A stretch of 56,042 nucleotides of DNA, taken from the NCBI GenBank assembly GCA_035506315.1, contig DATJPQ010000254.1:1-56042 (forward strand), in the 5' to 3' direction. Below the pieces are notes generated by a model. It worked only from the letters and a program-made list of their open reading frames with translations, made no database searches and was not told the DNA's origin. Position 1 is the first letter of the stretch. Each line of letters opens with the position of its first letter. The position numbers and the translations under genes were made by a program. This DNA is from Opitutaceae bacterium. GTDB lineage: Bacteria; Verrucomicrobiota; Verrucomicrobiia; Opitutales; Opitutaceae. This document shows, one piece after another, positions 1 through 56,042 of this stretch.

Positions 1-360
1 TTGAACCACTAATGAACACTAATGGGCGCTAATTTCCGAAACGGCAGATTTCGGCAGTGGCAATGGGGAGTTAACCGCGAAGGGACGCGAAAGAACGCGA
101 AGACGGCGGACACCGAAGGGCATTGACCACAGATGCACACAGATGGACACGGATGCAGCCGTCGGGATCGGGAACCCAGAATTCGGATTTTTGCCCACGT
201 ACCGAGCGAAGCGACATCAGACATCACACGAATGGGCACGAATTGGTCTCTGCGATCTCTGCGGCCTTCTGTAAAATCTGGATCGAAGTTTTAACCGCGA
301 AAGGCTGCGAAGCGACGCGAACTCCGGATTGACGAGGATTAGCGTCAATTAGCGGGGTTC
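1..360. repeat. Non-coding mosaic of short tandem word repeats (REP-like intergenic filler)
   Basis: Tandem 8-10-nt words are visible: cactaatg-type x3 (4-29), cgcgaag-type x3 (75-104) and again 290-320, cacagatg-type x3 (127-157), attagcg x2 (337-354). Only short ORFs of unconvincing composition lie here. The same words recur in other intergenic regions of the window. Confidence 0.6.
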
Positions 361-365
361 CCTGC

Positions 366-401
366 AAAAAAAAGAGCGCCGGGCGGTGAGGCCCGGCGCT
401 C
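366..401 (-). terminator. Rho-independent terminator downstream of the TonB-dependent receptor gene
   Basis: Minus strand: perfect 11-bp stem GAGCGCCGGGC/GCCCGGCGCTC (374-384 and 391-401), 6-nt loop, then T8 (366-373). It sits ~50 nt past the stop codon at 451. Confidence 0.8.
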
Positions 402-450
402 AAAGGGAACAGGCGATACAGCAGCATCGCCTGGTGATATTATGATGATC

Positions 451-3400
451 TTAGAACCTGATGGTATTTGTGATCAGGTAGGTCTGGCCCATCTCGATGC
501 GCTGCTGCGCCCACGTGCCATCGGGCTCGACGCTGACCGGTACCAGGTGCGGGCTCTCGCCGACATTGGAGATGCTCAGCTGAATCTTCCAATCGAGCTT
601 GGAGGACAGCTTGTACGAGTAACCGACCCACAAATCGGCGTGTTCTTCGATTTTGCCGTAGAGCGGCTTCTTGACGTCCATGATCCAACCGATATTGCCG
701 AGCGGATCGGTGAACTGGCTGATCCCGTAGCCGAGGATCGGCTTCGAGGCCCAACGGAGGCCACCACCCACATTGAAGCCCTTGAGCGAGCCCGTCTTGA
801 AGGTGTAGTTCGTGATACCCTTGGCGTTCCAGCGGGCCAATTCCGGCTGCATCGTGTTCGTTTGGGCCGTCTGGAGCTGGTAGGCGGACCAGATGTTCTG
901 CAAGAAGTAACCCTTGAGCGTGCTGGTCGGGGGGAGGGAATAGGGCGTAGTCGCAGTGTTAACACCGCCACCCCAGAAACCCCAGAGCGGCAGGTTGCCG
1001 GCGGGACCATTGAAGAACTGGTATTCCCTCTGGATGAAGGCGGAATCCGCCGATCCAAGTGCGGTCTGGACGGCATCCACCTTGGAGACATTGAAGGTCA
1101 GGTCCCAGTTGGAGACCGGCCGCACGGTGACTTCGAGTTCATATCCCTTCGACGTGATATCCTGGCTGACGATCGGGAACGAACCGTTGATCTTGCCGCT
1201 GCCCGTGTTGGCGATGTACCACGGGAAGGTGATCGGGCTGGCATTCGGCTGGTTGTATACGTTGAGCCAATTGCCAGTGGTGACCGCGTTCACATTGACT
1301 CCGAGGCCGTAGGCATCGAAGAAGGATTGCGGGAAATACCTGGCGAAGTTGGTCTTCCAGTCGTTAACGGCCGCCACCTGAAGGTTGTGGATCGTATTAC
1401 TGCCATCATCCGGGTGGCCCGTGAAACCCCAGTCGTTGATCGCCGCAGGCCATGCGGCTACCGCCATTCCGCTCGCAGCCGCGTCGGCCGCGCCCCATGC
1501 CGGCAGGAGGTACAGGTAATAGCCGTTGTTGCCGAGAGGATCGGCCGCACCCGAACCCGCCTGAGCGCTTTGATCGATGGTCTTGAAATAAGTCAGCCGG
1601 ATGGTGGCATGCCCTTTGAGGGTATCAACCTGGATTCCGTAGTCGTCGGTCTTGCCGGTCTCGTTGGGCAGCAGGCTGGCATCGAACGCATAGCGTATCT
1701 TCGGAGTCTCGTTATTGCCATGGAAGTAGTAGAGACTCACGTCCGTGTCGCCCGGCAGCTTGCCGCGGAGGGACGGCGGAAGGTGCAGGGTCACGCCGTA
1801 GCTGTTCGAGGTCGTGGTGGTTGTGGCGCCGGCACCCGTGATCGCGTAGTTCATGCTGGCGACAGCGGTACTGGGATCCAACGGAGCATTGGCGGAAGTC
1901 TGGGTGACCGTGTCACGCCTCCAGCCGAACTCGGGGATGATCATGTCGTCCCACAGGTGACCCTGATACATGAAGGCCGCCGACTTCAACTTCTGCTCGG
2001 TCTTTGAACCCGACTGGTACAGGTCGCTGATGTTCTGTTTCCAGTTGAGCACGTTGACCGGAGCATTCGACCAGCCCCGGTAGTTGGCAGGATTATTGGC
2101 CTGGGTGCTGGCGCCGCCATACGGCGAAGGATCCGTCCATGCGTCGCCTGCATTCACTCCAGCGGGTGGCGCCCACGTGGTGTTGAAGTTCAGGATCGTT
2201 CCACTGGTCGGCCAGATCGGGTTGGCGACGTTGCTGAGGTTCAGCCCGGCAGGAGATGTCGTGCTGACCATGCTGGGTCCGAGGTAGGACACCCACGCGA
2301 TAGCGCGGTTGGCGCTGATCTTGCCCAGCGGATCGCCCATCAAGGCGGCAAAGGTTGTATCCGTGGCAAAGCCGCTCCAAGTACGGTCTTCGATCTTGGT
2401 CGTGTATAAGCCGCCCAAGGCGGTGAACGAGTGATGGCCAAAGATCCTCGCGGCCATCGAATCCTTGTCCATGATATCCTCGGCCCGCAGGTCGCCGTTG
2501 GCGGTCACCTGGTAATTGTCGTGAACATAACGGGCGTCGTTGTCTCCGGAGCCAAAGTCGCCCGCGACGAAGGCCCGACCCGCATTCGGATTCGCGACGG
2601 CCAAGCTCGGATACCACGAGGGATACCTGATGCTGTAGGCATCCATATCCACGGAGATAAACGGCTCCGTGTATCCAAACATTCCCGCCTGGCCCTGGGT
2701 GAATTCCTGGTGATCGATGACACCCTGGAAGGCGAGGCGGCCGTGCAGGAGAGTTTGTTCAACCTTGATATTGTAGGCCTTCCAATTCTGCCACTCTTCC
2801 TTGTTTGGACCGTCGATCAACTTGCCATAGAAGTCGAAGATCGACGGGTTGGTCAGTGACTTGTCGTTGTAAGTGACCGTCCCGGCATAGGCCCCATGGA
2901 ACGAACTCGCAGTCGTGTCCGCGCCATTGACCAGAGTCCGGTAGTTCACGGTTTTGGCGAAGTTGGCAAAGCCCGAGGTGTAGAGACCTGCCGCTTGAGG
3001 GAAGCCGCCGATGGTAGATCCAGATATGCCGATTGGACCGTTCAAGGTCGTCATGGCCTGCAGCAGACTGCCGGTCTTGGCATCGTACCAATACGCTGCG
3101 TTGGGACCGGGCCAAATATAGTGATAATCCTGGGCGTTGATCCAAGGATTCAGGGTCGCGACGGCTGGGGCGGCACCCGTGCCCGAGAAGGAACCGACTC
3201 CGGTGAGTTGTTGACCCGTGTTGAGGAGGAACGGATCGTACCCTCCCTTGTTCAGCCCGCCTCCGGAAAAGTAGCCCGTGATGAAGTCCATCGGGGGCAG
3301 CTCGCGCGGGTTGTTGGATGTCACCCGTCCGCTCTCGGCGTTGACCTCGATCTTAAAAGTGCTGGACTCATTGTTCAGAGCCTTCGGATCGTAACGAAGG

Positions 3401-4200
3401 GCCGCAAAGGCGCGCTGCGCATGATTGAATGCCGGCTTCTGCTTGTACTGGGTGTCGTCGTTGAGCAGGTCGATCCGTATGGCCAGCTCTTTGGGCAGGA
3501 GCACCTTGTTGTAATCCAAGGACTCGCGGGTGGTGCCGAAACTGCCGAAGCGAACCTCGGCTGAGCCCTTGTCCTTAAAGAGCGCCGCATTGGTGGAATA
3601 GTTCGAAATGCCCGACGGGCTTCCGACACCGAACAGGAAGGAGTTTGGTCCGCGGGAGATGTCGACGCGGTCAATGTTGAAGGAATCCCACGGGATCTCG
3701 CTCCCGAAATAATTCCTCGTGTTGTCCATGGGGCTAAGCCCGCGGGCACGGTTGATCGAATTCGGATTCAAGAGACGTCCGGCCTCGGCATTGCTACTGA
3801 CGCCGGAACCCCGGGCGGCGACACCCGAAAAGTTTCCGTTCAGTCCCGCAGCCTCGGTGTTGGTCGTATAGATCAACAGCTGCTGGGCATTGGTGATGCC
3901 CGTATCTTGCAGGAAGCTTTGCGTGATGACTGACAGCGACGAAGGCGTGTCGGCCAGCTTGGTCTTGACGCGCGCACCACCCAGGGTGTCCACCGCGCGG
4001 AAGCCTTCGGTCTGTTCCGTCACTGAAAACGGGCTCAGCACAATGGTTTCATCCGCCATCGTGGTCGAGGCTGGTTGGACCGCGGTTGTATTCGGAGTCG
4101 GTTGGCTGGCTGCAGCAGTCTGCCCGAGCATGCTCGGAACAGCCGCGAGGCTGACAATAACGGCGTATACGACGCCCCTTAACGTTTTTGGACGTGTCAT
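451..4200 (-). CDS. TonB-dependent outer-membrane receptor/transporter (1249 aa)
   Basis: Signal peptide MTRPKTLRGVVYAVIVSLAAVPSMLGQ. Plug-domain signature IVLSPFSVTE...DTLGGARVKT...DTPSSLSVIT...NIDRVDISRGPNS. Long beta-barrel-like body and a terminal aromatic residue (...TNTIRF). Confidence 0.85.
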   Translation of the reverse strand: MTRPKTLRGVVYAVIVSLAAVPSMLGQTAAASQPTPNTTAVQPASTTMADETIVLSPFSVTEQTEGFRAVDTLGGARVKTKLADTPSSLSVITQSFLQDTGITNAQQLLIYTTNTEAAGLNGNFSGVAARGSGVSSNAEAGRLLNPNSINRARGLSPMDNTRNYFGSEIPWDSFNIDRVDISRGPNSFLFGVGSPSGISNYSTNAALFKDKGSAEVRFGSFGTTRESLDYNKVLLPKELAIRIDLLNDDTQYKQKPAFNHAQRAFAALRYDPKALNNESSTFKIEVNAESGRVTSNNPRELPPMDFITGYFSGGGLNKGGYDPFLLNTGQQLTGVGSFSGTGAAPAVATLNPWINAQDYHYIWPGPNAAYWYDAKTGSLLQAMTTLNGPIGISGSTIGGFPQAAGLYTSGFANFAKTVNYRTLVNGADTTASSFHGAYAGTVTYNDKSLTNPSIFDFYGKLIDGPNKEEWQNWKAYNIKVEQTLLHGRLAFQGVIDHQEFTQGQAGMFGYTEPFISVDMDAYSIRYPSWYPSLAVANPNAGRAFVAGDFGSGDNDARYVHDNYQVTANGDLRAEDIMDKDSMAARIFGHHSFTALGGLYTTKIEDRTWSGFATDTTFAALMGDPLGKISANRAIAWVSYLGPSMVSTTSPAGLNLSNVANPIWPTSGTILNFNTTWAPPAGVNAGDAWTDPSPYGGASTQANNPANYRGWSNAPVNVLNWKQNISDLYQSGSKTEQKLKSAAFMYQGHLWDDMIIPEFGWRRDTVTQTSANAPLDPSTAVASMNYAITGAGATTTTTSNSYGVTLHLPPSLRGKLPGDTDVSLYYFHGNNETPKIRYAFDASLLPNETGKTDDYGIQVDTLKGHATIRLTYFKTIDQSAQAGSGAADPLGNNGYYLYLLPAWGAADAAASGMAVAAWPAAINDWGFTGHPDDGSNTIHNLQVAAVNDWKTNFARYFPQSFFDAYGLGVNVNAVTTGNWLNVYNQPNASPITFPWYIANTGSGKINGSFPIVSQDITSKGYELEVTVRPVSNWDLTFNVSKVDAVQTALGSADSAFIQREYQFFNGPAGNLPLWGFWGGGVNTATTPYSLPPTSTLKGYFLQNIWSAYQLQTAQTNTMQPELARWNAKGITNYTFKTGSLKGFNVGGGLRWASKPILGYGISQFTDPLGNIGWIMDVKKPLYGKIEEHADLWVGYSYKLSSKLDWKIQLSISNVGESPHLVPVSVEPDGTWAQQRIEMGQTYLITNTIRF

Positions 4201-4421
4201 GGAGTTCTACAGGTTTTCGGGGTTGGTGCCACTTGCAGGAAAAGAAGAGGCAGACTACGGCCGCCAGCTTACGCGGATGAGCGACCGGAGGGAATGAGTT
4301 CGCTTGCTTGGCAATTGAGAACTCTTGCCGCTCCCCCCCGGTGCCGGTCAAGCGCCCCTACGGGCCTCGTTTCACTCTGTCGCCACCCGTGCGGCGCCGG
4401 CGGGGGCGCCGTCGACCACGA

Positions 4422-5705
4422 TCACCGTATTCCCCCGGCTTGATTCTTTTTGCGATACTCGCCGGGCGATTTACCGGTAAACCGCTTGAAGACGACGCAC
4501 ATGTACTCAATATGTTCGAAGCCAGTAAGTTCGGCGATCTTCTTCAGCGGGAAGTCCGTTTCCAACAGGAGCTGCTTGATCTTGGCCAGCTGGACGCGCC
4601 GGATTTCCGCCTGCGGCGAACGGCCGAAGTAGCGGCGGAATTTCTTTTCGAGCTGGCTGCGCGAGGCGCAGGCCTGCCGCACCACGAGGTCGACGGAGAT
4701 GCCCTGGCAGGCGTGTTCGCGAATGAAACTGAGCGCGGCCGCGACGTTGCGGTCCTCGATGGCGAGCATGTCGCTGGAATGGCGGATCACGACGCCGGTC
4801 GGCTCGATCCGCAGGTCGGTCACCGTGGGGCGGCGGCCGGCCATGAGGTGCGCGAGACACTCGGCGGCCTGGTAACCGGACTGAAAGCTGTTGGTCGCCA
4901 CGCTCGAAAGGGGGGGGTACGAGAGGTCGCAGCGAATCGCGTCGTTGTTGGCGCCGAGCACGGCGATCTCCTCGGGCACCAGCAAATCCGCCGCCTGCGC
5001 CGCACTGATCACCTCGAGCGCCCGGAGGTCATTGCACGTCATGATCGCGGCCGGCTTGGGCAGTCCGCGCAGCCAGGCCGCCAGCGCCTTCGTTTGCCGC
5101 GCATCCCAAAACGGCGTGAGGTCGCCCGGCCACCTGACATCGTATATGTTCGCGGTGTGACCGGCGAGCTGCAGGGCCTCGACGAAGCCATCGCGGCGCT
5201 CGCAGGACCAGGTATTGTTGCTGAAGCCGCAATAGCCAAAATGCTGATAACCGCGCTCGATAAAATGCTCGGCGCCGAGATGGCCGACCCCCACGTTGTC
5301 CGGCCGGATTTTCGGTACCCCGGGAATCGGCGGCGTGTCGTCGTTGAGATCGACCAGCGGCACGTGCAACTCCGCGCAGGCCTTCACCAGGGCGGGGGTC
5401 GTGTGCCGGCTGATGACGCCATGCCATTGTTTGCTGCGCAGCCAGCGCGGATCGGTCGTTGCGCGCGCCTCGTCGTCGAGGAACGAGGCCCAGGGGCGGT
5501 GCGATCGCTCATATTGGGCGATGCCCTTCAACATCGCCGTGGAGTCGTCGAAGCGGGTCAGGAAAACGAGCAAAACCTGGAGCCTCACGGTGTCCACGGT
5601 GCGGAGTCGCCCGGGGAAGGCAAGCCCACGGGCGGGGCGGCCGGCGCACCGCCTGGGCGCGGCCACGGTCGCGCCCGCATGGCCGCCCTCGTGACGCCAG
5701 CTCAT
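4422..5705 (-). CDS. XylR-type transcriptional regulator (periplasmic-binding-protein-like sensor domain + AraC HTH)
   Basis: The C-terminus has a typical AraC HTH (QLEKKFRRYFGRSPQAEIRR...IAELTGFEHIEYMCVVFKRFTGKSPGEYRK). The N-terminal ~270 aa resemble the sugar-binding fold of XylR-like regulators. ATG 5705 overlaps the stop of the upstream transporter gene (ATGA at 5702-5705). Confidence 0.75.
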   Translation of the reverse strand: MSWRHEGGHAGATVAAPRRCAGRPARGLAFPGRLRTVDTVRLQVLLVFLTRFDDSTAMLKGIAQYERSHRPWASFLDDEARATTDPRWLRSKQWHGVISRHTTPALVKACAELHVPLVDLNDDTPPIPGVPKIRPDNVGVGHLGAEHFIERGYQHFGYCGFSNNTWSCERRDGFVEALQLAGHTANIYDVRWPGDLTPFWDARQTKALAAWLRGLPKPAAIMTCNDLRALEVISAAQAADLLVPEEIAVLGANNDAIRCDLSYPPLSSVATNSFQSGYQAAECLAHLMAGRRPTVTDLRIEPTGVVIRHSSDMLAIEDRNVAAALSFIREHACQGISVDLVVRQACASRSQLEKKFRRYFGRSPQAEIRRVQLAKIKQLLLETDFPLKKIAELTGFEHIEYMCVVFKRFTGKSPGEYRKKNQAGGIR

Positions 5706-7261
5706 GTGATGGCGGGCGGCGGGGTTTCGCTCGCACGGCGCGTCTTCAGCTCGGCGGTGATTTTATTCATGCGGGCCTCGTTGAGCGGATAGAAGGCGAC
5801 GCATAAAATCGAAACGACGCCGACGACCGCGGGGATGACGCTCATCAACATCCGGAGGCCGTGCAGCGTGTCGGGGGTCGGAACGACATTCGCCTTGAAG
5901 CCGACGCTCGCCATCAGGCTCAGCGCCACCCAGGCGCCGATGGCCCAGCCCTGTTTCTGCGAAAAGATCGACGCCGAGAAGATCAGGCCCGTGGCGCGCC
6001 GGCCGCGCTTCCATTCCGCGTAATCGGCGGTGTCGGCGTACATCGCCCAGAGCAGCGCACTGAGCGGTCCGCCGGTGATCGAACCGAGCAGGTTGATCGC
6101 AAAAATCAGGCCGATCTGGTCCGGCTTGAGGAGGTAAAATGACGCCGTGCTGACGATCGCGACGACAAAGATGCTGATGAAGGCGACCTTTTTGCCGAGC
6201 AGGTTGGCGACGTAGGGCAGGAGGACAACACCGAGCAGCGAGGCGATCTGGCCGGTGCCGTTGAACCACGAGACGATTTCCTCGAACTGCCACTGCTGGG
6301 TCCCGCCGATTTTCGGCAGCCAGGACGGCAGCGTGATCGTTTGCGTGCCGACATAGTATTTGAAGTAGTGCACGGTCACGCTGCCGCGGGCCGCGACGTA
6401 GAGAATGAACGTGATCGTCGCCGCGAGCAGGACCAGCCAGGGGACATTGGTGACAAGATCGACGAGATCCCGGCCCACGGACGTCTTTTGGGCGGGCGGC
6501 GGCTGAACGCGTTCACGGGTGTTCAAGAAGGTGGTCAGGAACAGCGCGACGACAGCGACGCCGATGATGACAAACGCCATCTGCCAGCCATGCGCCTCGC
6601 CCCCGTTGGCGCCGAGCCGCTTGACCCCCGGGAGCAGGCAGAACGAAATGATGATGCCGCCGGTGAAAGCGCCGATGAACTTGATCGACGAGAGCGCGGT
6701 GCGTTCCTTGGGATTGGGCGTCAACACCCCCAGCATCGCCGTGTAGGGGATATTGATGGCGGTGTAGAGGATCATCAGCGCGTTGTAGGTCAGGATCGCC
6801 CAGATGAGTTTGCCGGTGACCTCTTGCTTCAACGTATCAGCCATGACGGCCATGCCATGCGGGAGGATGGAGGCCAGGATTCCGAGGATTCCCCGCATGA
6901 GACCGCCGAAAGCACCCTCGAGGTTCGCGGCGACGGTGGTTCCCGGGGTGGTAAACGTCATCACGCCCGCGACGGCAAAGGGCACGCAAATCCACAACAG
7001 GTAGGGCCGGTATTTGCCCCAACGGGACTGGGTGCGGTCGCCGAGCATGCCCACGATCGGATCGAAGAAGGCATCGAGCGAACGGCTTAAGCCGAGCATG
7101 GCGCCCGCCGCCAGCGCACTGATGCCGAACACGTCCGTGTAATAATACGTCAGGTAGAGCATGAACGTCTGCCAGAAGAGGCAGGACGCCAGATCCCCGA
7201 AGCTATAGGAAAATTTTTCGCGGACGCTGAGTTTTTCGAACGGGGCGGAGGTCGTCGTCAT
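5702..7261 (-). CDS. MFS glycoside-pentoside-hexuronide (GPH) family sugar:cation symporter
   Basis: 519 aa, hydrophobic throughout (about 12 TM-like segments). GPH-type N-terminus KLSVREKFSYSFGDLAS...FDPIVGMLGDRTQSRWGKYRPY. Confidence 0.8.
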   Translation of the reverse strand: MTTTSAPFEKLSVREKFSYSFGDLASCLFWQTFMLYLTYYYTDVFGISALAAGAMLGLSRSLDAFFDPIVGMLGDRTQSRWGKYRPYLLWICVPFAVAGVMTFTTPGTTVAANLEGAFGGLMRGILGILASILPHGMAVMADTLKQEVTGKLIWAILTYNALMILYTAINIPYTAMLGVLTPNPKERTALSSIKFIGAFTGGIIISFCLLPGVKRLGANGGEAHGWQMAFVIIGVAVVALFLTTFLNTRERVQPPPAQKTSVGRDLVDLVTNVPWLVLLAATITFILYVAARGSVTVHYFKYYVGTQTITLPSWLPKIGGTQQWQFEEIVSWFNGTGQIASLLGVVLLPYVANLLGKKVAFISIFVVAIVSTASFYLLKPDQIGLIFAINLLGSITGGPLSALLWAMYADTADYAEWKRGRRATGLIFSASIFSQKQGWAIGAWVALSLMASVGFKANVVPTPDTLHGLRMLMSVIPAVVGVVSILCVAFYPLNEARMNKITAELKTRRASETPPPAIT

Positions 7262-7367
7262 GGGGCGGCTGGGAAGGCCAAAATTCAGATAAGTTCAGAG
7301 TCCGCCACGGCGGGCGGCGCGCTGCCGGCGGATCCGGCCACGACCGCGGCGCGGCGGCGGCCGGCGT

Positions 7368-8351
7368 TCAGATTGGGTGGGCCTTCACAAAGTCGACGAT
7401 GTCCTGCGCCTGGCAGAAGCAAAGGGCGGAGACCGTGTCGGCCGCGCCGTAGTAGATCGCGATCCGGCCGGTCGGCGCGTCGCACAGGCAGCCGACCGGG
7501 AAACAAACCCCCGGCACGAACCCGGCCAGTTCGTAAGGGGCCTCCGGCACGAGCAGCGCCTGGTTGCCGCAGGCGATGACCTTCCACGGTTGCTCAAGGT
7601 CGAGCAAAGCCGCGCCCATCGAATAGACGTAGCCGTTGCACGTCGTGGTGACGCCATGGTAGAAAAGCAGCCAGCCTTCGCTGGTCTCGATCGGCGACGG
7701 ACCGGCGCCGATTTTCGTGCCCTGCCACCACGGACCGCCGCGGCTCATGACGTGCCGGTGCCGGCCCCAATGCACCAGATCGGTGCTCTCGCTGATGAAG
7801 ATATCGCCGAAGGGCGTGTGGCCGGTATCGCTCGGCCGGCTGAGCATGAGAAATCTTTCGCCGAACTTGCGGGGGAAGAGCACCCCGTTCCGGTTATAGG
7901 GCAGGAACGCGTTTTCCAGCTGCTCGAAGCGTTTGAAGTCAGTCGTGCGCGCGATGCCGATGGTCGGGCCATGATAGCCGTTGCACCACGTCACGTAGTG
8001 CACGCCATCGATCGGCGTGACCCGTGGATCGTACGCGTACTCGTGCCGCCGTACCTCCTCGTCCTCGCAATGGAAAACGATCGGCTTCGGCTCGAACGTC
8101 CATTTCAGGCCGTCCGGGCTGCGTCCGACGTGCAGGTGCGGTACGCGGTCCATGCCTTCGGTGCGGAACACGCCGGTGAACTGGCCCGCGAAGGGCACCA
8201 CCGCGCTGTTATAGATGCCGGTCACGCGCGGCAACGGCCGCCGGCCGATGACCGGGTTGGCGTCGTAGCGCCAGACCAGGTCTTCACACCCGGCAGGTCG
8301 TTGCTGCCAGGGCATATTCGGGATCGCCGGACTGGTGATGGCTAGTTTCAT
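7368..8351 (-). CDS. GH130 family beta-mannoside phosphorylase/hydrolase
   Basis: Motifs YNRNGVLFPRKF, MLSRPSD and PIETSEGWLLFYHGV are typical of GH130. No signal peptide. Start placed at ATG 8351 (MKLAITSP...); the longest ORF runs to 8453, so the start is uncertain. Confidence 0.75.
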   Translation of the reverse strand: MKLAITSPAIPNMPWQQRPAGCEDLVWRYDANPVIGRRPLPRVTGIYNSAVVPFAGQFTGVFRTEGMDRVPHLHVGRSPDGLKWTFEPKPIVFHCEDEEVRRHEYAYDPRVTPIDGVHYVTWCNGYHGPTIGIARTTDFKRFEQLENAFLPYNRNGVLFPRKFGERFLMLSRPSDTGHTPFGDIFISESTDLVHWGRHRHVMSRGGPWWQGTKIGAGPSPIETSEGWLLFYHGVTTTCNGYVYSMGAALLDLEQPWKVIACGNQALLVPEAPYELAGFVPGVCFPVGCLCDAPTGRIAIYYGAADTVSALCFCQAQDIVDFVKAHPI

Positions 8352-9245
8352 GAGATTGCGGGAAGCGCGGGAAGAACCCGTTGGAATCGCCGGGTGGGCG
8401 GGTGCCCGCCGCGACCGGAGCGGGGCGCCGACAGTTATAACGTCATTGTTCATGGGGGCACGGTTTCATCGTTCAGCGGGTAACCGACGCGAGCATAGAG
8501 CTTCCCCCGGAGCGGTGGAATGAGTCTGGTTGCTCCCTTATTGAGATTGGTTGCGCAGCGGGGCGCCGGACGACCGGCCCTTGTACGCATCCTGGCGGCC
8601 GATACCGCCCCGCTATGGCCCTTGGTCGCGTTCGGCCGATCGGGTTGCGGGCCGGACCGTTTGCAGCCCGCGGGAAGCCCCGGCCGGCCGATCGCCCAGG
8701 GGGATAAGTTTCGGCAAATTCATGGGCGGGCAATACAAATTGACGGAATACACCGCTCGAAAGGCAGTATTTAGGCAATACACTAAATAAAGATAATAAA
8801 CATTTAATGTAACTACAACCGGGTTTAAGACTGTCGCAAGGCAGCTTAAAAGTGCCCATGCTTTGTCCCAACGGTAAACCGAAGAATTGAGCTTATAATC
8901 ATGACGCGAGACCGACGGTCCCACCGCCCGCAATCTCGCGCCCATCGATTCAGTCCGCAAATCGCATCAACTTTTGCGCCCGGTCCTGGGGTCGAGGGCC
9001 GGCCGTGATTTTTCGTTAAATCGTTTTGCCCGGCAAACTCGGCCGAGGCGGTTGTCTGATAATTGAGATTCTTTACATGCGGCTTTGGGGGCGGCACGAA
9101 ATGCCAAACCTGCATTCGTTTGCGTTTCCCGGGGGTCGAGGCCGTGGGGCGGTTTCCTGCGGGACGTTATGCCTTTAGTCAGGTCGTACCTAGACTTCTG
9201 GACATTTGTCCGGCAGTTCTCGTGGTGCGACCATGCGGCAGCTGC

Positions 9246-9396
9246 ATGATTAAAAAGCACTGCTCCTTGCCCTGTCTTCGCCCGGCCTGCTCGCCGGGCC
9301 CGGATTACGCGTCATCGACGCGGATGTTCCAAAAAGCAAGGGCCCGATGAATCGGATGTACAACTTCTGCGTCGGGGCTGGACGCGCCAACGAGGG
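9246..9396 (+). pseudogene. Remnant of the 5' end of a GH39 paralogue (signal-peptide region + ~30 codons, frameshifted)
   Basis: 9308-9396 translates to RVIDADVPKSKGPMNRMYNFCVGAGRANEG. This matches residues RVIDADLANARGATSRMYNFCVGAGRANEG of the intact GH39 gene (12488-12576) at a constant offset of 3180 nt, roughly 70% nt identity by eye. The ATG at 9246 (MIKKH...) is in a different frame, and there is no GH39 body downstream. Confidence 0.7.
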
Positions 9397-9489
9397 ACGG
9401 TGGGTCCATGGCGAAGAAAGGTCGCCCGGGCGGCGCCGGAGCAAGATTCGCATATTGCATGCCGGCAACGCAGCCACCAAATCTTCGCC

Positions 9490-12354
9490 ATGAATACCTC
9501 GGCCCGCGGCTTGGTTGGTTTTTTCCTGGCGTTGGCGGTGGGATTCGGTGCGACCGAATCCGGACTGCGTGAGCGACTCCTGCTGGATCCCGGCTGGCGA
9601 TTCCACCTCGGCAACGAGTGGGGTGCCGGCCAGAACTTGTCGAAAGCCGGCGCGGGCATCGGGCCGGCCAGCGTGGTTTTCAGCGATGCAACCTGGCGGT
9701 GCGTCGATTTGCCGCACGACTGGGCGGTAGAACTGCCGTTCGACTCCCGGGCCGACGGCGGGCACGGGTTCAAGGCGCTCGGCGAGGCCTTCCCGCAAAA
9801 CAGCATCGCCTGGTACCGGCGGACGTTCGAGCTGCCGAAGACCGACGCCGGCCGCCGGCTCTGGCTCGAATTCGACGGCGTGTTTCGCGACTGCACGGTG
9901 TTCGTCAACGGCTGGTTTGTCGGCCATCACGAGAGCGGCTACAGCGGCTGCCGCTACGATATCACCGATGTCGCCAACTGCGGCGGATCGAATGTGGTGG
10001 CAGTGCGGGTCGACGCCACCCAGACCGAAGGCTGGTTCTATGAAGGCGCGGGCATCTACCGGCACGTCTGGCTGGTGAAGACCGCGCCGCTCGCATTTGC
10101 GCCCGATGGCGTGTTCGCGTTCAGCCGTTTTCAGGACAACGTCCCGGAGGGACCGGCCGAGATCCACCTGCAGGCGCGGCTGGCGAACACCCGGAATGCG
10201 CCAGCCGACGCGACGGTGACGTGGACGATCGTGGCCCCGGGCGGCCAGGCGCTCGCGACCGCGCGGCAGACGGCGCGGATCGGCGCCGCCGCGGAAATCG
10301 AGATCGAGCAGACGGCCCGGCTCGATGCGCCGGAATTGTGGTCGCCGGAATCGCCGCGGCTCTACCGGGTTGTCACCACGATCGAGAGCGACGGCCACAC
10401 GATGGATCGCGTCGAGACGCCCCTCGGCATCCGCACGGTCGCCTGCGATCCGGAGAAGGGATTTTTGCTCAACGGCCGGCCCTACGTGCTCAAGGGCACA
10501 TGCAACCACCAGGATCACGCCGGCGTCGGCACGGCGCTGCCGGACCGGCTGCAGGATTTCCGCATCGCGCGGTTGAAGGCGATCGGCGCCAACGCGTATC
10601 GAACCGCCCACAACGCGCCCACGCCCGAGTTGCTCGAGGCCTGCGACCGCCTAGGCATGCTGGTGATGGATGAAAACCGGCTCCTGGGGAGCGACCGGCA
10701 GCATTTGCAGTGGTGCGAGGAGCAGGTGCGACGCGACCGCAACCATCCGAGTGTCGTGATGTGGTCGCTCGCCAATGAGGAATTCGGGGTGCAAGGCACG
10801 CCGGCCGGCGGTCGCGTGGCCGCGTCCATGCAGGCGCTGGTCAAGCGCCTCGATCCCACCCGGCCGGTGACCTACAACGCGCCCGTCGGAAATGAGTTTG
10901 CCGGCATCAACGAGGTCATCGAGGTGCGCGGCTGGAGTTACCACATCGGCGCGGAGAACATGGACGCCTACCACGCGGCGCATCCGCGCCAGCCCAACGT
11001 CGGCAGCGAACAGGGCAGCACGGTCAGTACGCGCGGCATCTACGCGAACGATCCGGCCCGCGGCTATGTGAGCGCGTATGACGACAATGCCACCAGCTGG
11101 TCGAACACCGCCGAGCAATGGTGGAGCTTCTTCGCCCCGCGGCCCTGGCTCGGGGGCGGCTTTGTCTGGACCGGTTTCGACTACCGCGGGGAACCGACAC
11201 CCTACAGCTGGCCGTGCATCAACTCGCACTTCGGAATCCTCGACACCTGCGGTTTTCCGAAGGACAACTTCTGGTACTACCGCGCATGGTGGACCAGCGA
11301 GCCGGTGCTGCACCTGCTGCCCCACTGGAATTGGCCCGGCCGCGAAGGGCAGGAGATCGACGTGCGGGCCTTGAGCAATTGCGAGGAAGTCGAGCTGTGG
11401 CTCAACGGCCAGAGCCTCGGCCGCCAGACCATGCCGCGCAATTCCGAGCTCAAATGGCGGGTCCGGTACGCGCCCGGCGTGCTTGCCGCGAAAGGCTTCA
11501 ACGGCGGGCGCGTCGTGGCCGAGACGAAGGTTGAAACCACGGGAGCTCCCGCAGGCGTGCAACTCACGCCCGACCGTGCGGCGATCGACGCCAACGGCGA
11601 GGATGTCTCGGTCGTGACCGTCGCCATCGCCGACGCCCAGGGTCGCATCGTACCGGGCGCCGGCGACTCCATCGCCTTCGAGCTCGCCGGGCCGGGCCGC
11701 ATTCTCGGCGTTGGCAACGGCGACCCGAGCTGCCACGAACCCGATGTCGTGGTGACGACCGCGCCGCTGCGAACGGTGCCGGTCGCGGATTGGCGCTGGA
11801 AGAAAATCGCCGACCCGTATGCCCCTAATTTGCCCGAGGCCGGAATTCAGTTCGACGACTCGGGCTGGGCGAAGCTGGACGTCAATACGGAGAGCGGTCC
11901 GCTCGGGTTGCACGAAAATGGTGTGCTCCGCGCCCGGTTCACGGTCACGGCGGAGGATCTTGCCTCGCCGGCCGTCGAGTTGTGGTTTGGCAAGATCGAC
12001 GGTGATGGCGCGGTTTACTTGAACGGCCAGCGGATCGGCAAAACGGGCGACCCGCGCGGCGCGTCGATCTACAACGTCAAGGCGCAGCTGCATCCCGGCG
12101 AGAACACGGTCGCCGTGACTCTCGCCAACTACGGTTCGGCCGCGGGCCTGAACCGCGGCGTGTGTCTGCGGTTCCAGGGGAAGCCGGCGCCGGTCTCATG
12201 GCGCCGCAGCGCTTTCAACGGTCTGGCGCAGATCATCGTTCAATCGACCCGCGAAGCCGGCGCGATCCGCCTGACGGCACGGGCCGAGGGGCTGCAGCCC
12301 GCGACGATCACGATTCGCTCCGAGGCGGCCCCGCTCCGGCCCATCGTGCCGTAG
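9490..12354 (+). CDS. GH2 glycoside hydrolase (beta-galactosidase-like), exported
   Basis: Signal peptide MNTSARGLVGFFLALAVGFGATES from ATG 9490. GH2 TIM-barrel motifs NHQDHAG, NAYRTAHN and HPSVVMWSLANEE. Long C-terminal beta-sandwich region. The ORF track's earlier GTG at 9400 would place 30 non-signal residues before the signal peptide. Confidence 0.85.
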   Translation: MNTSARGLVGFFLALAVGFGATESGLRERLLLDPGWRFHLGNEWGAGQNLSKAGAGIGPASVVFSDATWRCVDLPHDWAVELPFDSRADGGHGFKALGEAFPQNSIAWYRRTFELPKTDAGRRLWLEFDGVFRDCTVFVNGWFVGHHESGYSGCRYDITDVANCGGSNVVAVRVDATQTEGWFYEGAGIYRHVWLVKTAPLAFAPDGVFAFSRFQDNVPEGPAEIHLQARLANTRNAPADATVTWTIVAPGGQALATARQTARIGAAAEIEIEQTARLDAPELWSPESPRLYRVVTTIESDGHTMDRVETPLGIRTVACDPEKGFLLNGRPYVLKGTCNHQDHAGVGTALPDRLQDFRIARLKAIGANAYRTAHNAPTPELLEACDRLGMLVMDENRLLGSDRQHLQWCEEQVRRDRNHPSVVMWSLANEEFGVQGTPAGGRVAASMQALVKRLDPTRPVTYNAPVGNEFAGINEVIEVRGWSYHIGAENMDAYHAAHPRQPNVGSEQGSTVSTRGIYANDPARGYVSAYDDNATSWSNTAEQWWSFFAPRPWLGGGFVWTGFDYRGEPTPYSWPCINSHFGILDTCGFPKDNFWYYRAWWTSEPVLHLLPHWNWPGREGQEIDVRALSNCEEVELWLNGQSLGRQTMPRNSELKWRVRYAPGVLAAKGFNGGRVVAETKVETTGAPAGVQLTPDRAAIDANGEDVSVVTVAIADAQGRIVPGAGDSIAFELAGPGRILGVGNGDPSCHEPDVVVTTAPLRTVPVADWRWKKIADPYAPNLPEAGIQFDDSGWAKLDVNTESGPLGLHENGVLRARFTVTAEDLASPAVELWFGKIDGDGAVYLNGQRIGKTGDPRGASIYNVKAQLHPGENTVAVTLANYGSAAGLNRGVCLRFQGKPAPVSWRRSAFNGLAQIIVQSTREAGAIRLTARAEGLQPATITIRSEAAPLRPIVP

Positions 12355-12415
12355 GCCGCCGGTCGATTGCACGAACCGTTGCCACTCCCACCTCAACGTT
12401 CCTCCAAGTTTTTCC

Positions 12416-14023
12416 ATGTATAAGCACATTCTTGCCCTCTTGTTGCTGGCTCCCCTGGGCCTGCGGGCCCAGCCGGCCCCGGCCGCGCGCGTCATCGATG
12501 CCGACCTGGCGAACGCCCGCGGTGCAACCAGCCGCATGTACAACTTTTGCGTCGGCGCGGGGCGCGCCAACGAGGGGCTGCGGGCCGACTGGCAGCGGCA
12601 ACTGCGTCGCGTCCGCGCCGAGTGCGGTTTCCGCTACATCCGCTTTCACGGACTTTTTTGCGACGACATGGGCGTCTACCAGGAGGACAAGCAGGGCCGG
12701 CCCATCTACAACTGGCAGTATGTGGATGAGCTTTTCGATTTTCTCCAGGGCATCGGGATGAAGCCCTTCGTGGAGCTCGGCTTCATGCCCAGGGCGCTCG
12801 CGAGCGGCAAGTCCACGATCTTCTGGTACAAGGCCAACGTCACCCCGCCCAAGGACTATGCGAAATGGGAGGCCTTCATCGCCGCGTTCGTGCATCATGT
12901 CACGGAGCGTTATGGCCCACCGGAGGTGCGCAGCTGGTACTTTGAAGTCTGGAACGAACCGAATCTGTCCGGCTTTTGGATGGGCACGACCGGCGGCAAG
13001 AGCGACGCGGAGTTCGCCCCGATCGCCCGGGCCGAATATTACAAGCTCTACGCCACCACGGCGCGTGCCGTGAAATCGGTCGACGCCGCCTACCGGGTGG
13101 GCGGACCCGCCACTGCGGGCAGCGGCTGGATCGATGAGACCCTGGCCTATTGCACGGAGCAGGGATTGCCGCTCGATTTCGTCAGTACGCACAGCTATGC
13201 GACGAGCAGCGGCTACCTCGACGAGAACGGCAGCGCCGGCACGGTTTTCTCGCCCGACCGCAACGCCATCACGGCCGAGGTGAAGGGGGTGCGCGCCCGG
13301 ATGGATCGCTCCGCCTTCGCCAAGGCTGAACTACACTACACCGAGTGGAGTTCCTCCTACACGCCGTCCGATCCCATCCACGACAGCTACCACAGCGCGG
13401 CCTTCATTCTCGACAAGATCCGGAACATCGGGACCGCCGCCACCTCGATGTCGTATTGGACTTTCACCGACATCTTCGAGGAGGCCGGCCCGCGCGTGAC
13501 CCCGTTCCACGGGGGCTTTGGCCTGCTCAACTACCAGGACCTGCCGAAGCCCGCCTTTTTCGCCTACCAGTTCCTCCACCGTCTGGGGGACGTCGAACTG
13601 GGCTGTGCGGATCCTGCGGCCCTGGTCTGCCGGGATGCCGCCGGCGGAGTCCAGGCGCTCTTCTGGGATTTCACGATCACACATCCGGGACCTTCCGTCA
13701 TCGATCAGGAATACTACCAGGCCGATCATCCGGCTCGGGCGAAGGACCCGGTCGAGCTGCGGCTGGCCCATGTCGCGGCCGGGACGTATCGTCTGCTGGC
13801 CTACAAGGTCGGCTACCGGGCCAACGACGTGCAATCGGCCTGGCGCGATCTGGGGTCTCCCGCCCAGCTGACCCGCGCGCAGGTCGGGATTTTGCGCCAG
13901 GCGTCCTCCGGCGCGCCCTGCCTCGATGAGCAGGTGCAAATCGGCACCGACGCGTCTTTCCGGCGCAGTTTCGCCATGCGCGAGAACGACGTCTGGCTCG
14001 TCGAACTGCGTCCGCTGCGGTAG
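12416..14023 (+). CDS. GH39 glycoside hydrolase (beta-xylosidase / alpha-L-iduronidase family), exported
   Basis: Signal peptide MYKHILALLLLAPLGLRAQ. GH39 acid/base motif WYFEVWNEPN and LHYTEWSSSY around the expected nucleophile. Confidence 0.8.
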   Translation: MYKHILALLLLAPLGLRAQPAPAARVIDADLANARGATSRMYNFCVGAGRANEGLRADWQRQLRRVRAECGFRYIRFHGLFCDDMGVYQEDKQGRPIYNWQYVDELFDFLQGIGMKPFVELGFMPRALASGKSTIFWYKANVTPPKDYAKWEAFIAAFVHHVTERYGPPEVRSWYFEVWNEPNLSGFWMGTTGGKSDAEFAPIARAEYYKLYATTARAVKSVDAAYRVGGPATAGSGWIDETLAYCTEQGLPLDFVSTHSYATSSGYLDENGSAGTVFSPDRNAITAEVKGVRARMDRSAFAKAELHYTEWSSSYTPSDPIHDSYHSAAFILDKIRNIGTAATSMSYWTFTDIFEEAGPRVTPFHGGFGLLNYQDLPKPAFFAYQFLHRLGDVELGCADPAALVCRDAAGGVQALFWDFTITHPGPSVIDQEYYQADHPARAKDPVELRLAHVAAGTYRLLAYKVGYRANDVQSAWRDLGSPAQLTRAQVGILRQASSGAPCLDEQVQIGTDASFRRSFAMRENDVWLVELRPLR

Positions 14024-14051
14024 GTGGAATCGCTTGACCCCAAGCGTTTCA

Positions 14052-14073
14052 AGCGCGTTGAGGTCAACGCGCT
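14052..14073. terminator. Hairpin between convergent GH39 and GH94-A genes (candidate bidirectional terminator)
   Basis: Perfect 9-bp stem AGCGCGTTG/CAACGCGCT with a 4-nt loop. A second imperfect hairpin lies just upstream (~14027-14050). No clear U-run. Confidence 0.45.
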
Positions 14074-14137
14074 CCACCTTCAAGATTCCAACCCGGAACG
14101 CGAAACTCGGAACCCGGAACTTTGCGCGCCGCCGCGC

Positions 14138-16531
14138 TCAGCCGAGCACGGCGACGATCACGGAGCCGTCACGGAGCTGGTCGACCGGTACGAAGTTGCC
14201 GGCGAGCGGGCGGCCATCGAGGGTGAGCGACTTCACGCCGCGGCAAACGTGCCGCGGGTTCCGCACCTCGACGTGGAGCGTCAGTCCACGGAAGACGCGC
14301 CGCATGGTGAAGCCGCTCCACTTCTTCGGAAGGCAGGGGTCGATGCGGAGGCCGTCGATCTCGGGTTTGACGCCAAGGATCCACTGTAACGCGGTGTGCT
14401 GGCTCCAGGAAACCGTGCCGGAGAGCCAGTGGACGCGCGACTTGCCAGCGTTGCGGTTGCAGGTGGCGTAGGTTGTCTGGCAGTGGACGTACGGTTCGAT
14501 CTCGCGCAGCTCGGCGCGATCGTTGTAGGCCGCGGGCAGGAAGGCTCGGTAGTACTCGTAGGCCTGGTTGCCGTGGCCGAGCAGACACTCGGCGATGACG
14601 GCCCAGCTTTGCGTGTGGCAGAAGATCCCGGCGTTTTCCTTGATGCCGTGGTTGTAGACCACGCCGCCCATGACGGTGGGCGGAGTGTTCGTGAAGGGCG
14701 GAGCGCTGAGCATGATGCCGTACGGCGTGGCGCAATATTTCTTGAGCCACTTCATGGCGCTGCGGCCCTGCGCGGGCGTCGCGGCGCCGCTGATCACGGC
14801 CCACACCTGGGTGTTGATGTAAACCTTGCCCTCCTTCTCCTGCTGCGAGCCGTAGCGATGGCCGTCCTCGCCGATCGCCCAGAGGAACCACCGGCCGTCC
14901 CAGGCCGCCCGCTGGATGGCGGCCTCGAGTTTCGCCAGCTCGGTCCGCGCCCACGCGGCTTCCGCGGGCAGGGCGAGGCGGTCGGCGATTTTTGCGTAGG
15001 TCTCCAGGCCGTAGCGCACCTGGAAGGCGACCATCACGGATTCGCCGTGGTAGCCCATCTTGACGCAGTCGTTCCAGTCGGCCCGCAGGCCGCAGGGCAG
15101 TCCATTCTTGCCGGAACGCTCGAGGTTGAATTCGAGGGCGCGGCGCAAGTGGCCGAGCACTGTCGCTTCGCCCCGGTCGGCGAACGGCAGCACCTTCCGA
15201 TAGAAATCGAGGTCGCCCGTCTCGGCGACATAATCGGGCACGGCATTGAAGAACCACTGGCAATCGTCGCTGCGATATTCGTCGTCGCGCGGCGCCGGCT
15301 CCGCGCCGGGGTGGTGGCTGAACGGCTTGATGACGGGGATCGCGCCCCCGTTGGCGACCTGGCCGGTGAGCATGAGCTCAAGGCGTTCGCGGATGCCCTC
15401 CTTGAGGAGCGGCATGGCGCCGAGGAAATCCTGCACGGTGTCGCGGAACCCGAGGCCGTCGCGTTCGCCGTTGTAGATCATGGAGGCGTGTCGCGACCAG
15501 GCGTAGGTGATGAGAGAATTGTAGGCGCCCCAGATGTTGGTCATCGAGTCGAATTCCGGATCGGGCGTCTGCACGCGGACCGACTCGAGCAGGCCATGCC
15601 AGTGCTGCATGAGCTTCTGAAGCTCCGCCTCGCAACGCGCAGGGCTGGCAAATTTCTTCACGGCGCGCCGCCCGTGAATTTCCGGCAGGCCGACGCCGAG
15701 CAGCACGATCAGTTCGCGCGTCTCGCCAGGCCGGAGGGAAAGATCGGCCTGGAACGTGCCGCAGCCGTTTTCACCCTCAGCGAGGAAGTTCGAGCACCGG
15801 CCGCGCGCGACCGCCTCGGGGTTGGCGTAGGTGTGGTAGATATCGCCGAAGAAACGCTCGCGTACCGTCTCGTAGCCCGCCACCGGCGCGCCGGTCAACG
15901 CCATCCACGACCGACCGCTGTCTTCGAGCTGATCGGGATCGACCTTGATGTACGGGTGCGAGGCCATCCCGAGAATGCCGTCGGGCGTGACGTGGGCCTT
16001 GATGATGAATTGCGAGTACTGGAGGTTGTAGAGGTCGTTCGGCATGTTCCAGCAGTTCGCGAACTCGCAGTAGGTGAAGACCGAAAGCTTGCGGAGCCGC
16101 TTCGACCGGTTGGTAACCCGGAGGCGCCAGTATTCGAAGTGCTCGCCGAGCGGCACGAAGTAGGTCGATTCCGTCGCGATGCCGGCATAGCTCGAATCGA
16201 TGATCGAGTAGGCGGTGCCATGCCGGCAGGTGCTCCGGTATTGGCTGAGCGGTTTGCCGACCGGCTGCCACGACGAAGACCAGTAGTCGCCGTTCGCGTT
16301 GTCGCGGAGGTAGAAATAGCGGCCGGGCTGGTCGGCGGGCACGGAGTTGGACCGGCTGCGCAGGAAGCGGCTGTTCATGGCGCTGCGGTAGAAGCTGTAG
16401 CCGCCGGCATTGTTGGTGATGAGCGCGCCGTACTCGACCGAGCCGAGATAATTGGCCCACGGGCGGGGCGTGTCGGGACGCGTGATGACGTACTCCTTGG
16501 CGGGATCGTCGAAGTGGCCGTAGGTTGCCAT
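14138..16531 (-). CDS. GH94 glycoside phosphorylase, paralogue A (cellobiose/cellodextrin/chitobiose phosphorylase family)
   Basis: 797 aa. N-terminus MATYGHFDDPAKEYVITRPDTPRPWANYLG. Catalytic-Asp region GLRADWNDC. No signal peptide. About 70% identical by eye to paralogue C over the first 100 residues. Confidence 0.85.
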   Translation of the reverse strand: MATYGHFDDPAKEYVITRPDTPRPWANYLGSVEYGALITNNAGGYSFYRSAMNSRFLRSRSNSVPADQPGRYFYLRDNANGDYWSSSWQPVGKPLSQYRSTCRHGTAYSIIDSSYAGIATESTYFVPLGEHFEYWRLRVTNRSKRLRKLSVFTYCEFANCWNMPNDLYNLQYSQFIIKAHVTPDGILGMASHPYIKVDPDQLEDSGRSWMALTGAPVAGYETVRERFFGDIYHTYANPEAVARGRCSNFLAEGENGCGTFQADLSLRPGETRELIVLLGVGLPEIHGRRAVKKFASPARCEAELQKLMQHWHGLLESVRVQTPDPEFDSMTNIWGAYNSLITYAWSRHASMIYNGERDGLGFRDTVQDFLGAMPLLKEGIRERLELMLTGQVANGGAIPVIKPFSHHPGAEPAPRDDEYRSDDCQWFFNAVPDYVAETGDLDFYRKVLPFADRGEATVLGHLRRALEFNLERSGKNGLPCGLRADWNDCVKMGYHGESVMVAFQVRYGLETYAKIADRLALPAEAAWARTELAKLEAAIQRAAWDGRWFLWAIGEDGHRYGSQQEKEGKVYINTQVWAVISGAATPAQGRSAMKWLKKYCATPYGIMLSAPPFTNTPPTVMGGVVYNHGIKENAGIFCHTQSWAVIAECLLGHGNQAYEYYRAFLPAAYNDRAELREIEPYVHCQTTYATCNRNAGKSRVHWLSGTVSWSQHTALQWILGVKPEIDGLRIDPCLPKKWSGFTMRRVFRGLTLHVEVRNPRHVCRGVKSLTLDGRPLAGNFVPVDQLRDGSVIVAVLG

Positions 16532-16660
16532 AAATTTGTCGTGTTAGCACTTATTCGGGAAATCCCGCGCGAAAGGCGCAAGATTCAGAAATCCGAAATC
16601 CGAAACTCGAAATCCGAAACAAGTTAAAAATTCGAATGCGGAAATATTCCGCCGAAACAA
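16532..16660 (-). promoter_or_regulatory. Truncated copy of the conserved GH94 leader (right arm + proximal box only)
   Basis: In mRNA sense: gaatatttccgcattcgaatttttaacttgtttcggatttcgagtttcggatttcggattt...gcgggatttcccgaataagtgctaacacgacaaatttATG. This is nearly identical to the last ~130 nt upstream of GH94-C. The left inverted-repeat arm is absent. Confidence 0.55.
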
Positions 16661-16761
16661 TTCAGTTGAGCTGCAAATGAGCAGGAGGTTTTACCGCGAA
16701 GCAGCGAAGGAGCGTGAAGATCGGAGTAGCGGCGATTAGCGTTAATTGGCGGTTTCCAGCC

Positions 16762-19212
16762 TCAGGCGCCGAGCGTGGCGACGACCTGGACGGCGGTGCG
16801 GCCGTCGGTCGGGAGCGGGATGACGTTGCCGGGGATCTTCACGCCGTCGACGACGAGGGAGCGGAGGCCCTTCGATTTCGCCTTCGGGTTCTTCACCTCG
16901 ATGGTATAGGTGACGCCGCGGAATTTGCGGGTGACCGTGAAGCCCGGCCATTTTTTCGGAATGCACGGATCGATGCGCAGACCGGTGAAGTCGGGCTGGA
17001 GGCCGAGGATGTACTGGCTGGCGACCACAAAGGACCAGGCGGCCGTGCCGGTAAGCCAGGAGTTCTTCCCCTCGCCGGGAGTCGGGGAGAACTGCGACGC
17101 CGTCATCTGGGCATAGACGTAGGGCTCGCTGCGGTAGACGTCGTGGTCCCGCTTGGCCGACGGGCAGATGCTCAGGTAATACTCGAGCGCCTTCTCGCCT
17201 TCGCCAAACATCGTCCACCCGATGTGGATCCAGGTGTTGTTGTGCGAGAACACGCCGGCGTTTTCCTTGTAACCCGGCGGGTAGCTGGAGACCTCACCCA
17301 GTTCGAGGTGGTATTCCGAATAGGGCGGATATTGCAGGGCGCAGCCGAGACCGGGCGCATAGAGCAGCCGGTCGACGGCCTGCAGGGCCTTTTTCGCACG
17401 GCCGTTGTTCCGGCCGGCGCCGCCCAGGACGCACCACGCCTGGCTCTCGATGTAGAGTTTCCCCTCCAGGCATTCCTTCGAGCCGATGGGGCGGCTCGCG
17501 GCGTCGAACGCGCGCTGGTACCAGGCACCGTCCCACGCCTGCGTCTCGATCGTGTCGAGCATGGTGGCGTAATGGCCGTCGAGGCGCTTGGCGTCGTCCT
17601 CGCGCCGGAGAAACCGGTAGAGTGCGGCGAGATCGCGCGCGGCGTAGAGGAACAGCCCGGCGATCATGACCGATTCCGCCACGTCGCCCTTGCCGGCGTT
17701 GGCGGTGGTCTGGAAGGACTCGTTGGGTTGCGAGGAAAAACAGTTGAGGTTGAGGCAATCGTTCCAGTCGGCCCGGCCGATGAGCGGCAGGCCGTGCGGG
17801 CCGCGATGGCGCAGCGTGTAGCCGACGGAGATTTCGAGATGGTCCAGCAGCGTGTGCTTCGAACCGGGGACGTCGGCGCAGCCGATTGGTTCGTCGAGGA
17901 TGGTCGCGTCGCCCGTCTCGCGGACGTAGGCGCAGGTCGCGAGGATGAGCCAGAGCGGATCGTCGTTGAAGCCGCTGCCCGCATCAGCGTTGCCCTTTTT
18001 CGTCAGCGGCTGGTACTGGTGGTAGCAGGTGCCGTCGGCCAGCTGCGTGGCGGCGATGTCGAGGAGGCGCTGGCGGGCGCGTCCGGGCAGCAGATGGACA
18101 AAGCCGAGCAGGTCCTGGTTGGAATCGCGGAAGCCCATGCCGCGGCCGATGCCCGTCTCGTAACCCGAGGTGGAGCGCGACAGGTTGAACGTCGCCATGA
18201 CCTGGACCTGGTTCCAGGTATTGACCATGCGGCGCAGATGTTCGTTGGGCACCTTGGGCGCCTGGTAGATGGAGAGCAGGTCCTCCCACCGGCGTTGCAG
18301 CGCGGCGAACGCGGCGTCGACCGCCGCGAGATCGGAGAATTTCGCGAGGATGTCGCGGCCCTTCGTCTTGTTCATCACGAACGGCGCGTCGAACTTGGGC
18401 CGGTCGCCCTGTTCGACGTAGGCGAGGACGAACGCGAAGGTTTCCCCGGCGCCGGGCTGGAGGGTGAGGTTGATCTGGTGGGCACCGACGGGATTCCAGC
18501 CGTACGCGCGGCTGTTGGTGCAGCGGCCGGCGAGCACGGCCTCAGGATCGTGCAGGCCGTGGTGGACGCCGACAAAGGCGTCGCGTGAGGTGTCGTAACC
18601 GTCGATCTTCCGCGTGCAGCCGAAGAGCGTGTAGTGGTCCCGACGCTCCCGATACTCGGTCTTGTGGTAGATCGCGCTGCCCTCGATCTCGACTTCGCCG
18701 ATCGAGTAGGTGCGCTGGTAGTTCGTCATGTCGTTCAGCGCTTCGAAAAAGCAGAACTCGACGAACGAAAAGAGCGTAAGTTTCTGCGGCCGCTTCGTCC
18801 GATTGCGCACGGAGACCTTCCAGACCTCGAGGTTCTCGTCCGGCGGCACGAACATGAGTTGTTCGACCTCGATGCCGTCCTTGCGGCCGGTGATGCGCGA
18901 ATAGCCGAGGCCGTGGCGGCACTCATAGGCGTCGAGCTTCGTGCGCACCGGTTTCCACCCGGGATTCCAGATGGTCCGACCCTGTTTCACATAGAGGAAA
19001 CGGCCGTCGCCATCCATCGGGTTGTTGTTGTACCGATACCGCGTGAGACGGCGGAGGCGGGCGTCCTTCCAGAATGTGTAGCCGCCGGCCGTCTGCGAGC
19101 AGAGGCCGAAGAAATCGTCCTGGCCCAGCATGTTGAGCCAGGGCAGGGGAGTGTCGGGGCGGGTGATGACGTATTCGCGGTGGGCGTCGTCGAAATGACC
19201 GTAGGTTGCCAT
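16762..19212 (-). CDS. GH94 glycoside phosphorylase, paralogue B (divergent)
   Basis: 816 aa. N-terminus MATYGHFDDAHREYVITRPDTPLPWLNMLG. Catalytic-Asp region IGRADWNDC. No signal peptide. Clearly more divergent from A and C than they are from each other. Confidence 0.85.
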   Translation of the reverse strand: MATYGHFDDAHREYVITRPDTPLPWLNMLGQDDFFGLCSQTAGGYTFWKDARLRRLTRYRYNNNPMDGDGRFLYVKQGRTIWNPGWKPVRTKLDAYECRHGLGYSRITGRKDGIEVEQLMFVPPDENLEVWKVSVRNRTKRPQKLTLFSFVEFCFFEALNDMTNYQRTYSIGEVEIEGSAIYHKTEYRERRDHYTLFGCTRKIDGYDTSRDAFVGVHHGLHDPEAVLAGRCTNSRAYGWNPVGAHQINLTLQPGAGETFAFVLAYVEQGDRPKFDAPFVMNKTKGRDILAKFSDLAAVDAAFAALQRRWEDLLSIYQAPKVPNEHLRRMVNTWNQVQVMATFNLSRSTSGYETGIGRGMGFRDSNQDLLGFVHLLPGRARQRLLDIAATQLADGTCYHQYQPLTKKGNADAGSGFNDDPLWLILATCAYVRETGDATILDEPIGCADVPGSKHTLLDHLEISVGYTLRHRGPHGLPLIGRADWNDCLNLNCFSSQPNESFQTTANAGKGDVAESVMIAGLFLYAARDLAALYRFLRREDDAKRLDGHYATMLDTIETQAWDGAWYQRAFDAASRPIGSKECLEGKLYIESQAWCVLGGAGRNNGRAKKALQAVDRLLYAPGLGCALQYPPYSEYHLELGEVSSYPPGYKENAGVFSHNNTWIHIGWTMFGEGEKALEYYLSICPSAKRDHDVYRSEPYVYAQMTASQFSPTPGEGKNSWLTGTAAWSFVVASQYILGLQPDFTGLRIDPCIPKKWPGFTVTRKFRGVTYTIEVKNPKAKSKGLRSLVVDGVKIPGNVIPLPTDGRTAVQVVATLGA

Positions 19213-19423
19213 AAATAGATCGTGTTAATCAGTTCTGCGGGAATTCCCGAGCAAAAGGTGCAACATTTTGAAATCCGAAATCCGAATATCGAAATCCGAA
19301 ACAAATCGAAAATCCGAATGCCGGGAAAAATCCAAACGGCCGCCGCCCAGACTGCTGTTTTTTGAGCTTTCCACTTTCAATTTGTTTCGGATTTCGAGAT
19401 TCGGATTTCCCGGCGAAACCGGG
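19213..19423 (-). promoter_or_regulatory. Conserved ~210-nt structured leader / intercistronic inverted-repeat element upstream of GH94-B
   Basis: It starts directly after the stop codon (19424-19426) of the upstream gene with the hairpin cccggtttcgccggg (19409-19423). Arms built from tcggattt/cgaaatcc words follow (19381-19411 and 19270-19320). Next come a GGGAATTCCC palindrome and ctgattaacacgatctatttATG. It is collinear with 27598-27808. Confidence 0.6.
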
Positions 19424-20353
19424 CTACGGTGTCCCGGGCGCGGTGGCCTCAAGGTAGATGGTGCTGGCGCAGCGGCCGGCGGCGTCGCCCCGCAGGTAGG
19501 GCGTGAGCTGTTCGAGTTCGGCCAGGCTGGCGTTCTGGTCTCCCACCCAAACCTGACTGACGTAGCCGTGGTCGGGGGTCGCCAGCGCGACGCCCTCATG
19601 GGGGCCGGGCTGCATCGAGAGCTTCCAACCGCCGGGGCGTTCGATGACGAGGGCCTGCGACACGAAGCCCAGCTTGGCGACCTTGACCCCGGCCCGGACC
19701 GTGGCGCGATCGCCGTCGACCTTGATCGCCGGATGCGGCAGGGTCAGCGGCGATGGCGGATCGACCATCTGCGCCGCCACCATCCCGACCGGCGCGTCCG
19801 CCACTGGGACGAGGCGCACCGTCACCGTGAAGGGCACATCCACCGCCACCACGTGCAGGCCGAAGCAAGGGCGGCCGTCGTCCAGCCAGCGGGCGGTGCA
19901 CCGCAGACGCACGCCGTCCCACTCGTACTCGCGCGAGATGGCCGGATACGCCGGATCGATCCGTGGTTGCCGCAATATGAGCACGGCGCCCCGCGTTTCG
20001 CTGCCGGCCGCGGCGCTGTGCTCCCACTCCATGGGCGGGGGCCAGACCCAGCGCGTCTGCGGTCCGAGCCAGAAACGATGCCCACCCCAATTGGGCGAAT
20101 CGCTCCGGTTCGCCGGCGCGGCCGCGGGCACTGGAGCGTTGAGCAGGTTCTGCGAGCCATCGGCGGCCCCGAGATAAATAAGTCGCGAGCGCGCCTCGGA
20201 CACCACGGCGCGCACGGCGCCCCGGGTCGAAGCCCAGGCCGGCTCGCCCTGCCACGTGGTTTTCTCCCACGAACTTTCGGCGCGGGATGTTGGGAGAGTG
20301 GTCATCAGGAGGGAAACGGCAGCCAGCCGGGAGAGCCAAGAGGAAGCAACCAT
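19424..20353 (-). CDS. Exported hypothetical protein (~309 aa), possibly a mutarotase-like/DUF-type PUL accessory protein
   Basis: Signal peptide MVASSWLSRLAAVSLLMTTLPTSRAES from ATG 20353. It is coding-like and co-oriented with GH94-B/A. The function guess rests only on a vague resemblance (NWGGHRFWLGPQ). Confidence 0.5.
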   Translation of the reverse strand: MVASSWLSRLAAVSLLMTTLPTSRAESSWEKTTWQGEPAWASTRGAVRAVVSEARSRLIYLGAADGSQNLLNAPVPAAAPANRSDSPNWGGHRFWLGPQTRWVWPPPMEWEHSAAAGSETRGAVLILRQPRIDPAYPAISREYEWDGVRLRCTARWLDDGRPCFGLHVVAVDVPFTVTVRLVPVADAPVGMVAAQMVDPPSPLTLPHPAIKVDGDRATVRAGVKVAKLGFVSQALVIERPGGWKLSMQPGPHEGVALATPDHGYVSQVWVGDQNASLAELEQLTPYLRGDAAGRCASTIYLEATAPGTP

Positions 20354-20565
20354 CGGGAAAGTTGGCGATTTAAGGTTAAATCGTCTTCCCTTGAAAGCCA
20401 AAAAATGCATTGTTTGTCGAATTCGTTGATTCCTGTGAGCGCCACCCGCCATAGTCCCCGCCTGCCTTTTCCCGCCTGCCCCGCGTCGTCTTCCCGGCCT
20501 GGCCGGTGCCGCGGCGGTTTCGTCGCCGGCTGGATTTGTTTCGCGCTGACGGATAAATCACGAGA

Positions 20566-23385
20566 ATGACCTCAATTATGACTCGAAATCTACCCGCGTT
20601 TTTCTGCGCCTTGCTGCTCGTCGCACCCTGGCAGCGTGCGCTCTCCCAGGTCGAGCCGCTGGCCGATGGCGTGATCATTGCGCACGACGGTGGCTGGCTG
20701 AAGGTCACGGTGGCCGGCGAACGCATTTTGCGTGTCTCGGCGGCGAAGGACCGCGCGTTTTTCGCCCGGACGAGCCTGATCGTCCTGCCCCAGACCGCGG
20801 CCATGCCCGGCTGGCAACTCACGCGGGACCCGGCCAGTGTCACGGTCACGACGGCGCAGTTGAGCGCCCGGATCGATCTCCAGACCGGGGCGATCGCGTT
20901 TCTCGATGCGCACGGCCAACGCCTCCTCGCCGAGCGACCGGGCGGCCGCGCGCTGACTGCGGCGGAGGTGCAGGGCGAGCAGACCTTCCACGTGCGCCAG
21001 CAATGGGAGCCGGCGCAGGGCGAGGCGCTCTACGGCCTCGGGCAAAGGCAGCTCGGCATCCTCGATCTCAAGGGCTACGACCTCGACCTGTGGCAGCACA
21101 ACACGCACGTCGTGGTGCCCTTTCTCGTGTCGAGCCGCGGCTACGGCATTTTGTGGGACAATAATTCCTTCACCCGCTTCGGCGACCTGCGCGAGTTTGC
21201 GCCGATTCCCGCCGCGTGCCTGCGCGACGCGAACGGCAGGCCCGGCGGCCTGACGACGGGCACGTTCACCGCCGACGCGCCGGACACCCTGCGCGATCCC
21301 CACACGTCGGCGGGGGTGACTTTTGACGCGCCAGAGCGACAAGGAAAAGGCGGTGGACCATACCCGGGCACGCGTTGGGTGGGCGAACTCGTCCCGACCG
21401 CAACCGGCGAGCATCAACTTCAAACCTATTCCGACGGCGGCATCAAGGTGTGGCTCGATGGCCGGCTCGTGATCGATCGCTGGCGGCAGGACTGGCTCGC
21501 CGATCAGGACCAGATAAAAGTCCGCCTCGAGGCCGGGCATCGTTACCCGATCAAGATCGAATCCGGCGGCGACCAGACGACGACGATGCAGCTACGCTGG
21601 AAAACTCCGCCGCCCGACGACGGCACGTCGCTCTGGTCCGAGGTCGGCGAAGGGACCGACTACTATTTCGTCTACGGTCCGGCGCTCGATGCGGTGGTGT
21701 CCGGCTACCGCCAGCTCACAGGCCGCGCGACGCTGATGCCGCGCTGGGCGCTGGGATTATGGCAGTCGCGCCAGCGCTACCAGACCGCGCAGGAATCGCT
21801 CGACGTCGTGGCGGAGTACCGCCGCCGCGGGCTGCCCTTCGACAACATCGTGCAGGACTGGCAATACTGGCCGCAGGACCAGTGGGGTTCGCATGCCTTC
21901 GACCCGGAGCGTTTCCCGGATCCCGACGCCTGGCTCCGGGCGTTGCACGGACAGCACACGCACGTGATGATTTCCGTGTGGGGCAAATTCTATCCCGGTA
22001 CGGCGAACTTCGAGGCGATGCAGCGTGCGGGTTACCTCTACCGGCCCGATCTCGACGAAGGCGTGCGCGACTGGATCGGCTATCCCTACACCTTCTACGA
22101 CGCGTTCAACGCCGGGGCGCGCCAGCTTTTCTGGGCGCAAATCAACTCCGCCCTGTTCCGCCGCGGCATCGATGCGTGGTGGATGGACGCGACCGAACCC
22201 GACGTCGTGAGTTCGCCGGCCACGCTGGAACGCATGCGCACACACATGCATCCGACCGCGCTCGGCACGGCGTCAAGCGTGCTCAATGCCTCCGCGCTCC
22301 TGAACAGCCGCGGGGTCTACGAGGGCCAGCGCGCAGCCGCACCCGACCAGCGCGTCTTCATCCTCACGCGTTCGGGCTTCGCGGGCATCCAGCGCTACGC
22401 CACGGCGACGTGGTCGGGCGACGTGACCTCGACCTGGACCGCGTTCGCGCGGCAAATTCCCGCCGGGCTCGGCTTCAGTCTCTCCGGCGTGCCGTGGTGG
22501 ACGACGGACAGCGGCGGTTACACGATGCCGGCGAAGTTTTCCGCCAAGCAGCCGACGCCCGCGGCGCTGGACGAATGGCGCGAGCTCAATGCGCGCTGGT
22601 TCCAATTCGCCACCTTCTGCCCGCTCACGCGCCTGCACGGCGAGTTGCAGCCGCGCGAGCCGTGGACCTTCGGCAGCGACGAGCATCCCGCGTATCGGAC
22701 GATCGCCAAATTCGACCGGTTGCGTTACCGGCTGCTGCCTTATCTCTATGCGATCGCGGGCGCGGCGACGCACGAGGACGGCACGATGATGCGGCCGCTC
22801 GTGATGGATTTCCCCGGGGATGGGACTGCGCGCGAGCTGACGGACGAATATATGTACGGACCGGCCTTTCTCGTCGCGCCGGTCACCACCTACCAGGCGC
22901 GCAGCCGCCCGGTCTACCTGCCGGCCACGCGCGGCGGCTGGTTCGATTTCTGGACCGGTGCGGCGGTGACCGGCGGGCGACAAATCGAAGCCCCGGCGCC
23001 CTACGACACACTGCCGCTCCACGTCCGCGCCGGTTCCATCGTGCCCGTCGGGCCCGACCTGCAATACACCGACGAGAAGCCGGCGGATCCGATCACGCTC
23101 TATGTCTATGCCGGCGCCGATGGCGCCTTCACCCTCTACGAGGATGACGGCGTGAGCTATGGGTACGAGCGTGGCCAGTGCGCACGCATACCTTTGCGCT
23201 GGGATGAGGCGAAGCGCGAGCTGACGATCGATCGCCGATCCGGATCGTTCCCGGGCATGCTCGCCGGGCGCACGTTCGAGGTGGTGCTGGTCGCGCCCGG
23301 CCGGTCCGTCGGGTTTTCCTGCTCTCCCAAAGCGGATCGCAGTGTCCTTTACCGCGGCGAACCAGTGACCCTCTCGTTCCGGTGA
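20566..23385 (+). CDS. GH31 alpha-xylosidase-like enzyme with inserted PA14 domain, exported
   Basis: Signal peptide MTSIMTRNLPAFFCALLLVAPWQRALSQ. PA14-like insert (GTFTADAP...GEHQLQTYSDGGIKVWLDGRLVIDRW...YPIKIESGGDQ). GH31 motifs IDAWWMDATEPD and ATWSGDVTSTW. The architecture matches described xyloglucan-oligosaccharide alpha-xylosidases. Confidence 0.8.
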   Translation: MTSIMTRNLPAFFCALLLVAPWQRALSQVEPLADGVIIAHDGGWLKVTVAGERILRVSAAKDRAFFARTSLIVLPQTAAMPGWQLTRDPASVTVTTAQLSARIDLQTGAIAFLDAHGQRLLAERPGGRALTAAEVQGEQTFHVRQQWEPAQGEALYGLGQRQLGILDLKGYDLDLWQHNTHVVVPFLVSSRGYGILWDNNSFTRFGDLREFAPIPAACLRDANGRPGGLTTGTFTADAPDTLRDPHTSAGVTFDAPERQGKGGGPYPGTRWVGELVPTATGEHQLQTYSDGGIKVWLDGRLVIDRWRQDWLADQDQIKVRLEAGHRYPIKIESGGDQTTTMQLRWKTPPPDDGTSLWSEVGEGTDYYFVYGPALDAVVSGYRQLTGRATLMPRWALGLWQSRQRYQTAQESLDVVAEYRRRGLPFDNIVQDWQYWPQDQWGSHAFDPERFPDPDAWLRALHGQHTHVMISVWGKFYPGTANFEAMQRAGYLYRPDLDEGVRDWIGYPYTFYDAFNAGARQLFWAQINSALFRRGIDAWWMDATEPDVVSSPATLERMRTHMHPTALGTASSVLNASALLNSRGVYEGQRAAAPDQRVFILTRSGFAGIQRYATATWSGDVTSTWTAFARQIPAGLGFSLSGVPWWTTDSGGYTMPAKFSAKQPTPAALDEWRELNARWFQFATFCPLTRLHGELQPREPWTFGSDEHPAYRTIAKFDRLRYRLLPYLYAIAGAATHEDGTMMRPLVMDFPGDGTARELTDEYMYGPAFLVAPVTTYQARSRPVYLPATRGGWFDFWTGAAVTGGRQIEAPAPYDTLPLHVRAGSIVPVGPDLQYTDEKPADPITLYVYAGADGAFTLYEDDGVSYGYERGQCARIPLRWDEAKRELTIDRRSGSFPGMLAGRTFEVVLVAPGRSVGFSCSPKADRSVLYRGEPVTLSFR

Positions 23386-25574
23386 GAACTTTAAACTTCC
23401 CCCTCCTCGCGCTCGCGCTTTTCGGCCTGGCGACGGTCTTGCCGGCGGCCACCCCGCCTGTGGCCTCCGCCACGCCGCGCCCTGTCTATCTCGATGCGGC
23501 GGCGCCGCTCGAATCGCGCGTCGAAGACCTGCTCGGCCGGCTCACGCTCGAGGAAAAGATCTCGCTGGTGCACGGCGATTCGAAGTTTACCACCGCCGCG
23601 ATCCCGCGCCTGGGCCTGCCGCGGCGCTGGTTCTCCGACGGCCCGCACGGGGTGCGCGAGGATACGCTGCCCGATTCGTTCCAGCCCGCCGGCCACACCG
23701 ACGATTTCGCCACCTGCCTGCCGATCCTGCTGGCGCTCGCCGCCACCTGGAACCCCGACGCCGCCCGGGCCTATGGCGACGTCATCGGCGAGGAAGCCCG
23801 CCAGCGCGGCAAGGATGTCATGCTCGGGCCCGGCGTGAACATTGCACGCACCCCGCTCGGCGGCCGCACCTCCGAGTTCCTCGGCGAAGACCCGTACCTC
23901 GCGGCCCGTCTCGCCGTCAGCTACGTCCGCGCCGTGCAATCGCACGATGTCGCCGCCTGCGTGAAGCATTTCGCCGCCAACAACCAGGAAACCCGGCGTA
24001 TGTCGGTCGACGTCGAGATGGACGAGCGGACCCTGCGCGAAATCTACCTGCCGGCGTTCCGCGCCGCCGTGCAGGAGGGCGGCGCCTGGGCTGTCATGGG
24101 CGCGTACAATAAATTCCGCGGCCAGTTCTGCTGCCACAACGACTACCTGTTGAACCGCGTGCTCAAGGGCGAGTGGGGTTTCCGGGGGATCGTCGTCTCC
24201 GACTGGAACGGGACGCACGACACCCGTGAAGCCGTGCGCAACGGCCTCGACGTCGAGATGGGCACCACCCAACCGTATGACGACTACTATCTCGCGCGCC
24301 CCTTCCGTGAAGGGCTGCAAAAAGGCGGGTTTCCGTCCGCCGTCCTCGACGACAAGGTCCGGCGCAGCCTGCGCGTGATGTTGGCCACGCATGTGCTCGA
24401 CGCGGGCCGCGCCCCCGGCTCGATCAACACGGTGGCGCACCAGACCGCGGCCCGGCGCATCGCCGAGGAGGCGATCGTGCTCCTGAAGAACGACCGCGCC
24501 GCGCTCCCGCTCGACCCGGCAAAACTCGCCTCCATCGCCGTCATCGGTGAAAACGCCACACGGCTCCACGCCTACGGTGGCGACAGCGCGAAGATCAAGG
24601 CGCTGTATGAAGTCAGCCCGCTCGACGGCATCCTGCGCCGCATCGGCGACCGCGTGACCGTCACCTACTCGCCCGGCTACCGCAGCAAGGACGCCGCCCC
24701 CGATCTCGTCGAACGGGCCGTCGCCGCGGCGCGCGCCGCCGATGTGGCCATCGTGATCGGAGGACTGATTCATCGGAAGCCGTTCGATTGCGAGGGCGCC
24801 GATCGCAGCGATATGAAGCTGCCCTTCGGGCAGGACGAGCTGATCCGGCGCGTGGTCGCCGCCAATCCGCATACCATCGTCGTCCTCGTCTCCGGTTCTC
24901 CGGTGGAGATGGACGCCGCGTGGCTCGCGTCCGTGCCGGCCGTGGTCGAGGCCTGGTACGGCGGCTCCGAGGCCGGCAACGCCCTCGCCCGGGTGCTCTT
25001 TGGCGATGTCAACCCGTCGGGCAAGCTGCCCTGCACCTTTCCCCGGCGGCTGGCGGACTCGCCGGCGCACGCGCTCGGCGCCTATCCGGGCCGCGACGGC
25101 TTGGTACGTTACGAGGAGGGTCTGCTGGTCGGCTATCGCTGGTTCGACACGAAAAAAATCGAGCCGCTGTTTCCCTTCGGCCATGGATTGAGCTACACGC
25201 ACTTCGAGTATTCCGCGTTGAAAATCGTGCCCGGCTCCGGCGGAGACGGACCGGTTGCCACGGTCGAGTTCGAGATCGCCAACACCGGCGCACGCGAAGG
25301 CGCCGAGGTGGCGCAGGTCTACGTGCACGAGAACGCCGCAAGCGTCCCGCGGCCGGTGCAGGAGCTGAAGGCATTTCGCAAAGTGTCGCTGCAGCCCGGC
25401 GAGAAACAAACGGTGTCGCTTCCGCTCGGGCAGGAGGCTTTCGCCTACTACGATCCGGCCCGGCAGGGCTGGGTGGCCGCAGCGGGCGAGTTTACGATTC
25501 ATGTCGGCAGTTCGTCGCGGGACGTGCGCCTCACCGGCGGATTTAAACTCGCCGCGACGAGCTTCGCCCCATGA
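23382..25574 (+). CDS. GH3 beta-glucosidase, exported
   Basis: Signal peptide (M)RTLNFPLLALALFGLATVLPAA. Motifs KHFAANNQETRR and GFRGIVVSDW (nucleophile Asp). The GTG start overlaps the GH31 stop (GTGA at 23382-23385). Confidence 0.85.
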   Translation: MRTLNFPLLALALFGLATVLPAATPPVASATPRPVYLDAAAPLESRVEDLLGRLTLEEKISLVHGDSKFTTAAIPRLGLPRRWFSDGPHGVREDTLPDSFQPAGHTDDFATCLPILLALAATWNPDAARAYGDVIGEEARQRGKDVMLGPGVNIARTPLGGRTSEFLGEDPYLAARLAVSYVRAVQSHDVAACVKHFAANNQETRRMSVDVEMDERTLREIYLPAFRAAVQEGGAWAVMGAYNKFRGQFCCHNDYLLNRVLKGEWGFRGIVVSDWNGTHDTREAVRNGLDVEMGTTQPYDDYYLARPFREGLQKGGFPSAVLDDKVRRSLRVMLATHVLDAGRAPGSINTVAHQTAARRIAEEAIVLLKNDRAALPLDPAKLASIAVIGENATRLHAYGGDSAKIKALYEVSPLDGILRRIGDRVTVTYSPGYRSKDAAPDLVERAVAAARAADVAIVIGGLIHRKPFDCEGADRSDMKLPFGQDELIRRVVAANPHTIVVLVSGSPVEMDAAWLASVPAVVEAWYGGSEAGNALARVLFGDVNPSGKLPCTFPRRLADSPAHALGAYPGRDGLVRYEEGLLVGYRWFDTKKIEPLFPFGHGLSYTHFEYSALKIVPGSGGDGPVATVEFEIANTGAREGAEVAQVYVHENAASVPRPVQELKAFRKVSLQPGEKQTVSLPLGQEAFAYYDPARQGWVAAAGEFTIHVGSSSRDVRLTGGFKLAATSFAP

Positions 25575-25644
25575 ACGCCACCCGACACTGGGCGCGCGCA
25601 TCCGCCTCTGGCCGGCCTTCTCCTATTCACCTCCACTTACTCCC

Positions 25645-27597
25645 ATGAACAAACGAATCTGCGGCACCCTGTCCCTTGCGGCGTTGGCGTTGCTCACCAG
25701 CCTGGCCCGGGCCCAAACACCGGCCCCCGCCCCCGCGAACCCGCCGGGTCAATATCGAAACTTCGTCGTGGCGGTCTACGTGCCCGTCGGCGTCGTGCGC
25801 AACCTCGCCGATCCCGACCGGCTCAACCACGAGTGGGAGCAGATCAGCCGCGGGATGAAGGTCGACAAGGTCTACATCGAAACCGAGCGCGACCGCGTCG
25901 TCGCGGACGAGTCCCTGCTCGAAACGTTGAAGGACTTCTTCACCCGGCGCGGCGTGCGCGTCGCCGGCGGCATCACGTTTTCCGACAACAACAGCGGGCA
26001 GTTCCGTTCCTTTTGCTACACCGATCCGGCGGACCGCGCGTTCGTCAAGCAGGTTTCCGAGCTGACGGCGCGGCATTTCGACGAGATCATCCTCGACGAT
26101 TTCTTCTTCGTCACGACGAAGTACCCCTCCGACATCGCGGCGAAGGGCGAACGGAGCTGGACCCAGTTTCGCCTCGACCTGATGAACGGCGTTGGCCGCG
26201 ATCTGGTCGTCCAGGCGGCGAAAGCGGTGAACCCGCGCGCCCGGGTGACCATCAAATATCCCAACTGGTATGAGCACTTCGCCGGCTCCGGCTTCGATCT
26301 CGACCAGGGGCCGAAAATCTTCGACGGCATCTACACGGGCACGGAGACCCGCGATCCGAACATCACCGACCAGTTTCTCCAGCAATACGAGAGCTACCAG
26401 ATCGTCCGCTATTTCGAGAACATCGCCCCCGGGCGCAATGGCGGCGGCTGGATAGACACGTACAGCCTCCGCTATGTCGACCGCTACGCCGAGCAACTCT
26501 GGGATACGATGTTCGCCAAGGCGCGCGAGATGACGCTGTTTAACTGGGCCGCGCTGCTGTGGCCGGCCCGTCCCGGAGAGCGCACCGTCTGGCAGGCGCG
26601 GCCGACGAGCTTCAACTACGACCGGATGCTCCAGTCCCACCAGTCGGGCCCGGCAGCGGCGGGCGCGCCGCCGGCGACGATGGCACGAGTCGCGGGCTAT
26701 GCGCTCGAGCAGGTCGACGGATTCCTCGGCCAGCTCGGGAAGCCGATCGGCATCAAAAGCTACCGGCCGCCGCACGCGACCGGCGAAGATTTCCTCCACA
26801 ACTATCTCGGCATGATCGGAATTCCGATCGACCTTTACCCGACGTTTCCCGCCGACGCCAACGTGGTGCTCCTGACCGAAGCGGCGAAGTTCGATCCCGA
26901 CATTGTCGCACGCATCAAGCAGCAATTGCTCGCCGGGAAATCCGTGGTCGTCACCGACGGCCTGTTCCGCGCGCTGCAGGGCCGCGGCATCGAAGACGTC
27001 GTCGAGCTCCAAAACACCGGACGACATGTGCTGGCGGACGGCTATTCCGCCGGCTACGGTTCCGGCAATCGCAACGCCCTCGGCAACGCGACCACCGGCG
27101 CGCCGCCGATCCTGTTTCCCCAAATCGGTTTCAACACGAACGACGCCTGGGCGCTGGTCAGCGCCATGTCGGACGGCGTGGGCTTTCCGCTCCTGCTCAT
27201 GGATCGCTACGGCAAAGACGGGGCGTTCTACGTGTGGGTGATACCGGAGAATTTCCACCAGCTCTACCACCTGCCCCCGCCGGTCACGACCGCGATCAAG
27301 AACGTCGTGATGAAAGGCTTTCCGATCCGCCTCGACGGACCCAGCCAAGTTGCCCTGTTCGCCTATGACAACCGCACCTTCATCGTCGAGTCGTTCCTGC
27401 CGGAGGAGACCGCCGTGACCGTCGCCGTGCTCGGCCAGGCGACGAAGCTGCGCGATCTCGTTTCCGGCGAAATCCTCAACCGTCAGCCGCCATCCGCCGA
27501 AATGCCGGGCCGCCGGCCGGCAACCGAGGAAGAACGGGTGTCGTTCGACGTCAAGGTGCAGCCCCACAGCTATCGGGTTTTCGCCGTCGAGCCATGA
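25645..27597 (+). CDS. Exported hypothetical protein (650 aa), candidate uncharacterised glycoside hydrolase-like protein
   Basis: Signal peptide MNKRICGTLSLAALALLTSLARAQ from ATG 25645. It is co-directional and 70 nt downstream of GH3. Alternating beta/alpha-like pattern in residues ~35-330, then a GH42-middle-domain-like segment (NVVLLTEAAKFDPDIVARIKQQLLAGKSVVVTDG), then a C-terminal beta-rich tail. No family motif recognised. Confidence 0.6.
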   Translation: MNKRICGTLSLAALALLTSLARAQTPAPAPANPPGQYRNFVVAVYVPVGVVRNLADPDRLNHEWEQISRGMKVDKVYIETERDRVVADESLLETLKDFFTRRGVRVAGGITFSDNNSGQFRSFCYTDPADRAFVKQVSELTARHFDEIILDDFFFVTTKYPSDIAAKGERSWTQFRLDLMNGVGRDLVVQAAKAVNPRARVTIKYPNWYEHFAGSGFDLDQGPKIFDGIYTGTETRDPNITDQFLQQYESYQIVRYFENIAPGRNGGGWIDTYSLRYVDRYAEQLWDTMFAKAREMTLFNWAALLWPARPGERTVWQARPTSFNYDRMLQSHQSGPAAAGAPPATMARVAGYALEQVDGFLGQLGKPIGIKSYRPPHATGEDFLHNYLGMIGIPIDLYPTFPADANVVLLTEAAKFDPDIVARIKQQLLAGKSVVVTDGLFRALQGRGIEDVVELQNTGRHVLADGYSAGYGSGNRNALGNATTGAPPILFPQIGFNTNDAWALVSAMSDGVGFPLLLMDRYGKDGAFYVWVIPENFHQLYHLPPPVTTAIKNVVMKGFPIRLDGPSQVALFAYDNRTFIVESFLPEETAVTVAVLGQATKLRDLVSGEILNRQPPSAEMPGRRPATEEERVSFDVKVQPHSYRVFAVEP

Positions 27598-27808
27598 CCC
27601 GGCTTCGCCGGGAAATCCGAATCTCGAAATCCGATATCCGAAACAACTGGTGAAAAATCAAAACCGCCGAAAAAGAAAACAGGCCTTCTGAGCGTTTGAA
27701 TATTTCCGCATTCGGATTTCGAACTTGTTTCGGATTTCGAGTTTCGGATTTCGGATTTAAGCGATCTTGCGCGGGAATCCCCCGATAACTGATTAACACG
27801 ATAAATTT
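27598..27808 (+). promoter_or_regulatory. Conserved ~210-nt structured leader / intercistronic inverted-repeat element upstream of GH94-C
   Basis: It starts directly after the TGA at 27595-27597 with the hairpin cccggcttcgccggg (27598-27612). Left arm gggaaatccgaatctcgaaatccgatatccgaaacaa (27610-27646), variable ~65-nt centre, right arm ttcggatttcgaacttgtttcggatttcgagtttcggatttcggattt (27711-27758). Then GGGAATCCCC and ctgattaacacgataaatttATG. Confidence 0.6.
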
Positions 27809-30196
27809 ATGTCAACCTACGGTCACTTCGACGACAAAGCCCGCGAATACGTCATCACCCGCCCGGACACGCCGCGTCCCTGGTCCAACTATCTCGGCTC
27901 GACCGAGTATGGGGCGATCATCACCAACCACGCGGGCGGCTACTCCTTCTATAAGAGTGGTGCCACCGGCCGCTTCCTCCGGATGCGTTTCAACAGCATT
28001 CCGATGGACCAGCCCGGACGGCTGTTTTACGTGCGCGACAACGAGTCGAAGGACTTCTGGTCCGCCTCCTGGCAGCCCGTGGGCAAGCCGCTGACGAAAT
28101 TCCAGTCGGTCTGCCGCCACGGCACCGCCTACACGATCATCTCCAGCCGCTACGCGGGCGTCGCCACCGAGGCGACCTACTTCGTGCCGCTGAACCAGAC
28201 GTTCGAATACTGGCGGCTCAAGGTGACCAACACCACGCGGCGCCGCCGCCGGCTGTCCGTCTTCACCTACTGCGAGTTCACCAACCTGTGGCAGACCTCG
28301 CAGGACCTCGTCAACCTGCAGTACTCGCAGTTCATCACCCGCGCCTCGCTCGAGCACGGCATCCTGGGCATCACCTGCAACCCCAACTACGATTTCGACG
28401 GCCGGGATCTCACCGGCTGCAACCGCACGTGGATGGCGCTCACGGGCGCCCCGCTCGCCGGCGTCGAGACCGCCCGTGACAAATTCCTCGGCGGTTACGG
28501 CGGCTACGCCGCGCCCGCGGTCGTGGTGAACGGCCGGTGCTCCAATTTCCTTACCGAGGGTGAGAACGTCGTCGGCGGCCAGCAGGCCGACCTCGTGCTC
28601 CAACCCGGCGAAACGCGCGAACTGATCGTGCTCCTCGGGCTCGGCACCGTGTCGAGCCACGGCCGGCGCACGGTCAAGGAATTCGCCAGTCCGGCCCGCT
28701 GCGAGGCCGAGTTCCAGAAATTAAAGGCGGCCTGGCAGGCCCCGCTCGAACACCTGCAGGTCGAGACGCCCGACCGCGAGTTCGATCACATGATCAATGT
28801 GTGGAACGCCTACAACGCGCTCATCACCTACGCGTGGTCGCGGTCCGCGTCGCTCGTCTACAACGGCGAGCGCGACGGCCTCGGGTTCCGCGACACGGTG
28901 CAGGACATGCTTGGGGCGATTCCGCTGCTCAAGGCCGGCGTGCAGCCGCGCCTCGAGCTCATGCTCACCGGCCAGCTCGCCAACGGCGGCGCGATTCCGG
29001 TGATCAAGCCGTTCTCCCATAAGCCGGGACACGAGGCTCCGCCGCCCGACGAGGAATACCGCTCCGACGACTGCCTCTGGTTCTTCAATGCCGTCCCCGC
29101 TTTCGTGGCGGAAACGGGCCAGCTCGACTTCTATCTCAAGGTTCTGCCCTACGCCGACCGGGGCGAAGCCACGGTGCTCGGCCACCTGCGCCGCGCCCTG
29201 GAATTCAACCTCGAACGCACCGGCCGCAACGGCCTGCCCTGCGGACTCGCTGCCGACTGGAACGACTGCATCCGGCTCGGCTACAAGGGCGAGAGCGTCT
29301 TCGTCGCGTTCCAGGTCCGGCTGGGCCTGACCGTATATGCGGAGATTGCCGACCAGCTCGGCCAGCCCGCGGAAGCCGCCTGGGCGCGCGCCCAACGCAC
29401 CACGCTCGACGCCGCGATCCAGCAGGTCTGCTGGGACGGCAAGTGGTTCATCTGGGCCATCGGCCAGGACGGCACGATCTACGGTACAAAGAATTTTGCC
29501 GAGGGCCAGGTCTACATGAACACGCAGGTGTGGGCCGTGCTCTCCGGGGCGGCCACGCCCGCGCAGACGAAGCAGGCGCTCGCCACGATGAAACGGACCT
29601 GCGCGACGCCCTTTGGCATCACGCTCTGCGCGCCGCCTTTCGTGAAGGCCGATCCCGACATCATGCGGGCCACGCTCTTCAACGCCGGGATCAAGGAAAA
29701 CGCCGGCATCTTCTCGCACACGCAGAGCTGGGCCGTGATCGCCGAGGCCATGCAGGGCCACGGCGACCAGGCCTACGCCTACTACCGGGCCTTCATGCCC
29801 TCGGCCTACAACGACCGCGCGGAGATCCGGCAGATCGAGCCCTACGTGCACTGCCAGACGACGTACTCGAAATTCAACAACAACGAGGGTGCGTCGCGGG
29901 TCCCCTGGCTGAGCGGCACGGCCTCCTGGGCGTACTATTCGGCCACGCACTGGCTGCTCGGCGTCCGCCCCGAGGTCGGGGGCCTGCGCCTCGATCCCTG
30001 TCTGCCGAAGGCCTGGAAGGGATTCAAGATGCGGCGCACCTTCCGCGGATTCCATCTCTCGATCGAAGTGCGGAATCCGCAACGGAAGAGCCGCGGCCTT
30101 AAATCCCTCACGGTCGACGGCGAGCCCGTCGCCGGCAACCTTGTCCCGACCGAGAAGCTGCGCGACGGCTCCGTGATCGCCGCTGTGCTCGGCTGA
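27809..30196 (+). CDS. GH94 glycoside phosphorylase, paralogue C
   Basis: 795 aa. N-terminus MSTYGHFDDKAREYVITRPDTPRPWSNYLG. Catalytic-Asp region GLAADWNDC. No signal peptide. Confidence 0.85.
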   Translation: MSTYGHFDDKAREYVITRPDTPRPWSNYLGSTEYGAIITNHAGGYSFYKSGATGRFLRMRFNSIPMDQPGRLFYVRDNESKDFWSASWQPVGKPLTKFQSVCRHGTAYTIISSRYAGVATEATYFVPLNQTFEYWRLKVTNTTRRRRRLSVFTYCEFTNLWQTSQDLVNLQYSQFITRASLEHGILGITCNPNYDFDGRDLTGCNRTWMALTGAPLAGVETARDKFLGGYGGYAAPAVVVNGRCSNFLTEGENVVGGQQADLVLQPGETRELIVLLGLGTVSSHGRRTVKEFASPARCEAEFQKLKAAWQAPLEHLQVETPDREFDHMINVWNAYNALITYAWSRSASLVYNGERDGLGFRDTVQDMLGAIPLLKAGVQPRLELMLTGQLANGGAIPVIKPFSHKPGHEAPPPDEEYRSDDCLWFFNAVPAFVAETGQLDFYLKVLPYADRGEATVLGHLRRALEFNLERTGRNGLPCGLAADWNDCIRLGYKGESVFVAFQVRLGLTVYAEIADQLGQPAEAAWARAQRTTLDAAIQQVCWDGKWFIWAIGQDGTIYGTKNFAEGQVYMNTQVWAVLSGAATPAQTKQALATMKRTCATPFGITLCAPPFVKADPDIMRATLFNAGIKENAGIFSHTQSWAVIAEAMQGHGDQAYAYYRAFMPSAYNDRAEIRQIEPYVHCQTTYSKFNNNEGASRVPWLSGTASWAYYSATHWLLGVRPEVGGLRLDPCLPKAWKGFKMRRTFRGFHLSIEVRNPQRKSRGLKSLTVDGEPVAGNLVPTEKLRDGSVIAAVLG

Positions 30197-30674
30197 CGCT
30201 AGACGGTGGACGGTCGGAGGGTCGGACGGCCCAAACCCCACCGACCGATCTCGTCACAGAGGGCACTGAGCACGGAGGAGGTCGCAGAGGCGGATGTATT
30301 TCTCTGTGACCTCGACCCAAGTCTCTGTGCGCTCTGTGTCTCAATTTCGTCGCGTTGGTTGCAGCTGTCCCGATTTGTCATCCTGAACAAAGTGAAGGAC
30401 TCATCTGGGCGCTGCTGGCCGGCCATGTGCTGCTGGATCCTTCGCTCCGCTCAGGATGACAGACTTTTCCGGCCGAGCTCATTCGCGTTCATTCGCGCCC
30501 ATTCGCGGGCGCCCTGCGCGCAGCCGGTTGTAGCCGTAGGGGCGCAGTCTTGCTGCGCCCTCAGACGCAAGCAGGGCGCAACAAGATTGCGCCCCTACCA
30601 GGCGGGTGAGCGCGTTAGCCCTTTTTGCGATCTTTGTGGCCAATCGGATCGGCCTTCGGTTGCGGCGTCCGGCG
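30197..30674. repeat. Intergenic repeat/hairpin mosaic between convergent genes
   Basis: Words ggacggt (30201-30230), cacagag/ctctgtg (30253-30340) and cattcgcg x3 (30480-30508). Inverted pair tgtcatcctgaacaaagtgaaggactc (30376-30402) / ggatccttcgctccgctcaggatgaca (30435-30461). Twin hairpins GGGCGCAG..CTGCGCCC (30539-30560) and GGGCGCAA..TTGCGCCC (30574-30596). Confidence 0.6.
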
Positions 30675-31232
30675 TTACTTCTTCTCGGTGAGAGTGACGT
30701 CCTTGAGCCAGACGGGGCCTTTTTCCTGACCGAGGGAAAAACCGAGACGGTTGTTCTTCGCCGCGACGGAATCGGCCGTGAACGTAAACGTGAAATCGTG
30801 CCACGCCGGGGCGAGATCGATCACCTCGTCCAGGCCAATGGGATGATAGTCGTCTTCGTTCACGCCGGCGTAGATTTGCGCGGCCCGCTTGGCCGCGGCG
30901 CGGGCTTTGAAGGTGACGACATAGGTCTGGCCTTCCTTCAGATCGAGGCCTGGCTGGAACGCCTGCAAATGCCATTCGGTGCCGTCCACCTTGGTGACGG
31001 TGATGGCCAGAGCATCGTCTGCGGTGGCGATGGTCCCTGCGGCTTCCTCCAGCTGCTCGAACTGCCAGTTTTCGACCTTGGCGGTCGGTTTGAGCAGATT
31101 CTTCGGCGCCGCGGTGACGGCGGCCGGGTTGGCCGGAGCGGCGACGGGAGCAGCGGCGGTCGCCGGCGTTTCGGCGGTCGCGATCGCGGCGGTGAGGAGG
31201 AACGTTACCAGGATGGGGAACGGAGTTTTCAT
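30675..31232 (-). CDS. Exported standalone carbohydrate-binding-module-like protein (CBM4/9/22-type beta-sandwich, ~185 aa)
   Basis: Signal peptide MKTPFPILVTFLLTAAIATA from ATG 31232, then an Ala/Pro linker. The pattern NLLKP...VENWQFEQ...VDGTEWHLQAFQPGLDLKEGQTYVVTFKARAA...NNRLGFSLG resembles CBM_4_9-type modules. It lies downstream of GH74. Confidence 0.5.
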   Translation of the reverse strand: MKTPFPILVTFLLTAAIATAETPATAAAPVAAPANPAAVTAAPKNLLKPTAKVENWQFEQLEEAAGTIATADDALAITVTKVDGTEWHLQAFQPGLDLKEGQTYVVTFKARAAAKRAAQIYAGVNEDDYHPIGLDEVIDLAPAWHDFTFTFTADSVAAKNNRLGFSLGQEKGPVWLKDVTLTEKK

Positions 31233-31375
31233 GGGAAGATCGGGGATTGTCGGAGTTTGGATTGGGCAAAACACTGCGCGGCGCGTGAGCAGGAGGGAAT
31301 TTCATCTCCGATGTAGCCAACGTGAGGATATCTGCCCCACCGCTCATGCATCACCATAAAAAGCGCAGTTGAATC

Positions 31376-31521
31376 AACCACCAATTCACACTAATCACCA
31401 CTAATAAATGAGTTACGTAGCTCATGTTTTGAGAAATCCTTTAACTCAAAAGATTAAGCCGCAAGGGAAAGGGCCGGTCGCTTTTCCGTTCATTAGTGTC
31501 CATTAGTGTTCATTAGTGGTT
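31376..31521. repeat. Inverted-repeat (MITE-like or structured) element built from cactaatg/cattagtg words
   Basis: Left arm aaccaccaattcacactaatcaccactaataaatg (31376-31410). Right arm cattagtgtccattagtgttcattagtggtt (31491-31521). The AT-rich ~80-nt centre has small internal hairpins (atgag..ctcat, ttgag..ctcaa). The right arm shares a 21-mer with 37635-37655 and, in reverse, with 4-24. Confidence 0.55.
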
Positions 31522-31543
31522 ACCTCTTCTGCCGGATCTAGGA

Positions 31544-33949
31544 TCACTTCCCGGCGGGTTCGCCCACCACGATGCCGCGGCCACCAGTGCCGAGATACAC
31601 CCGGCCCGGGACGCGGGGGTCGCCGGTGATGACTTTCAACCAGCCGAACTGGTGCGGCGCATCGTTGATCGCAATCCAGCTCCGGCCCGAATCGTCGGAG
31701 CGAAACAACGCGGCGACGCCGCCCACGCGGCCGAGCATAAAGAGCATCGGCGGGCCGTCGCCCGGCCCCCTGGCGCCGAAGCCGATCTGGATGGCGGCAT
31801 CGACGCTGGCGAGTTTCTCGAAGTGGGCGCCAGTGTCGTTCGAAACGAAAAGTCCCTCCGGCGTCGGCACCCAGATGGATCCATCGCGGCCGGGTGCGGC
31901 GCGCAGGGTGCCGCCGCCGGCGGGCAGCGTGGCGGCGACGGCAAAGCTCTTGCCGCCGTCCGTGCTCGCGAAGACATGGCCGGCAACCGAATCGTAGATG
32001 TAGAATTTGTCCGCATTCACGCGATCGGCGACCGCCCGGTCGGTCCGGTAGTCGCCCGGAGCCACGGGACCGCCGCTACTCGGCGTCCACGTGGCGCCGT
32101 CGTCGGTGGAAACGAAGGGCGCCGAGCCTTTCGGGAGCCAGACGATGCAGCGGCCGTCGGCGGAGAGCGCAATGGAACCGGGGCCGTGGGCCGTCGCGGG
32201 CGGAGGCGTGGCGGCAAAATCGCGCCAGGTCGCGCCGCCGTCGAGCGAAAGGGCGCCGCGGGCGGGGCCGGAATGCGTGCGCACGAGCATGAACGGCGCG
32301 CGTTCGGCGAACGCGATGCTCGTGTTGTTGCCGTAAGGCGGCTGGTACGCGCCCGCGCGGGGCGAGACGTCCAGATCGTCGTGCCGGAATCCGCCGACAT
32401 CGCAGATCGCGCTCAAAAGGGGCGCCCCGACCGGCGGGCTGACGAGGTCTTCGATGACCGTTTCCTCGAGACCGTCGTCCGTGAAGATCCATGGCGTGGG
32501 CGCGCCGTGGTCGACGGCGGTGGCGTGTCCGGTGGCCCACACGCCGTAGCCGGTGACAAAGAACGCGTGGTCGGAGTCGAACGGATCGAGCGCGATATCG
32601 CCCATCCAGTGGGGCTTTGGTCTGCTGGCGTAGGGCGCCGAGGAGGAATCCCACGTCGAGGTCGCGCACAGAGGTTTCCAGGTCGTTCCGCCGTCGGTGG
32701 TGCGGAAAATCTCGTCGCCGCGGGCCCAGCGGTCGAGCGTCGTCACCAGCAGGACGCCGGGATGCCGCGTGTCGACGGCGAGGCCGGCATAACCGAACTT
32801 GTCGTCGGCCGCGGCGACGGGCACGACAGGCGTGACATTGGACCAGCGGCCGGTCGCGGGCTCGAGTTTCCACACCGCGCCGTCGGTGACGCCGTTGGGA
32901 CCGGGACGATTCGAATACGCGAGATAAAGCATACCCGTCGGGTCGAACGCGGCGTGCTGCACGAGCAGACCGGCGGGCTGGCCGGACACGGGTGACCAGG
33001 TTGCACCCGCGTCGACGCTGCGGTAGAGCGCCGGACCTTTCAGGTCGTCCGCGCCGGCGTAGAGCTGTGGGGTGGGCTTGCCCTCGGAACCGCTGCGGGG
33101 GTCGAACAGGACGAAGGTGAGACCGGCGCCGGGGAATTGGTCGACACGTTTCCACGTCAGGCCCCGGTCCGCGCTGCGCCAGAGGCCATCCTGGTTGGTG
33201 CCAAGGAAGAGGATCGTCCCGTCGTGCGGATCGACCTGGAGCCGCTCGCCGGCGGAACGGCCGTCGGCGTTGCCGCCCAGGCGGAACGGGAGCGGGACGC
33301 AACCCCAGGTCTGGCCCCGGTCCGCCGACCACAGCAGTGCGGCGGTCTTGCCCCATTCCGGCAAATAGGAACCGGCGGCGAGGTAGAGGCGTTGCGGATC
33401 GCGGGCGTCGACGGCAAGACTCACGATGCCGAGCCACTCGGCATTCTCGTGCGCGAGGCCATCGTTGAGCGGCAGCCAGCGGCGATGGGCGGCATCCCAG
33501 CGGAAGGCGCCGCCGACGTCGGTGCGTGCGTAAAGCAGGTCGCGCTGCGCCGGGTGAAACACGAGACCGGTGACGAAGCCGCCGCCATCGATGGCGACGT
33601 TGCGCCAGGCATAAGGCTGAAAGTCAAGCGGAGCGGCGGGTCTGGCCTCGATCGCGCAAAGCGCGGGGGCGGTCAGAGCGGCGAGCAGCGCCAGGCCGGC
33701 GAGCGGACGGAGCGAAAGGGCTAGCCCGCATTTTTCACGCTCGGCATGCTTGCCATGAGGGTTCGCCTCCGAGCGCGCGTTATGGTTGGCGATGGTCGTA
33801 GGGAAATGCGCGCTAAAAACAAAACCGCCAGGCGGTTTTGTCGATCGCCCGGACATTCTTTGAGGGCGGAGGTCAGAATCGGCGTTTGCACAGTGGGTCG
33901 CTTTGCCGGGGAACAGACGGCGAAATATCCGGGCGAGGGGGGTGGGCAT
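31544..33949 (-). CDS. GH74 xyloglucanase-like enzyme, exported
   Basis: N-terminal GH74 signature NVAIDGGGFVTGLVFHP...LYARTDVGGAFRWD. Many S-x-D-x-G-x-T-W repeats (SADRGQTW, SADRGLTW, SVDAGATW, TTDGGTTW, SLDGGATW, STDDGATW, SDDSGRSW). Hydrophobic signal-like segment LAGLALLAALTAPALCA. The true start is uncertain (ATGs at 33949 and 33856 both lie well upstream of it). Confidence 0.8.
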   Translation of the reverse strand: MPTPLARIFRRLFPGKATHCANADSDLRPQRMSGRSTKPPGGFVFSAHFPTTIANHNARSEANPHGKHAEREKCGLALSLRPLAGLALLAALTAPALCAIEARPAAPLDFQPYAWRNVAIDGGGFVTGLVFHPAQRDLLYARTDVGGAFRWDAAHRRWLPLNDGLAHENAEWLGIVSLAVDARDPQRLYLAAGSYLPEWGKTAALLWSADRGQTWGCVPLPFRLGGNADGRSAGERLQVDPHDGTILFLGTNQDGLWRSADRGLTWKRVDQFPGAGLTFVLFDPRSGSEGKPTPQLYAGADDLKGPALYRSVDAGATWSPVSGQPAGLLVQHAAFDPTGMLYLAYSNRPGPNGVTDGAVWKLEPATGRWSNVTPVVPVAAADDKFGYAGLAVDTRHPGVLLVTTLDRWARGDEIFRTTDGGTTWKPLCATSTWDSSSAPYASRPKPHWMGDIALDPFDSDHAFFVTGYGVWATGHATAVDHGAPTPWIFTDDGLEETVIEDLVSPPVGAPLLSAICDVGGFRHDDLDVSPRAGAYQPPYGNNTSIAFAERAPFMLVRTHSGPARGALSLDGGATWRDFAATPPPATAHGPGSIALSADGRCIVWLPKGSAPFVSTDDGATWTPSSGGPVAPGDYRTDRAVADRVNADKFYIYDSVAGHVFASTDGGKSFAVAATLPAGGGTLRAAPGRDGSIWVPTPEGLFVSNDTGAHFEKLASVDAAIQIGFGARGPGDGPPMLFMLGRVGGVAALFRSDDSGRSWIAINDAPHQFGWLKVITGDPRVPGRVYLGTGGRGIVVGEPAGK

Positions 33950-34620
33950 GGGACGGAGAAGGCTGAAACGCTGAAAAGCTGAAAGTGGAAGGGCGGATCG
34001 TGTTGGACGGTGGGCCGTGGACGGTCGGACAGTCGGCGGGGACGGTTGGATTAGGGTGGCGTGGCGCGCGGAGCGAGCAGGACAGAGGGCGGGAATTGGG
34101 CGGGCCGCGGACGGCGCGGTCGCGAGATTTAGCCTTAAATTGGCGGTGCCGGGTGGGCCGACAAGCCCAAATCCCTTTCATCCGCGCTGGGTCCAATACC
34201 CCGAAGCTGGCTTTAGCTTGGTTGGGTCGTAGCCACGAGCGTGAGCCCCTCGACAGGCCGTTTCGACAAGCTCAAGGTCCCGAGCCTGTCGAGGGACTCG
34301 GGGCCTTGACCCATTCGACTCCGCTCAGGGTCATCCTGAGCCTGTCGAACGGATGAGCTTGTCGAATGGGCGAGTGGAAGCGCTTCCGCAGAATTCGAAC
34401 AGAAAAGGCGGTTTGACCCAGAGGGCACAGAGGTCGGAAGGAGGGCACAGAGAGTTTGGTTATGGGTTCAGAGGTTTGGGTTTTGAGTTGCAGGACCGAT
34501 CAACGTTCATAGGCGTCGCGTCTCACCTTCTCCCTTTTTGCCCAAACCACTTTGGTCCGCTCGGTGCCAAGCCGTAGGAGACGGTTGTTGGAATCCGCCC
34601 GTTTTCAACTGCCTCCCCTG
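33950..34620. repeat. Intergenic repeat mosaic
   Basis: Words ggacggt (34000-34050) and cacagag (34420-34455). Also gtcgaaacggcc/ctcgacaggc/gtcatcctgagc-type units (34245-34370) that recur at 41973-42046 and 30376-30461. No convincing ORF. Confidence 0.55.
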
Positions 34621-35685
34621 TCAGCGTGATTTCGCCTCCGCTTCTTCAAGGATTCGAATAACCTCGGGTTTATCGCGCTCAAACTGTGCCTTTCTGTTGT
34701 TATTCCAGAAACCATTCCCGCCTTGGTTGCGAATTAACATCAGGGCCGTTCGTCCATTATTATCTTTGGCCCGTATGTCGGCTCCTTTCTTTAGCAATAA
34801 TCGCACCACATCGAGTTCGGCATACTGCGCCGCCTTCATCAAGGCAGTCGAGCCGTCGTCACGCTTCGCGTTTACATTGGCTCCCTTGTCGATCAGCAAT
34901 TTGATCGTGGTTGCGTCGAATTCGAAAGCAACCGCATCGATGAGCGGCCGTCCCTCACGAACATCAGCACCATGGTCCAGCAGGAGTTGAAGGACATCAT
35001 CTTGACCGCTGTATATCGCACACTTTAGCGCCGTCAGGCCCCACTTTTCGGCCGCCACGCTGTTAACGTCCGCGCCATGGTCCAGCGCCAGTCTCACGTC
35101 GTTGATACTGACATTTTTCTGCTTAAGATTCGCGAATCCGGATGAAAGTATATCCAATCCAAAAGCCTCAAACAATGTTTTGGTGGCAGCGACTTTCGAC
35201 TCGGCCTTGTCCCGGCTATATTCGAGTTCGTAGATCAATGTGCGCTTCTCTTTGGCGTCTGGCGCATCAGGTGCCGCGAGGAGGTAAAGTTTGAAGCTCT
35301 GCATCGCCGGTCCAAAGAGCCCAACTTTCTCCTGCGCCACGCCGAGATTGTTATAGGCATCGGCCAGCCAAGGTGCGGCGAGCGTCGCTTTCTCGAATTC
35401 GGTGACGGCATCCTTGAAATCCTCGGCGGTCTTCGCGTTTTTGAACGCTGCCGCGCCACGGGCCATATAGCGCTCCGCGTCCTCGGGCAACGTCGGCGCG
35501 GGATTCATGCCCCGCACGAATGTGATAACCTTCTCGCGGAGTGCCGTGTCGTTCGGGCTGCGATGAAGATCCGCCATGTATTGCTGCAGAGCTGATGCCG
35601 GATCGGATTGGGCGTGGAGGCCACCGGTGGCCAGCGCTACTCCCGCAACGTAAATGAGCCATCGGTTCATTAGCTTCGTATTCAT
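34621..35685 (-). CDS. Exported TPR + ankyrin-repeat protein (354 aa)
   Basis: Signal peptide MNTKLMNRWLIYVAGVALATGGLHAQ. TPR-like helices (AERYMARGAAAFKNAKTAEDFKDAVTEFEKATLAAPWLADAYNNLGVAQEK). At least 3 ANK repeats (GLTALKCAIYSGQDDVLQLLLDHGADV; DGSTALMKAAQYAELDVVRLLLKKGADIRAKDNNGRTALM). Sampled 60-nt lines give ~43-52% GC versus ~62% in neighbouring genes. Confidence 0.8.
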   Translation of the reverse strand: MNTKLMNRWLIYVAGVALATGGLHAQSDPASALQQYMADLHRSPNDTALREKVITFVRGMNPAPTLPEDAERYMARGAAAFKNAKTAEDFKDAVTEFEKATLAAPWLADAYNNLGVAQEKVGLFGPAMQSFKLYLLAAPDAPDAKEKRTLIYELEYSRDKAESKVAATKTLFEAFGLDILSSGFANLKQKNVSINDVRLALDHGADVNSVAAEKWGLTALKCAIYSGQDDVLQLLLDHGADVREGRPLIDAVAFEFDATTIKLLIDKGANVNAKRDDGSTALMKAAQYAELDVVRLLLKKGADIRAKDNNGRTALMLIRNQGGNGFWNNNRKAQFERDKPEVIRILEEAEAKSR

Positions 35686-35700
35686 GGTCCGTTTTTGTCG

Positions 35701-37227
35701 TTATTGTTTTGGCGCCGCTTCGCCGCGGATACTCTGGAAAAGCGATTGATACTGCTCGTCGAGTTTGCCGAGACCATCGACCTTCGCTCTCGCGAGCGCG
35801 GCCTTTTCGTCGGCCGCCACTTGATCGACCACGGATTGGATCAGCGCGTTCCGTTCGGGATGTTGGCGGACCTGATCAAGGAGTGGGACGAGCAGGTCGA
35901 GCTTGCCGGCATCGGCTAGCTTCTTGCGCTCGGCTTCAAATTTCATGATGGCGGTCTTGTGCACGTCGGCAAGGCCCTGGTAGTAATCGAGGGCGGCCCT
36001 CGCCGTAATGTCGGCAAGCCGTTGATCGATCTGCCGCCGGTAGGCCGTGTCGGTGTTGTAGCGGTCGAACAATTCGGGCGCGAATTGCCGGACTGTGCTT
36101 GCATTGAGCGCCGCGCGCTCGGTTGCGGCAGGCAGCAATTGATCGGTGGGCTGGGCGCGAACCTCGGTCGCGCGCCGCCGTACCCAGGCATCCCACGCCT
36201 TGATCTGTTCCTGCATGTTCGCCTCTTCCCGCAACGGATTCAGCCACGGATGCTCGGGATTCCCGGGGAAGGGCCTGGTCGAAGTTTCGGGATATGGACT
36301 GGTGTCTGCGCTGCCGGGGAAAAGGTATTCCTTTATCTCCGCCGCCGGAGATTGCGTGCGGTTGGCGGTCGCATCCTGCGACCGAAGGAGTGCCGGAGTT
36401 GCGTTGGTGTTATCGAGGGGGACCGGCGGGGGCGTGCGAGAGGTGTCAAAACCGAGCCGTGCTTTCGCGGAGGCGTCTTCCAAGACCGGCGATTTTGCCG
36501 CCGCCTGCGAAGTCTCGGCCGTCTTCTTCAGTTGTGAAAGTGAGCCATCCAGTCCTTTTAAGCCCAAGGCGTTTGCGTTCGAACCGCCGACACCTCTCAG
36601 ACCGGACCCATTGCCGTCATTAAGACCTCTGAGCCCGGGACTGGTGTCGGAAATGCCCCTCATGCCATTCAGGGCCTCCTGTCTGGTTCGATTGAAATCG
36701 GCTTGTCTGCGGCTGGCTTCTGCTTGGTTCTGTCGCTGTTGCTCTTGGTCGGCTCGTTGCTGCGCATCCGTCGCTTTGTCGAGATTGTCGCGAATAGTCT
36801 GGTCGCCCGGTGCCAGTTCCAGGGCGGCATTAAAGGCGTCGATGGCGGCCTGCCAGTCGCGATCGTTGCAGTGCTCGACGCCCTCTTCGTTGAGGTCGTG
36901 CGCCCGCGCGCGACGTTGTTGTGCGGCGATCTCTTCGGCGGACGGTCCGGAAGACCCTGGTTGGGACCCGCCGGAATCTGACCCCGTGATTTGCGCGCGA
37001 CCTTGGAAGAGACGGCCGTTGACCTCTTGGGCGGCAGCACGAGTGCGAAACGGGCCAAGGCGCGACGTGCCAGCTGAACGCTGTGCCACGGCTGGGACTT
37101 CAATCCACCAGTCCGCATAGGTACTGGCCGTACATCCGAACATGGCAAGAGCTACCAAAAATCTTAACTGGCGATGCTTGGGCAGACCCTCTCCTCCGCG
37201 GCCTGGAACTACCCGATTTGCTTTCAT
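35701..37227 (-). CDS. Hypothetical exported/lipoprotein-like protein with one TPR-like unit and long Gln/Arg/Ala-rich coiled-coil and low-complexity regions (508 aa)
   Basis: N-terminus MKANRVV...LRFLVALAMFGCTAST (weak lipobox). AIDAFNAALELAPGDQTIRDNLDKA. Charged helical stretches (QQRADQEQQRQNQAEASRRQADFNR). It lies 15 nt upstream of the ankyrin gene, co-oriented. Confidence 0.6.
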   Translation of the reverse strand: MKANRVVPGRGGEGLPKHRQLRFLVALAMFGCTASTYADWWIEVPAVAQRSAGTSRLGPFRTRAAAQEVNGRLFQGRAQITGSDSGGSQPGSSGPSAEEIAAQQRRARAHDLNEEGVEHCNDRDWQAAIDAFNAALELAPGDQTIRDNLDKATDAQQRADQEQQRQNQAEASRRQADFNRTRQEALNGMRGISDTSPGLRGLNDGNGSGLRGVGGSNANALGLKGLDGSLSQLKKTAETSQAAAKSPVLEDASAKARLGFDTSRTPPPVPLDNTNATPALLRSQDATANRTQSPAAEIKEYLFPGSADTSPYPETSTRPFPGNPEHPWLNPLREEANMQEQIKAWDAWVRRRATEVRAQPTDQLLPAATERAALNASTVRQFAPELFDRYNTDTAYRRQIDQRLADITARAALDYYQGLADVHKTAIMKFEAERKKLADAGKLDLLVPLLDQVRQHPERNALIQSVVDQVAADEKAALARAKVDGLGKLDEQYQSLFQSIRGEAAPKQ

Positions 37228-37704
37228 CCAAGGCCCCCGATCAATCCACGAACGGTCATTTTCATCGTCGGGTTTCTTTCAGTCGGATACGGGAAAAGTG
37301 GAGTGCTAAAGGATAACTGCCCGGCCGCAAGAACCGGCCGCCGCGACCAATGCAACGTCACGTGGTTCCGTTCCCTGCACTACTTCATCCATTCTCATGT
37401 GTGCACGGCTGATCCGTGCAATGTGGTGGAGCCGCGCTGGGCGAACTAGGCTAAAAACTGCGCATTTATTGCTGCGCGTGGATTGACCTGTGGCCGATAT
37501 AAGCCCTTTTCAAGGGCCCAAATATCGAGTGTCGCGTTTCGTGTTCTGAGTGGCCAGCCCTACATCCGTGCCCATCCGTTCAATCTGCGGTCGGTCCGCA
37601 ATGCCGCCATCTGGCCGATCCGGAAAATAGCGCCCATTAGTGTTCATTAGTGGTTAGAATCCGTTCGATTTCTATCGGTTGCGGCCGGGGCCGCGCTCGG
37701 AGAT

Positions 37705-37720
37705 TGATTTATCGGTAAAC
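37705..37720 (+). promoter_or_regulatory. Candidate LacI-family operator (TGATTTATCGGTAAAC)
   Basis: Imperfect palindrome TTTAYCGRTAAA with a central CG, 37 nt upstream of the MFS start codon. It matches 14/16 positions of the site at 39460-39475. Confidence 0.4.
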
Positions 37721-37756
37721 GCTCTCCAGCTTCCGTCCCTCACCTCCCCCAAATTC

Positions 37757-39310
37757 ATGGAAAACGCCCCCCCCGCCGCCGTCCCGCAAGCCAGACCGTC
37801 GCACACTACCGCCCCGGAGGATCGCGTGCCGATGGCGCAAAAACTCGGCTACGGCCTCGGCACGTTGCACGACATGTGGGGCCACTGGCTGTACCCCAAC
37901 CTGGGGTTCCAGGTGTACAATATCTTCCTCGGCGTGGCGCCGTGGCTGATCGGCCTGGCGCTCATGCTCAACCGGCTCTTCGACGCGATTTCGGATCCAT
38001 TCTTTGGCTGGTTGTCGGACAACACCCGGACGCGCTGGGGCCGGCGGCGCCCTTTTATCCTGATCGGCGGCATCACCGCAGGCGTCGCCCTGCCATTTTT
38101 GCTGGCAGTGACGCCAGGGTGGGGGAGCACGCACCTTTTCGGTGCGGAAATCTCCAATTACTTCTGGTTCATGCTGGGCTCGTCGGCGCTGTTCCTGCCG
38201 ATCATGAGCTGCATCAACATGCCGTGGAACAGCCTCGGCCAGGAGATGACGCCGGACTACCACGAACGCACGAGCGTGTGGTCGTTCCGCAATGCCGTGC
38301 AGAAGCTGCCCGAGCTCGGGCTGTTCTTCGCGGCGCAGTTCATGACGATGGCGGTGTGGGTCGGCGCGACGAACCGCAACATCTTCGAGCGCCTGAAGCA
38401 GCTGTTCACCACCACGGGCGCCTGGCACGCGGCGCCGGAAGGGACGAAACCCAACATCCTCCTCGGGGCGCAGGTCTATTGTTCCGGGCTCGGCATTCTC
38501 ATGATCATCGCGGCCATCGTGATGTTCTTCGTGCTGAGGGAGCGCTACTACGGCCAGGTCGTCGCGCGAAAGCAGGAGAAGATCGCGCTCAAGGAAACCC
38601 TTTATCTGACGCTGAAGTGCCGGCCGTTCCGCATGCAGCTCTTCATGAAGCTGCCGTACGCCATGGGTACCAGCATGGTCAGCGCGCTCGGCTATTACGA
38701 CACGATCTATTACGTCTGCAAAGGCAACAACGCCGAGGGCGCCGTGTGGAATTTCCGGATGGGGCTGGCCGGAATGGTCTTCGGGTTCCTCGGCATCCCG
38801 ACCTTCGCCTTCATTTCCCGCCGGCTCGGCAAGCGCGGCGGGGTAATGGCCGTCCTGGGTACGGCTCTCGTGGTGTTCTTCGCCAGCTGGTGGCTGTACA
38901 ATCCCGAAATCCGCTGGCTGCAGATCTTCGCCACCGGCTTCATCGCCTTCACCGGCGCCGGATTCTGGATGCTCGACGGCGCGATCGGTGCCGACGTGAT
39001 CGATTACGATGAACTCGCAACGGGCAAACGCCGCGAAGGCGCGTTCACCGCGTGCGGCTCCTGGATCATGAAGGTGGGTCAGGCGCTCGGGGCCGGGGCT
39101 TCCGGCGTCATTCTTTCGCTCACCGGATTCGATGCGACGCTGGCGAGCGGCCAGTCCAGTTTCACGATCTTCATGATCCGGTTCCTGTTCGCCGCCGTGC
39201 CGATCGCCGGCATCGCACTCGCCCTGGTGATGATCTACTACTTCCCGCTCACGCCGAAAAAGATGGCCGAGATCCGCCAGCAGCTCGAGGCGCGCCGCGG
39301 CAAGGTCTGA
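37757..39310 (+). CDS. MFS glycoside-pentoside-hexuronide (GPH) family symporter
   Basis: 517 aa from ATG 37757 (MENAPPAAV...). Hydrophobic throughout. GPH-type motif FDAISDPFFGWLSDNTRTRWGRRRPF. Confidence 0.8.
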   Translation: MENAPPAAVPQARPSHTTAPEDRVPMAQKLGYGLGTLHDMWGHWLYPNLGFQVYNIFLGVAPWLIGLALMLNRLFDAISDPFFGWLSDNTRTRWGRRRPFILIGGITAGVALPFLLAVTPGWGSTHLFGAEISNYFWFMLGSSALFLPIMSCINMPWNSLGQEMTPDYHERTSVWSFRNAVQKLPELGLFFAAQFMTMAVWVGATNRNIFERLKQLFTTTGAWHAAPEGTKPNILLGAQVYCSGLGILMIIAAIVMFFVLRERYYGQVVARKQEKIALKETLYLTLKCRPFRMQLFMKLPYAMGTSMVSALGYYDTIYYVCKGNNAEGAVWNFRMGLAGMVFGFLGIPTFAFISRRLGKRGGVMAVLGTALVVFFASWWLYNPEIRWLQIFATGFIAFTGAGFWMLDGAIGADVIDYDELATGKRREGAFTACGSWIMKVGQALGAGASGVILSLTGFDATLASGQSSFTIFMIRFLFAAVPIAGIALALVMIYYFPLTPKKMAEIRQQLEARRGKV

Positions 39311-39459
39311 ACTGTCGGCCCGGCCGCGACCGCTCCCATCCTCCCCATGCACGTCAACGGCTCCCGGGCGGATGCTCCCGGCCACGACCATCCCGCGGCG
39401 GGCAGGCGGCGCGGGGCGGCCGGATTTTCGCGTCCCGGCAAAAATAGCATTGCCAATGG

Positions 39460-39475
39460 TGATTTAACGATAAAC
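39460..39475 (+). promoter_or_regulatory. Candidate LacI-family operator (TGATTTAACGATAAAC)
   Basis: 26 nt upstream of the GH31 (YicI-like) start codon. 14/16 identical to 37705-37720. A LacI-family regulator gene lies just downstream of the GH31 gene. Confidence 0.4.
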
Positions 39476-39500
39476 CTAGTTCCACCCTTGCTCCCCCGCC

Positions 39501-41852
39501 ATGAAATTTACTGACGGCAATTGGCTGCTCCAGCCCGGCGTTCAGGCGCATTATGCGGCCGAAGCCCACACGGTCATCGTCGAGGGCGACGAGCTGGTCG
39601 TGCATGCGCCCACGCGGCGGATTCACCACCGGTACGAAACGCTGCAGGGTCCGCTGCTCACCGTCCGGCTGAGTTCGCCGCTGCCCGATGTCATCAAGGT
39701 GAGCGTCGTACATTTCGCCGGCACGGCCGACCGGGGACCGCAGATCCCGCTGGCACCGGCGTCCGGATTGCCCGTGGTCGTCACGAATGATGCCGAGGCG
39801 GCGGTGCTGCGCTCCGGCGACCTGGCGGTGCGCGTGGCCCGGAAGGACGGGTGGAACATGTCGTTTGCCGCCGGCGACGATGTGCTCACGCGCAGCGAAG
39901 AGCGGAGCCTGGGTTATGTCCGGTGGGAGGGCCAGGGCGGCTTCCTGCACGGGCAGCTCTCGCTCGGGGTGGGCGAATGCGTCTATGGCCTCGGCGAGCG
40001 ATTCACGGCATTCGTGAAAAACGGCCAGGTCGTCGAAAACTGGAACAAGGACGGCGGTACCGGCAGCGACCAGGCCTACAAGGCGGTGCCGTTCTACCTG
40101 ACCAACCGCGGCTACGGTGTGCTGGTGAACGAGACCGGCCCGGTTTCGTTCGAGGTCGCCTCGGAAAAGGTCTCGCGGGTGCAGTTCAGCCTGCCGGGCG
40201 AGCGCCTCGAATATTTCGTGATCTACGGCCCGACGCCGCTGGACGTGCTGCGCAAGCTCACGGCGTTGACCGGCCGGCCGGCGCTGCCGCCCGCGTGGTC
40301 CTTCGGCCTGTGGCTCACGACGTCGTTCACGACGGATTACGACGAGGCCACGGTCACGCGTTTCATCGACGGCATGAAGCAGCGCGACCTGCCGCTGCAC
40401 GTCTTTCATTTCGACTGCTTCTGGATGCGCGAATTCAATTGGTGCGACTTCCAGTGGGACCCGCGCACCTTCCCCGACCCGGCGGGATTGTTGCGGCGGC
40501 TCCATGAGCGCGGGCTGAAAATCTGCGTCTGGATCAACCCCTATATCGCCCAGCGTTCCGCGCTTTTTGCCGAGGCCCAGCGCGCGGGTTACCTGCTGAA
40601 AAAGGCCGATGGCAGCGTCTGGCAGACCGACCAGTGGCAGCCTGGCATGGGCATCGTGGACTTCACCCATCCCGACGCGTGCCGGTGGTTCGCCGGGCAG
40701 CTGCGGCGGTTGCTCGCGCTGGGCGTCGATTGTTTCAAGACCGACTTCGGCGAACGCATTCCGACGGACGTGGTGTATCACGACGGCTCCGATCCGGTGA
40801 AGATGCACAACCACTATCCGATTCTCTACAACGAGACGGTTTTCCACCTGCTGGAAGAAGTGCGCGGGAAGGGCGACGCCGTGGTCTTCGCCCGCTCGTC
40901 GTACGCCTCGGGGCAGCGCCTGCCGGTGCATTGGGGGGGCGACTGCCATTCGACGTTCGAGTCGATGGCGGAAAGCCTGCGCGGCGGACTCTCGCTCGGT
41001 CTCTGCGGTTTTGGGTTCTGGAGCCACGACATCGGAGGATTCGAGGGCCTGCCCGATCCGGCGGTCTACAAGCGCTGGGTGGCGTTCGGGCTGATGTCGT
41101 CGCACAGCCGCCTGCACGGCAGCACGTCCTACCGGGTGCCGTGGAATTATAACGACGAGGCGTGCGACGTCGTGCGGTTTTTCACGAAGCTGAAATGCCG
41201 CCTCATGCCCTATCTGTATGGCGCCGCGGTGGAGGCCCACGACGAGGGCAAGCCGATGATGCGGGCGATGCTGCTGGAGTTTCCCGACGATCCGGCGTGC
41301 CACCATCTCGACCGGCAATATCTCCTCGGCGGCTCGCTGCTCGTGGCCCCGGTGCTCAGCGAGACCGGCGCAGTCGCTTATTATCTGCCGGCGGGCGCCT
41401 GGACAAATCTGCTCACGGGTGAGGTGCGCAACGGCGGGCAGTGGTGCCGCGAACAGCATGGCTTCCTCAGCCTGCCGCTCTGGGTGCGGCCGGGAACGGT
41501 CCTCGCCGTCGGCGCGCGCGACCACCGGCCGGATTACGACTTTGCCGACGGCGTCACCTTTCGCGTCTACGAGCTTGCGGATCAGGCGGAGGCGGCCTGC
41601 ACCGTGCCGTCGATGACGGGCGCCGTGGCCCTGCGTTGCGTCGTACGGCGGTCCGGGCGCCGGATTGTGGCGACCGTGGAAGGTCCCGCGGCGGGTCGCT
41701 GGCAGCTCCAGCTGGCCGGCGTGCGCGAGGTGACTCCCGGCAAACAATGCTCGGCGATCCCCGACCCGCTCGGAGTGATCGTTTGCCCCGCCGCTGGCGT
41801 GACCAGCTTTTCGGTCAGCCTGCCCGCTGACCCCATCTCCGCGGATAAATAA
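39501..41852 (+). CDS. GH31 alpha-xylosidase, YicI-like, cytoplasmic
   Basis: 783 aa. N-terminus MKFTDGNWLLQPGV as in E. coli YicI. Nucleophile region CFKTDFGERIP and HWGGDCHSTFESM. No signal peptide. Confidence 0.85.
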   Translation: MKFTDGNWLLQPGVQAHYAAEAHTVIVEGDELVVHAPTRRIHHRYETLQGPLLTVRLSSPLPDVIKVSVVHFAGTADRGPQIPLAPASGLPVVVTNDAEAAVLRSGDLAVRVARKDGWNMSFAAGDDVLTRSEERSLGYVRWEGQGGFLHGQLSLGVGECVYGLGERFTAFVKNGQVVENWNKDGGTGSDQAYKAVPFYLTNRGYGVLVNETGPVSFEVASEKVSRVQFSLPGERLEYFVIYGPTPLDVLRKLTALTGRPALPPAWSFGLWLTTSFTTDYDEATVTRFIDGMKQRDLPLHVFHFDCFWMREFNWCDFQWDPRTFPDPAGLLRRLHERGLKICVWINPYIAQRSALFAEAQRAGYLLKKADGSVWQTDQWQPGMGIVDFTHPDACRWFAGQLRRLLALGVDCFKTDFGERIPTDVVYHDGSDPVKMHNHYPILYNETVFHLLEEVRGKGDAVVFARSSYASGQRLPVHWGGDCHSTFESMAESLRGGLSLGLCGFGFWSHDIGGFEGLPDPAVYKRWVAFGLMSSHSRLHGSTSYRVPWNYNDEACDVVRFFTKLKCRLMPYLYGAAVEAHDEGKPMMRAMLLEFPDDPACHHLDRQYLLGGSLLVAPVLSETGAVAYYLPAGAWTNLLTGEVRNGGQWCREQHGFLSLPLWVRPGTVLAVGARDHRPDYDFADGVTFRVYELADQAEAACTVPSMTGAVALRCVVRRSGRRIVATVEGPAAGRWQLQLAGVREVTPGKQCSAIPDPLGVIVCPAAGVTSFSVSLPADPISADK

Positions 41853-41903
41853 AGCCGGGCGGGCGACCCTGCTGGGGGCAGGGTTGATTCGCCCGTTGGT
41901 CAG

Positions 41904-41940
41904 GGCCGCGCCGGAAAACCCGGCGCGGCCTTGGCTTTTA
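41904..41940 (+). terminator. Rho-independent terminator after the YicI-like GH31 gene
   Basis: Perfect 11-bp stem GGCCGCGCCGG/CCGGCGCGGCC (41904-41914 and 41920-41930), loop AAAAC, followed by TTGGCTTTTA. Confidence 0.7.
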
Positions 41941-42099
41941 ACTTGAATCCGGCGACTCTGCCGGAGAGACCTGCTGGCCGTTTCGCGTGCTCCAGACCCC
42001 GGGTCCCTCGACAGGCTCTGGACCTTGAGCTTGTCGAAACGGCCAGTCGAAGAGCCGGCGCGGCCCCGGCTGGCTCCGATGGAAAATTAGTATTAGGAT

Positions 42100-43212
42100 A
42101 TGACCCAAAATCTGAGGAAAAAAACGGCCCGGGCGGCAACCCTGGCGGATGTCGGTCGGGCCGCGGGCGTGTCCGCCATGGCCGCTTCCGCCGTGCTCAA
42201 CGCGGCGCGCACCTCGTCGCGCATCGCGCCCGAGACGCGCGAGCGCATCCTGCAGGCGGCGGCGCGGCTGCATTACCGGCCCAACGCCGCTGCGCGCGCC
42301 CTGGCCAACCGCCGGATGAACACGATCGGCGTCGCGGTCGTCATCTCCGACGGCGAGCTCAACCACTATTTTCTCGAAATCTTCAACGGCATCCTCGAAG
42401 CCGCGGCCCGTCGCGAACAGAACACCACCGTGTTCACGCTGCACGACTGGGGCCGCGATCCGGCGCGGCTGCACGGGATGTGCGACGGCCGGATCGACGG
42501 CCTGATCCTCATCGGGCCGACGCTGCGGCGCGAGGCGGCCAAACTGTTGCCCGCGCACACGCCGTTCGTCGCCATTCATGCGAACGTGGCGTTGCCCTCC
42601 GTGGTCAACATCGAGACCGACGAGGAGAGCGGCGCCTACGAGATGGTGCGCCACCTCATCGCCCAGGGGCACCGGCGCATCATGCACATCACGGGCAATC
42701 CGACGTTGATCGGCGCCAAGCGGCGCATCCGCGGCTACCGCCGGGCGCTCGCGGGCGCCCGCATCCGGTTCGATGACGACCTGCTCGTGCCCGGCCAATA
42801 CAATCTGAAGGTCGGCCGCAATGCCTTGCGCGCCTGGCTCAGGCGGCATGTCGGCCAGCCGTTGCCGCACGCCGTCTTCTGCGCCAGCGACGAAATTGCC
42901 TCCGGCTGCCTGGAAGCGCTTGCCGAGGTGGGGCTGCGCGTGCCGGACGACATTTCCGTAACGGGGTTCGACGACACCCTCGCGGCGCGTACGACGGTGC
43001 CGCAGCTCACGACGGTGCGCCAGCCGTTGCGGGCGATGGGCCACCGGGCGGTGGAGGTGCTGCTCGATCGGATCGCGGAGCAGAACGGCGAAAGCGCTCC
43101 CGTGCCGATCAATCCGGTGGTGTTTCCGGTCGATCTCGTGCCGCGGGCATCGGTCGGCGCCCCGCCGGTGGCGCAGCGCATCGTGCCCCCGCCGCGCCGG
43201 ATCCACGCCTAG
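42100..43212 (+). CDS. LacI-family transcriptional regulator
   Basis: N-terminal HTH ATLADVGRAAGVSAMAASAVLN...RIAPETRERILQAAARLHYRPNAAARALA followed by a periplasmic-binding-protein-like sugar-sensor domain. Confidence 0.85.
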   Translation: MTQNLRKKTARAATLADVGRAAGVSAMAASAVLNAARTSSRIAPETRERILQAAARLHYRPNAAARALANRRMNTIGVAVVISDGELNHYFLEIFNGILEAAARREQNTTVFTLHDWGRDPARLHGMCDGRIDGLILIGPTLRREAAKLLPAHTPFVAIHANVALPSVVNIETDEESGAYEMVRHLIAQGHRRIMHITGNPTLIGAKRRIRGYRRALAGARIRFDDDLLVPGQYNLKVGRNALRAWLRRHVGQPLPHAVFCASDEIASGCLEALAEVGLRVPDDISVTGFDDTLAARTTVPQLTTVRQPLRAMGHRAVEVLLDRIAEQNGESAPVPINPVVFPVDLVPRASVGAPPVAQRIVPPPRRIHA

Positions 43213-43213
43213 G

Positions 43214-43256
43214 AGAGTTTGTCGGATGAGGCGTTCCACTTCATCCGACAAACTCT
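43214..43256. terminator. Bidirectional terminator hairpin between convergent LacI and SGNH genes
   Basis: Perfect 16-bp stem AGAGTTTGTCGGATGA/TCATCCGACAAACTCT (43214-43229 and 43241-43256) with an 11-nt loop. It touches both stop codons (TAG 43210-43212; TAA 43256-43258 on the minus strand). Confidence 0.7.
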
Positions 43257-44191
43257 TACTTCATCAATTCGGCGAGCGGTTCTTTGACGGCTGCGGCCCA
43301 GATCTCGTAGCCTTTTTCAGTGGGATGCAGTTTGTCGGACATGATGTCCGGCGGGATCTGGCCGTCGGCATCGAGGAGCTTGGCGCCGATATCGAGATAG
43401 AACACGTTTTTGCCGTCGTGCAGCTTCGCGATGATGGCATTGGCGTCGAGGACCGTCTTCCGGATGTCGTCGCCCGGGTTGGCGCGCGGGAAGATGCCGA
43501 GCAGCAGGATTTTTGCGGCGGGGAAATGCCGGCGCAATTCCAGGACCACCGCGCCGACGGCCTCGGCGATTTCCGCCGAGGGAGAGCCGAAGATGACGTT
43601 GTTGGTGCCGATCAACAGCATGATGGCTTTGGGCTGGAAGCCCTCGCCCTCGCCGTGGCGGAGACGGTAAAGCACCCCCTGGGTCGTGTCGCCGCCGATG
43701 CCGAAGTTCGCGGTCTTCATCGCGCCGTAATATTTGTCGAAAACCGCCTTGCCGGAGAAAGGTGGATTCACCACGCCGGCGGGGCCCGCGTTGCGCCAGA
43801 GATCGGTGATGGAATCACCCATGAAAAGGAGGTCGACGTCGCCCTGTTTGGCGCGCGCAAGGTTGGCTTCGTGCTTGGCGCGAAAATCCGGATTGAGGAT
43901 GGGCAGGAGACCGGGGTTCGCGCGAGGAGGGCGGACGGCGAGCATGTCGGGATATTTGGCAAGGATGGCCTTGGTGGCGAGATCGGCCTGCGCCAGGAAC
44001 CGCTGCAGGTTGTCGGTCACCACGGCCACCTCGGCGGGCGTGGGCCGGGAGATGGCCACCGCGGCGGGAACCGGAGCCGGGACAAGTGCCGCCGCCGCGG
44101 CGTCGGCCGCCCGTCCGGACGGGACACCCAGGGCGAGTGAACCCAGCAGTGAAAGTGCAGTGAGCCGACGAATAAAAGCAGGGGAGTACAT
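43256..44191 (-). CDS. SGNH/GDSL-family hydrolase (carbohydrate esterase-like), exported
   Basis: Signal peptide MYSPAFIRRLTALSLLGSLALGVPSGRA. Four SGNH blocks: LFMGDSITDLW, GIGGDTT, LLIGTNN, DKLHPTEKGY. Confidence 0.8.
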   Translation of the reverse strand: MYSPAFIRRLTALSLLGSLALGVPSGRAADAAAAALVPAPVPAAVAISRPTPAEVAVVTDNLQRFLAQADLATKAILAKYPDMLAVRPPRANPGLLPILNPDFRAKHEANLARAKQGDVDLLFMGDSITDLWRNAGPAGVVNPPFSGKAVFDKYYGAMKTANFGIGGDTTQGVLYRLRHGEGEGFQPKAIMLLIGTNNVIFGSPSAEIAEAVGAVVLELRRHFPAAKILLLGIFPRANPGDDIRKTVLDANAIIAKLHDGKNVFYLDIGAKLLDADGQIPPDIMSDKLHPTEKGYEIWAAAVKEPLAELMK

Positions 44192-44306
44192 GCGTCACTT
44201 GTTCCTCCTGCCGGGTGATAGCGCAAATAAAAATCCACCGCAGCCTGGCTTGGCCTCCTTCGCATTCATCCGTTGATGTCATCACCCGACCCGATCACGG
44301 CACTTA

Positions 44307-45842
44307 TCACTTCACCGTGCCGGCGGGTACGAGCACGGAGATCTGGTTGGGCACGGCGTAGAGCGTCCCGGCGGCGAGCACGTGGCTGAGCGCGATCCGG
44401 CGGGCCGGCAGGTTGGGCATGGGCGCCACATTCTGGAACGTCTGCGGGTTGTGGCACGAGAAGCAGTTGCCGACCGTCGAGGGCGTGGTCGATCCGGAGG
44501 CGTTCTGCAGGAACGTCTCGGCGGTGCTGTTGCAGAGGTTCACCGAGCCGACGGCGTTGGACTGGTTGCTGTTGAGGTTGTATTGGCCCGGCTTCATCCA
44601 GACCGTGCCGATGAGATCGTAGTGCGCAAAAATCGATTGCGGGGGCTTCCGGCCGGCGAGGAACTCGTGGCCGGACTGGTTGACGTTCGCGATGTTGGCC
44701 GGGCCTTCGGGCGAGTGGGTTTCGCTGCCGGTGGCGTTTTCGAGCACCACGTTGTTCGCGGGCGAGAACTTCTGCGTGACCGGATTGAACGTGAGGCGCG
44801 GGGTGGCCGTGAGCGTGGTCGTCGTGGTGATGGTGGTCGACGGCGTGGAGAGCGGCGTGCTCGTGCTGGTGCTCGTCGCCGTGGTCTGCGTGCTGGGCTG
44901 GTTGGTCTGGCCGAAAGGCGTGCCACCGACGTAGAGCGTGTAGTTGCGCGGATCGCTGGCGGTGGACGGGGGCTTGTTCGGGCCGTCGGGGAAACGGGGG
45001 TCGTTGTCGTGGTGTTCGAACGTGCCCCAGAGGAACTCGGGGTGGTTGACCGTCTGGCCGACGACGTGCAGGCCGAGCAGCGCGACCTTGACGGTCATGG
45101 TCCGGCCGGTGGGCTGGGCATAGATCGTGTTGTCGGGCGTGAGCGACACGGCGAGCACCGGCACGCGCGCCTCGGTGACATAGGCGCCCGCCGGGGGTTC
45201 CTGGCCGGCATCGAGGCGCATCCACGTGGCCTTGAAGACGGCGGCGCCGACGGGAAAGAAATCGGCGTCGCCATTCGCCAGATAGCCGCCGTTGATGACG
45301 AGATTCCGCTTCGCGGTGGCGAAGTATGCCTCGTTCATGTGCACGGACGCGTAAACCGGATAACCGTTGGGCGCGACGAGCATGTTGCCGTCGGCCTCGA
45401 CGATGGCGCCGGTGCCCTCGATGTAGGCGCCGGTGGCGTGGATGTCCCGCGTGCCCAGGGTGAGCATGGGCGGCTCGGCGGACGGCGGGGCGCCGTCGGG
45501 TTTGAGCAAATCCGCGGGCGTGTGGAGCGTCATGAAGCGCGGCACGCCGTGCGCATCGAGCGCGGTGGCCCACACGAAGGCCTCCCACGACCACTGGTGA
45601 AACATGCAGTCGCTGGCATCGAGCGGGGTGTCAGTGGTGGGAAACGCCGCGTCCGGCTGGAGGTACTTCGCGAGGTTTTCCTCCCACCCGAGGGTGGGAC
45701 ACATCGCGGCCGGCGCGGGCTTGGGCGCGGGCGTCGTATAGGTCTGGGCCGACAACATGCACGCGGCGACGAAACTCATCGAGGCGGAGAGAACAAAGCC
45801 GAAGCGGCTGGAGACGCTGCGGGGAAAGACAGGGTGTTTCAT
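44307..45842 (-). CDS. Secreted protein of unknown function with Thr/Ser-rich linker and C-terminal CXXCH motif (511 aa)
   Basis: Signal-like N-terminus MKHPVFPRSVSSRFGFVLSASMSFVAACMLSAQ. Linker QPSTQTTATSTSTSTPLSTPSTTITTTTTLTATP. CFSCH is encoded at 44451-44465. Shares blocks with the 46091-48220 product (FKATWMRL/VKAAWRLL; LLGLHVVGQTVNHPEFLWGTFEH/LLGLHIIQKTPSAPYFIFATFEH). Confidence 0.65.
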   Translation of the reverse strand: MKHPVFPRSVSSRFGFVLSASMSFVAACMLSAQTYTTPAPKPAPAAMCPTLGWEENLAKYLQPDAAFPTTDTPLDASDCMFHQWSWEAFVWATALDAHGVPRFMTLHTPADLLKPDGAPPSAEPPMLTLGTRDIHATGAYIEGTGAIVEADGNMLVAPNGYPVYASVHMNEAYFATAKRNLVINGGYLANGDADFFPVGAAVFKATWMRLDAGQEPPAGAYVTEARVPVLAVSLTPDNTIYAQPTGRTMTVKVALLGLHVVGQTVNHPEFLWGTFEHHDNDPRFPDGPNKPPSTASDPRNYTLYVGGTPFGQTNQPSTQTTATSTSTSTPLSTPSTTITTTTTLTATPRLTFNPVTQKFSPANNVVLENATGSETHSPEGPANIANVNQSGHEFLAGRKPPQSIFAHYDLIGTVWMKPGQYNLNSNQSNAVGSVNLCNSTAETFLQNASGSTTPSTVGNCFSCHNPQTFQNVAPMPNLPARRIALSHVLAAGTLYAVPNQISVLVPAGTVK

Positions 45843-46090
45843 GGTATTGGAGGTATTGAGGTTGCCATTTTATGCTTATGATGAATCCGGGGCAAATCCG
45901 CGGTGCAAAAAGTCCGCGGAGCGTCCACGTTGCCGACCCCGGGCGCGTGGTACGGACGGCAGCGCGATCCGGTCGGGGAGGGGAAAATGATTCGATCGGC
46001 GAACGCCCGGGCCGGAGGACCAAAGCGGGCCGCGGGGAGTGAAACCCTTGCGGCCCGCGAACGAATCGGAGGAAGAGAGCGAACCCGGAA

Positions 46091-48220
46091 CTATTGACGG
46101 AAGTAGTTGTGGAGCTTCAGGCGCAACGCTTCCATCTCGGCCGGGGTGAAGGCGAACTTCGCCTGATCGTGATTGGCCACGGGCCCGCCGTCGAAGATAA
46201 AGCTGAAGTCCGTCGCGCCATTGTGGGGAGGTACGCCCACCGAGCGATTGCCATGGCAGCCCATGCATCCGCCCATGTTGTTGGCCGTGCCGGCATGGTA
46301 GACGTTGTAGAACGGACTGGGCACCGCCGCCGTCGACGCATTTCTGACAACGGTTGTGGCGGGAGTCGGTGTCGTGTCCGTGTAGGTCACCGGGGCGAAG
46401 TAGTAGTCGGTGATATTGTTGCTTTGCCCGGCGAATTGCCCGCTGAAGCCCGAGAGCACGATGTTCGTCTCGATCATGCTGTTCGACTGGTAGTAGCTGG
46501 CCGGAGGCACGCCATTGATCGCCGTGGTCAAGGCCTGGCCGGAGGGCTTGTTGACCGGTTTCCACTGCACGTTGGTGAGGCGGTAGTTCAGCCAGATATT
46601 CGCAGCCTGCTGGTAGCCGTAGGTGGAGATCAAACCGTGAATACTGCGGTTGATATTGACGATCTCGTTCGGGATGAGGAACCGGCGGCGGTTGACGTCG
46701 AGATAGGGCGTGGAGGTGGGCGTCGGAGGGCCAATATTGTCGGCGGGGAGACCACTTTTCTGGGTGTTGATATAATAGGAACTGCTGCCCCCGGGGCCCA
46801 CGCCGGTGGAGCCGGTCGTTTCGTTCGGCACGAAGATCTCACCCTCGGGACTGCCGGCGGTGGCGAATTGCGTGAACACATTCGAGGTGGTCGGATCCTT
46901 GAGATATTGGCCGGGGGGCGGGTTGCCCTTGTTCACGTCACCCTGCAAGACATAGCCAGCGGGCGGCTGCGTCGGCACCGTGGCGCTGTAGGCGTTGGGG
47001 GTGAGCCCGCCGTTTTGGTCCTCGACCGCGTTGCCGGACTGGTTGCGGATGTTGCTCACGTGCTCGAACGTGGCGAAAATGAAGTAAGGGGCAGAGGGTG
47101 TCTTCTGGATGATGTGAAGACCGAGCAGAACGGCCGGCGCATCCACCGGCTTGGTGGGGTCCGCGACGAGAGCGCCGGGATTGGTCGTCGGCTGGCTGTC
47201 CGATGCGGCGACGGGGTAATATCGGACCATCGCCCAATGGTAGCCGGGCACCTGGCCGGTCTGCTGAAAAACGGCGGTTTCCTTGGTAGTGAGCAGCCGC
47301 CAGGCAGCCTTCACCTCGATCGTGCCATTGGGGAAGCTGATATACGGCCCCGGGTTCGACGGGGTGCCGAACTCCGCGCCGGGCGGAGGCAGCTTTTGGT
47401 TGGCCAGCACGTAGCCCGAGGTGTTGTTCTCGATCAGGCCCACCGCGCTCGAATTGGTATTCCACCACTGGCGCGAGGACACGTAGTTGTATTGCTTGCG
47501 ACTGGCCTTCGCGAGAAAGAGCACGAGCCTTCCGGGAAACTGAGTCGGCGCACCATCGCCGGCGGGGAGGCCAGCGAACATCTGGCACGTGCCAATCTGA
47601 CTGTTCTCGTCGAGGTTGACGAATGGAGCCGGCTTGGTGGAGCCGTTGTAGCCATAGCCGGGAGAGATGCCATTGGCGTAGTTGTATTGGGGGAAGGCGT
47701 CGAAACCGAAATCGAGATCGGCGTTGTTGACGTAGCCATTGGGCGGCAGGAGCATGCTGTTGGAGGTCAAACCGCCGTAGATTTCAGGCTTGTTGCGCAG
47801 GGTTTCCCAGACGAGCGCCGGGTAGGCGGCGGTTTGTCCGTTGACCAGGTAGGCGCCCGCCGGCTGGCCAAACTGCTTCGATCCGTCGGCCGTTTCGCGC
47901 GTGCCGAGGCTTCCGGTCACGGGCACATTGGGCCAGCTCAGGGCGATGAATTCCTGCCAGGCGAACAAGCTGGCCTCGGTGATCGTGGCCGATGCGGCGC
48001 CGCCCGGGATGTCGGACAGGGGAACGATGGAGCTCGGCCCGGACGTCGACAGCATGTTCTGGATGTTGGCTTGGATCGCGGCAGCGTTCGGACTGAGGGC
48101 GGAGGCACCCGCCGATGCGGTCGATTGAGCGTGCACGGTGGAGGAAACGAGGATCGCGGCGAGGGCAATGCCGGCCGCACGGGCAGCGTGGCGGCCGGAG
48201 TGAAAGGGTCTTGTCTTCAT
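46091..48220 (-). CDS. Secreted protein of unknown function, larger paralogue, C-terminal CXXCH motif (709 aa)
   Basis: Start placed at ATG 48220 (MKTRPFHSGRHAARAAGIALAAILVSSTVHAQ, signal peptide). The ORF-track extension to 48472 is Arg/Pro-rich and overlaps the upstream gene. CMGCH is encoded at 46253-46267. Confidence 0.65.
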   Translation of the reverse strand: MKTRPFHSGRHAARAAGIALAAILVSSTVHAQSTASAGASALSPNAAAIQANIQNMLSTSGPSSIVPLSDIPGGAASATITEASLFAWQEFIALSWPNVPVTGSLGTRETADGSKQFGQPAGAYLVNGQTAAYPALVWETLRNKPEIYGGLTSNSMLLPPNGYVNNADLDFGFDAFPQYNYANGISPGYGYNGSTKPAPFVNLDENSQIGTCQMFAGLPAGDGAPTQFPGRLVLFLAKASRKQYNYVSSRQWWNTNSSAVGLIENNTSGYVLANQKLPPPGAEFGTPSNPGPYISFPNGTIEVKAAWRLLTTKETAVFQQTGQVPGYHWAMVRYYPVAASDSQPTTNPGALVADPTKPVDAPAVLLGLHIIQKTPSAPYFIFATFEHVSNIRNQSGNAVEDQNGGLTPNAYSATVPTQPPAGYVLQGDVNKGNPPPGQYLKDPTTSNVFTQFATAGSPEGEIFVPNETTGSTGVGPGGSSSYYINTQKSGLPADNIGPPTPTSTPYLDVNRRRFLIPNEIVNINRSIHGLISTYGYQQAANIWLNYRLTNVQWKPVNKPSGQALTTAINGVPPASYYQSNSMIETNIVLSGFSGQFAGQSNNITDYYFAPVTYTDTTPTPATTVVRNASTAAVPSPFYNVYHAGTANNMGGCMGCHGNRSVGVPPHNGATDFSFIFDGGPVANHDQAKFAFTPAEMEALRLKLHNYFRQ

Positions 48221-48470
48221 TGTATGGTAGTTGAGAGGTTGGATTCGGTTGACGGTGGGGAGAGAAAGCCGGTCGCGAGGGCGGCCAGCGGATCGATCGT
48301 GTGCCCGGTGCGACGGGCGGGGATTGGGGCATGCGGCTAGGGCAAGGTTGTTTTCATGGTGATGGATGAGCTGAAAGGCAGGATTCGGTTCGGGTGGGAA
48401 CGAGGACGCCGGTCGCGAGGGCGGCCAGTTGCCCGATCGTGTGTGCGGCCCAACGGGCCGAAAAAGGCGC
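48211..48470. repeat. Imperfect ~137-bp tandem duplication spanning a gene junction, with relic start codon
   Basis: 48211-48335 aligns with 48348-48470. For example, ggattcggttgacggtgggg...ccggtcgcgagggcggccagcggatcgatcgtgtgcccgg aligns with ggattcggttcgggtgggaa...ccggtcgcgagggcggccagttgcccgatcgtgtgtgcgg. The relic ATGAAAACAACCTTGCCCTAG (48357-48337, minus strand) parallels the real start ATGAAGACAAGACCC at 48220. Confidence 0.7.
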
Positions 48471-50240
48471 ACGGGTGACGGTGAGGTTGCCGATGAGATT
48501 GCCCTCGGTGGGGATCCCGATCACGGCGATGTCCGGATTCGGTGTGCCGTCGGCTCCGACCACGCACTGGGTGTCAGGAGTCATGTCGATCGCGCCGGGG
48601 CGGTAGCCGCCGTTGGCAAACGGCCGGATGAGACCGCGCGCCAGGAGCGAACGCCCGAGCGGCGTCACGTCGCGTTCGACATGGTTGGGCGGATAGCGGG
48701 CGTCGATCAGGACGTCCGCGTCCGTGCGCACACCGTCGGGCAGACTGCTGCGCAATGCGAAACGTCCGCCGCCCGCGGGCAAGCTGACCTCCGGAGCGCG
48801 GGCGAATCCGAAATCGACGATCCCGGCGCGCGCCAGCGCGAGGATCTTTTCCGCGTTCTGCACCGGCGGGCCGAAGACCACGCGTTTGAACTGCGACGCG
48901 AATCCGCCGGCCACCGAACGCTGCGACTCCGGTGTGAGGCCGGCGAACTGCCAGACAGGCTGCAGGGCATAACGGACCTCATGCCAGATATCGATGGCGG
49001 CCTTGAGCGGCGAACCCCGGTGACCGGCGCGTGATCGTGCGATCTCGCAATCGAGGTAGGCGACGATCGCGTGGTGCAGCGCCGCCGCGGTCGCCGGGCA
49101 CCGGCCGGCCAGAGGATCGAGCACGGGAGCCGGATCGAAGGGAACCTGTCCGGGATGTTCGCGCCGATAGTCTGCGATCACCCGCCGCAGCGCCGCGGCA
49201 TCGTCCCCACCGGCTTCGAGCCGGTCCCGCCAGAGGCCGGGGCCCATCGCCGCCTGATAATAGGCGCGCGCCATCTCCAGCTCGACCAAGGGGAGCAGCT
49301 CACGCGCAAAATCGAGCTGGCGACCGTCCGCCCGGCGGCGCATCGCCTCCACGCGCGCCGGAGGCGTGAAGGTCAGCGGACGCAGGGCAACCGGGAGATC
49401 GACCGCTTTGGGAATCGCCGGCAGGCCCGAGCGGCTGAACGGCCGGATGACCCGGGGCTCGACGCCGGAGGCGCGGTAACGGAGCCCTCCCGTGGCCGGG
49501 CGCTCGAAGCGACCGCCGCGACCTTCGGTGAGAGCGAGGGCCGCGTCGATGAACGTCAGCCCCATCCCCTTCATCGCCACCTCCGCACCCGGCGCGATGT
49601 CGCGCAGGTTTGGCGTGACCGGGAACACGAACGGGACGAAACGCGCGCGCGACGAAGCGGCGGCAAACGCCGAACAGGCCCGGTCCGGCCCGGTGGGCGC
49701 GACGCGCGCGTGTCCGGTGGCGAGAAGAATCTTGTGCGCCACGATCCGGCGGCGCGCGCCATCGGCGGCCGCGAGCGTGATGACGTAGTGTCCGTCCTCC
49801 GGGATCAGGTCTTCCGCCTCGCCGACCTGCGGGCGCAGTTCGACGCCGGGAGGCACGTGGCGTTCCAGGTGCCGGAAACAATCGCGCAGGTAGCGCCCGA
49901 CCAGCGCGCGCGGCAGATATTCGCCGCCGGTGAGCGGGGCGGAGCCCGCCGCGCCCTGGCGGGCCTGCCAGGCGATGAAATTCGGTCCACGCCCGCCCAC
50001 GGGTGGAGGGTCTTCGTCGCCCCAGGCGTCGATGTCGGCGATGCTGTTGTTCGTGACGAGGTAGTCCGGCTGGTCGGTGGCGTAAACCGGACTCACACCG
50101 AACTCGGCGCCGCGATTGATGGCGTGCACGACCACCGGGACGGGCAGCGGCGCGGCCGCAAGTCCGGCGAGCAGCCGCTCGAGGCTGTGCAGCCCCTTGG
50201 GCCCGAGGCCGACGATGGCGATGGCGACCGTGTCGTTCAT
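48354..50240 (-). CDS. FAD/NAD(P)-binding Rossmann-fold oxidoreductase-like protein (628 aa)
   Basis: Start placed at ATG 50240 (MNDTVAIAIVGLGPKGLHSLERLL, with the GxGxxG dinucleotide-binding motif). It overlaps the upstream stop as ATGA. The ORF-track N-terminal extension to 51002 is an Arg/Pro-rich out-of-gene read-through. Confidence 0.55.
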   Translation of the reverse strand: MNDTVAIAIVGLGPKGLHSLERLLAGLAAAPLPVPVVVHAINRGAEFGVSPVYATDQPDYLVTNNSIADIDAWGDEDPPPVGGRGPNFIAWQARQGAAGSAPLTGGEYLPRALVGRYLRDCFRHLERHVPPGVELRPQVGEAEDLIPEDGHYVITLAAADGARRRIVAHKILLATGHARVAPTGPDRACSAFAAASSRARFVPFVFPVTPNLRDIAPGAEVAMKGMGLTFIDAALALTEGRGGRFERPATGGLRYRASGVEPRVIRPFSRSGLPAIPKAVDLPVALRPLTFTPPARVEAMRRRADGRQLDFARELLPLVELEMARAYYQAAMGPGLWRDRLEAGGDDAAALRRVIADYRREHPGQVPFDPAPVLDPLAGRCPATAAALHHAIVAYLDCEIARSRAGHRGSPLKAAIDIWHEVRYALQPVWQFAGLTPESQRSVAGGFASQFKRVVFGPPVQNAEKILALARAGIVDFGFARAPEVSLPAGGGRFALRSSLPDGVRTDADVLIDARYPPNHVERDVTPLGRSLLARGLIRPFANGGYRPGAIDMTPDTQCVVGADGTPNPDIAVIGIPTEGNLIGNLTVTRAPFSARWAAHTIGQLAALATGVLVPTRTESCLSAHPSP

Positions 50241-51427
50241 AGGATCGAGGCGAGCGAATGAAGGCCGTAGCGTTGCGGACAGCTGGTCGTCCCCAGGTCG
50301 GAACCGGTGAAACGCGTGCCGTCCAGATAGGTGCGGTGGAGTTTGGCCTGGCTCCAGCGGAGCACTTCGTCGATGGCCGGGGTTCCGACTCCGGCGAGTT
50401 CGGCCACGCCACGGATCGGCACGAGTCCGAACGGCACATCCTCGCTCAGGAAACGGCTCTGGAAATCCGGCATCCATCCGCCGGCCGCGGCGCGCACCAT
50501 CGGGTGCGTCATCGTCTGGTAGGCGTGGTTCGTGCGCAGCGCCGTGAACTGGGTTGAAGGGTCGGCGATCTCCGCGCCATACGCGAGGCGGTCCCACTGG
50601 AGCATGGGAATGACCGCGGTGAGATCCTTGCGCGGAAAACGCTCCGCGATCCGGTCGCGGATGGTGAGGACCTCGTCGCTCATGCGGGTCATCAGGCCGG
50701 CGGTTTCGCGGCTGATGCCCTGGTAAAACACGGGCGGCTCGGCCAGCGGCCGGCCGTCCCAATCCCGCCACGCGCCATACATGATCGGCGGGTGGCTGTA
50801 GGCGTTGACCGACATGAGCGTGATCGCGAGCAGGCTGGGCGACTCGACCACGCGCGTTTGAGGGCCGGCGATGCGCCGGATCAGCCCGAACGGATCCTTG
50901 ATGCGGGCGCGGGTGAGGTCGCCGCGCAGGGCCCCGGTGAGGTAGGTCTTCGCCCCGCAAATCTGGACCAGCCGTCCGAAACGGAGCACGCGGCACGCCC
51001 ACGGCGCCGACTCGAAGTTCATCACGATGACCGGCCGGTGCGCGAGGTGCCGGGCCACTTCACACTCGAAACCGCCCTGGCCGGGAAAGCCGACCAGCAC
51101 CGCGCCGGCCGCGATGTGCGGGGCGAGAAGCGCGAGGTATTCGCCGAGGACAAAAGCGGTGACGGCGGTGAAGATCAGGTCGCAGCCGCGCGCGATGGCG
51201 GGATCGTCCGACACGAGCACGCGTCCGGCGCGCGCGGCTTCGCGGGCCTGGCCGTTGATTCCCTGGATGACCACGAGGCCGCCGTGGGCCGCCTCCTCCC
51301 GCCAGCTGGCGGCCTTCCCGGCATTTTGGGTGAAGAGACGCACTTCGAACCCGGGGTCGGCGCTGAGCAATCCGGCCAGCACATGGGCGGTGTTGCCACT
51401 GCCGCAAACGAGGATCCGGCTAGTCAT
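50237..51427 (-). CDS. NAD(P)-dependent opine (octopine/nopaline) dehydrogenase family protein (396 aa)
   Basis: Start placed at ATG 51427 (MTSRILVCGSGNTAHVLAGLLS, the Rossmann GxGxxA typical of this family). The length and C-terminal helical domain are consistent with the family. The start overlaps the upstream VOC gene by 8 nt. Confidence 0.55.
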   Translation of the reverse strand: MTSRILVCGSGNTAHVLAGLLSADPGFEVRLFTQNAGKAASWREEAAHGGLVVIQGINGQAREAARAGRVLVSDDPAIARGCDLIFTAVTAFVLGEYLALLAPHIAAGAVLVGFPGQGGFECEVARHLAHRPVIVMNFESAPWACRVLRFGRLVQICGAKTYLTGALRGDLTRARIKDPFGLIRRIAGPQTRVVESPSLLAITLMSVNAYSHPPIMYGAWRDWDGRPLAEPPVFYQGISRETAGLMTRMSDEVLTIRDRIAERFPRKDLTAVIPMLQWDRLAYGAEIADPSTQFTALRTNHAYQTMTHPMVRAAAGGWMPDFQSRFLSEDVPFGLVPIRGVAELAGVGTPAIDEVLRWSQAKLHRTYLDGTRFTGSDLGTTSCPQRYGLHSLASIL

Positions 51428-51926
51428 GGCCCGGGGGAGTCGGCGGTCGTTTGAGTTGGGTTTGATCGACCGCGAAAATCGGATGAGCGAATTTCCACCG
51501 GTGGCCCTCCGGGTCGACGGCTTCGTAAACCCGCTCGCCGTGCCACTGGTCGGCCGGGGCGAACGTGATCCGTGCGCCGGCGGCGATCGCGCGGGCATGA
51601 TGGGCGTCGACATCGTCGACGTAGATGAAGAGGCGGTGCATTATCTGCCCCCCGAGGTCGAGCGGGCTCGCCCAGTGGGCATGCTCGCGCGCGAGACCGA
51701 GCATCACGAGGCCGTCGTGGAGCTCGAGTTCGGCATGGACGACGAGGCCCGTGTCATCGGCGATGCGCAGGCGGCAGTTGAAGCCAAAAGCCCCGGCCAG
51801 CCAGTCGGCCGCCGCGGCCACATCGCGGTAGAAGAGGTGCGGGACGATGCGCGGCATGCCGGGCGGCGGGTTGGGCAGGGGCGATCGGGAAGCGGAGGAG
51901 GTTGTGCTGGAAGCAATGGTGGACAT
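51420..51926 (-). CDS. VOC (glyoxalase/bleomycin-resistance/dioxygenase) fold protein
   Basis: ~145-168 aa. The pattern IVPHLFYRDVAAAADWLAGAFGF...HAELELHDGLVMLG...LFIYVDDVDAHHARAIAAGARI...YEAVDPEGHRWKF is typical of small VOC proteins. The start could be 51926 or 51857. Confidence 0.6.
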   Translation of the reverse strand: MSTIASSTTSSASRSPLPNPPPGMPRIVPHLFYRDVAAAADWLAGAFGFNCRLRIADDTGLVVHAELELHDGLVMLGLAREHAHWASPLDLGGQIMHRLFIYVDDVDAHHARAIAAGARITFAPADQWHGERVYEAVDPEGHRWKFAHPIFAVDQTQLKRPPTPPGHD

Positions 51927-51937
51927 GGGAAAGGAGA

Positions 51938-52984
51938 CTAAGTCCGGTGGCGGGGCGAAGCGGCGATCAGGGCGCCCAACTCGAGCACGAGCGCGGCGGC
52001 GAGCAGGGAAGTGATCTGACCCGGCGAGTCGTAGGCCGGGGCAACCTCCACGACGTCGGCACCGACGACGTTCAAGCCCTTGAACTCGCGCAGCAGGGCC
52101 AGCGCTTCATAACTCGTGAAGCCGCCGGGGACGGGCGTGCCGGTTCCGGGCGCGAAAGCCGGATCGACGCCGTCGATGTCGAACGTGAGGTAGCACGGAC
52201 CGTCGCCGGCCTGCCGGCGCAAACGCGCGAGAAAGGCCGCGCGCCCGGCGGGATCGTGGGCGCCGCACATGGTCAGCAGGCTGATGCCCTGCTCCTCGGC
52301 AAAGCGGAAGTAGTCGCGGGTGCCGACCGAGCCACGGAGGCCGATCTGGAACACGCGATGGCCGGCGACCGACTCCTCGGCTATGGCGTCGCGCACGCAA
52401 GTGCCGTGGTGCCGCCAGGGCGGGCCGCCGGCATCGGTCGTGTCGAAATGCGCGTCGATCTGGATCAGAGTCAGCCCGGCGTGGCGCCGGCTCGTGGCGC
52501 GGAGGATCGGCACGAGCACGGAGTGGTCGCCACCCAGTGCAATCACATCCGCGCCCGCGTCGTGGAGTTCCGTCACGCAGGCCGCGATGCGCTCCATCGT
52601 TTCCGCCGGATCGCCCGTCCTGACGGCGACATCGCCGGCGTCGCGACCGGGCAGGCGGCCAAAGACCTCCACGCCCATCAGCAACGAATGGCTGCGGCAC
52701 AGCCGCGAGGCTTCGCGGATGGCTGTCGGACCGGCGCTGGCGCCTCTGCGGCAGGTGACGGAACCATCCCACGGGATGCCGAGGACCGCCAGTTGTCCGC
52801 CGCGAACGCGGTTGCCCGGCGTGTTTGTCGCGACCAGGGCCGGCAGCTGCATGAACGTGTCGCTGGCGGGCGTCCGGTCCGGCCGGAGACCGGACGAGGC
52901 GCGGGGAGCCGTGGCGGGCGGGGGCATGGCCGCGGCATGGCTCGTGGCAGGGCTTGGAAGCGGGAGGCGTGGCGGCGCATTCAT
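51938..52984 (-). CDS. Arginase/agmatinase/guanidino-acid hydrolase (ureohydrolase) family protein
   Basis: Metal-binding motifs of the arginase family: ALGGDHSV, IDAHFDT, LTFDIDGVDPAFAPGTGTP, DVVEVAP. Start placed at ATG 52984, overlapping the pstB-fusion stop as ATGA. The longest ORF runs to 53029. Confidence 0.75.
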   Translation of the reverse strand: MNAPPRLPLPSPATSHAAAMPPPATAPRASSGLRPDRTPASDTFMQLPALVATNTPGNRVRGGQLAVLGIPWDGSVTCRRGASAGPTAIREASRLCRSHSLLMGVEVFGRLPGRDAGDVAVRTGDPAETMERIAACVTELHDAGADVIALGGDHSVLVPILRATSRRHAGLTLIQIDAHFDTTDAGGPPWRHHGTCVRDAIAEESVAGHRVFQIGLRGSVGTRDYFRFAEEQGISLLTMCGAHDPAGRAAFLARLRRQAGDGPCYLTFDIDGVDPAFAPGTGTPVPGGFTSYEALALLREFKGLNVVGADVVEVAPAYDSPGQITSLLAAALVLELGALIAASPRHRT

Positions 52985-54252
52985 GCGGATGGCCTCGCGG
53001 GGTATTGGGGCGCAGCGTGCAGGCGCCAACGGACGAGTTCCTTGATGCGTCCGGCGACGTGGCAGGGAAACTCAAGGTCACCCTCGCGCGGATCCTCCAA
53101 GTCATCGACGGGGTCGAGCGGCTGGATCTTGCCGGTGTGGGCCGGATATTGCCGGGCCAGCGTCTCGCACTGGCCGCGCGTCATGCAGAAGACGATGTCG
53201 GCCTGTTCCAGCATTTCGGCGGTAATCGGGCGGGAGGCATGGCCGCCGTGGGCGAGATCCATCTTTTCCAGCACACGGCGCGCGGCCGGGTTGGGCGGGA
53301 GTCCGTCGATGGTGGAGGAGCTGGCGTTCCAGGCGTTTTCGTCCGGCTGCTCCCCCGCGTCGGCGCAGCCGCCGGGCAGACCGGAGATCTCCTCGCGGCC
53401 GATGGCCTGCGCCATGAGCGAATGGCGGTTGTGGCCCGGGCCGATGACCAGGAATTTCTTGTCCAGAATCTGCGCGGCGGTCGTCGGGCGCTGGTCAACG
53501 ATCGCGCCCATGCCGATGAAGCGCCGCACGCCCTCGTCGGCGGCCGCGTGCAGAATCGCCGGCAACGGACCAAACTCGGCGAGGCGGCCTCCGCGTTCGC
53601 CGCGCAGCATGAACCCGGCGCGATCGCCGACGCGCTCGGCGAGTGCGACCTTGTGCGTGACCATGACGATGAGGCGTTCGCGCGCGAGGGTGCGGACCAG
53701 TCTTTCGATCTGGATGCTGCTGATCGGGTCGAGCGCCGAAGTCGGCTCGTCCATCAGCAGAACCTCCGGTTGTAACGCGACCGCGCGGGCGATGGCGAGC
53801 CGTTGCTGCTGGCCGCCCGACAAATTGCGGGCCGGCGCATCCAGGCTCAGCTCCCGCGCTAGCCCGACATCCTCGAGCACATGCTCGGCGATGCCGCGAA
53901 TCTCCCGCCGGGCGGTGCGGCCGTCGTGCCGCAGGCCGAATTCCACATTGGCGCGCACGCTGCCCATGAGCATGGCGGGCAATTGCTGGATGTAGCCGAC
54001 CCGGCGGGTGAGCTCCCGCCGGGGCCCGGCGAAAATGCTGCGGCCGTCCAGCAGGATGTCGCCCGAGCGCGTCCAGCCGTCCACGCCGCCCTCGATGAGC
54101 CGCTGGGTGGCCTTCAGCAACGAGCTTTTGCCGACGCCGGACGGGCCGAGCAGGATCACGACGCCGGGTCCGGTGAGGTCGAGATCGACGGCCTCGATGA
54201 CCGGTCGGCGGGCGACCGCGAGCGCCAGCTGCTGGTAACGGAGGTGGATCAT
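52981..54252 (-). CDS. pstB: PstB-like phosphate ABC transporter ATPase fused to a C-terminal LMW-PTP/ArsC-like domain with degenerate P-loop
   Basis: ATPase part: Walker A GPSGVGKSS, PstB-type signature LSGGQQQRLAIARA, Walker B LLMDEPTSALD, H-loop VTH. The C-terminal ~160 aa align by eye to the LMW-PTP fold (FLVIGPGHNRHSLMAQAI versus consensus VCxGNxCRSPMAEA; ...ADIVFCMT...; LEDPREG versus DPY/F). The start ATG 54252 overlaps the pstA stop (ATGA). Confidence 0.75.
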   Translation of the reverse strand: MIHLRYQQLALAVARRPVIEAVDLDLTGPGVVILLGPSGVGKSSLLKATQRLIEGGVDGWTRSGDILLDGRSIFAGPRRELTRRVGYIQQLPAMLMGSVRANVEFGLRHDGRTARREIRGIAEHVLEDVGLARELSLDAPARNLSGGQQQRLAIARAVALQPEVLLMDEPTSALDPISSIQIERLVRTLARERLIVMVTHKVALAERVGDRAGFMLRGERGGRLAEFGPLPAILHAAADEGVRRFIGMGAIVDQRPTTAAQILDKKFLVIGPGHNRHSLMAQAIGREEISGLPGGCADAGEQPDENAWNASSSTIDGLPPNPAARRVLEKMDLAHGGHASRPITAEMLEQADIVFCMTRGQCETLARQYPAHTGKIQPLDPVDDLEDPREGDLEFPCHVAGRIKELVRWRLHAAPQYPARPSA

Positions 54253-55055
54253 CCCGCGAACCTCTGCTCCCCCTGCGCCCACGAGACCGCCAGCTGCACC
54301 AATGCCGCGAGCGCGAAGAGGAGCGCGGCGGCGGCATAGGCGGCCTGCTGCCCACCGGGAACGCTGGTGAGCAAGTGGAAGATATATACCGCCAGCGTCG
54401 CCGCCGAATCGAAGCACGAATGCGGGATCGAGGCGGCCACGCCGGACGTGAACAACAACGCGGCGGCATCGCCCAGGCCCCGCCCCGCCGCGAGCGCCGC
54501 CGTGGCGGTGAGCGCCGGGCGCGCCGCGGGCACGATCTGCCGCCAGACCGTCGCCCAACGGCTCGTCCCGAGGGCACGGCACTGCTCGGCGAGCGCCGGA
54601 TCGACGGCGCTGAGTCCGGAGATGAACCCGGCCGTCATGATCGGCGCCATCAGGCAGGCCAGCGTCAGGACGCCCGTGGCGACGGAGAACCCGAATCCCA
54701 GTACGCCGCCGAACAGCGCCGCGCCGAACAAGCCCCACACGATGCGGGGCACGCCGATGCCGATGTTGAGCACAATGTGGGAGAAGCGCCCGAACCACGC
54801 CGGGCGCCGCATCTCGGTGATGAACACCGCCGCCGGCAAACTCAGGGCCGTCGCCAGCAGCGTGGCCGCGCCCACGACGATGCCGGTCGAAACCAGGACC
54901 GGGCCGATCCCGCCGCCGCGCCCGAGGTCGCGGGGCTCGCGCACCAGATAGCCGGGGCGGAATCCCGCCGCGCCGCGCACGAATAAATCGACGCCGATCC
55001 CGATCGTCAGCGCGACGAGCAGCGCCGTGGCCAGGGCACCCGCCACCCGGATCAT
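54249..55055 (-). CDS. pstA: PstA-like phosphate ABC transporter permease
   Basis: 268 aa from ATG 55055 (MIRVAGALATALLVALTIG...). Hydrophobic. PstA-type motif GRGLGDAAALLFTSG and ALGTSRWATVWRQIVP. ATGA overlap with the pstC stop. Confidence 0.75.
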   Translation of the reverse strand: MIRVAGALATALLVALTIGIGVDLFVRGAAGFRPGYLVREPRDLGRGGGIGPVLVSTGIVVGAATLLATALSLPAAVFITEMRRPAWFGRFSHIVLNIGIGVPRIVWGLFGAALFGGVLGFGFSVATGVLTLACLMAPIMTAGFISGLSAVDPALAEQCRALGTSRWATVWRQIVPAARPALTATAALAAGRGLGDAAALLFTSGVAASIPHSCFDSAATLAVYIFHLLTSVPGGQQAAYAAAALLFALAALVQLAVSWAQGEQRFAG

Positions 55056-55873
55056 CTGACCTCCTCCCTGATTTGGTTGAGGCGCACCAGATTGGCAGTG
55101 GCAACGAGCAACATCGTCAGCGCAGCCAGGAAAAATAGCGCCTGCCGGTGCGCCCCGGAAGAGCCATCGTAGTCCACGATCAGCGTCGTGGTCAGCGTGG
55201 AAAATGGCCGCGCCAGACTCCACGGCCAGTTGGGCACATTGCCGGCCACCATGCTGATCGCCACCGCCTCGCCCACGGCCCGGCTCGTGGCCAGCAGGGC
55301 GGCTGCAAACACGCCGCGCCGCGCCCGCGCGAGCAGCACGCGCGTGACCGCCGCCTCGCCCACCGGCAGGGCGCGGCTGGTCTCCACGAGTTTGGCCGGG
55401 ACCTGTCGCAACGCCGCGCCCGCGAGGAGCGCGAACGTGGGCGTGATCATCACCGCAAGCACGATGACGGCGGATGCGAGCGAGTTGCCCAGGAGCGGCA
55501 CGACCCAGGTCATGCCCCACAGGCCGATCACGACCGACGGCACGCTGCCCAGCAGGCCGATCGCGGCGTCACATGCGCGCCGCACGCCGGCGCCCGCATA
55601 CAGGGCCAGATAAACCGCCGTCGCCAGACCCACGGGCAGGGCCAGCGTCAGCGCCAGCCCACCGGCCACCGCCGTGCCGGCCGCCAGCGACCACACTCCG
55701 AAGTTCCCGGAGTGCGGCGCCCAGTGCCAGCCGCCCAGGCTCCATCCCAGTTCGACCAGCGCCCGGCCACCGACGAGCCCCAGAAATGCCGCCAGCGCGA
55801 GTCCCGCCCACAGCGGGCCGGTCCCCAGCGCGCCGAGCGCGGCCCAACGGCCAGACTCAGAGGATCGGGACAT
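55052..55873 (-). CDS. pstC: PstC-like phosphate ABC transporter permease
   Basis: 273 aa. Motifs SGNFGVWSLAAGT, GSVPSVVIGLWG and SRAVGEAVAISMVAGN as in PstC. The start overlaps the end of the upstream binding-protein gene by 17 nt. Confidence 0.75.
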   Translation of the reverse strand: MSRSSESGRWAALGALGTGPLWAGLALAAFLGLVGGRALVELGWSLGGWHWAPHSGNFGVWSLAAGTAVAGGLALTLALPVGLATAVYLALYAGAGVRRACDAAIGLLGSVPSVVIGLWGMTWVVPLLGNSLASAVIVLAVMITPTFALLAGAALRQVPAKLVETSRALPVGEAAVTRVLLARARRGVFAAALLATSRAVGEAVAISMVAGNVPNWPWSLARPFSTLTTTLIVDYDGSSGAHRQALFFLAALTMLLVATANLVRLNQIREEVR

Positions 55874-56042
55874 ACTTCGCCTCCCGGATGATCTGCTGGC
55901 CGTCCTTGCTGTGGAAAAAATCGATCAGCACGCGGCCCTGTGCGCTGGGGGCGCCCCTGGCGATGAGGTAGAGCTGGCGGAACATCGGATACGTTTTGTC
56001 CGCGATGTGCGCCAGGGTGGGCTCGATGCCGTCGAGGGTCAG
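55857..56042 (-). CDS. pstS: Phosphate-binding protein (PstS/PhoT family), C-terminal fragment truncated by the window edge
   Basis: The last 61 codons read LTLDGIEPTLAHIADKTYPMFRQLYLIARGAPSAQGRVLIDFFHSKDGQQIIREAKYVPIL*, which resembles the C-terminus of PstS-type periplasmic binding proteins. It is not in the ORF track because it is partial. Confidence 0.6.
   Translation of the reverse strand: MTLDGIEPTLAHIADKTYPMFRQLYLIARGAPSAQGRVLIDFFHSKDGQQIIREAKYVPIL

Follow-up and report, generated by a model that had tools for sequence, protein, structure and literature searches.

A Pst-derived ABC importer cassette joined to a four-enzyme set in an Opitutaceae bacterium: a candidate operon for uptake and conversion of a guanidino compound

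Several described systems resemble parts of the locus analysed here. In Agrobacterium, the occ and noc systems unite in one regulon the ABC import of an arginine-derived opine, opine cleavage and arginase; they import through a transporter of the polar-amino-acid type and cleave the opine with a membrane flavoprotein oxidase (OoxAB/NoxAB). In the opine-metallophore (Cnt) systems, an opine dehydrogenase is accompanied by a TonB-type receptor plus a DMT transporter (cntOLMI), or by an ABC importer (cntKLM-ABCDF-E). The PstSCAB-PhoU system of the E. coli type has a four-part architecture in which the binding-protein gene comes first, followed by those for two permeases and the ATPase.

The locus lies in a window (the whole stretch of DNA that was analysed, 56,042 nucleotides) from an Opitutaceae bacterium and is made up of two separable modules, a Pst-derived ABC importer and a set of four enzymes. 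It shares the architecture and gene order of PstSCAB-PhoU, but has no phoU, carries a phosphatase-fold domain on its ATPase and runs on into enzyme genes. Unlike occ/noc, it contains an N-monooxygenase, a VOC protein and this phosphatase domain. The layout of the Cnt systems matches that of related acidobacterial loci, whereas the window opine dehydrogenase (ODH) is of the PF02317 scallop type and the hydrolase, the N-oxygenase and the phosphatase domain are extra. We give about even odds to the reading that these genes form a composite operon devoted to taking up an anionic, arginine-derived guanidino compound and converting it inside the cell, and that they do not encode a general phosphate importer.

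Layout of the unit and its recurrence

Eight minus-strand genes follow one another in one tight run at 48354-56042. ORF layout with start/stop mapping reproduced exactly what the initial annotation had described, including the junctions, which are, from the pstS-like gene onward, a 17-nt overlap, ATGA, ATGA, ATGA, an 11-nt gap, an 8-nt overlap and ATGA. Its family calls were all confirmed by Pfam and NCBIfam profile searches. The features are the following:

55857-56042, minus strand: pstS-like fragment, 61 aa, 3' end of a gene that runs off the window (PF12849, E 1.9e-5; TIGR02136, E 2.2e-7)
55052-55873, minus strand: pstC-like ABC permease, 273 aa (BPD_transp_1; TIGR02138)
54249-55055, minus strand: pstA-like ABC permease, 268 aa (TIGR00974)
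52981-54252, minus strand: pstB-like fusion gene, 423 aa, ABC ATPase plus low-molecular-weight (LMW) phosphatase-fold domain
53488-54252, minus strand: PstB-like ATPase domain, residues 1-255 of the fusion (ABC_tran, E 7e-25; TIGR00972)
52981-53487, minus strand: predicted LMW-phosphatase-fold domain, C-terminal part of the fusion (PF01451, E 4.5e-8)
51938-52984, minus strand: arginase-family amidinohydrolase, 348 aa (PF00491, E 7e-78)
51420-51926, minus strand: VOC protein (glyoxalase/bleomycin-resistance fold), 168 aa (PF00903, E 6e-10)
50237-51427, minus strand: ODH, Octopine_DH family, 396 aa (PF02317)
48354-50240, minus strand: class B flavin N-monooxygenase, NAD_binding_9 flavoprotein, 628 aa, with VGLGPKG (PF13454)
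46091-48220, minus strand: possible ninth gene, 709 aa, secreted product with a C-terminal CxxCH, starting 133 nt past the flavoprotein gene

Two gene starts may be read differently. The public annotation of the identical contig places the start of the VOC gene at window position 51857 (145 aa), leaving an 80-nt gap, and some 40-60 N-terminal residues of the arginase-family protein, which have no counterpart in most homologues, may not be translated. No phoU was found within or after the unit by Pfam and NCBIfam searches over the window genes, as had been noted before, and no convincing terminator was found inside it (terminator-like sites: 11 vs. 7.0 +/- 2.6 expected). The only public contig bearing these genes ends at the window end; hence the 5' part of pstS and the promoter lie beyond the known sequence. 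The possible ninth gene has no family match in Pfam or NCBIfam, and a homologue follows the flavoprotein gene in two related loci, L047 (56%) and L049 (82%). Its product is a distant paralogue of that of the next gene, 44307-45842.

The gene order is shared with other genomes. In L047 and L048, whose ODH is 61% identical, genes for a permease, an ATPase-LMWPc fusion, a nitroreductase, a VOC protein, ODH, the flavoprotein and a w719 homologue stand in the window's order. L049 and L054, fragments at 85-91% identity, cover between them both halves of the unit, and the more distant L052 has a full cassette followed directly by ODH and an arginase-family gene. Cassette and enzyme genes thus adjoin in relatives too, a check that the initial annotation had proposed, and its view that the genes act as one unit is borne out by this shared order. 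Three lineages show such adjacency, and stop and start codons overlap there.

The enzyme module is found in more than 30 loci, mostly in Acidobacteriota, and a keyword literature search found no published description of it. In 32 non-redundant ODH loci, each of at least 12 kb, we counted the flavoprotein in 30, the VOC protein in 24, the arginase family in 24 (its gene adjoining that of ODH in 24 of the 32), a DMT transporter in 21 and an LMWPc domain in 12, no phosphatase being detected in the other 20. These larger loci also contain a TAT-secreted multicopper oxidase (25/32), a D-Ala-D-Ala-ligase-like ATP-grasp protein (9/32) and a TonB-type outer-membrane protein (6/32). In L047, L035 and L036, a nitroreductase-family gene takes the place of the arginase-family gene, which is also missing from several other loci; the guanidino step is thus not universal.

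The DMT transporter and the ABC cassette never occur together in the 32 ODH loci. What stands in for the cassette, mostly in Acidobacteriota, is a DMT-fold transporter, in many cases as a fusion with an intact YwlE-like phosphatase. The cassette also occurs without the enzymes: ODH is present in only three of 14 cassette loci, and the cassette is more often placed behind a trio of beta-propeller, SCO1 and Peripla_BP_6 genes than beside ODH.

The four enzymes

We take Arg324 and Asp329 of the scallop (Pecten maximus) octopine dehydrogenase (OcDH) to be catalytic alongside a His, and Gln118 to be a further functional residue. The window ODH matches this enzyme (3c7a) over its full length (E 3.5e-83) and keeps the equivalents of R324, D329, Q118, H212, E142 and W278; in OcDH, H212 is catalytic while E142 and W278 bind the guanidinium (PMC2924402). 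In an alignment of 46 homologues, some of which show faint PF10100 matches besides PF02317, H212, R325, D330 and W278 are invariant, Q117 is found in 42 and E/D139 in 45. By its sequence, the window ODH is of the scallop octopine-dehydrogenase type, with catalytic and guanidinium-binding residues conserved. Unlike its invertebrate relatives, it is bacterial, shares its operon with genes for a hydrolase and an N-oxygenase, and would not serve as a glycolytic end-step.

On orthology to SpeB, the housekeeping agmatinase of polyamine metabolism, the profile scores point both ways: the hydrolase reaches 200 bits against TIGR01230, over the cut-off of 174, and 252 bits against NF002564, under that of 302. 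Its best solved relatives are 3-guanidinopropionase (GpuA, 3nip) and guanidinobutyrase (GbuA, 3nio), ahead of E. coli agmatinase. The Mn-ligand motifs GGDHS, DAHxD and DxDxxDP were checked, and none of the six ligands H154, D177, H179, D181, D269 and D271 varies among 32 orthologues. The guanidino and opine theme of the initial annotation fits both these relatives and the residues kept in ODH.

The best solved relative of the VOC protein is TioX (3itw, E 3e-15), a non-enzymatic self-resistance binding protein. VOC metalloenzymes of the glyoxalase I/FosA type are recognised by paired His/Glu ligands, with a Glu four residues past the DPxG turn. H30, H64, E135 and H142 are invariant among 31 orthologues, and the usual position of the last Glu ligand is K145 in all 31.

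Aligned over 555 residues, the flavoprotein shares 32% identity with the L-aspartate N-hydroxylase CreE/FzmM (8cp2), a nitrosuccinate synthase; both belong to one three-domain class B flavoprotein fold family and have the catalytic Asn. Of the aspartate-binding residues (six Arg and Asn413), R412 alone is unchanged, the others being replaced (R13K, R266K, R276L, R409H, N413Y, R416Q), and conservation of the pocket positions over 38 orthologues is limited to K15, K278 and R423. Compared with the L-aspartate N-hydroxylases, the protein thus agrees in fold and in its catalytic Asn, but the arginine cluster that binds aspartate is not conserved. No Pfam match to a CreD/FzmL-type lyase was found among the genes of the unit and of annotated relatives.

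The four enzymes probably process an arginine-derived compound. The direction of this processing can be read in a second way, since the characterised members of the CreE/FzmM family are, to our knowledge, all biosynthetic and the nearest VOC structure is a self-resistance protein, both of which fit a biosynthetic cluster better than catabolism. Such a cluster, with its own uptake, would make a new opine metallophore or a redox-active secondary metabolite; we regard this as possible but rather doubtful. ODH would join arginine and pyruvate, the amidinohydrolase would trim the product to an ornithine-type opine, the flavoprotein would N-hydroxylate the amine to a chelating N-hydroxy or hydroxamate-type group, and the VOC protein would shield the producer. 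The product or its metal complex would be moved by the ABC importer here and by a TonB-type receptor and DMT elsewhere. The full-length homology of the flavoprotein to a biosynthetic enzyme and the likeness to TioX speak for such a cluster, as do the ATP-grasp, TonB-type and multicopper oxidase genes of the larger loci and a layout resembling cntOLMI (receptor, opine dehydrogenase, DMT exporter). Yet the nicotianamine-synthase-like domain of CntL is absent from the Pfam assignments of the window unit and of all annotated loci, the window unit contains no exporter, and neither the phosphatase domain nor the PstS-type binding protein would have a role. Moreover, the DMT transporter and the ABC importer replace each other and share a fused domain, which argues that the DMT protein acts, like the ABC system, in the import direction.

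The importer cassette and its phosphatase-fold domain

The PstS, PstC, PstA and PstB families are the top matches of the four cassette parts (pstS'-C'-A'-B'). All of these stay under the equivalog cut-offs of NCBIfam: the best matches are TIGR02138 at 137 bits (cut-off 196) for the PstC-like permease, TIGR00974 at 134 bits (193) for the PstA-like permease, TIGR00972 at 188 bits (343) for the ATPase domain and TIGR02136 at 156-175 bits (206.6) for the binding proteins of relatives. The proteins are also shorter than those of PstSCAB-PhoU, with a binding protein of about 275 aa in relatives and permeases of 273 and 268 aa. Within the cassette family, the 61-aa fragment shares 48% identity with the C-terminal end of the complete L052 binding protein, the PstC-like permease 49-59% with the permeases of cassettes L051-L063, and the PstA-like permease 57-60% with homologues that are every one 268 aa long. 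The first module is predicted to be a binding-protein-dependent ABC importer of a distinct Pst-derived subfamily.

The phosphate contacts were compared in nine full-length cassette homologues, the window's own copy consisting of the last 61 residues only, with E. coli T10, S38, D56, R135 and S139-G140-T141 as reference. The nearest solved relatives of these proteins are phosphate-binding proteins (E 1e-38), and of the four segments that contact phosphate, the first three have been kept. The fourth, the phosphate-clamp loop, reads K-[AG]-E-G-H-A-[TL] in 9/9, most simply K-x-E-G-H-A-T instead of the R-x-x-x-S-G-T of PstS, whereas R-x-x-x-S-G-T/S is kept in 6/6 solved PstS relatives. With components under the curated cut-offs and an altered loop in the binding-protein family, the earlier label of Pst-type phosphate importer is not supported as worded.

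The pstB-like gene is indeed a fusion, as had been seen, but its partner had not been recognised as an LMW-phosphatase domain. An AF2 model of the C-terminal domain (pLDDT 83, pTM 0.79) has YwlE structures (4etn, 4kk4, 4kk3, 4pic) as its best Foldseek matches, with TM-scores of 0.77-0.85 to YwlE and Wzb, and the domain is thus modelled as having a YwlE-like LMW-PTP fold. Unlike the free-standing protein arginine phosphatases YwlE and DARP, it is joined to a transporter subunit. Its P-loop reads GPGHNRHS where CxxNTxRS stands in relatives, so that the C-x5-R-(S/T) motif is lost; the 82% and 57% relatives of the window protein have GSGDNSQS and GTGNSTQT. In a sample of 74 ATPase-LMWPc fusion clusters (39-100% identity), the Cys is kept in 71 and the Arg too in 70, and the active site is lost in the window clade only. 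The window domain has kept the Asp general acid. Its relatives carry, at P-loop position 5, the Thr that is a determinant of arginine phosphatases and of phosphoarginine specificity. Of the arsenate-reductase cysteines, the second and third are missing from the domain. Without the Cys nucleophile and the P-loop Arg, the window domain would lack the canonical phosphatase mechanism and is predicted to be catalytically dead. YwlE is also among the closest structural matches of the acidobacterial DMT-fused domain, whose DMT partner has a fold resembling triose-phosphate/phosphate and nucleotide-sugar translocators. The phosphatase-fold domain is what really links the transporter to the enzymes.

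It is unlikely, in our opinion, that the cassette is a genuine high-affinity phosphate importer whose fused domain does the work of PhoU in the cytoplasm, as a phosphate sensor and brake, the enzymes being mere neighbours in a compact genome. The top family matches, the solved phosphate-binding relatives with their three retained segments, the lack of phoU and the P-loops of LMW phosphatases, which we take to bind phosphate, would all agree with it. However, the cut-offs are missed widely, the clamp Arg and Ser-Gly are swapped in all nine binding proteins, and the window-clade domain, having lost Cys and Arg, would sense phosphate poorly. The adjacency of cassette and enzymes in three lineages also speaks against chance neighbours, and PhoU, response-regulator and histidine-kinase domains were found in none of the three annotated cassette loci.

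Proposed function

In the composite operon that we propose, we infer the identity of the substrate, the direction (import, then catabolism or salvage) and the roles of individual enzymes. The ABC importer, with its Pst-type binding protein, would take in an anionic guanidino compound, and the dead phosphatase-fold domain could only bind or regulate, much as regulatory domains at the C-terminus of the ATPase do in other ABC importers. The Mn-dependent amidinohydrolase would strip urea off the guanidino group, and the octopine-dehydrogenase-type enzyme would couple an arginine-like amino acid and pyruvate via a secondary amine, or split that bond. The CreE/FzmM-like flavoprotein may N-oxygenate an amine on the substrate or product, while the TioX-like VOC protein may bind or isomerise an intermediate. 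In lineages with a DMT transporter and an intact YwlE-like phosphatase, the cargo may be N-phosphorylated, i.e., a phosphoguanidine. The earlier idea of a phosphorylated, phosphagen-like compound finds indirect support in the YwlE-like domain and in the arginine-phosphatase Thr of relatives; but the window domain is predicted to be dead and about half of the module loci are phosphatase-free, so that a phosphorylated substrate is not required.

An oxyanion system, in which vanadate, molybdate, tungstate or arsenate would be imported, bound or reduced by the phosphatase-fold domain and chelated by an amavadin-like N-hydroxy-iminodiacid from ODH and the N-hydroxylase, is very unlikely: a WtpA-like binding protein and a ModB/ModC-like fusion adjoin the ODH-flavoprotein pair of Pseudonocardiaceae, the Acidobacteriaceae locus L017 has a ModB-ModC fusion (ModB 232 bits vs. 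a cut-off of 183), the binding-protein loop is changed and opine N-hydroxylation is what we take to be amavadin-type chemistry, but these neighbours may be chance housekeeping genes (the three Pseudonocardiaceae loci are one lineage, and related Acidobacteriaceae loci have no Mod genes), the arsenate-reductase cysteines are missing, a search for a metal-related riboswitch found none and the amidinohydrolase is given no role.

As an arrangement for the dedicated uptake and conversion of a guanidino compound, the unit would join a cassette that also occurs alone to an enzyme set recurrent across many uncultured soil bacteria. There is also a slim chance that a bacterial N-hydroxylated opine, made by ODH and then the flavin N-hydroxylase (cf. 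the amavadin ligand N-hydroxy-iminodipropionate), captures V, Mo or W together with a phosphate- or molybdate-type importer and an anion-binding domain. If true, it would be the first pathway of the amavadin kind in bacteria and would define a new metallophore class.

Layout and surroundings of the eight-gene unit

The close succession of eight minus-strand genes described in the initial annotation was reproduced by ORF listing and start/stop mapping, and their families were assigned with Pfam and NCBIfam. The junctions are, in order, a 17-nt overlap, ATGA three times, an 11-nt gap, an 8-nt overlap and a last ATGA, and phoU is indeed missing from the unit.

Genes of the unit and the two genes that follow it
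55857-56042, minus, PstS-like fragment
55052-55873, minus, PstC-like
54249-55055, minus, PstA-like
52981-54252, minus, PstB-like fusion
51938-52984, minus, arginase family
51420-51926, minus, VOC protein
50237-51427, minus, Octopine_DH family
48354-50240, minus, NAD_binding_9 flavoprotein, 628 aa
46091-48220, minus, secreted 709-aa protein, single C-terminal CxxCH
44307-45842, minus, secreted 511-aa protein, single C-terminal CxxCH

Two starts are soft: the VOC gene has an alternative start at 51857, and most homologues of the hydrolase do not match its first 40-60 residues. No convincing internal terminator was found on scanning the unit, where promoter and terminator signals were not above shuffled expectation. 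The only public contig with identical genes stops at the window end, so that the promoter and the 5' portion of pstS lie beyond it; the closest relative, L054 (one of the related loci that we number L001 to L063), is likewise cut inside pstS. Neither the full window nor any of seven related loci matched an Rfam model, and thus no guanidine, Moco or other riboswitch was found. The G+C content of the block is 0.69-0.71 (0.58-0.68 in the rest of the window, 0.62 in the adjacent 46-48 kb), and the block may have been acquired. For the cassette of importer genes, the nearest named relatives (Verrucomicrobiota, Entotheonella) reach at most 45% identity; for the enzymes, those in Acidobacteriota reach about 50%.

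The secreted 709-aa and 511-aa proteins are distant paralogues without a match in Pfam or NCBIfam. In L047 and L049, too, the 709-aa gene comes directly after the flavoprotein gene, and this conservation makes it a possible member of the unit, perhaps as a periplasmic redox partner. At this junction, a direct repeat of 103 nt (72% identity; 48229-48331 and 48369-48471, 140 nt apart) corresponds to the 5' region of the 709-aa gene copied into the 3' end of the flavoprotein gene, and its upstream copy holds a remnant ATG-led mini-ORF. The same junction in L049 and L047 has shorter repeats, spaced by 133-137 nt.

A Pst-derived importer with a phosphatase-fold domain

The best family match of every cassette component is a Pst family of NCBIfam, each far under the curated score (PstC-like, 137 bits for a cut-off of 196; PstA-like, 134 for 193; PstB-like, 188 for 343; binding proteins of relatives, 156-175 for 206.6). 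Complete cassettes in related loci encode a PstS-family lipoprotein (272-281 aa), two permeases (one of about 273 aa, the other always 268 aa) and the fused ATPase. Their binding proteins resemble solved phosphate-binding proteins (4gd5 at E 1e-38), and three of the four segments that contact phosphate are retained. The remaining one is R-x-x-x-S-G-T/S in each of the six solved relatives (E. coli R135/S139-G140-T141), but each of the nine cassette proteins examined has K-[AG]-E-G-H-A-[TL], so the ligand is probably not bound in the way PstS binds orthophosphate. Hence, the "Pst-type phosphate importer" of the initial annotation stands as to ancestry, all parts being Pst-derived, but its presumed ligand fits poorly with the low scores and the altered loop; judged from sequence, the cassette is a Pst-derived but non-canonical Pst system.

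The fusion partner of the PstB-like ATPase is an LMW-phosphatase domain (LMWPc, PF01451). A homology search gathered 74 sequence clusters of this fusion family (39-100% identity), including Verrucomicrobiota and Candidatus Entotheonella. In AlphaFold models, the best structural match of the window domain (pLDDT 83), as of an acidobacterial homologue domain, is the protein arginine phosphatase YwlE, with Wzb and other LMW-PTPs close behind for both. The P-loop cysteine is kept in 71 of the 74 fusion proteins compared, and the usual P-loop, C-G-E-N-T-S-R-S, has Thr at position 5, the residue that gives LMW-PTPs specificity for phosphoarginine instead of phosphotyrosine (PMC7772506). Gly takes the place of the nucleophilic Cys, and His or Gln that of the Arg, in the window protein and its relatives at 82% and 57%. 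Having lost both residues, the domain of this lineage keeps the fold without the canonical chemistry and can at most bind or regulate. An arsenate reductase was also considered for the fused domain and rejected: the domain lacks the redox cysteines of the pI258 ArsC type, and its conserved Cys sits in a C-M-T motif, which resembles the C-M-D motif of LMW-PTPs.

The enzyme module and its alternative transporters

The opine dehydrogenase (ODH) matches scallop octopine dehydrogenase over its full length (E 3.5e-83, 283 bits). It keeps the equivalents of His212, Arg324, Asp329 and Gln118, together with both guanidinium-holding side chains (Glu142 and Trp278), and these positions are conserved in 42-46 of 46 homologues. 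The scallop enzyme is the closest solved relative, the bacterial Arthrobacter enzyme being far behind at 41 bits, and this animal-type match raises the question of where invertebrate opine dehydrogenases originated. The hydrolase has all six Mn ligands, is nearest to 3-guanidinopropionase and guanidinobutyrase, and passes one agmatinase model (TIGR01230) while failing the other. The flavoprotein shares 32% identity over 555 residues with L-aspartate N-hydroxylase (8cp2), including the catalytic Asn. Of the seven aspartate-binding residues (six arginines and Asn413), R412 alone is unchanged, so that the substrate appears to be an amine other than aspartate, probably one carrying a carboxylate. 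The VOC protein is closest to the thiocoraline-binding protein TioX and has Lys at the usual last metal-ligand position.

By genome scan, metagenome scan and contig look-ups, 63 loci were gathered, and neighbours were counted over 32 ODH loci, non-redundant and each 12 kb or longer. These come mostly from Acidobacteriota, with some Solirubrobacterales and Pseudonocardiaceae and one contig binned to Nitrosopumilus. L008 and L009, whose ODH homologues have at most 38% identity and stand in unrelated contexts, were left out of the module. No partner genes were found near the ODH homologues of cyanobacterial MAGs (Moorena, Microcoleus).

Neighbours at the 32 ODH loci
Flavoprotein, 30
Multicopper oxidase, 25
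VOC, 24
Arginase family, 24
340-390-aa membrane protein, 21
Ig-like 198-aa protein, 13
LMWPc domain, 12 (no phosphatase detected in 20)
Ddl-like ATP-grasp, 9
TonB-type outer-membrane protein, 6

Among the non-enzyme neighbours, the commonest is a TAT-signal multicopper oxidase (750-810 aa; L001 15534-18431, equivalents in 25 loci), which is often preceded by the Ig-like protein and is absent from the window; the 709-aa protein is not homologous to it and was ruled out as its counterpart. Three lineages lack the hydrolase and have a nitroreductase-family gene in its place (L047/L048, 2127-2801; L035; L036). Beside the ODH-flavoprotein module there are ABC importers of molybdate/tungstate type: L039, L041 and L042 (about 11-15.5 kb) carry a WtpA-like binding protein and a ModB/ModC-like fusion, and L017 (14881-17033) a ModB-ModC fusion with a modA remnant.

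The 340-390-aa membrane protein has no Pfam match and is modelled as a 10-helix DMT fold, like the triose-phosphate/phosphate and nucleotide-sugar translocators. An intact phosphatase domain (C-S-G-N-T-C-R-S) forms its C-terminus in about half of the loci, and the DMT-phosphatase partner comprises more than 120 clusters with identities of 66% or higher. The DMT-YwlE-like fusions form a large acidobacterial family of about 550 aa (L001 8320-9972, homologues P0241-P0360) with the phosphatase intact, annotated at source only as "protein-tyrosine-phosphatase".

No locus has both the DMT protein and the Pst-like cassette, in a limited cassette sample (14 loci, several of which are short); the permease-alignment metagenome scan gave at least 10 loci. 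The linkage of cassette and enzymes persists in relatives: in the window clade (L049, L054), in L047/L048, where the nitroreductase-family gene replaces the hydrolase, and in L052, where ODH and hydrolase follow the cassette. The cassette is also found without enzymes, usually downstream of genes for a YncE-like beta-propeller (about 648 aa, with a YtkA-like region), SCO1/SenC (about 350 aa) and Peripla_BP_6 (about 430 aa). This trio precedes the cassette in L051 (with Peripla_BP_6 fused to cytochrome c), L052, L055, L057, L058, L059 and L062, and with it looks like a larger uncharacterised system.

Possible substrate and significance

We infer that the unit is a substrate-specific transporter-enzyme operon, every part of which comes from a known family. 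The phosphatase-fold domain would be the common element, riding on whichever inner-membrane transporter serves the enzyme set, and both the ABC cassette and the DMT protein would bring in the compound on which the enzymes act. Since binding-protein-dependent ABC systems import, this is the simplest reading of both types, with substrate and direction inferred. Three independent hints point to a guanidino substrate, i.e., the ureohydrolase, the guanidinium-binding residues of the ODH and the arginine-phosphatase signature of the intact domains. This signature, the descent of the binding protein from PstS and a DMT fold like that of phosphate translocators would also allow the compound to be N-phosphorylated in some lineages. 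The initial "phosphagen-like" proposal gains from these three features, but the phosphatase is dead in the window and undetected in 20 of the 32 larger ODH loci, so a phosphoryl group cannot be essential.

The main rival, less likely than the import reading, is a biosynthetic or metallophore cluster, which suits the N-oxygenase, TioX-like protein, ATP-grasp ligase, receptor and oxidase better. A striking, low-probability reading, in which an amavadin-like N-hydroxy-opine captures metals that travel as oxyanions, is kept alive by the oxyanion-type importers of the Mod/Wtp class adjoining the module in two further lineages. A genuine phosphate importer whose neighbours are there by chance is unlikely, with the altered loop set against its Pst ancestry.

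Literature searches on the enzyme combination, PF13454 and PstB-phosphatase fusions returned nothing relevant, and no described pathway joining an animal-type octopine dehydrogenase with an N-oxygenase; in the searchable literature we found no description of the cassette subfamily or the enzyme module, each part being of a known family. Among uncultured Acidobacteriota, the four-enzyme module is common. Two unrelated transporter types share the YwlE-like domain, which suggests a general arrangement with a small-molecule phosphatase, or an inactive derivative of one, at work on the cytoplasmic face of an importer. If the import reading of the unit holds, free phosphoguanidines would become a substrate class that can be tested for bacterial uptake. 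On the same condition, a considerable number of genes automatically labelled "phosphate transport system ATP-binding protein" would belong to another transporter subfamily, marked by the phosphatase-fold fusion and an altered binding site, and counting them as phosphate-uptake capacity in soil metagenomes would be wrong.

What the first reader, a model, noticed from the sequence alone, without database searches (positions are those of the whole stretch)
52981..54252. PstB ATPase fused to a Cys-less, Arg-shifted LMW-PTP/ArsC-like pseudo-phosphatase domain
Seen: after a complete PstB-type ATPase (GPSGVGKSS, LSGGQQQR, LLMDEPTSALD) the same ORF continues for ~160 aa. This tail aligns by eye with low-molecular-weight phosphatases (YwlE/ArsC fold). 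The P-loop reads G-P-G-H-N-R-H-S where the family consensus is C-x-G-N-x-C-R-S, so the nucleophilic Cys is missing and the Arg is displaced. A DP-type motif (LEDPREG) is retained.

Established: the C-terminal regulatory domains of other ABC importer ATPases (MetN, ModC, MalK) mediate trans-inhibition by substrate. PhoU normally couples Pst to signalling and is absent here.

Inference: this may be an oxyanion- or phospho-ligand-sensing regulatory domain that replaces PhoU-type control.
Basis: partly seen in the sequence, partly recalled or inferred. Interest (0 to 1): 0.62.

Follow-up and report, generated by a model that had tools for sequence, protein, structure and literature searches.

The report
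Transporter ATPase with dead phosphatase tail
The motor subunit of an accessory phosphate-type uptake pump in this wetland bacterium carries a fused small phosphatase domain that is real but has lost every catalytic residue; it is a decaying offshoot of a larger, unstudied family in which the same fused phosphatase is intact.

Summary
Evidence for the fold: Pfam LMWPc scores above its cut-off, the AlphaFold model has pLDDT 87, and the best fold matches are YwlE-type phosphatases. Contigs from four metagenome runs, two other assemblies and about 75 database clusters show the same fusion, so it is not a frameshift.

The tail is a pseudo-phosphatase, but it does not look like a tuned oxyanion sensor.
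- About 75 related fused proteins keep an intact C-x-x-N-T-S-R-S-P loop. Only the window's small clade lost the Cys.
- Close relatives show stepwise decay: GSGNNSRSP, then GSGDNSQSP, then GPGHNRHSL in the window.
- Against an 84%-identical relative, dN/dS is about 1.0 in the tail, 0.26 in the ATPase domain and 0.22 in pstA.
- The system is an accessory, divergent Pst-like importer, absent from all relatives sampled.
- Congeners have a normal pstB-phoU locus. In this draft genome that locus probably lies just beyond a contig end, so "replaces PhoU" is unsupported.

Most likely the tail is an inactivated relic with, at most, a structural role.

The parts
52984..54252 (-). Complete CDS of the fused protein (423 aa; stop codon at 52981-52983)
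   Evidence: The frame is confirmed by four metagenome runs, by L009 and by L036.
53503..54252 (-). PstB-like ABC ATPase domain, residues 1-250. Walker A is at 54121-54147, the LSGGQ signature at 53800-53823, and Walker B/D-loop at 53728-53760.
   Evidence: PF00005 E 7e-25 and TIGR00972 188 bits against a cut-off of 343. The model's best PDB match is E. coli PstB 9k3s_C, TM 0.92. dN/dS is 0.26 against L036.
53458..53502 (-). Inter-domain linker, residues 251-265
   Evidence: pLDDT falls to 58 for residues 251-260 in the full-length model. Linker length varies among fused relatives.
53005..53457 (-). LMW-PTP/YwlE-fold pseudo-phosphatase domain, residues 266-416
   Evidence: PF01451 33.8-36.5 bits, above the cut-off of 23.2. 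AlphaFold pLDDT 86.6, pTM 0.82. Foldseek top hits are YwlE 4pic and 4etn. dN/dS is 1.02.
53419..53442 (-). Degenerate P-loop G-P-G-H-N-R-H-S (residues 271-278), where intact relatives have C-G-E/G-N-T-S-R-S
   Evidence: N274H, S276R, R277H and P279L arose in the window's own lineage.
53314..53328 (-). N-A-S-S-S (residues 309-313), replacing the near-invariant S-A-G-L loop of the family
   Evidence: S309N, G311S and L312S are derived in the window lineage.
53080..53097 (-). E-D-P-R-E-G (residues 386-391): the retained Asp-Pro general-acid loop
   Evidence: P0003 also keeps it. P0004 keeps the Asp but has lost the Pro.
53020..53037 (-). L-V-R-W-R-L in the last helix: a signature of the fused family that is kept in the dead clade
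   Evidence: The helix spans residues 394-416 in the model.
54249..55055 (-). pstA-like permease (268 aa). Its stop overlaps the ATPase start as ATGA.
   Evidence: TIGR00974 132.6 bits against a cut-off of 193. The overlap is read. dN/dS is 0.22 against L036.
55052..55873 (-). pstC-like permease (273 aa)
   Evidence: TIGR02138 137.4 bits against a cut-off of 196.
55857..56042 (-). C-terminal fragment of the PstS-like binding protein, cut by the contig end
   Evidence: PBP_like_2 and TIGR02136. The full 294-aa orthologue is on L009.
51938..52984 (-). Arginase/agmatinase-family gene (348 aa). Its ATG overlaps the stop of the fused gene as ATGA.
   Evidence: PF00491 262 bits and TIGR01230 199.8 bits, above the cut-off of 174. 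L009 calls the same 348-aa product.

Best explanation
What it is
The gene encodes the ATPase subunit of an accessory, divergent Pst-like ABC importer (binding protein, two permeases, ATPase). It belongs to a distinct clade of PstB-like ATPases that ancestrally carry a C-terminal YwlE-type low-molecular-weight phosphatase domain.

How the tail came to its present state
- In most members the domain has an intact catalytic loop, C-x-x-N-T-S-R-S-P.
- In the common ancestor of the window's small clade the nucleophilic Cys became Gly, which kills Cys-dependent catalysis.
- The fold was then kept for a long time: 44-52% identity to the most distant dead member.
- In the window's own lineage almost every remaining active-site signature has since been replaced: Asn, Arg and Pro of the P-loop, the helix Cys, and the S-A-G-L loop.
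- The tail now evolves at about the neutral rate, while the ATPase domain and the permease stay under purifying selection.

How it works now
The protein works as an ordinary ABC motor. The tail is a folded, catalytically dead relic. Any remaining role is structural, for example a C-terminal appendage on the nucleotide-binding dimer held by the conserved second half and last helix. It is not anion sensing through the P-loop.

Basis
- Shown: the fusion, the fold, the loss of catalytic residues, the relaxed selection and the accessory status.
- Inferred: no phosphatase activity, and a structural-only role.
For: The fusion is real.

Fold and homology
- Pfam LMWPc is above its cut-off.
- The profile of the fused tails matches YwlE-type structures at 1e-16 to 1e-18.
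- The tail model has pLDDT 86.6 and matches YwlE and other LMW-PTPs at TM 0.7-0.88.

Family context
- About 75 clusters of 401-477 aa combine PF00005 and PF01451.
- Of the 78 fused proteins aligned, all but P0001, P0003 and P0004 keep C..N..RSP. P0002, the 99.8%-identical copy of P0001, was not in that alignment.
- In the ATPase-domain tree the fused family is a clade (support 98/94) separate from canonical PstB (100/100). The dead clade is monophyletic (97/92).

Decay and relaxed selection
- The decay series runs GSGNNSRSP (L036), GSGDNSQSP (P0003), GPGHNRHSL (window).
- Ten substitutions specific to the window lineage fall at positions at least 95% conserved in intact members.
- dN/dS (Nei-Gojobori) against L036: ATPase domain 0.26, pstA 0.22, tail 1.02.
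- The tail fits neutral expectation (p=0.88). The ATPase domain does not (p=3e-7). The two differ (Fisher p=3e-4).

Accessory status
- All four transporter components score below their equivalog cut-offs.
- The tail was not found in 60 relatives. In 400 genomes of the phylum no other tail-profile match scored above 92 bits, against 234 bits for the window's own genome.
- Congeners have a canonical pstB-phoU locus.
Against: - The tail has stayed in frame and alignable in all four dead-clade sequences, down to 44% identity. Blocks such as ADIVFCMTRGQCETLARQYP, KIQPLDP and RIKELVRWRL are strongly conserved. Some constraint, and therefore some function, persisted long after catalytic death.
- The dN/dS estimate rests on one pairwise comparison of 134 codons (61 differences). 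It lacks the last 39 codons.
- Tails of intact family members also evolve faster than their ATPase domains. The median ratio of differences is 1.4, with a maximum of 2.8 at similar divergence. The window/P0003 pair at 2.67 is at the high end, not off the scale.
- G-x-G-x-x-x-x-S/T is retained, so backbone amides could still cradle an anion.
- No biochemical data exist.
Confidence: 0.6

Rival explanations
1. Regulatory sensor. The dead phosphatase pocket binds cytoplasmic phosphate, arsenate or a phospho-ligand and trans-inhibits the importer, as the C-terminal domains of MetN, ModC and MalK do. It thereby takes over the PhoU role.
For: - No phoU was found next to any fused-family operon examined or in the draft genome.
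- The fold is retained, with the G-x-G-x-x-x-x-S backbone and the Asp-Pro loop.
- The closest relative, L036, has only Cys-to-Gly with the Arg kept. This resembles substrate-trapping STYX-type pseudophosphatases (the comparison is from my own knowledge).
- Other notes from this scan report dead LMW-PTP/ArsC-like domains fused to PhoU in other pst operons. These are unchecked leads, not evidence.
Against: - The P-loop is the most variable part among close relatives, and the Arg was lost three separate times.
- Tail dN/dS is about 1, and 1.76 across the P-loop-to-SAG stretch.
- About 75 related fusions keep a catalytic loop, so the domain's ancestral job was enzymatic.
- Congeners have a canonical pstB-phoU locus. 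Its flank runs off a contig end in this genome, so PhoU is probably present but unassembled.
Confidence: 0.17
2. Neofunctionalised pocket. The window lineage replaced the Cys/Asn/Arg pocket with a His/Arg-lined one (H274, R276, H277) that binds a new ligand or metal, or uses His as a nucleophile. On this view the high dN/dS reflects positive selection rather than decay.
For: - dN/dS is 1.76 for residues 266-320.
- Two His and one Arg were gained within eight residues, in the window lineage only.
- The operon differs from those of intact relatives: arginase-family, VOC, opine-dehydrogenase and flavoprotein genes are translationally coupled downstream.
Against: - A dN/dS of 1.76 is not significantly above 1 (26 non-synonymous against 5 synonymous differences, p=0.40).
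- The changes also hit structural positions outside the pocket (F269V, C285G, L312S, G332D). That pattern fits general relaxation better.
- No relative shares the His/Arg pattern.
Confidence: 0.07
3. Artefact. Two separate genes (pstB and a small phosphatase-like gene) were joined by a sequencing or assembly frameshift, or by a chimeric contig.
For: None found. The idea arises only because the genome is a fragmented metagenome-assembled draft (326 contigs).
Against: - Contigs from four runs are identical across the junction, with no indels.
- Independent assemblies L009 and L036, and the protein P0003, show the same frame.
- About 75 clusters have the same architecture.
Confidence: 0.01

Closest known systems
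Uncharacterised PstB::LMW-phosphatase fusion family (about 75 clusters at 90% identity; for example the 'ATP-binding cassette domain-containing protein' of Candidatus Entotheonella palauensis, P0208, and MAG proteins labelled Verrucomicrobiota and Acidobacteriota)
   Same: - Same two-domain architecture and length (401-477 aa).
- Same operon core: PBP_like_2 binding protein, two permeases of about 270 aa, then the fused ATPase.
- Same ATPase clade in the tree.
- Same family signatures: FCMT..QC, LDP, VRWRL.

   Different: - Those proteins keep C-x-x-N-T-S-R-S-P and S-A-G-L. The window has lost all of them.
- The window's clade is sister to all the others.
- The window's clade is linked to VOC, opine-dehydrogenase and flavoprotein genes.
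PstB of the E. coli PstSCAB phosphate importer (cryo-EM 9k3s/9k3x; TIGR00972)
   Same: - ABC fold with TM 0.92 and rmsd 1.8 A over 247 columns at 33% identity.
- All ATPase motifs are present.
- It is encoded after pstS, pstC and pstA homologues.

   Different: - 188 bits against an equivalog cut-off of 343.
- A separate clade from canonical PstB (100/100).
- An extra 170-aa tail, and no phoU downstream.
- The family's binding protein has A-E-G-H-A-T where solved PstS proteins have x-G-S-G-T/S.

YwlE protein arginine phosphatase / bacterial LMW-PTPs (B. subtilis 4kk3, 4etn; Geobacillus 4pic)
   Same: - Best sequence-profile and fold matches for the tail.
- Intact family members carry Thr at P-loop position 5, the residue reported to favour phosphoarginine in YwlE (PMC7772506, read).
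   Different: - The window tail lacks the Cys, Asn and Arg of the loop.
- It is fused to an ABC ATPase.
- It carries an insertion of about 13 residues after helix 1 and a longer last helix.
C-terminal regulatory domains of the ABC importer ATPases MetN, ModC and MalK
   Same: An extra domain C-terminal to the nucleotide-binding domain of a type I importer. In those systems it mediates trans-inhibition or regulator binding (established knowledge).
   Different: - A different fold. No TOBE or C2/ACT-type match was found: Pfam finds only LMWPc, and no PDB chain covers both domains.
- No evidence here for ligand binding.
- The putative pocket is decaying.
STYX-type pseudophosphatases (Cys-to-Gly in the CX5R loop)
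   Same: Cys-to-Gly replacement in a Cys-based phosphatase fold. The relative L036 (G-S-G-N-N-S-R-S) is exactly of this kind (the comparison is from my own knowledge).
   Different: - STYX keeps the Arg and binds phospho-proteins. The window has also lost Arg, Asn and the S-A-G loop.
- STYX belongs to a different phosphatase superfamily (dual-specificity fold).
Thioredoxin-coupled arsenate reductase ArsC (S. aureus pI258, 1ljl; TIGR02691)
   Same: The same broad LMW-PTP fold. Pst systems are the known entry route for arsenate (established knowledge), so a functional link is conceivable for the intact family.
   Different: - A weak match: 17.5 bits against a cut-off of 174, profile E 1e-7, TM 0.55-0.59.
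- The first Cys of the relay is absent.
- The genome has its own ArsC-type gene on contig C241.

Membership tests
ABC transporter ATPase (PF00005) | Walker A, Q-loop, LSGGQ signature, Walker B plus D-loop, and H-loop His | tested here: met
   GPSGVGKSS, LSGGQQQR, LLMDEPTSALD and VTHK are all present. PF00005 E 7e-25.
PstB equivalog (TIGR00972) | Score above the curated cut-off of 343.2 bits | tested here: not met
   187.9-189.6 bits. Congeners have true PstB at 372-410 bits.
PstB equivalog (TIGR00972) | Encoded with PstS, PstC and PstA in one operon | tested here: inconclusive
   The gene order pstS-pstC-pstA-ATPase is present. Each component scores below its equivalog cut-off: PstC 137 against 196, PstA 133 against 193, PstS 140 against 207.
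PstB equivalog (TIGR00972) | Groups with canonical PstB in a tree | tested here: not met
   The fused family forms a clade separated from six canonical PstB sequences by a 100/100 branch.
LMW-PTP / LMWPc (PF01451) | Sequence match above the Pfam gathering score | tested here: met
   33.8 bits (whole protein) and 36.5 bits (tail alone) against 23.2. The match covers profile positions 29-140 only.
LMW-PTP / LMWPc (PF01451) | Four-stranded parallel sheet with flanking helices (the LMW-PTP fold) | tested here: met
   The model has pLDDT 86.6 and pTM 0.82. Foldseek against YwlE, Wzb and other LMW-PTPs gives TM 0.70-0.88 and rmsd 1.9-2.8 A.
LMW-PTP / LMWPc (PF01451) | Catalytic loop C-x-x-N-x-x-R-S/T (Cys nucleophile, Arg) | tested here: not met
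   The window has G-P-G-H-N-R-H-S: Cys to Gly, Asn to His, Arg to His.
LMW-PTP / LMWPc (PF01451) | General-acid Asp in an Asp-Pro loop | tested here: met
   D387-P388 within LEDPREG aligns with the family's D-P.
LMW-PTP / LMWPc (PF01451) | Phosphatase activity | not testable with these tools
   Requires an enzyme assay. Predicted absent from the sequence.
Arsenate reductase ArsC, thioredoxin type (TIGR02691) | Score above the cut-off, and the Cys10/Cys82/Cys89 relay | tested here: not met
   17.5 bits against 174.3. The first Cys is absent. The family's Cys356 and Cys362 are offset from the ArsC positions by eye.
PhoU (PF01895) | PhoU repeat domain in the protein or in the operon | tested here: not met
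   No PhoU match in P0001, in the neighbouring genes or in the draft genome.
TOBE or MetN-C2 type regulatory tails of ABC importers | TOBE or ACT-like fold C-terminal to the nucleotide-binding domain | tested here: not met
   Pfam finds only LMWPc in the tail. The full-length model matches MalK, MetN and ModC only through the ATPase domain.

The most novel reading that the evidence does not exclude
The fused phosphatase may mark an unrecognised class of Pst-like importers whose cargo is not plain orthophosphate.
- The family's binding proteins share a remodelled anion pocket: A-E-G-H-A-T/L where solved PstS proteins have x-G-S-G-T/S, plus G-G-S-T-R-G.
- The ATPase-tethered YwlE-like domain, with Thr at P-loop position 5, would process the cargo as it leaves the channel. 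Candidate reactions are P-N or P-O hydrolysis of a phospho-guanidino or other organophosphate, or arsenate reduction.
- The window's clade would then be a natural experiment. After a change of substrate or pathway, marked by the coupling to arginase-family, VOC, opine-dehydrogenase and flavoprotein genes, the enzyme step became unnecessary and the domain is being dismantled.
Probability: 0.15. Interest if true: 0.75.

Novelty: new variant of a known kind. Interest (0 to 1): 0.45.

Why it matters
- ABC importer ATPases are known to carry regulatory C-terminal domains. A phosphatase-fold tail on a PstB-like motor was described in no paper I could find.
- The fusion is nevertheless present in about 75 database clusters from soil, wetland, sponge-symbiont and other metagenomes.
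- The window's gene adds a dated natural knockout of that domain's chemistry. The transporter core stays under selection while the phosphatase pocket decays. This says the catalytic step is dispensable in this operon context.
- The dead clade is therefore a useful comparison for working out what the intact domain does.
- It also warns against reading "no phoU here" from a draft genome: the canonical pst-phoU locus probably lies just past a contig end.

Tried and rejected
- A word-indexed search restricted to the tail found only two close relatives. This first suggested an extremely rare fusion. The profile search corrected that.
- The pattern scan of 185,579 species genomes with the 8-sequence tail alignment failed because no stretch was conserved enough. 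With the 3-sequence alignment it returned only distant, unfused LMW-PTP genes in Planctomycetota, Acidobacteriota and Verrucomicrobiota.
- ArsC identity was considered because arsenate enters through Pst. It was rejected for the window: the scores are weak and the first Cys is missing.
- I considered that the unfused ATPases P0276-P0278 ('THKV' motif) might be sisters of the dead clade, which would suggest complete tail loss. The tree places them among the intact fused proteins instead.
- Three literature searches found no paper describing the fusion.
- Model coordinates and PAE are not available to scripts. I could not measure pocket geometry or judge the inter-domain contact.
- One context look-up (P0042) failed because the machine did not answer.
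- No DNA was available for P0003. L036 was used for codon analysis instead.
Full report
**1. What is at the coordinates**

The minus strand carries one ORF from ATG 54252 to the stop at 52981-52983. It encodes 423 aa.
- Residues 1-250 hold all ABC ATPase motifs (PF00005, E 7e-25). The best NCBIfam model is PstB (TIGR00972) at 188 bits, well under the cut-off of 343.
- Residues 266-416 match Pfam LMWPc (PF01451) at 33.8-36.5 bits, above the cut-off of 23.2. The match covers only profile positions 29-140, because the P-loop part no longer aligns.
GPGHNRHS is at residues 271-278 and EDPREG at 386-391.

**2. The fusion is real**

- Logan contigs from four wetland metagenome runs cover the domain junction (53503) and the P-loop (53419-53442) with no differences and no indels. 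One of the runs may be the source sample.
- JGI contig L009 (sample 3300032893) encodes a 99.8%-identical 423-aa protein in the same gene order.
- P0003 (82% identical, also 423 aa) and L036 (84% identical) have the same continuous frame.

**3. The fold**

- A 57-sequence alignment gave a tail model with pLDDT 86.6 and pTM 0.82.
- The best PDB fold matches are YwlE arginine phosphatases (4pic, 4etn, 4kk3) and other LMW-PTPs such as Wzb, with TM 0.70-0.88. ArsC of pI258 is clearly weaker, at TM 0.55-0.59.
- A sequence profile of the fused tails gives the same ranking: YwlE-type 1e-16 to 1e-18, ArsC 1e-7.
- The full-length model (pLDDT 89.4, pTM 0.73) shows two folded domains joined by a low-confidence linker.
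- Its best PDB match is E. coli PstB in the PstSCAB cryo-EM structure (9k3s_C, TM 0.92). That match covers the ATPase domain only, and no solved chain covers both domains.

**4. The wider family**

An exhaustive search with the tail and a profile search with eight fused proteins showed that the architecture is not unique.
- About 75 clusters (at 90% identity) of 401-477 aa combine PF00005 with PF01451.
- Sources label some of them Candidatus Entotheonella palauensis, Verrucomicrobiota and Acidobacteriota.
- Every context I fetched has the same core: a PBP_like_2 binding protein, two permeases of about 270 aa, then the fused ATPase. None has phoU beside it.
- Of the 78 fused proteins aligned, all but P0001, P0003 and P0004 have an intact loop, typically Y-L-F-V-C-G-E-N-T-S-R-S-P.
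- Position 5 of that loop is Thr. This is the residue reported to give YwlE its phosphoarginine preference (PMC7772506).
- In a tree of the ATPase domains the fused family is a clade (98/94), separated from canonical PstB by a 100/100 branch. The three dead sequences form a clade (97/92) that is sister to all intact members.
- Because the LMW-PTP superfamily at large has the Cys/Arg loop, the dead state is the derived one.

**5. Decay of the pocket**

L036 reads F-I-G-S-G-N-N-S-R-S-P, so only the Cys is lost. The series is then:
- intact: CGGNTSRSP
- L036: GSGNNSRSP
- P0003: GSGDNSQSP
- window: GPGHNRHSL
- P0004, the distant dead member: GTGNSTQTP

All four dead sequences share Gly at the Cys position, which points to one ancient loss. 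The Arg was lost separately in P0004, in P0003 and in the window.

I polarised the window/L036 differences using P0004 and the intact consensus. The window lineage alone changed ten positions that are at least 95% conserved in intact members: F269V, N274H, S276R, R277H, P279L, C285G, S309N, G311S, L312S and G332D.

dN/dS (Nei-Gojobori), window against L036:

| Region | dN/dS |
|---|---|
| ATPase domain, codons 1-250 | 0.26 |
| pstA, 268 codons | 0.22 |
| Tail, codons 251-384 | 1.02 |
| Tail, codons 266-320 (P-loop to SAG) | 1.76 |
| Tail, codons 321-384 | 0.80 |

The tail fits neutral expectation (p=0.88). The ATPase domain does not (p=3e-7). The two differ (Fisher p=3e-4).

Two caveats apply.
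- This is one pairwise comparison with 61 differences.
- Tails of intact members also evolve faster than their ATPase domains (median ratio of differences 1.4, maximum 2.8). The window/P0003 ratio of 2.67 is at the high end, not off the scale.

Over the longer term the dead tails keep 44-52% identity and conserved blocks: ADIVFCMTRGQCETLARQYP, KIQPLDP and RIKELVRWRL. The fold was therefore maintained long after catalytic death.

**6. Is it the cell's phosphate system, and is PhoU replaced?**

- PstB, PstC, PstA and PstS all score far below their equivalog cut-offs.
- The family's binding proteins share A-E-G-H-A-T/L where five solved PstS proteins have x-G-S-G-T/S-R, plus other pocket changes. 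By inference, orthophosphate is not assured as the cargo.
- The tail is absent from 60 relatives, including six congeners and about 30 genera of the family.
- In 400 genomes of the phylum no match exceeds 92 bits, against 234 bits for the window's own genome.
- The operon region has 69-71% G+C, against 58-68% in the rest of the window.
- Congeners carry a canonical pstB (372-410 bits) directly beside phoU.
- This 92%-complete draft has neither. However, its contig C13 ends inside the gene that lies about 1.4 kb from phoU in congener G003.
- The housekeeping pst-phoU locus is therefore probably unassembled rather than lost, and 'replaces PhoU' has no support.

**7. Operon**

- ATGA overlaps join pstC to pstA, pstA to the fused gene, and the fused gene to an arginase/agmatinase-family gene.
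- Downstream follow a VOC/glyoxalase gene, an opine-dehydrogenase-like gene and an FAD-NAD(P)-binding gene.
- The distant dead member P0004 (L026) has the same VOC, opine-dehydrogenase and flavoprotein set, with a nitroreductase in place of the arginase.
- Intact members lack this set. L034 does have a VOC gene and a nitroreductase nearby.

**8. Reading**

- Most likely (0.6): the tail is an inactivated, decaying remnant of an ancestrally active fused YwlE-type phosphatase. At most it keeps a structural role, and the protein works as a plain ABC motor of an accessory importer.
- The sensor hypothesis (0.17) is weakened by the variability of the pocket.
- A neofunctionalised His/Arg pocket (0.07) is not excluded.
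- An artefact is excluded.
- The function of the intact domain in the wider family, and the cargo of these importers, remain open. They are the more interesting questions.

Noticed in passing
L009:3345-4226; L033:7569-8390; L034:1720-2577 (orthologues of the binding protein truncated at window 55857-56042): Binding proteins of the fused family are 50-55% identical to each other. They share A-E-G-H-A-T/L, G-A-S-T-V-Y-P and G-G-S-T-R-G-F, where five solved PstS proteins have x-G-S-G-T/S-R, G-S-T-S/A and G-S-x-x-G. The anion pocket looks remodelled, so the cargo may not be orthophosphate.
   Followed up: partly
window 48354-52984 (-) and L026:2127-6321: A VOC/glyoxalase, opine-dehydrogenase-like and FAD-NAD(P)-binding gene set follows the fused ATPase, with overlapping stops and starts. 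This holds both in the window and in the 57%-identical relative on L026. The first downstream gene differs: arginase family in the window, nitroreductase on L026. An Acidobacteriota member (L034) also has a VOC gene and a nitroreductase near the transporter.
   Followed up: partly
P0119 / L049:1211-2872; P0165, P0171, P0172; P0157, P0164, P0181, P0194; P0011, P0020: The same LMW-phosphatase subfamily (C-G-G-N-T-S-R-S-P ... C-M-T ... L-V-R-x-R-L) is also fused to other partners. These are an ABC ATPase with a TOBE-like insert that sits beside a single permease, unidentified membrane domains, and Sua5/YrdC.
   Followed up: partly
G000 contig C13, end at 11223: The contig ends inside a gene that is 90% identical to the one lying about 1.4 kb from phoU-pstB in congener G003 (L032:6558-8009). 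The canonical pst-phoU locus of this organism is probably in an assembly or binning gap.
   Followed up: yes
G000 C100:12464-13069 (+) and C241:14749-15636 (-): The genome has its own stand-alone intact LMW-PTP (V-V-C-T-A-N-I-C-R-S-P) and an ArsC-type gene (I-L-C-T-G-N-S-C-R-S-Q). Both chemistries are therefore available in trans.
   Followed up: no
P0276, P0277, P0278: Unfused ATPases of 268-285 aa (54-60% identical to the window's ATPase domain) nest among intact fused proteins in the tree. This suggests secondary loss or splitting off of the tail in some lineages.
   Followed up: partly
window 48001-56000: The operon region has 69-71% G+C against 58-68% elsewhere in the window. The fused gene is absent from all relatives sampled. 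Together these suggest horizontal acquisition.
   Followed up: partly
P0206-P0255 (major intact clade): In the largest intact clade the general-acid loop reads N-V-E-D-S rather than D-P: the Pro is replaced by Ser while the Asp is kept.
   Followed up: no
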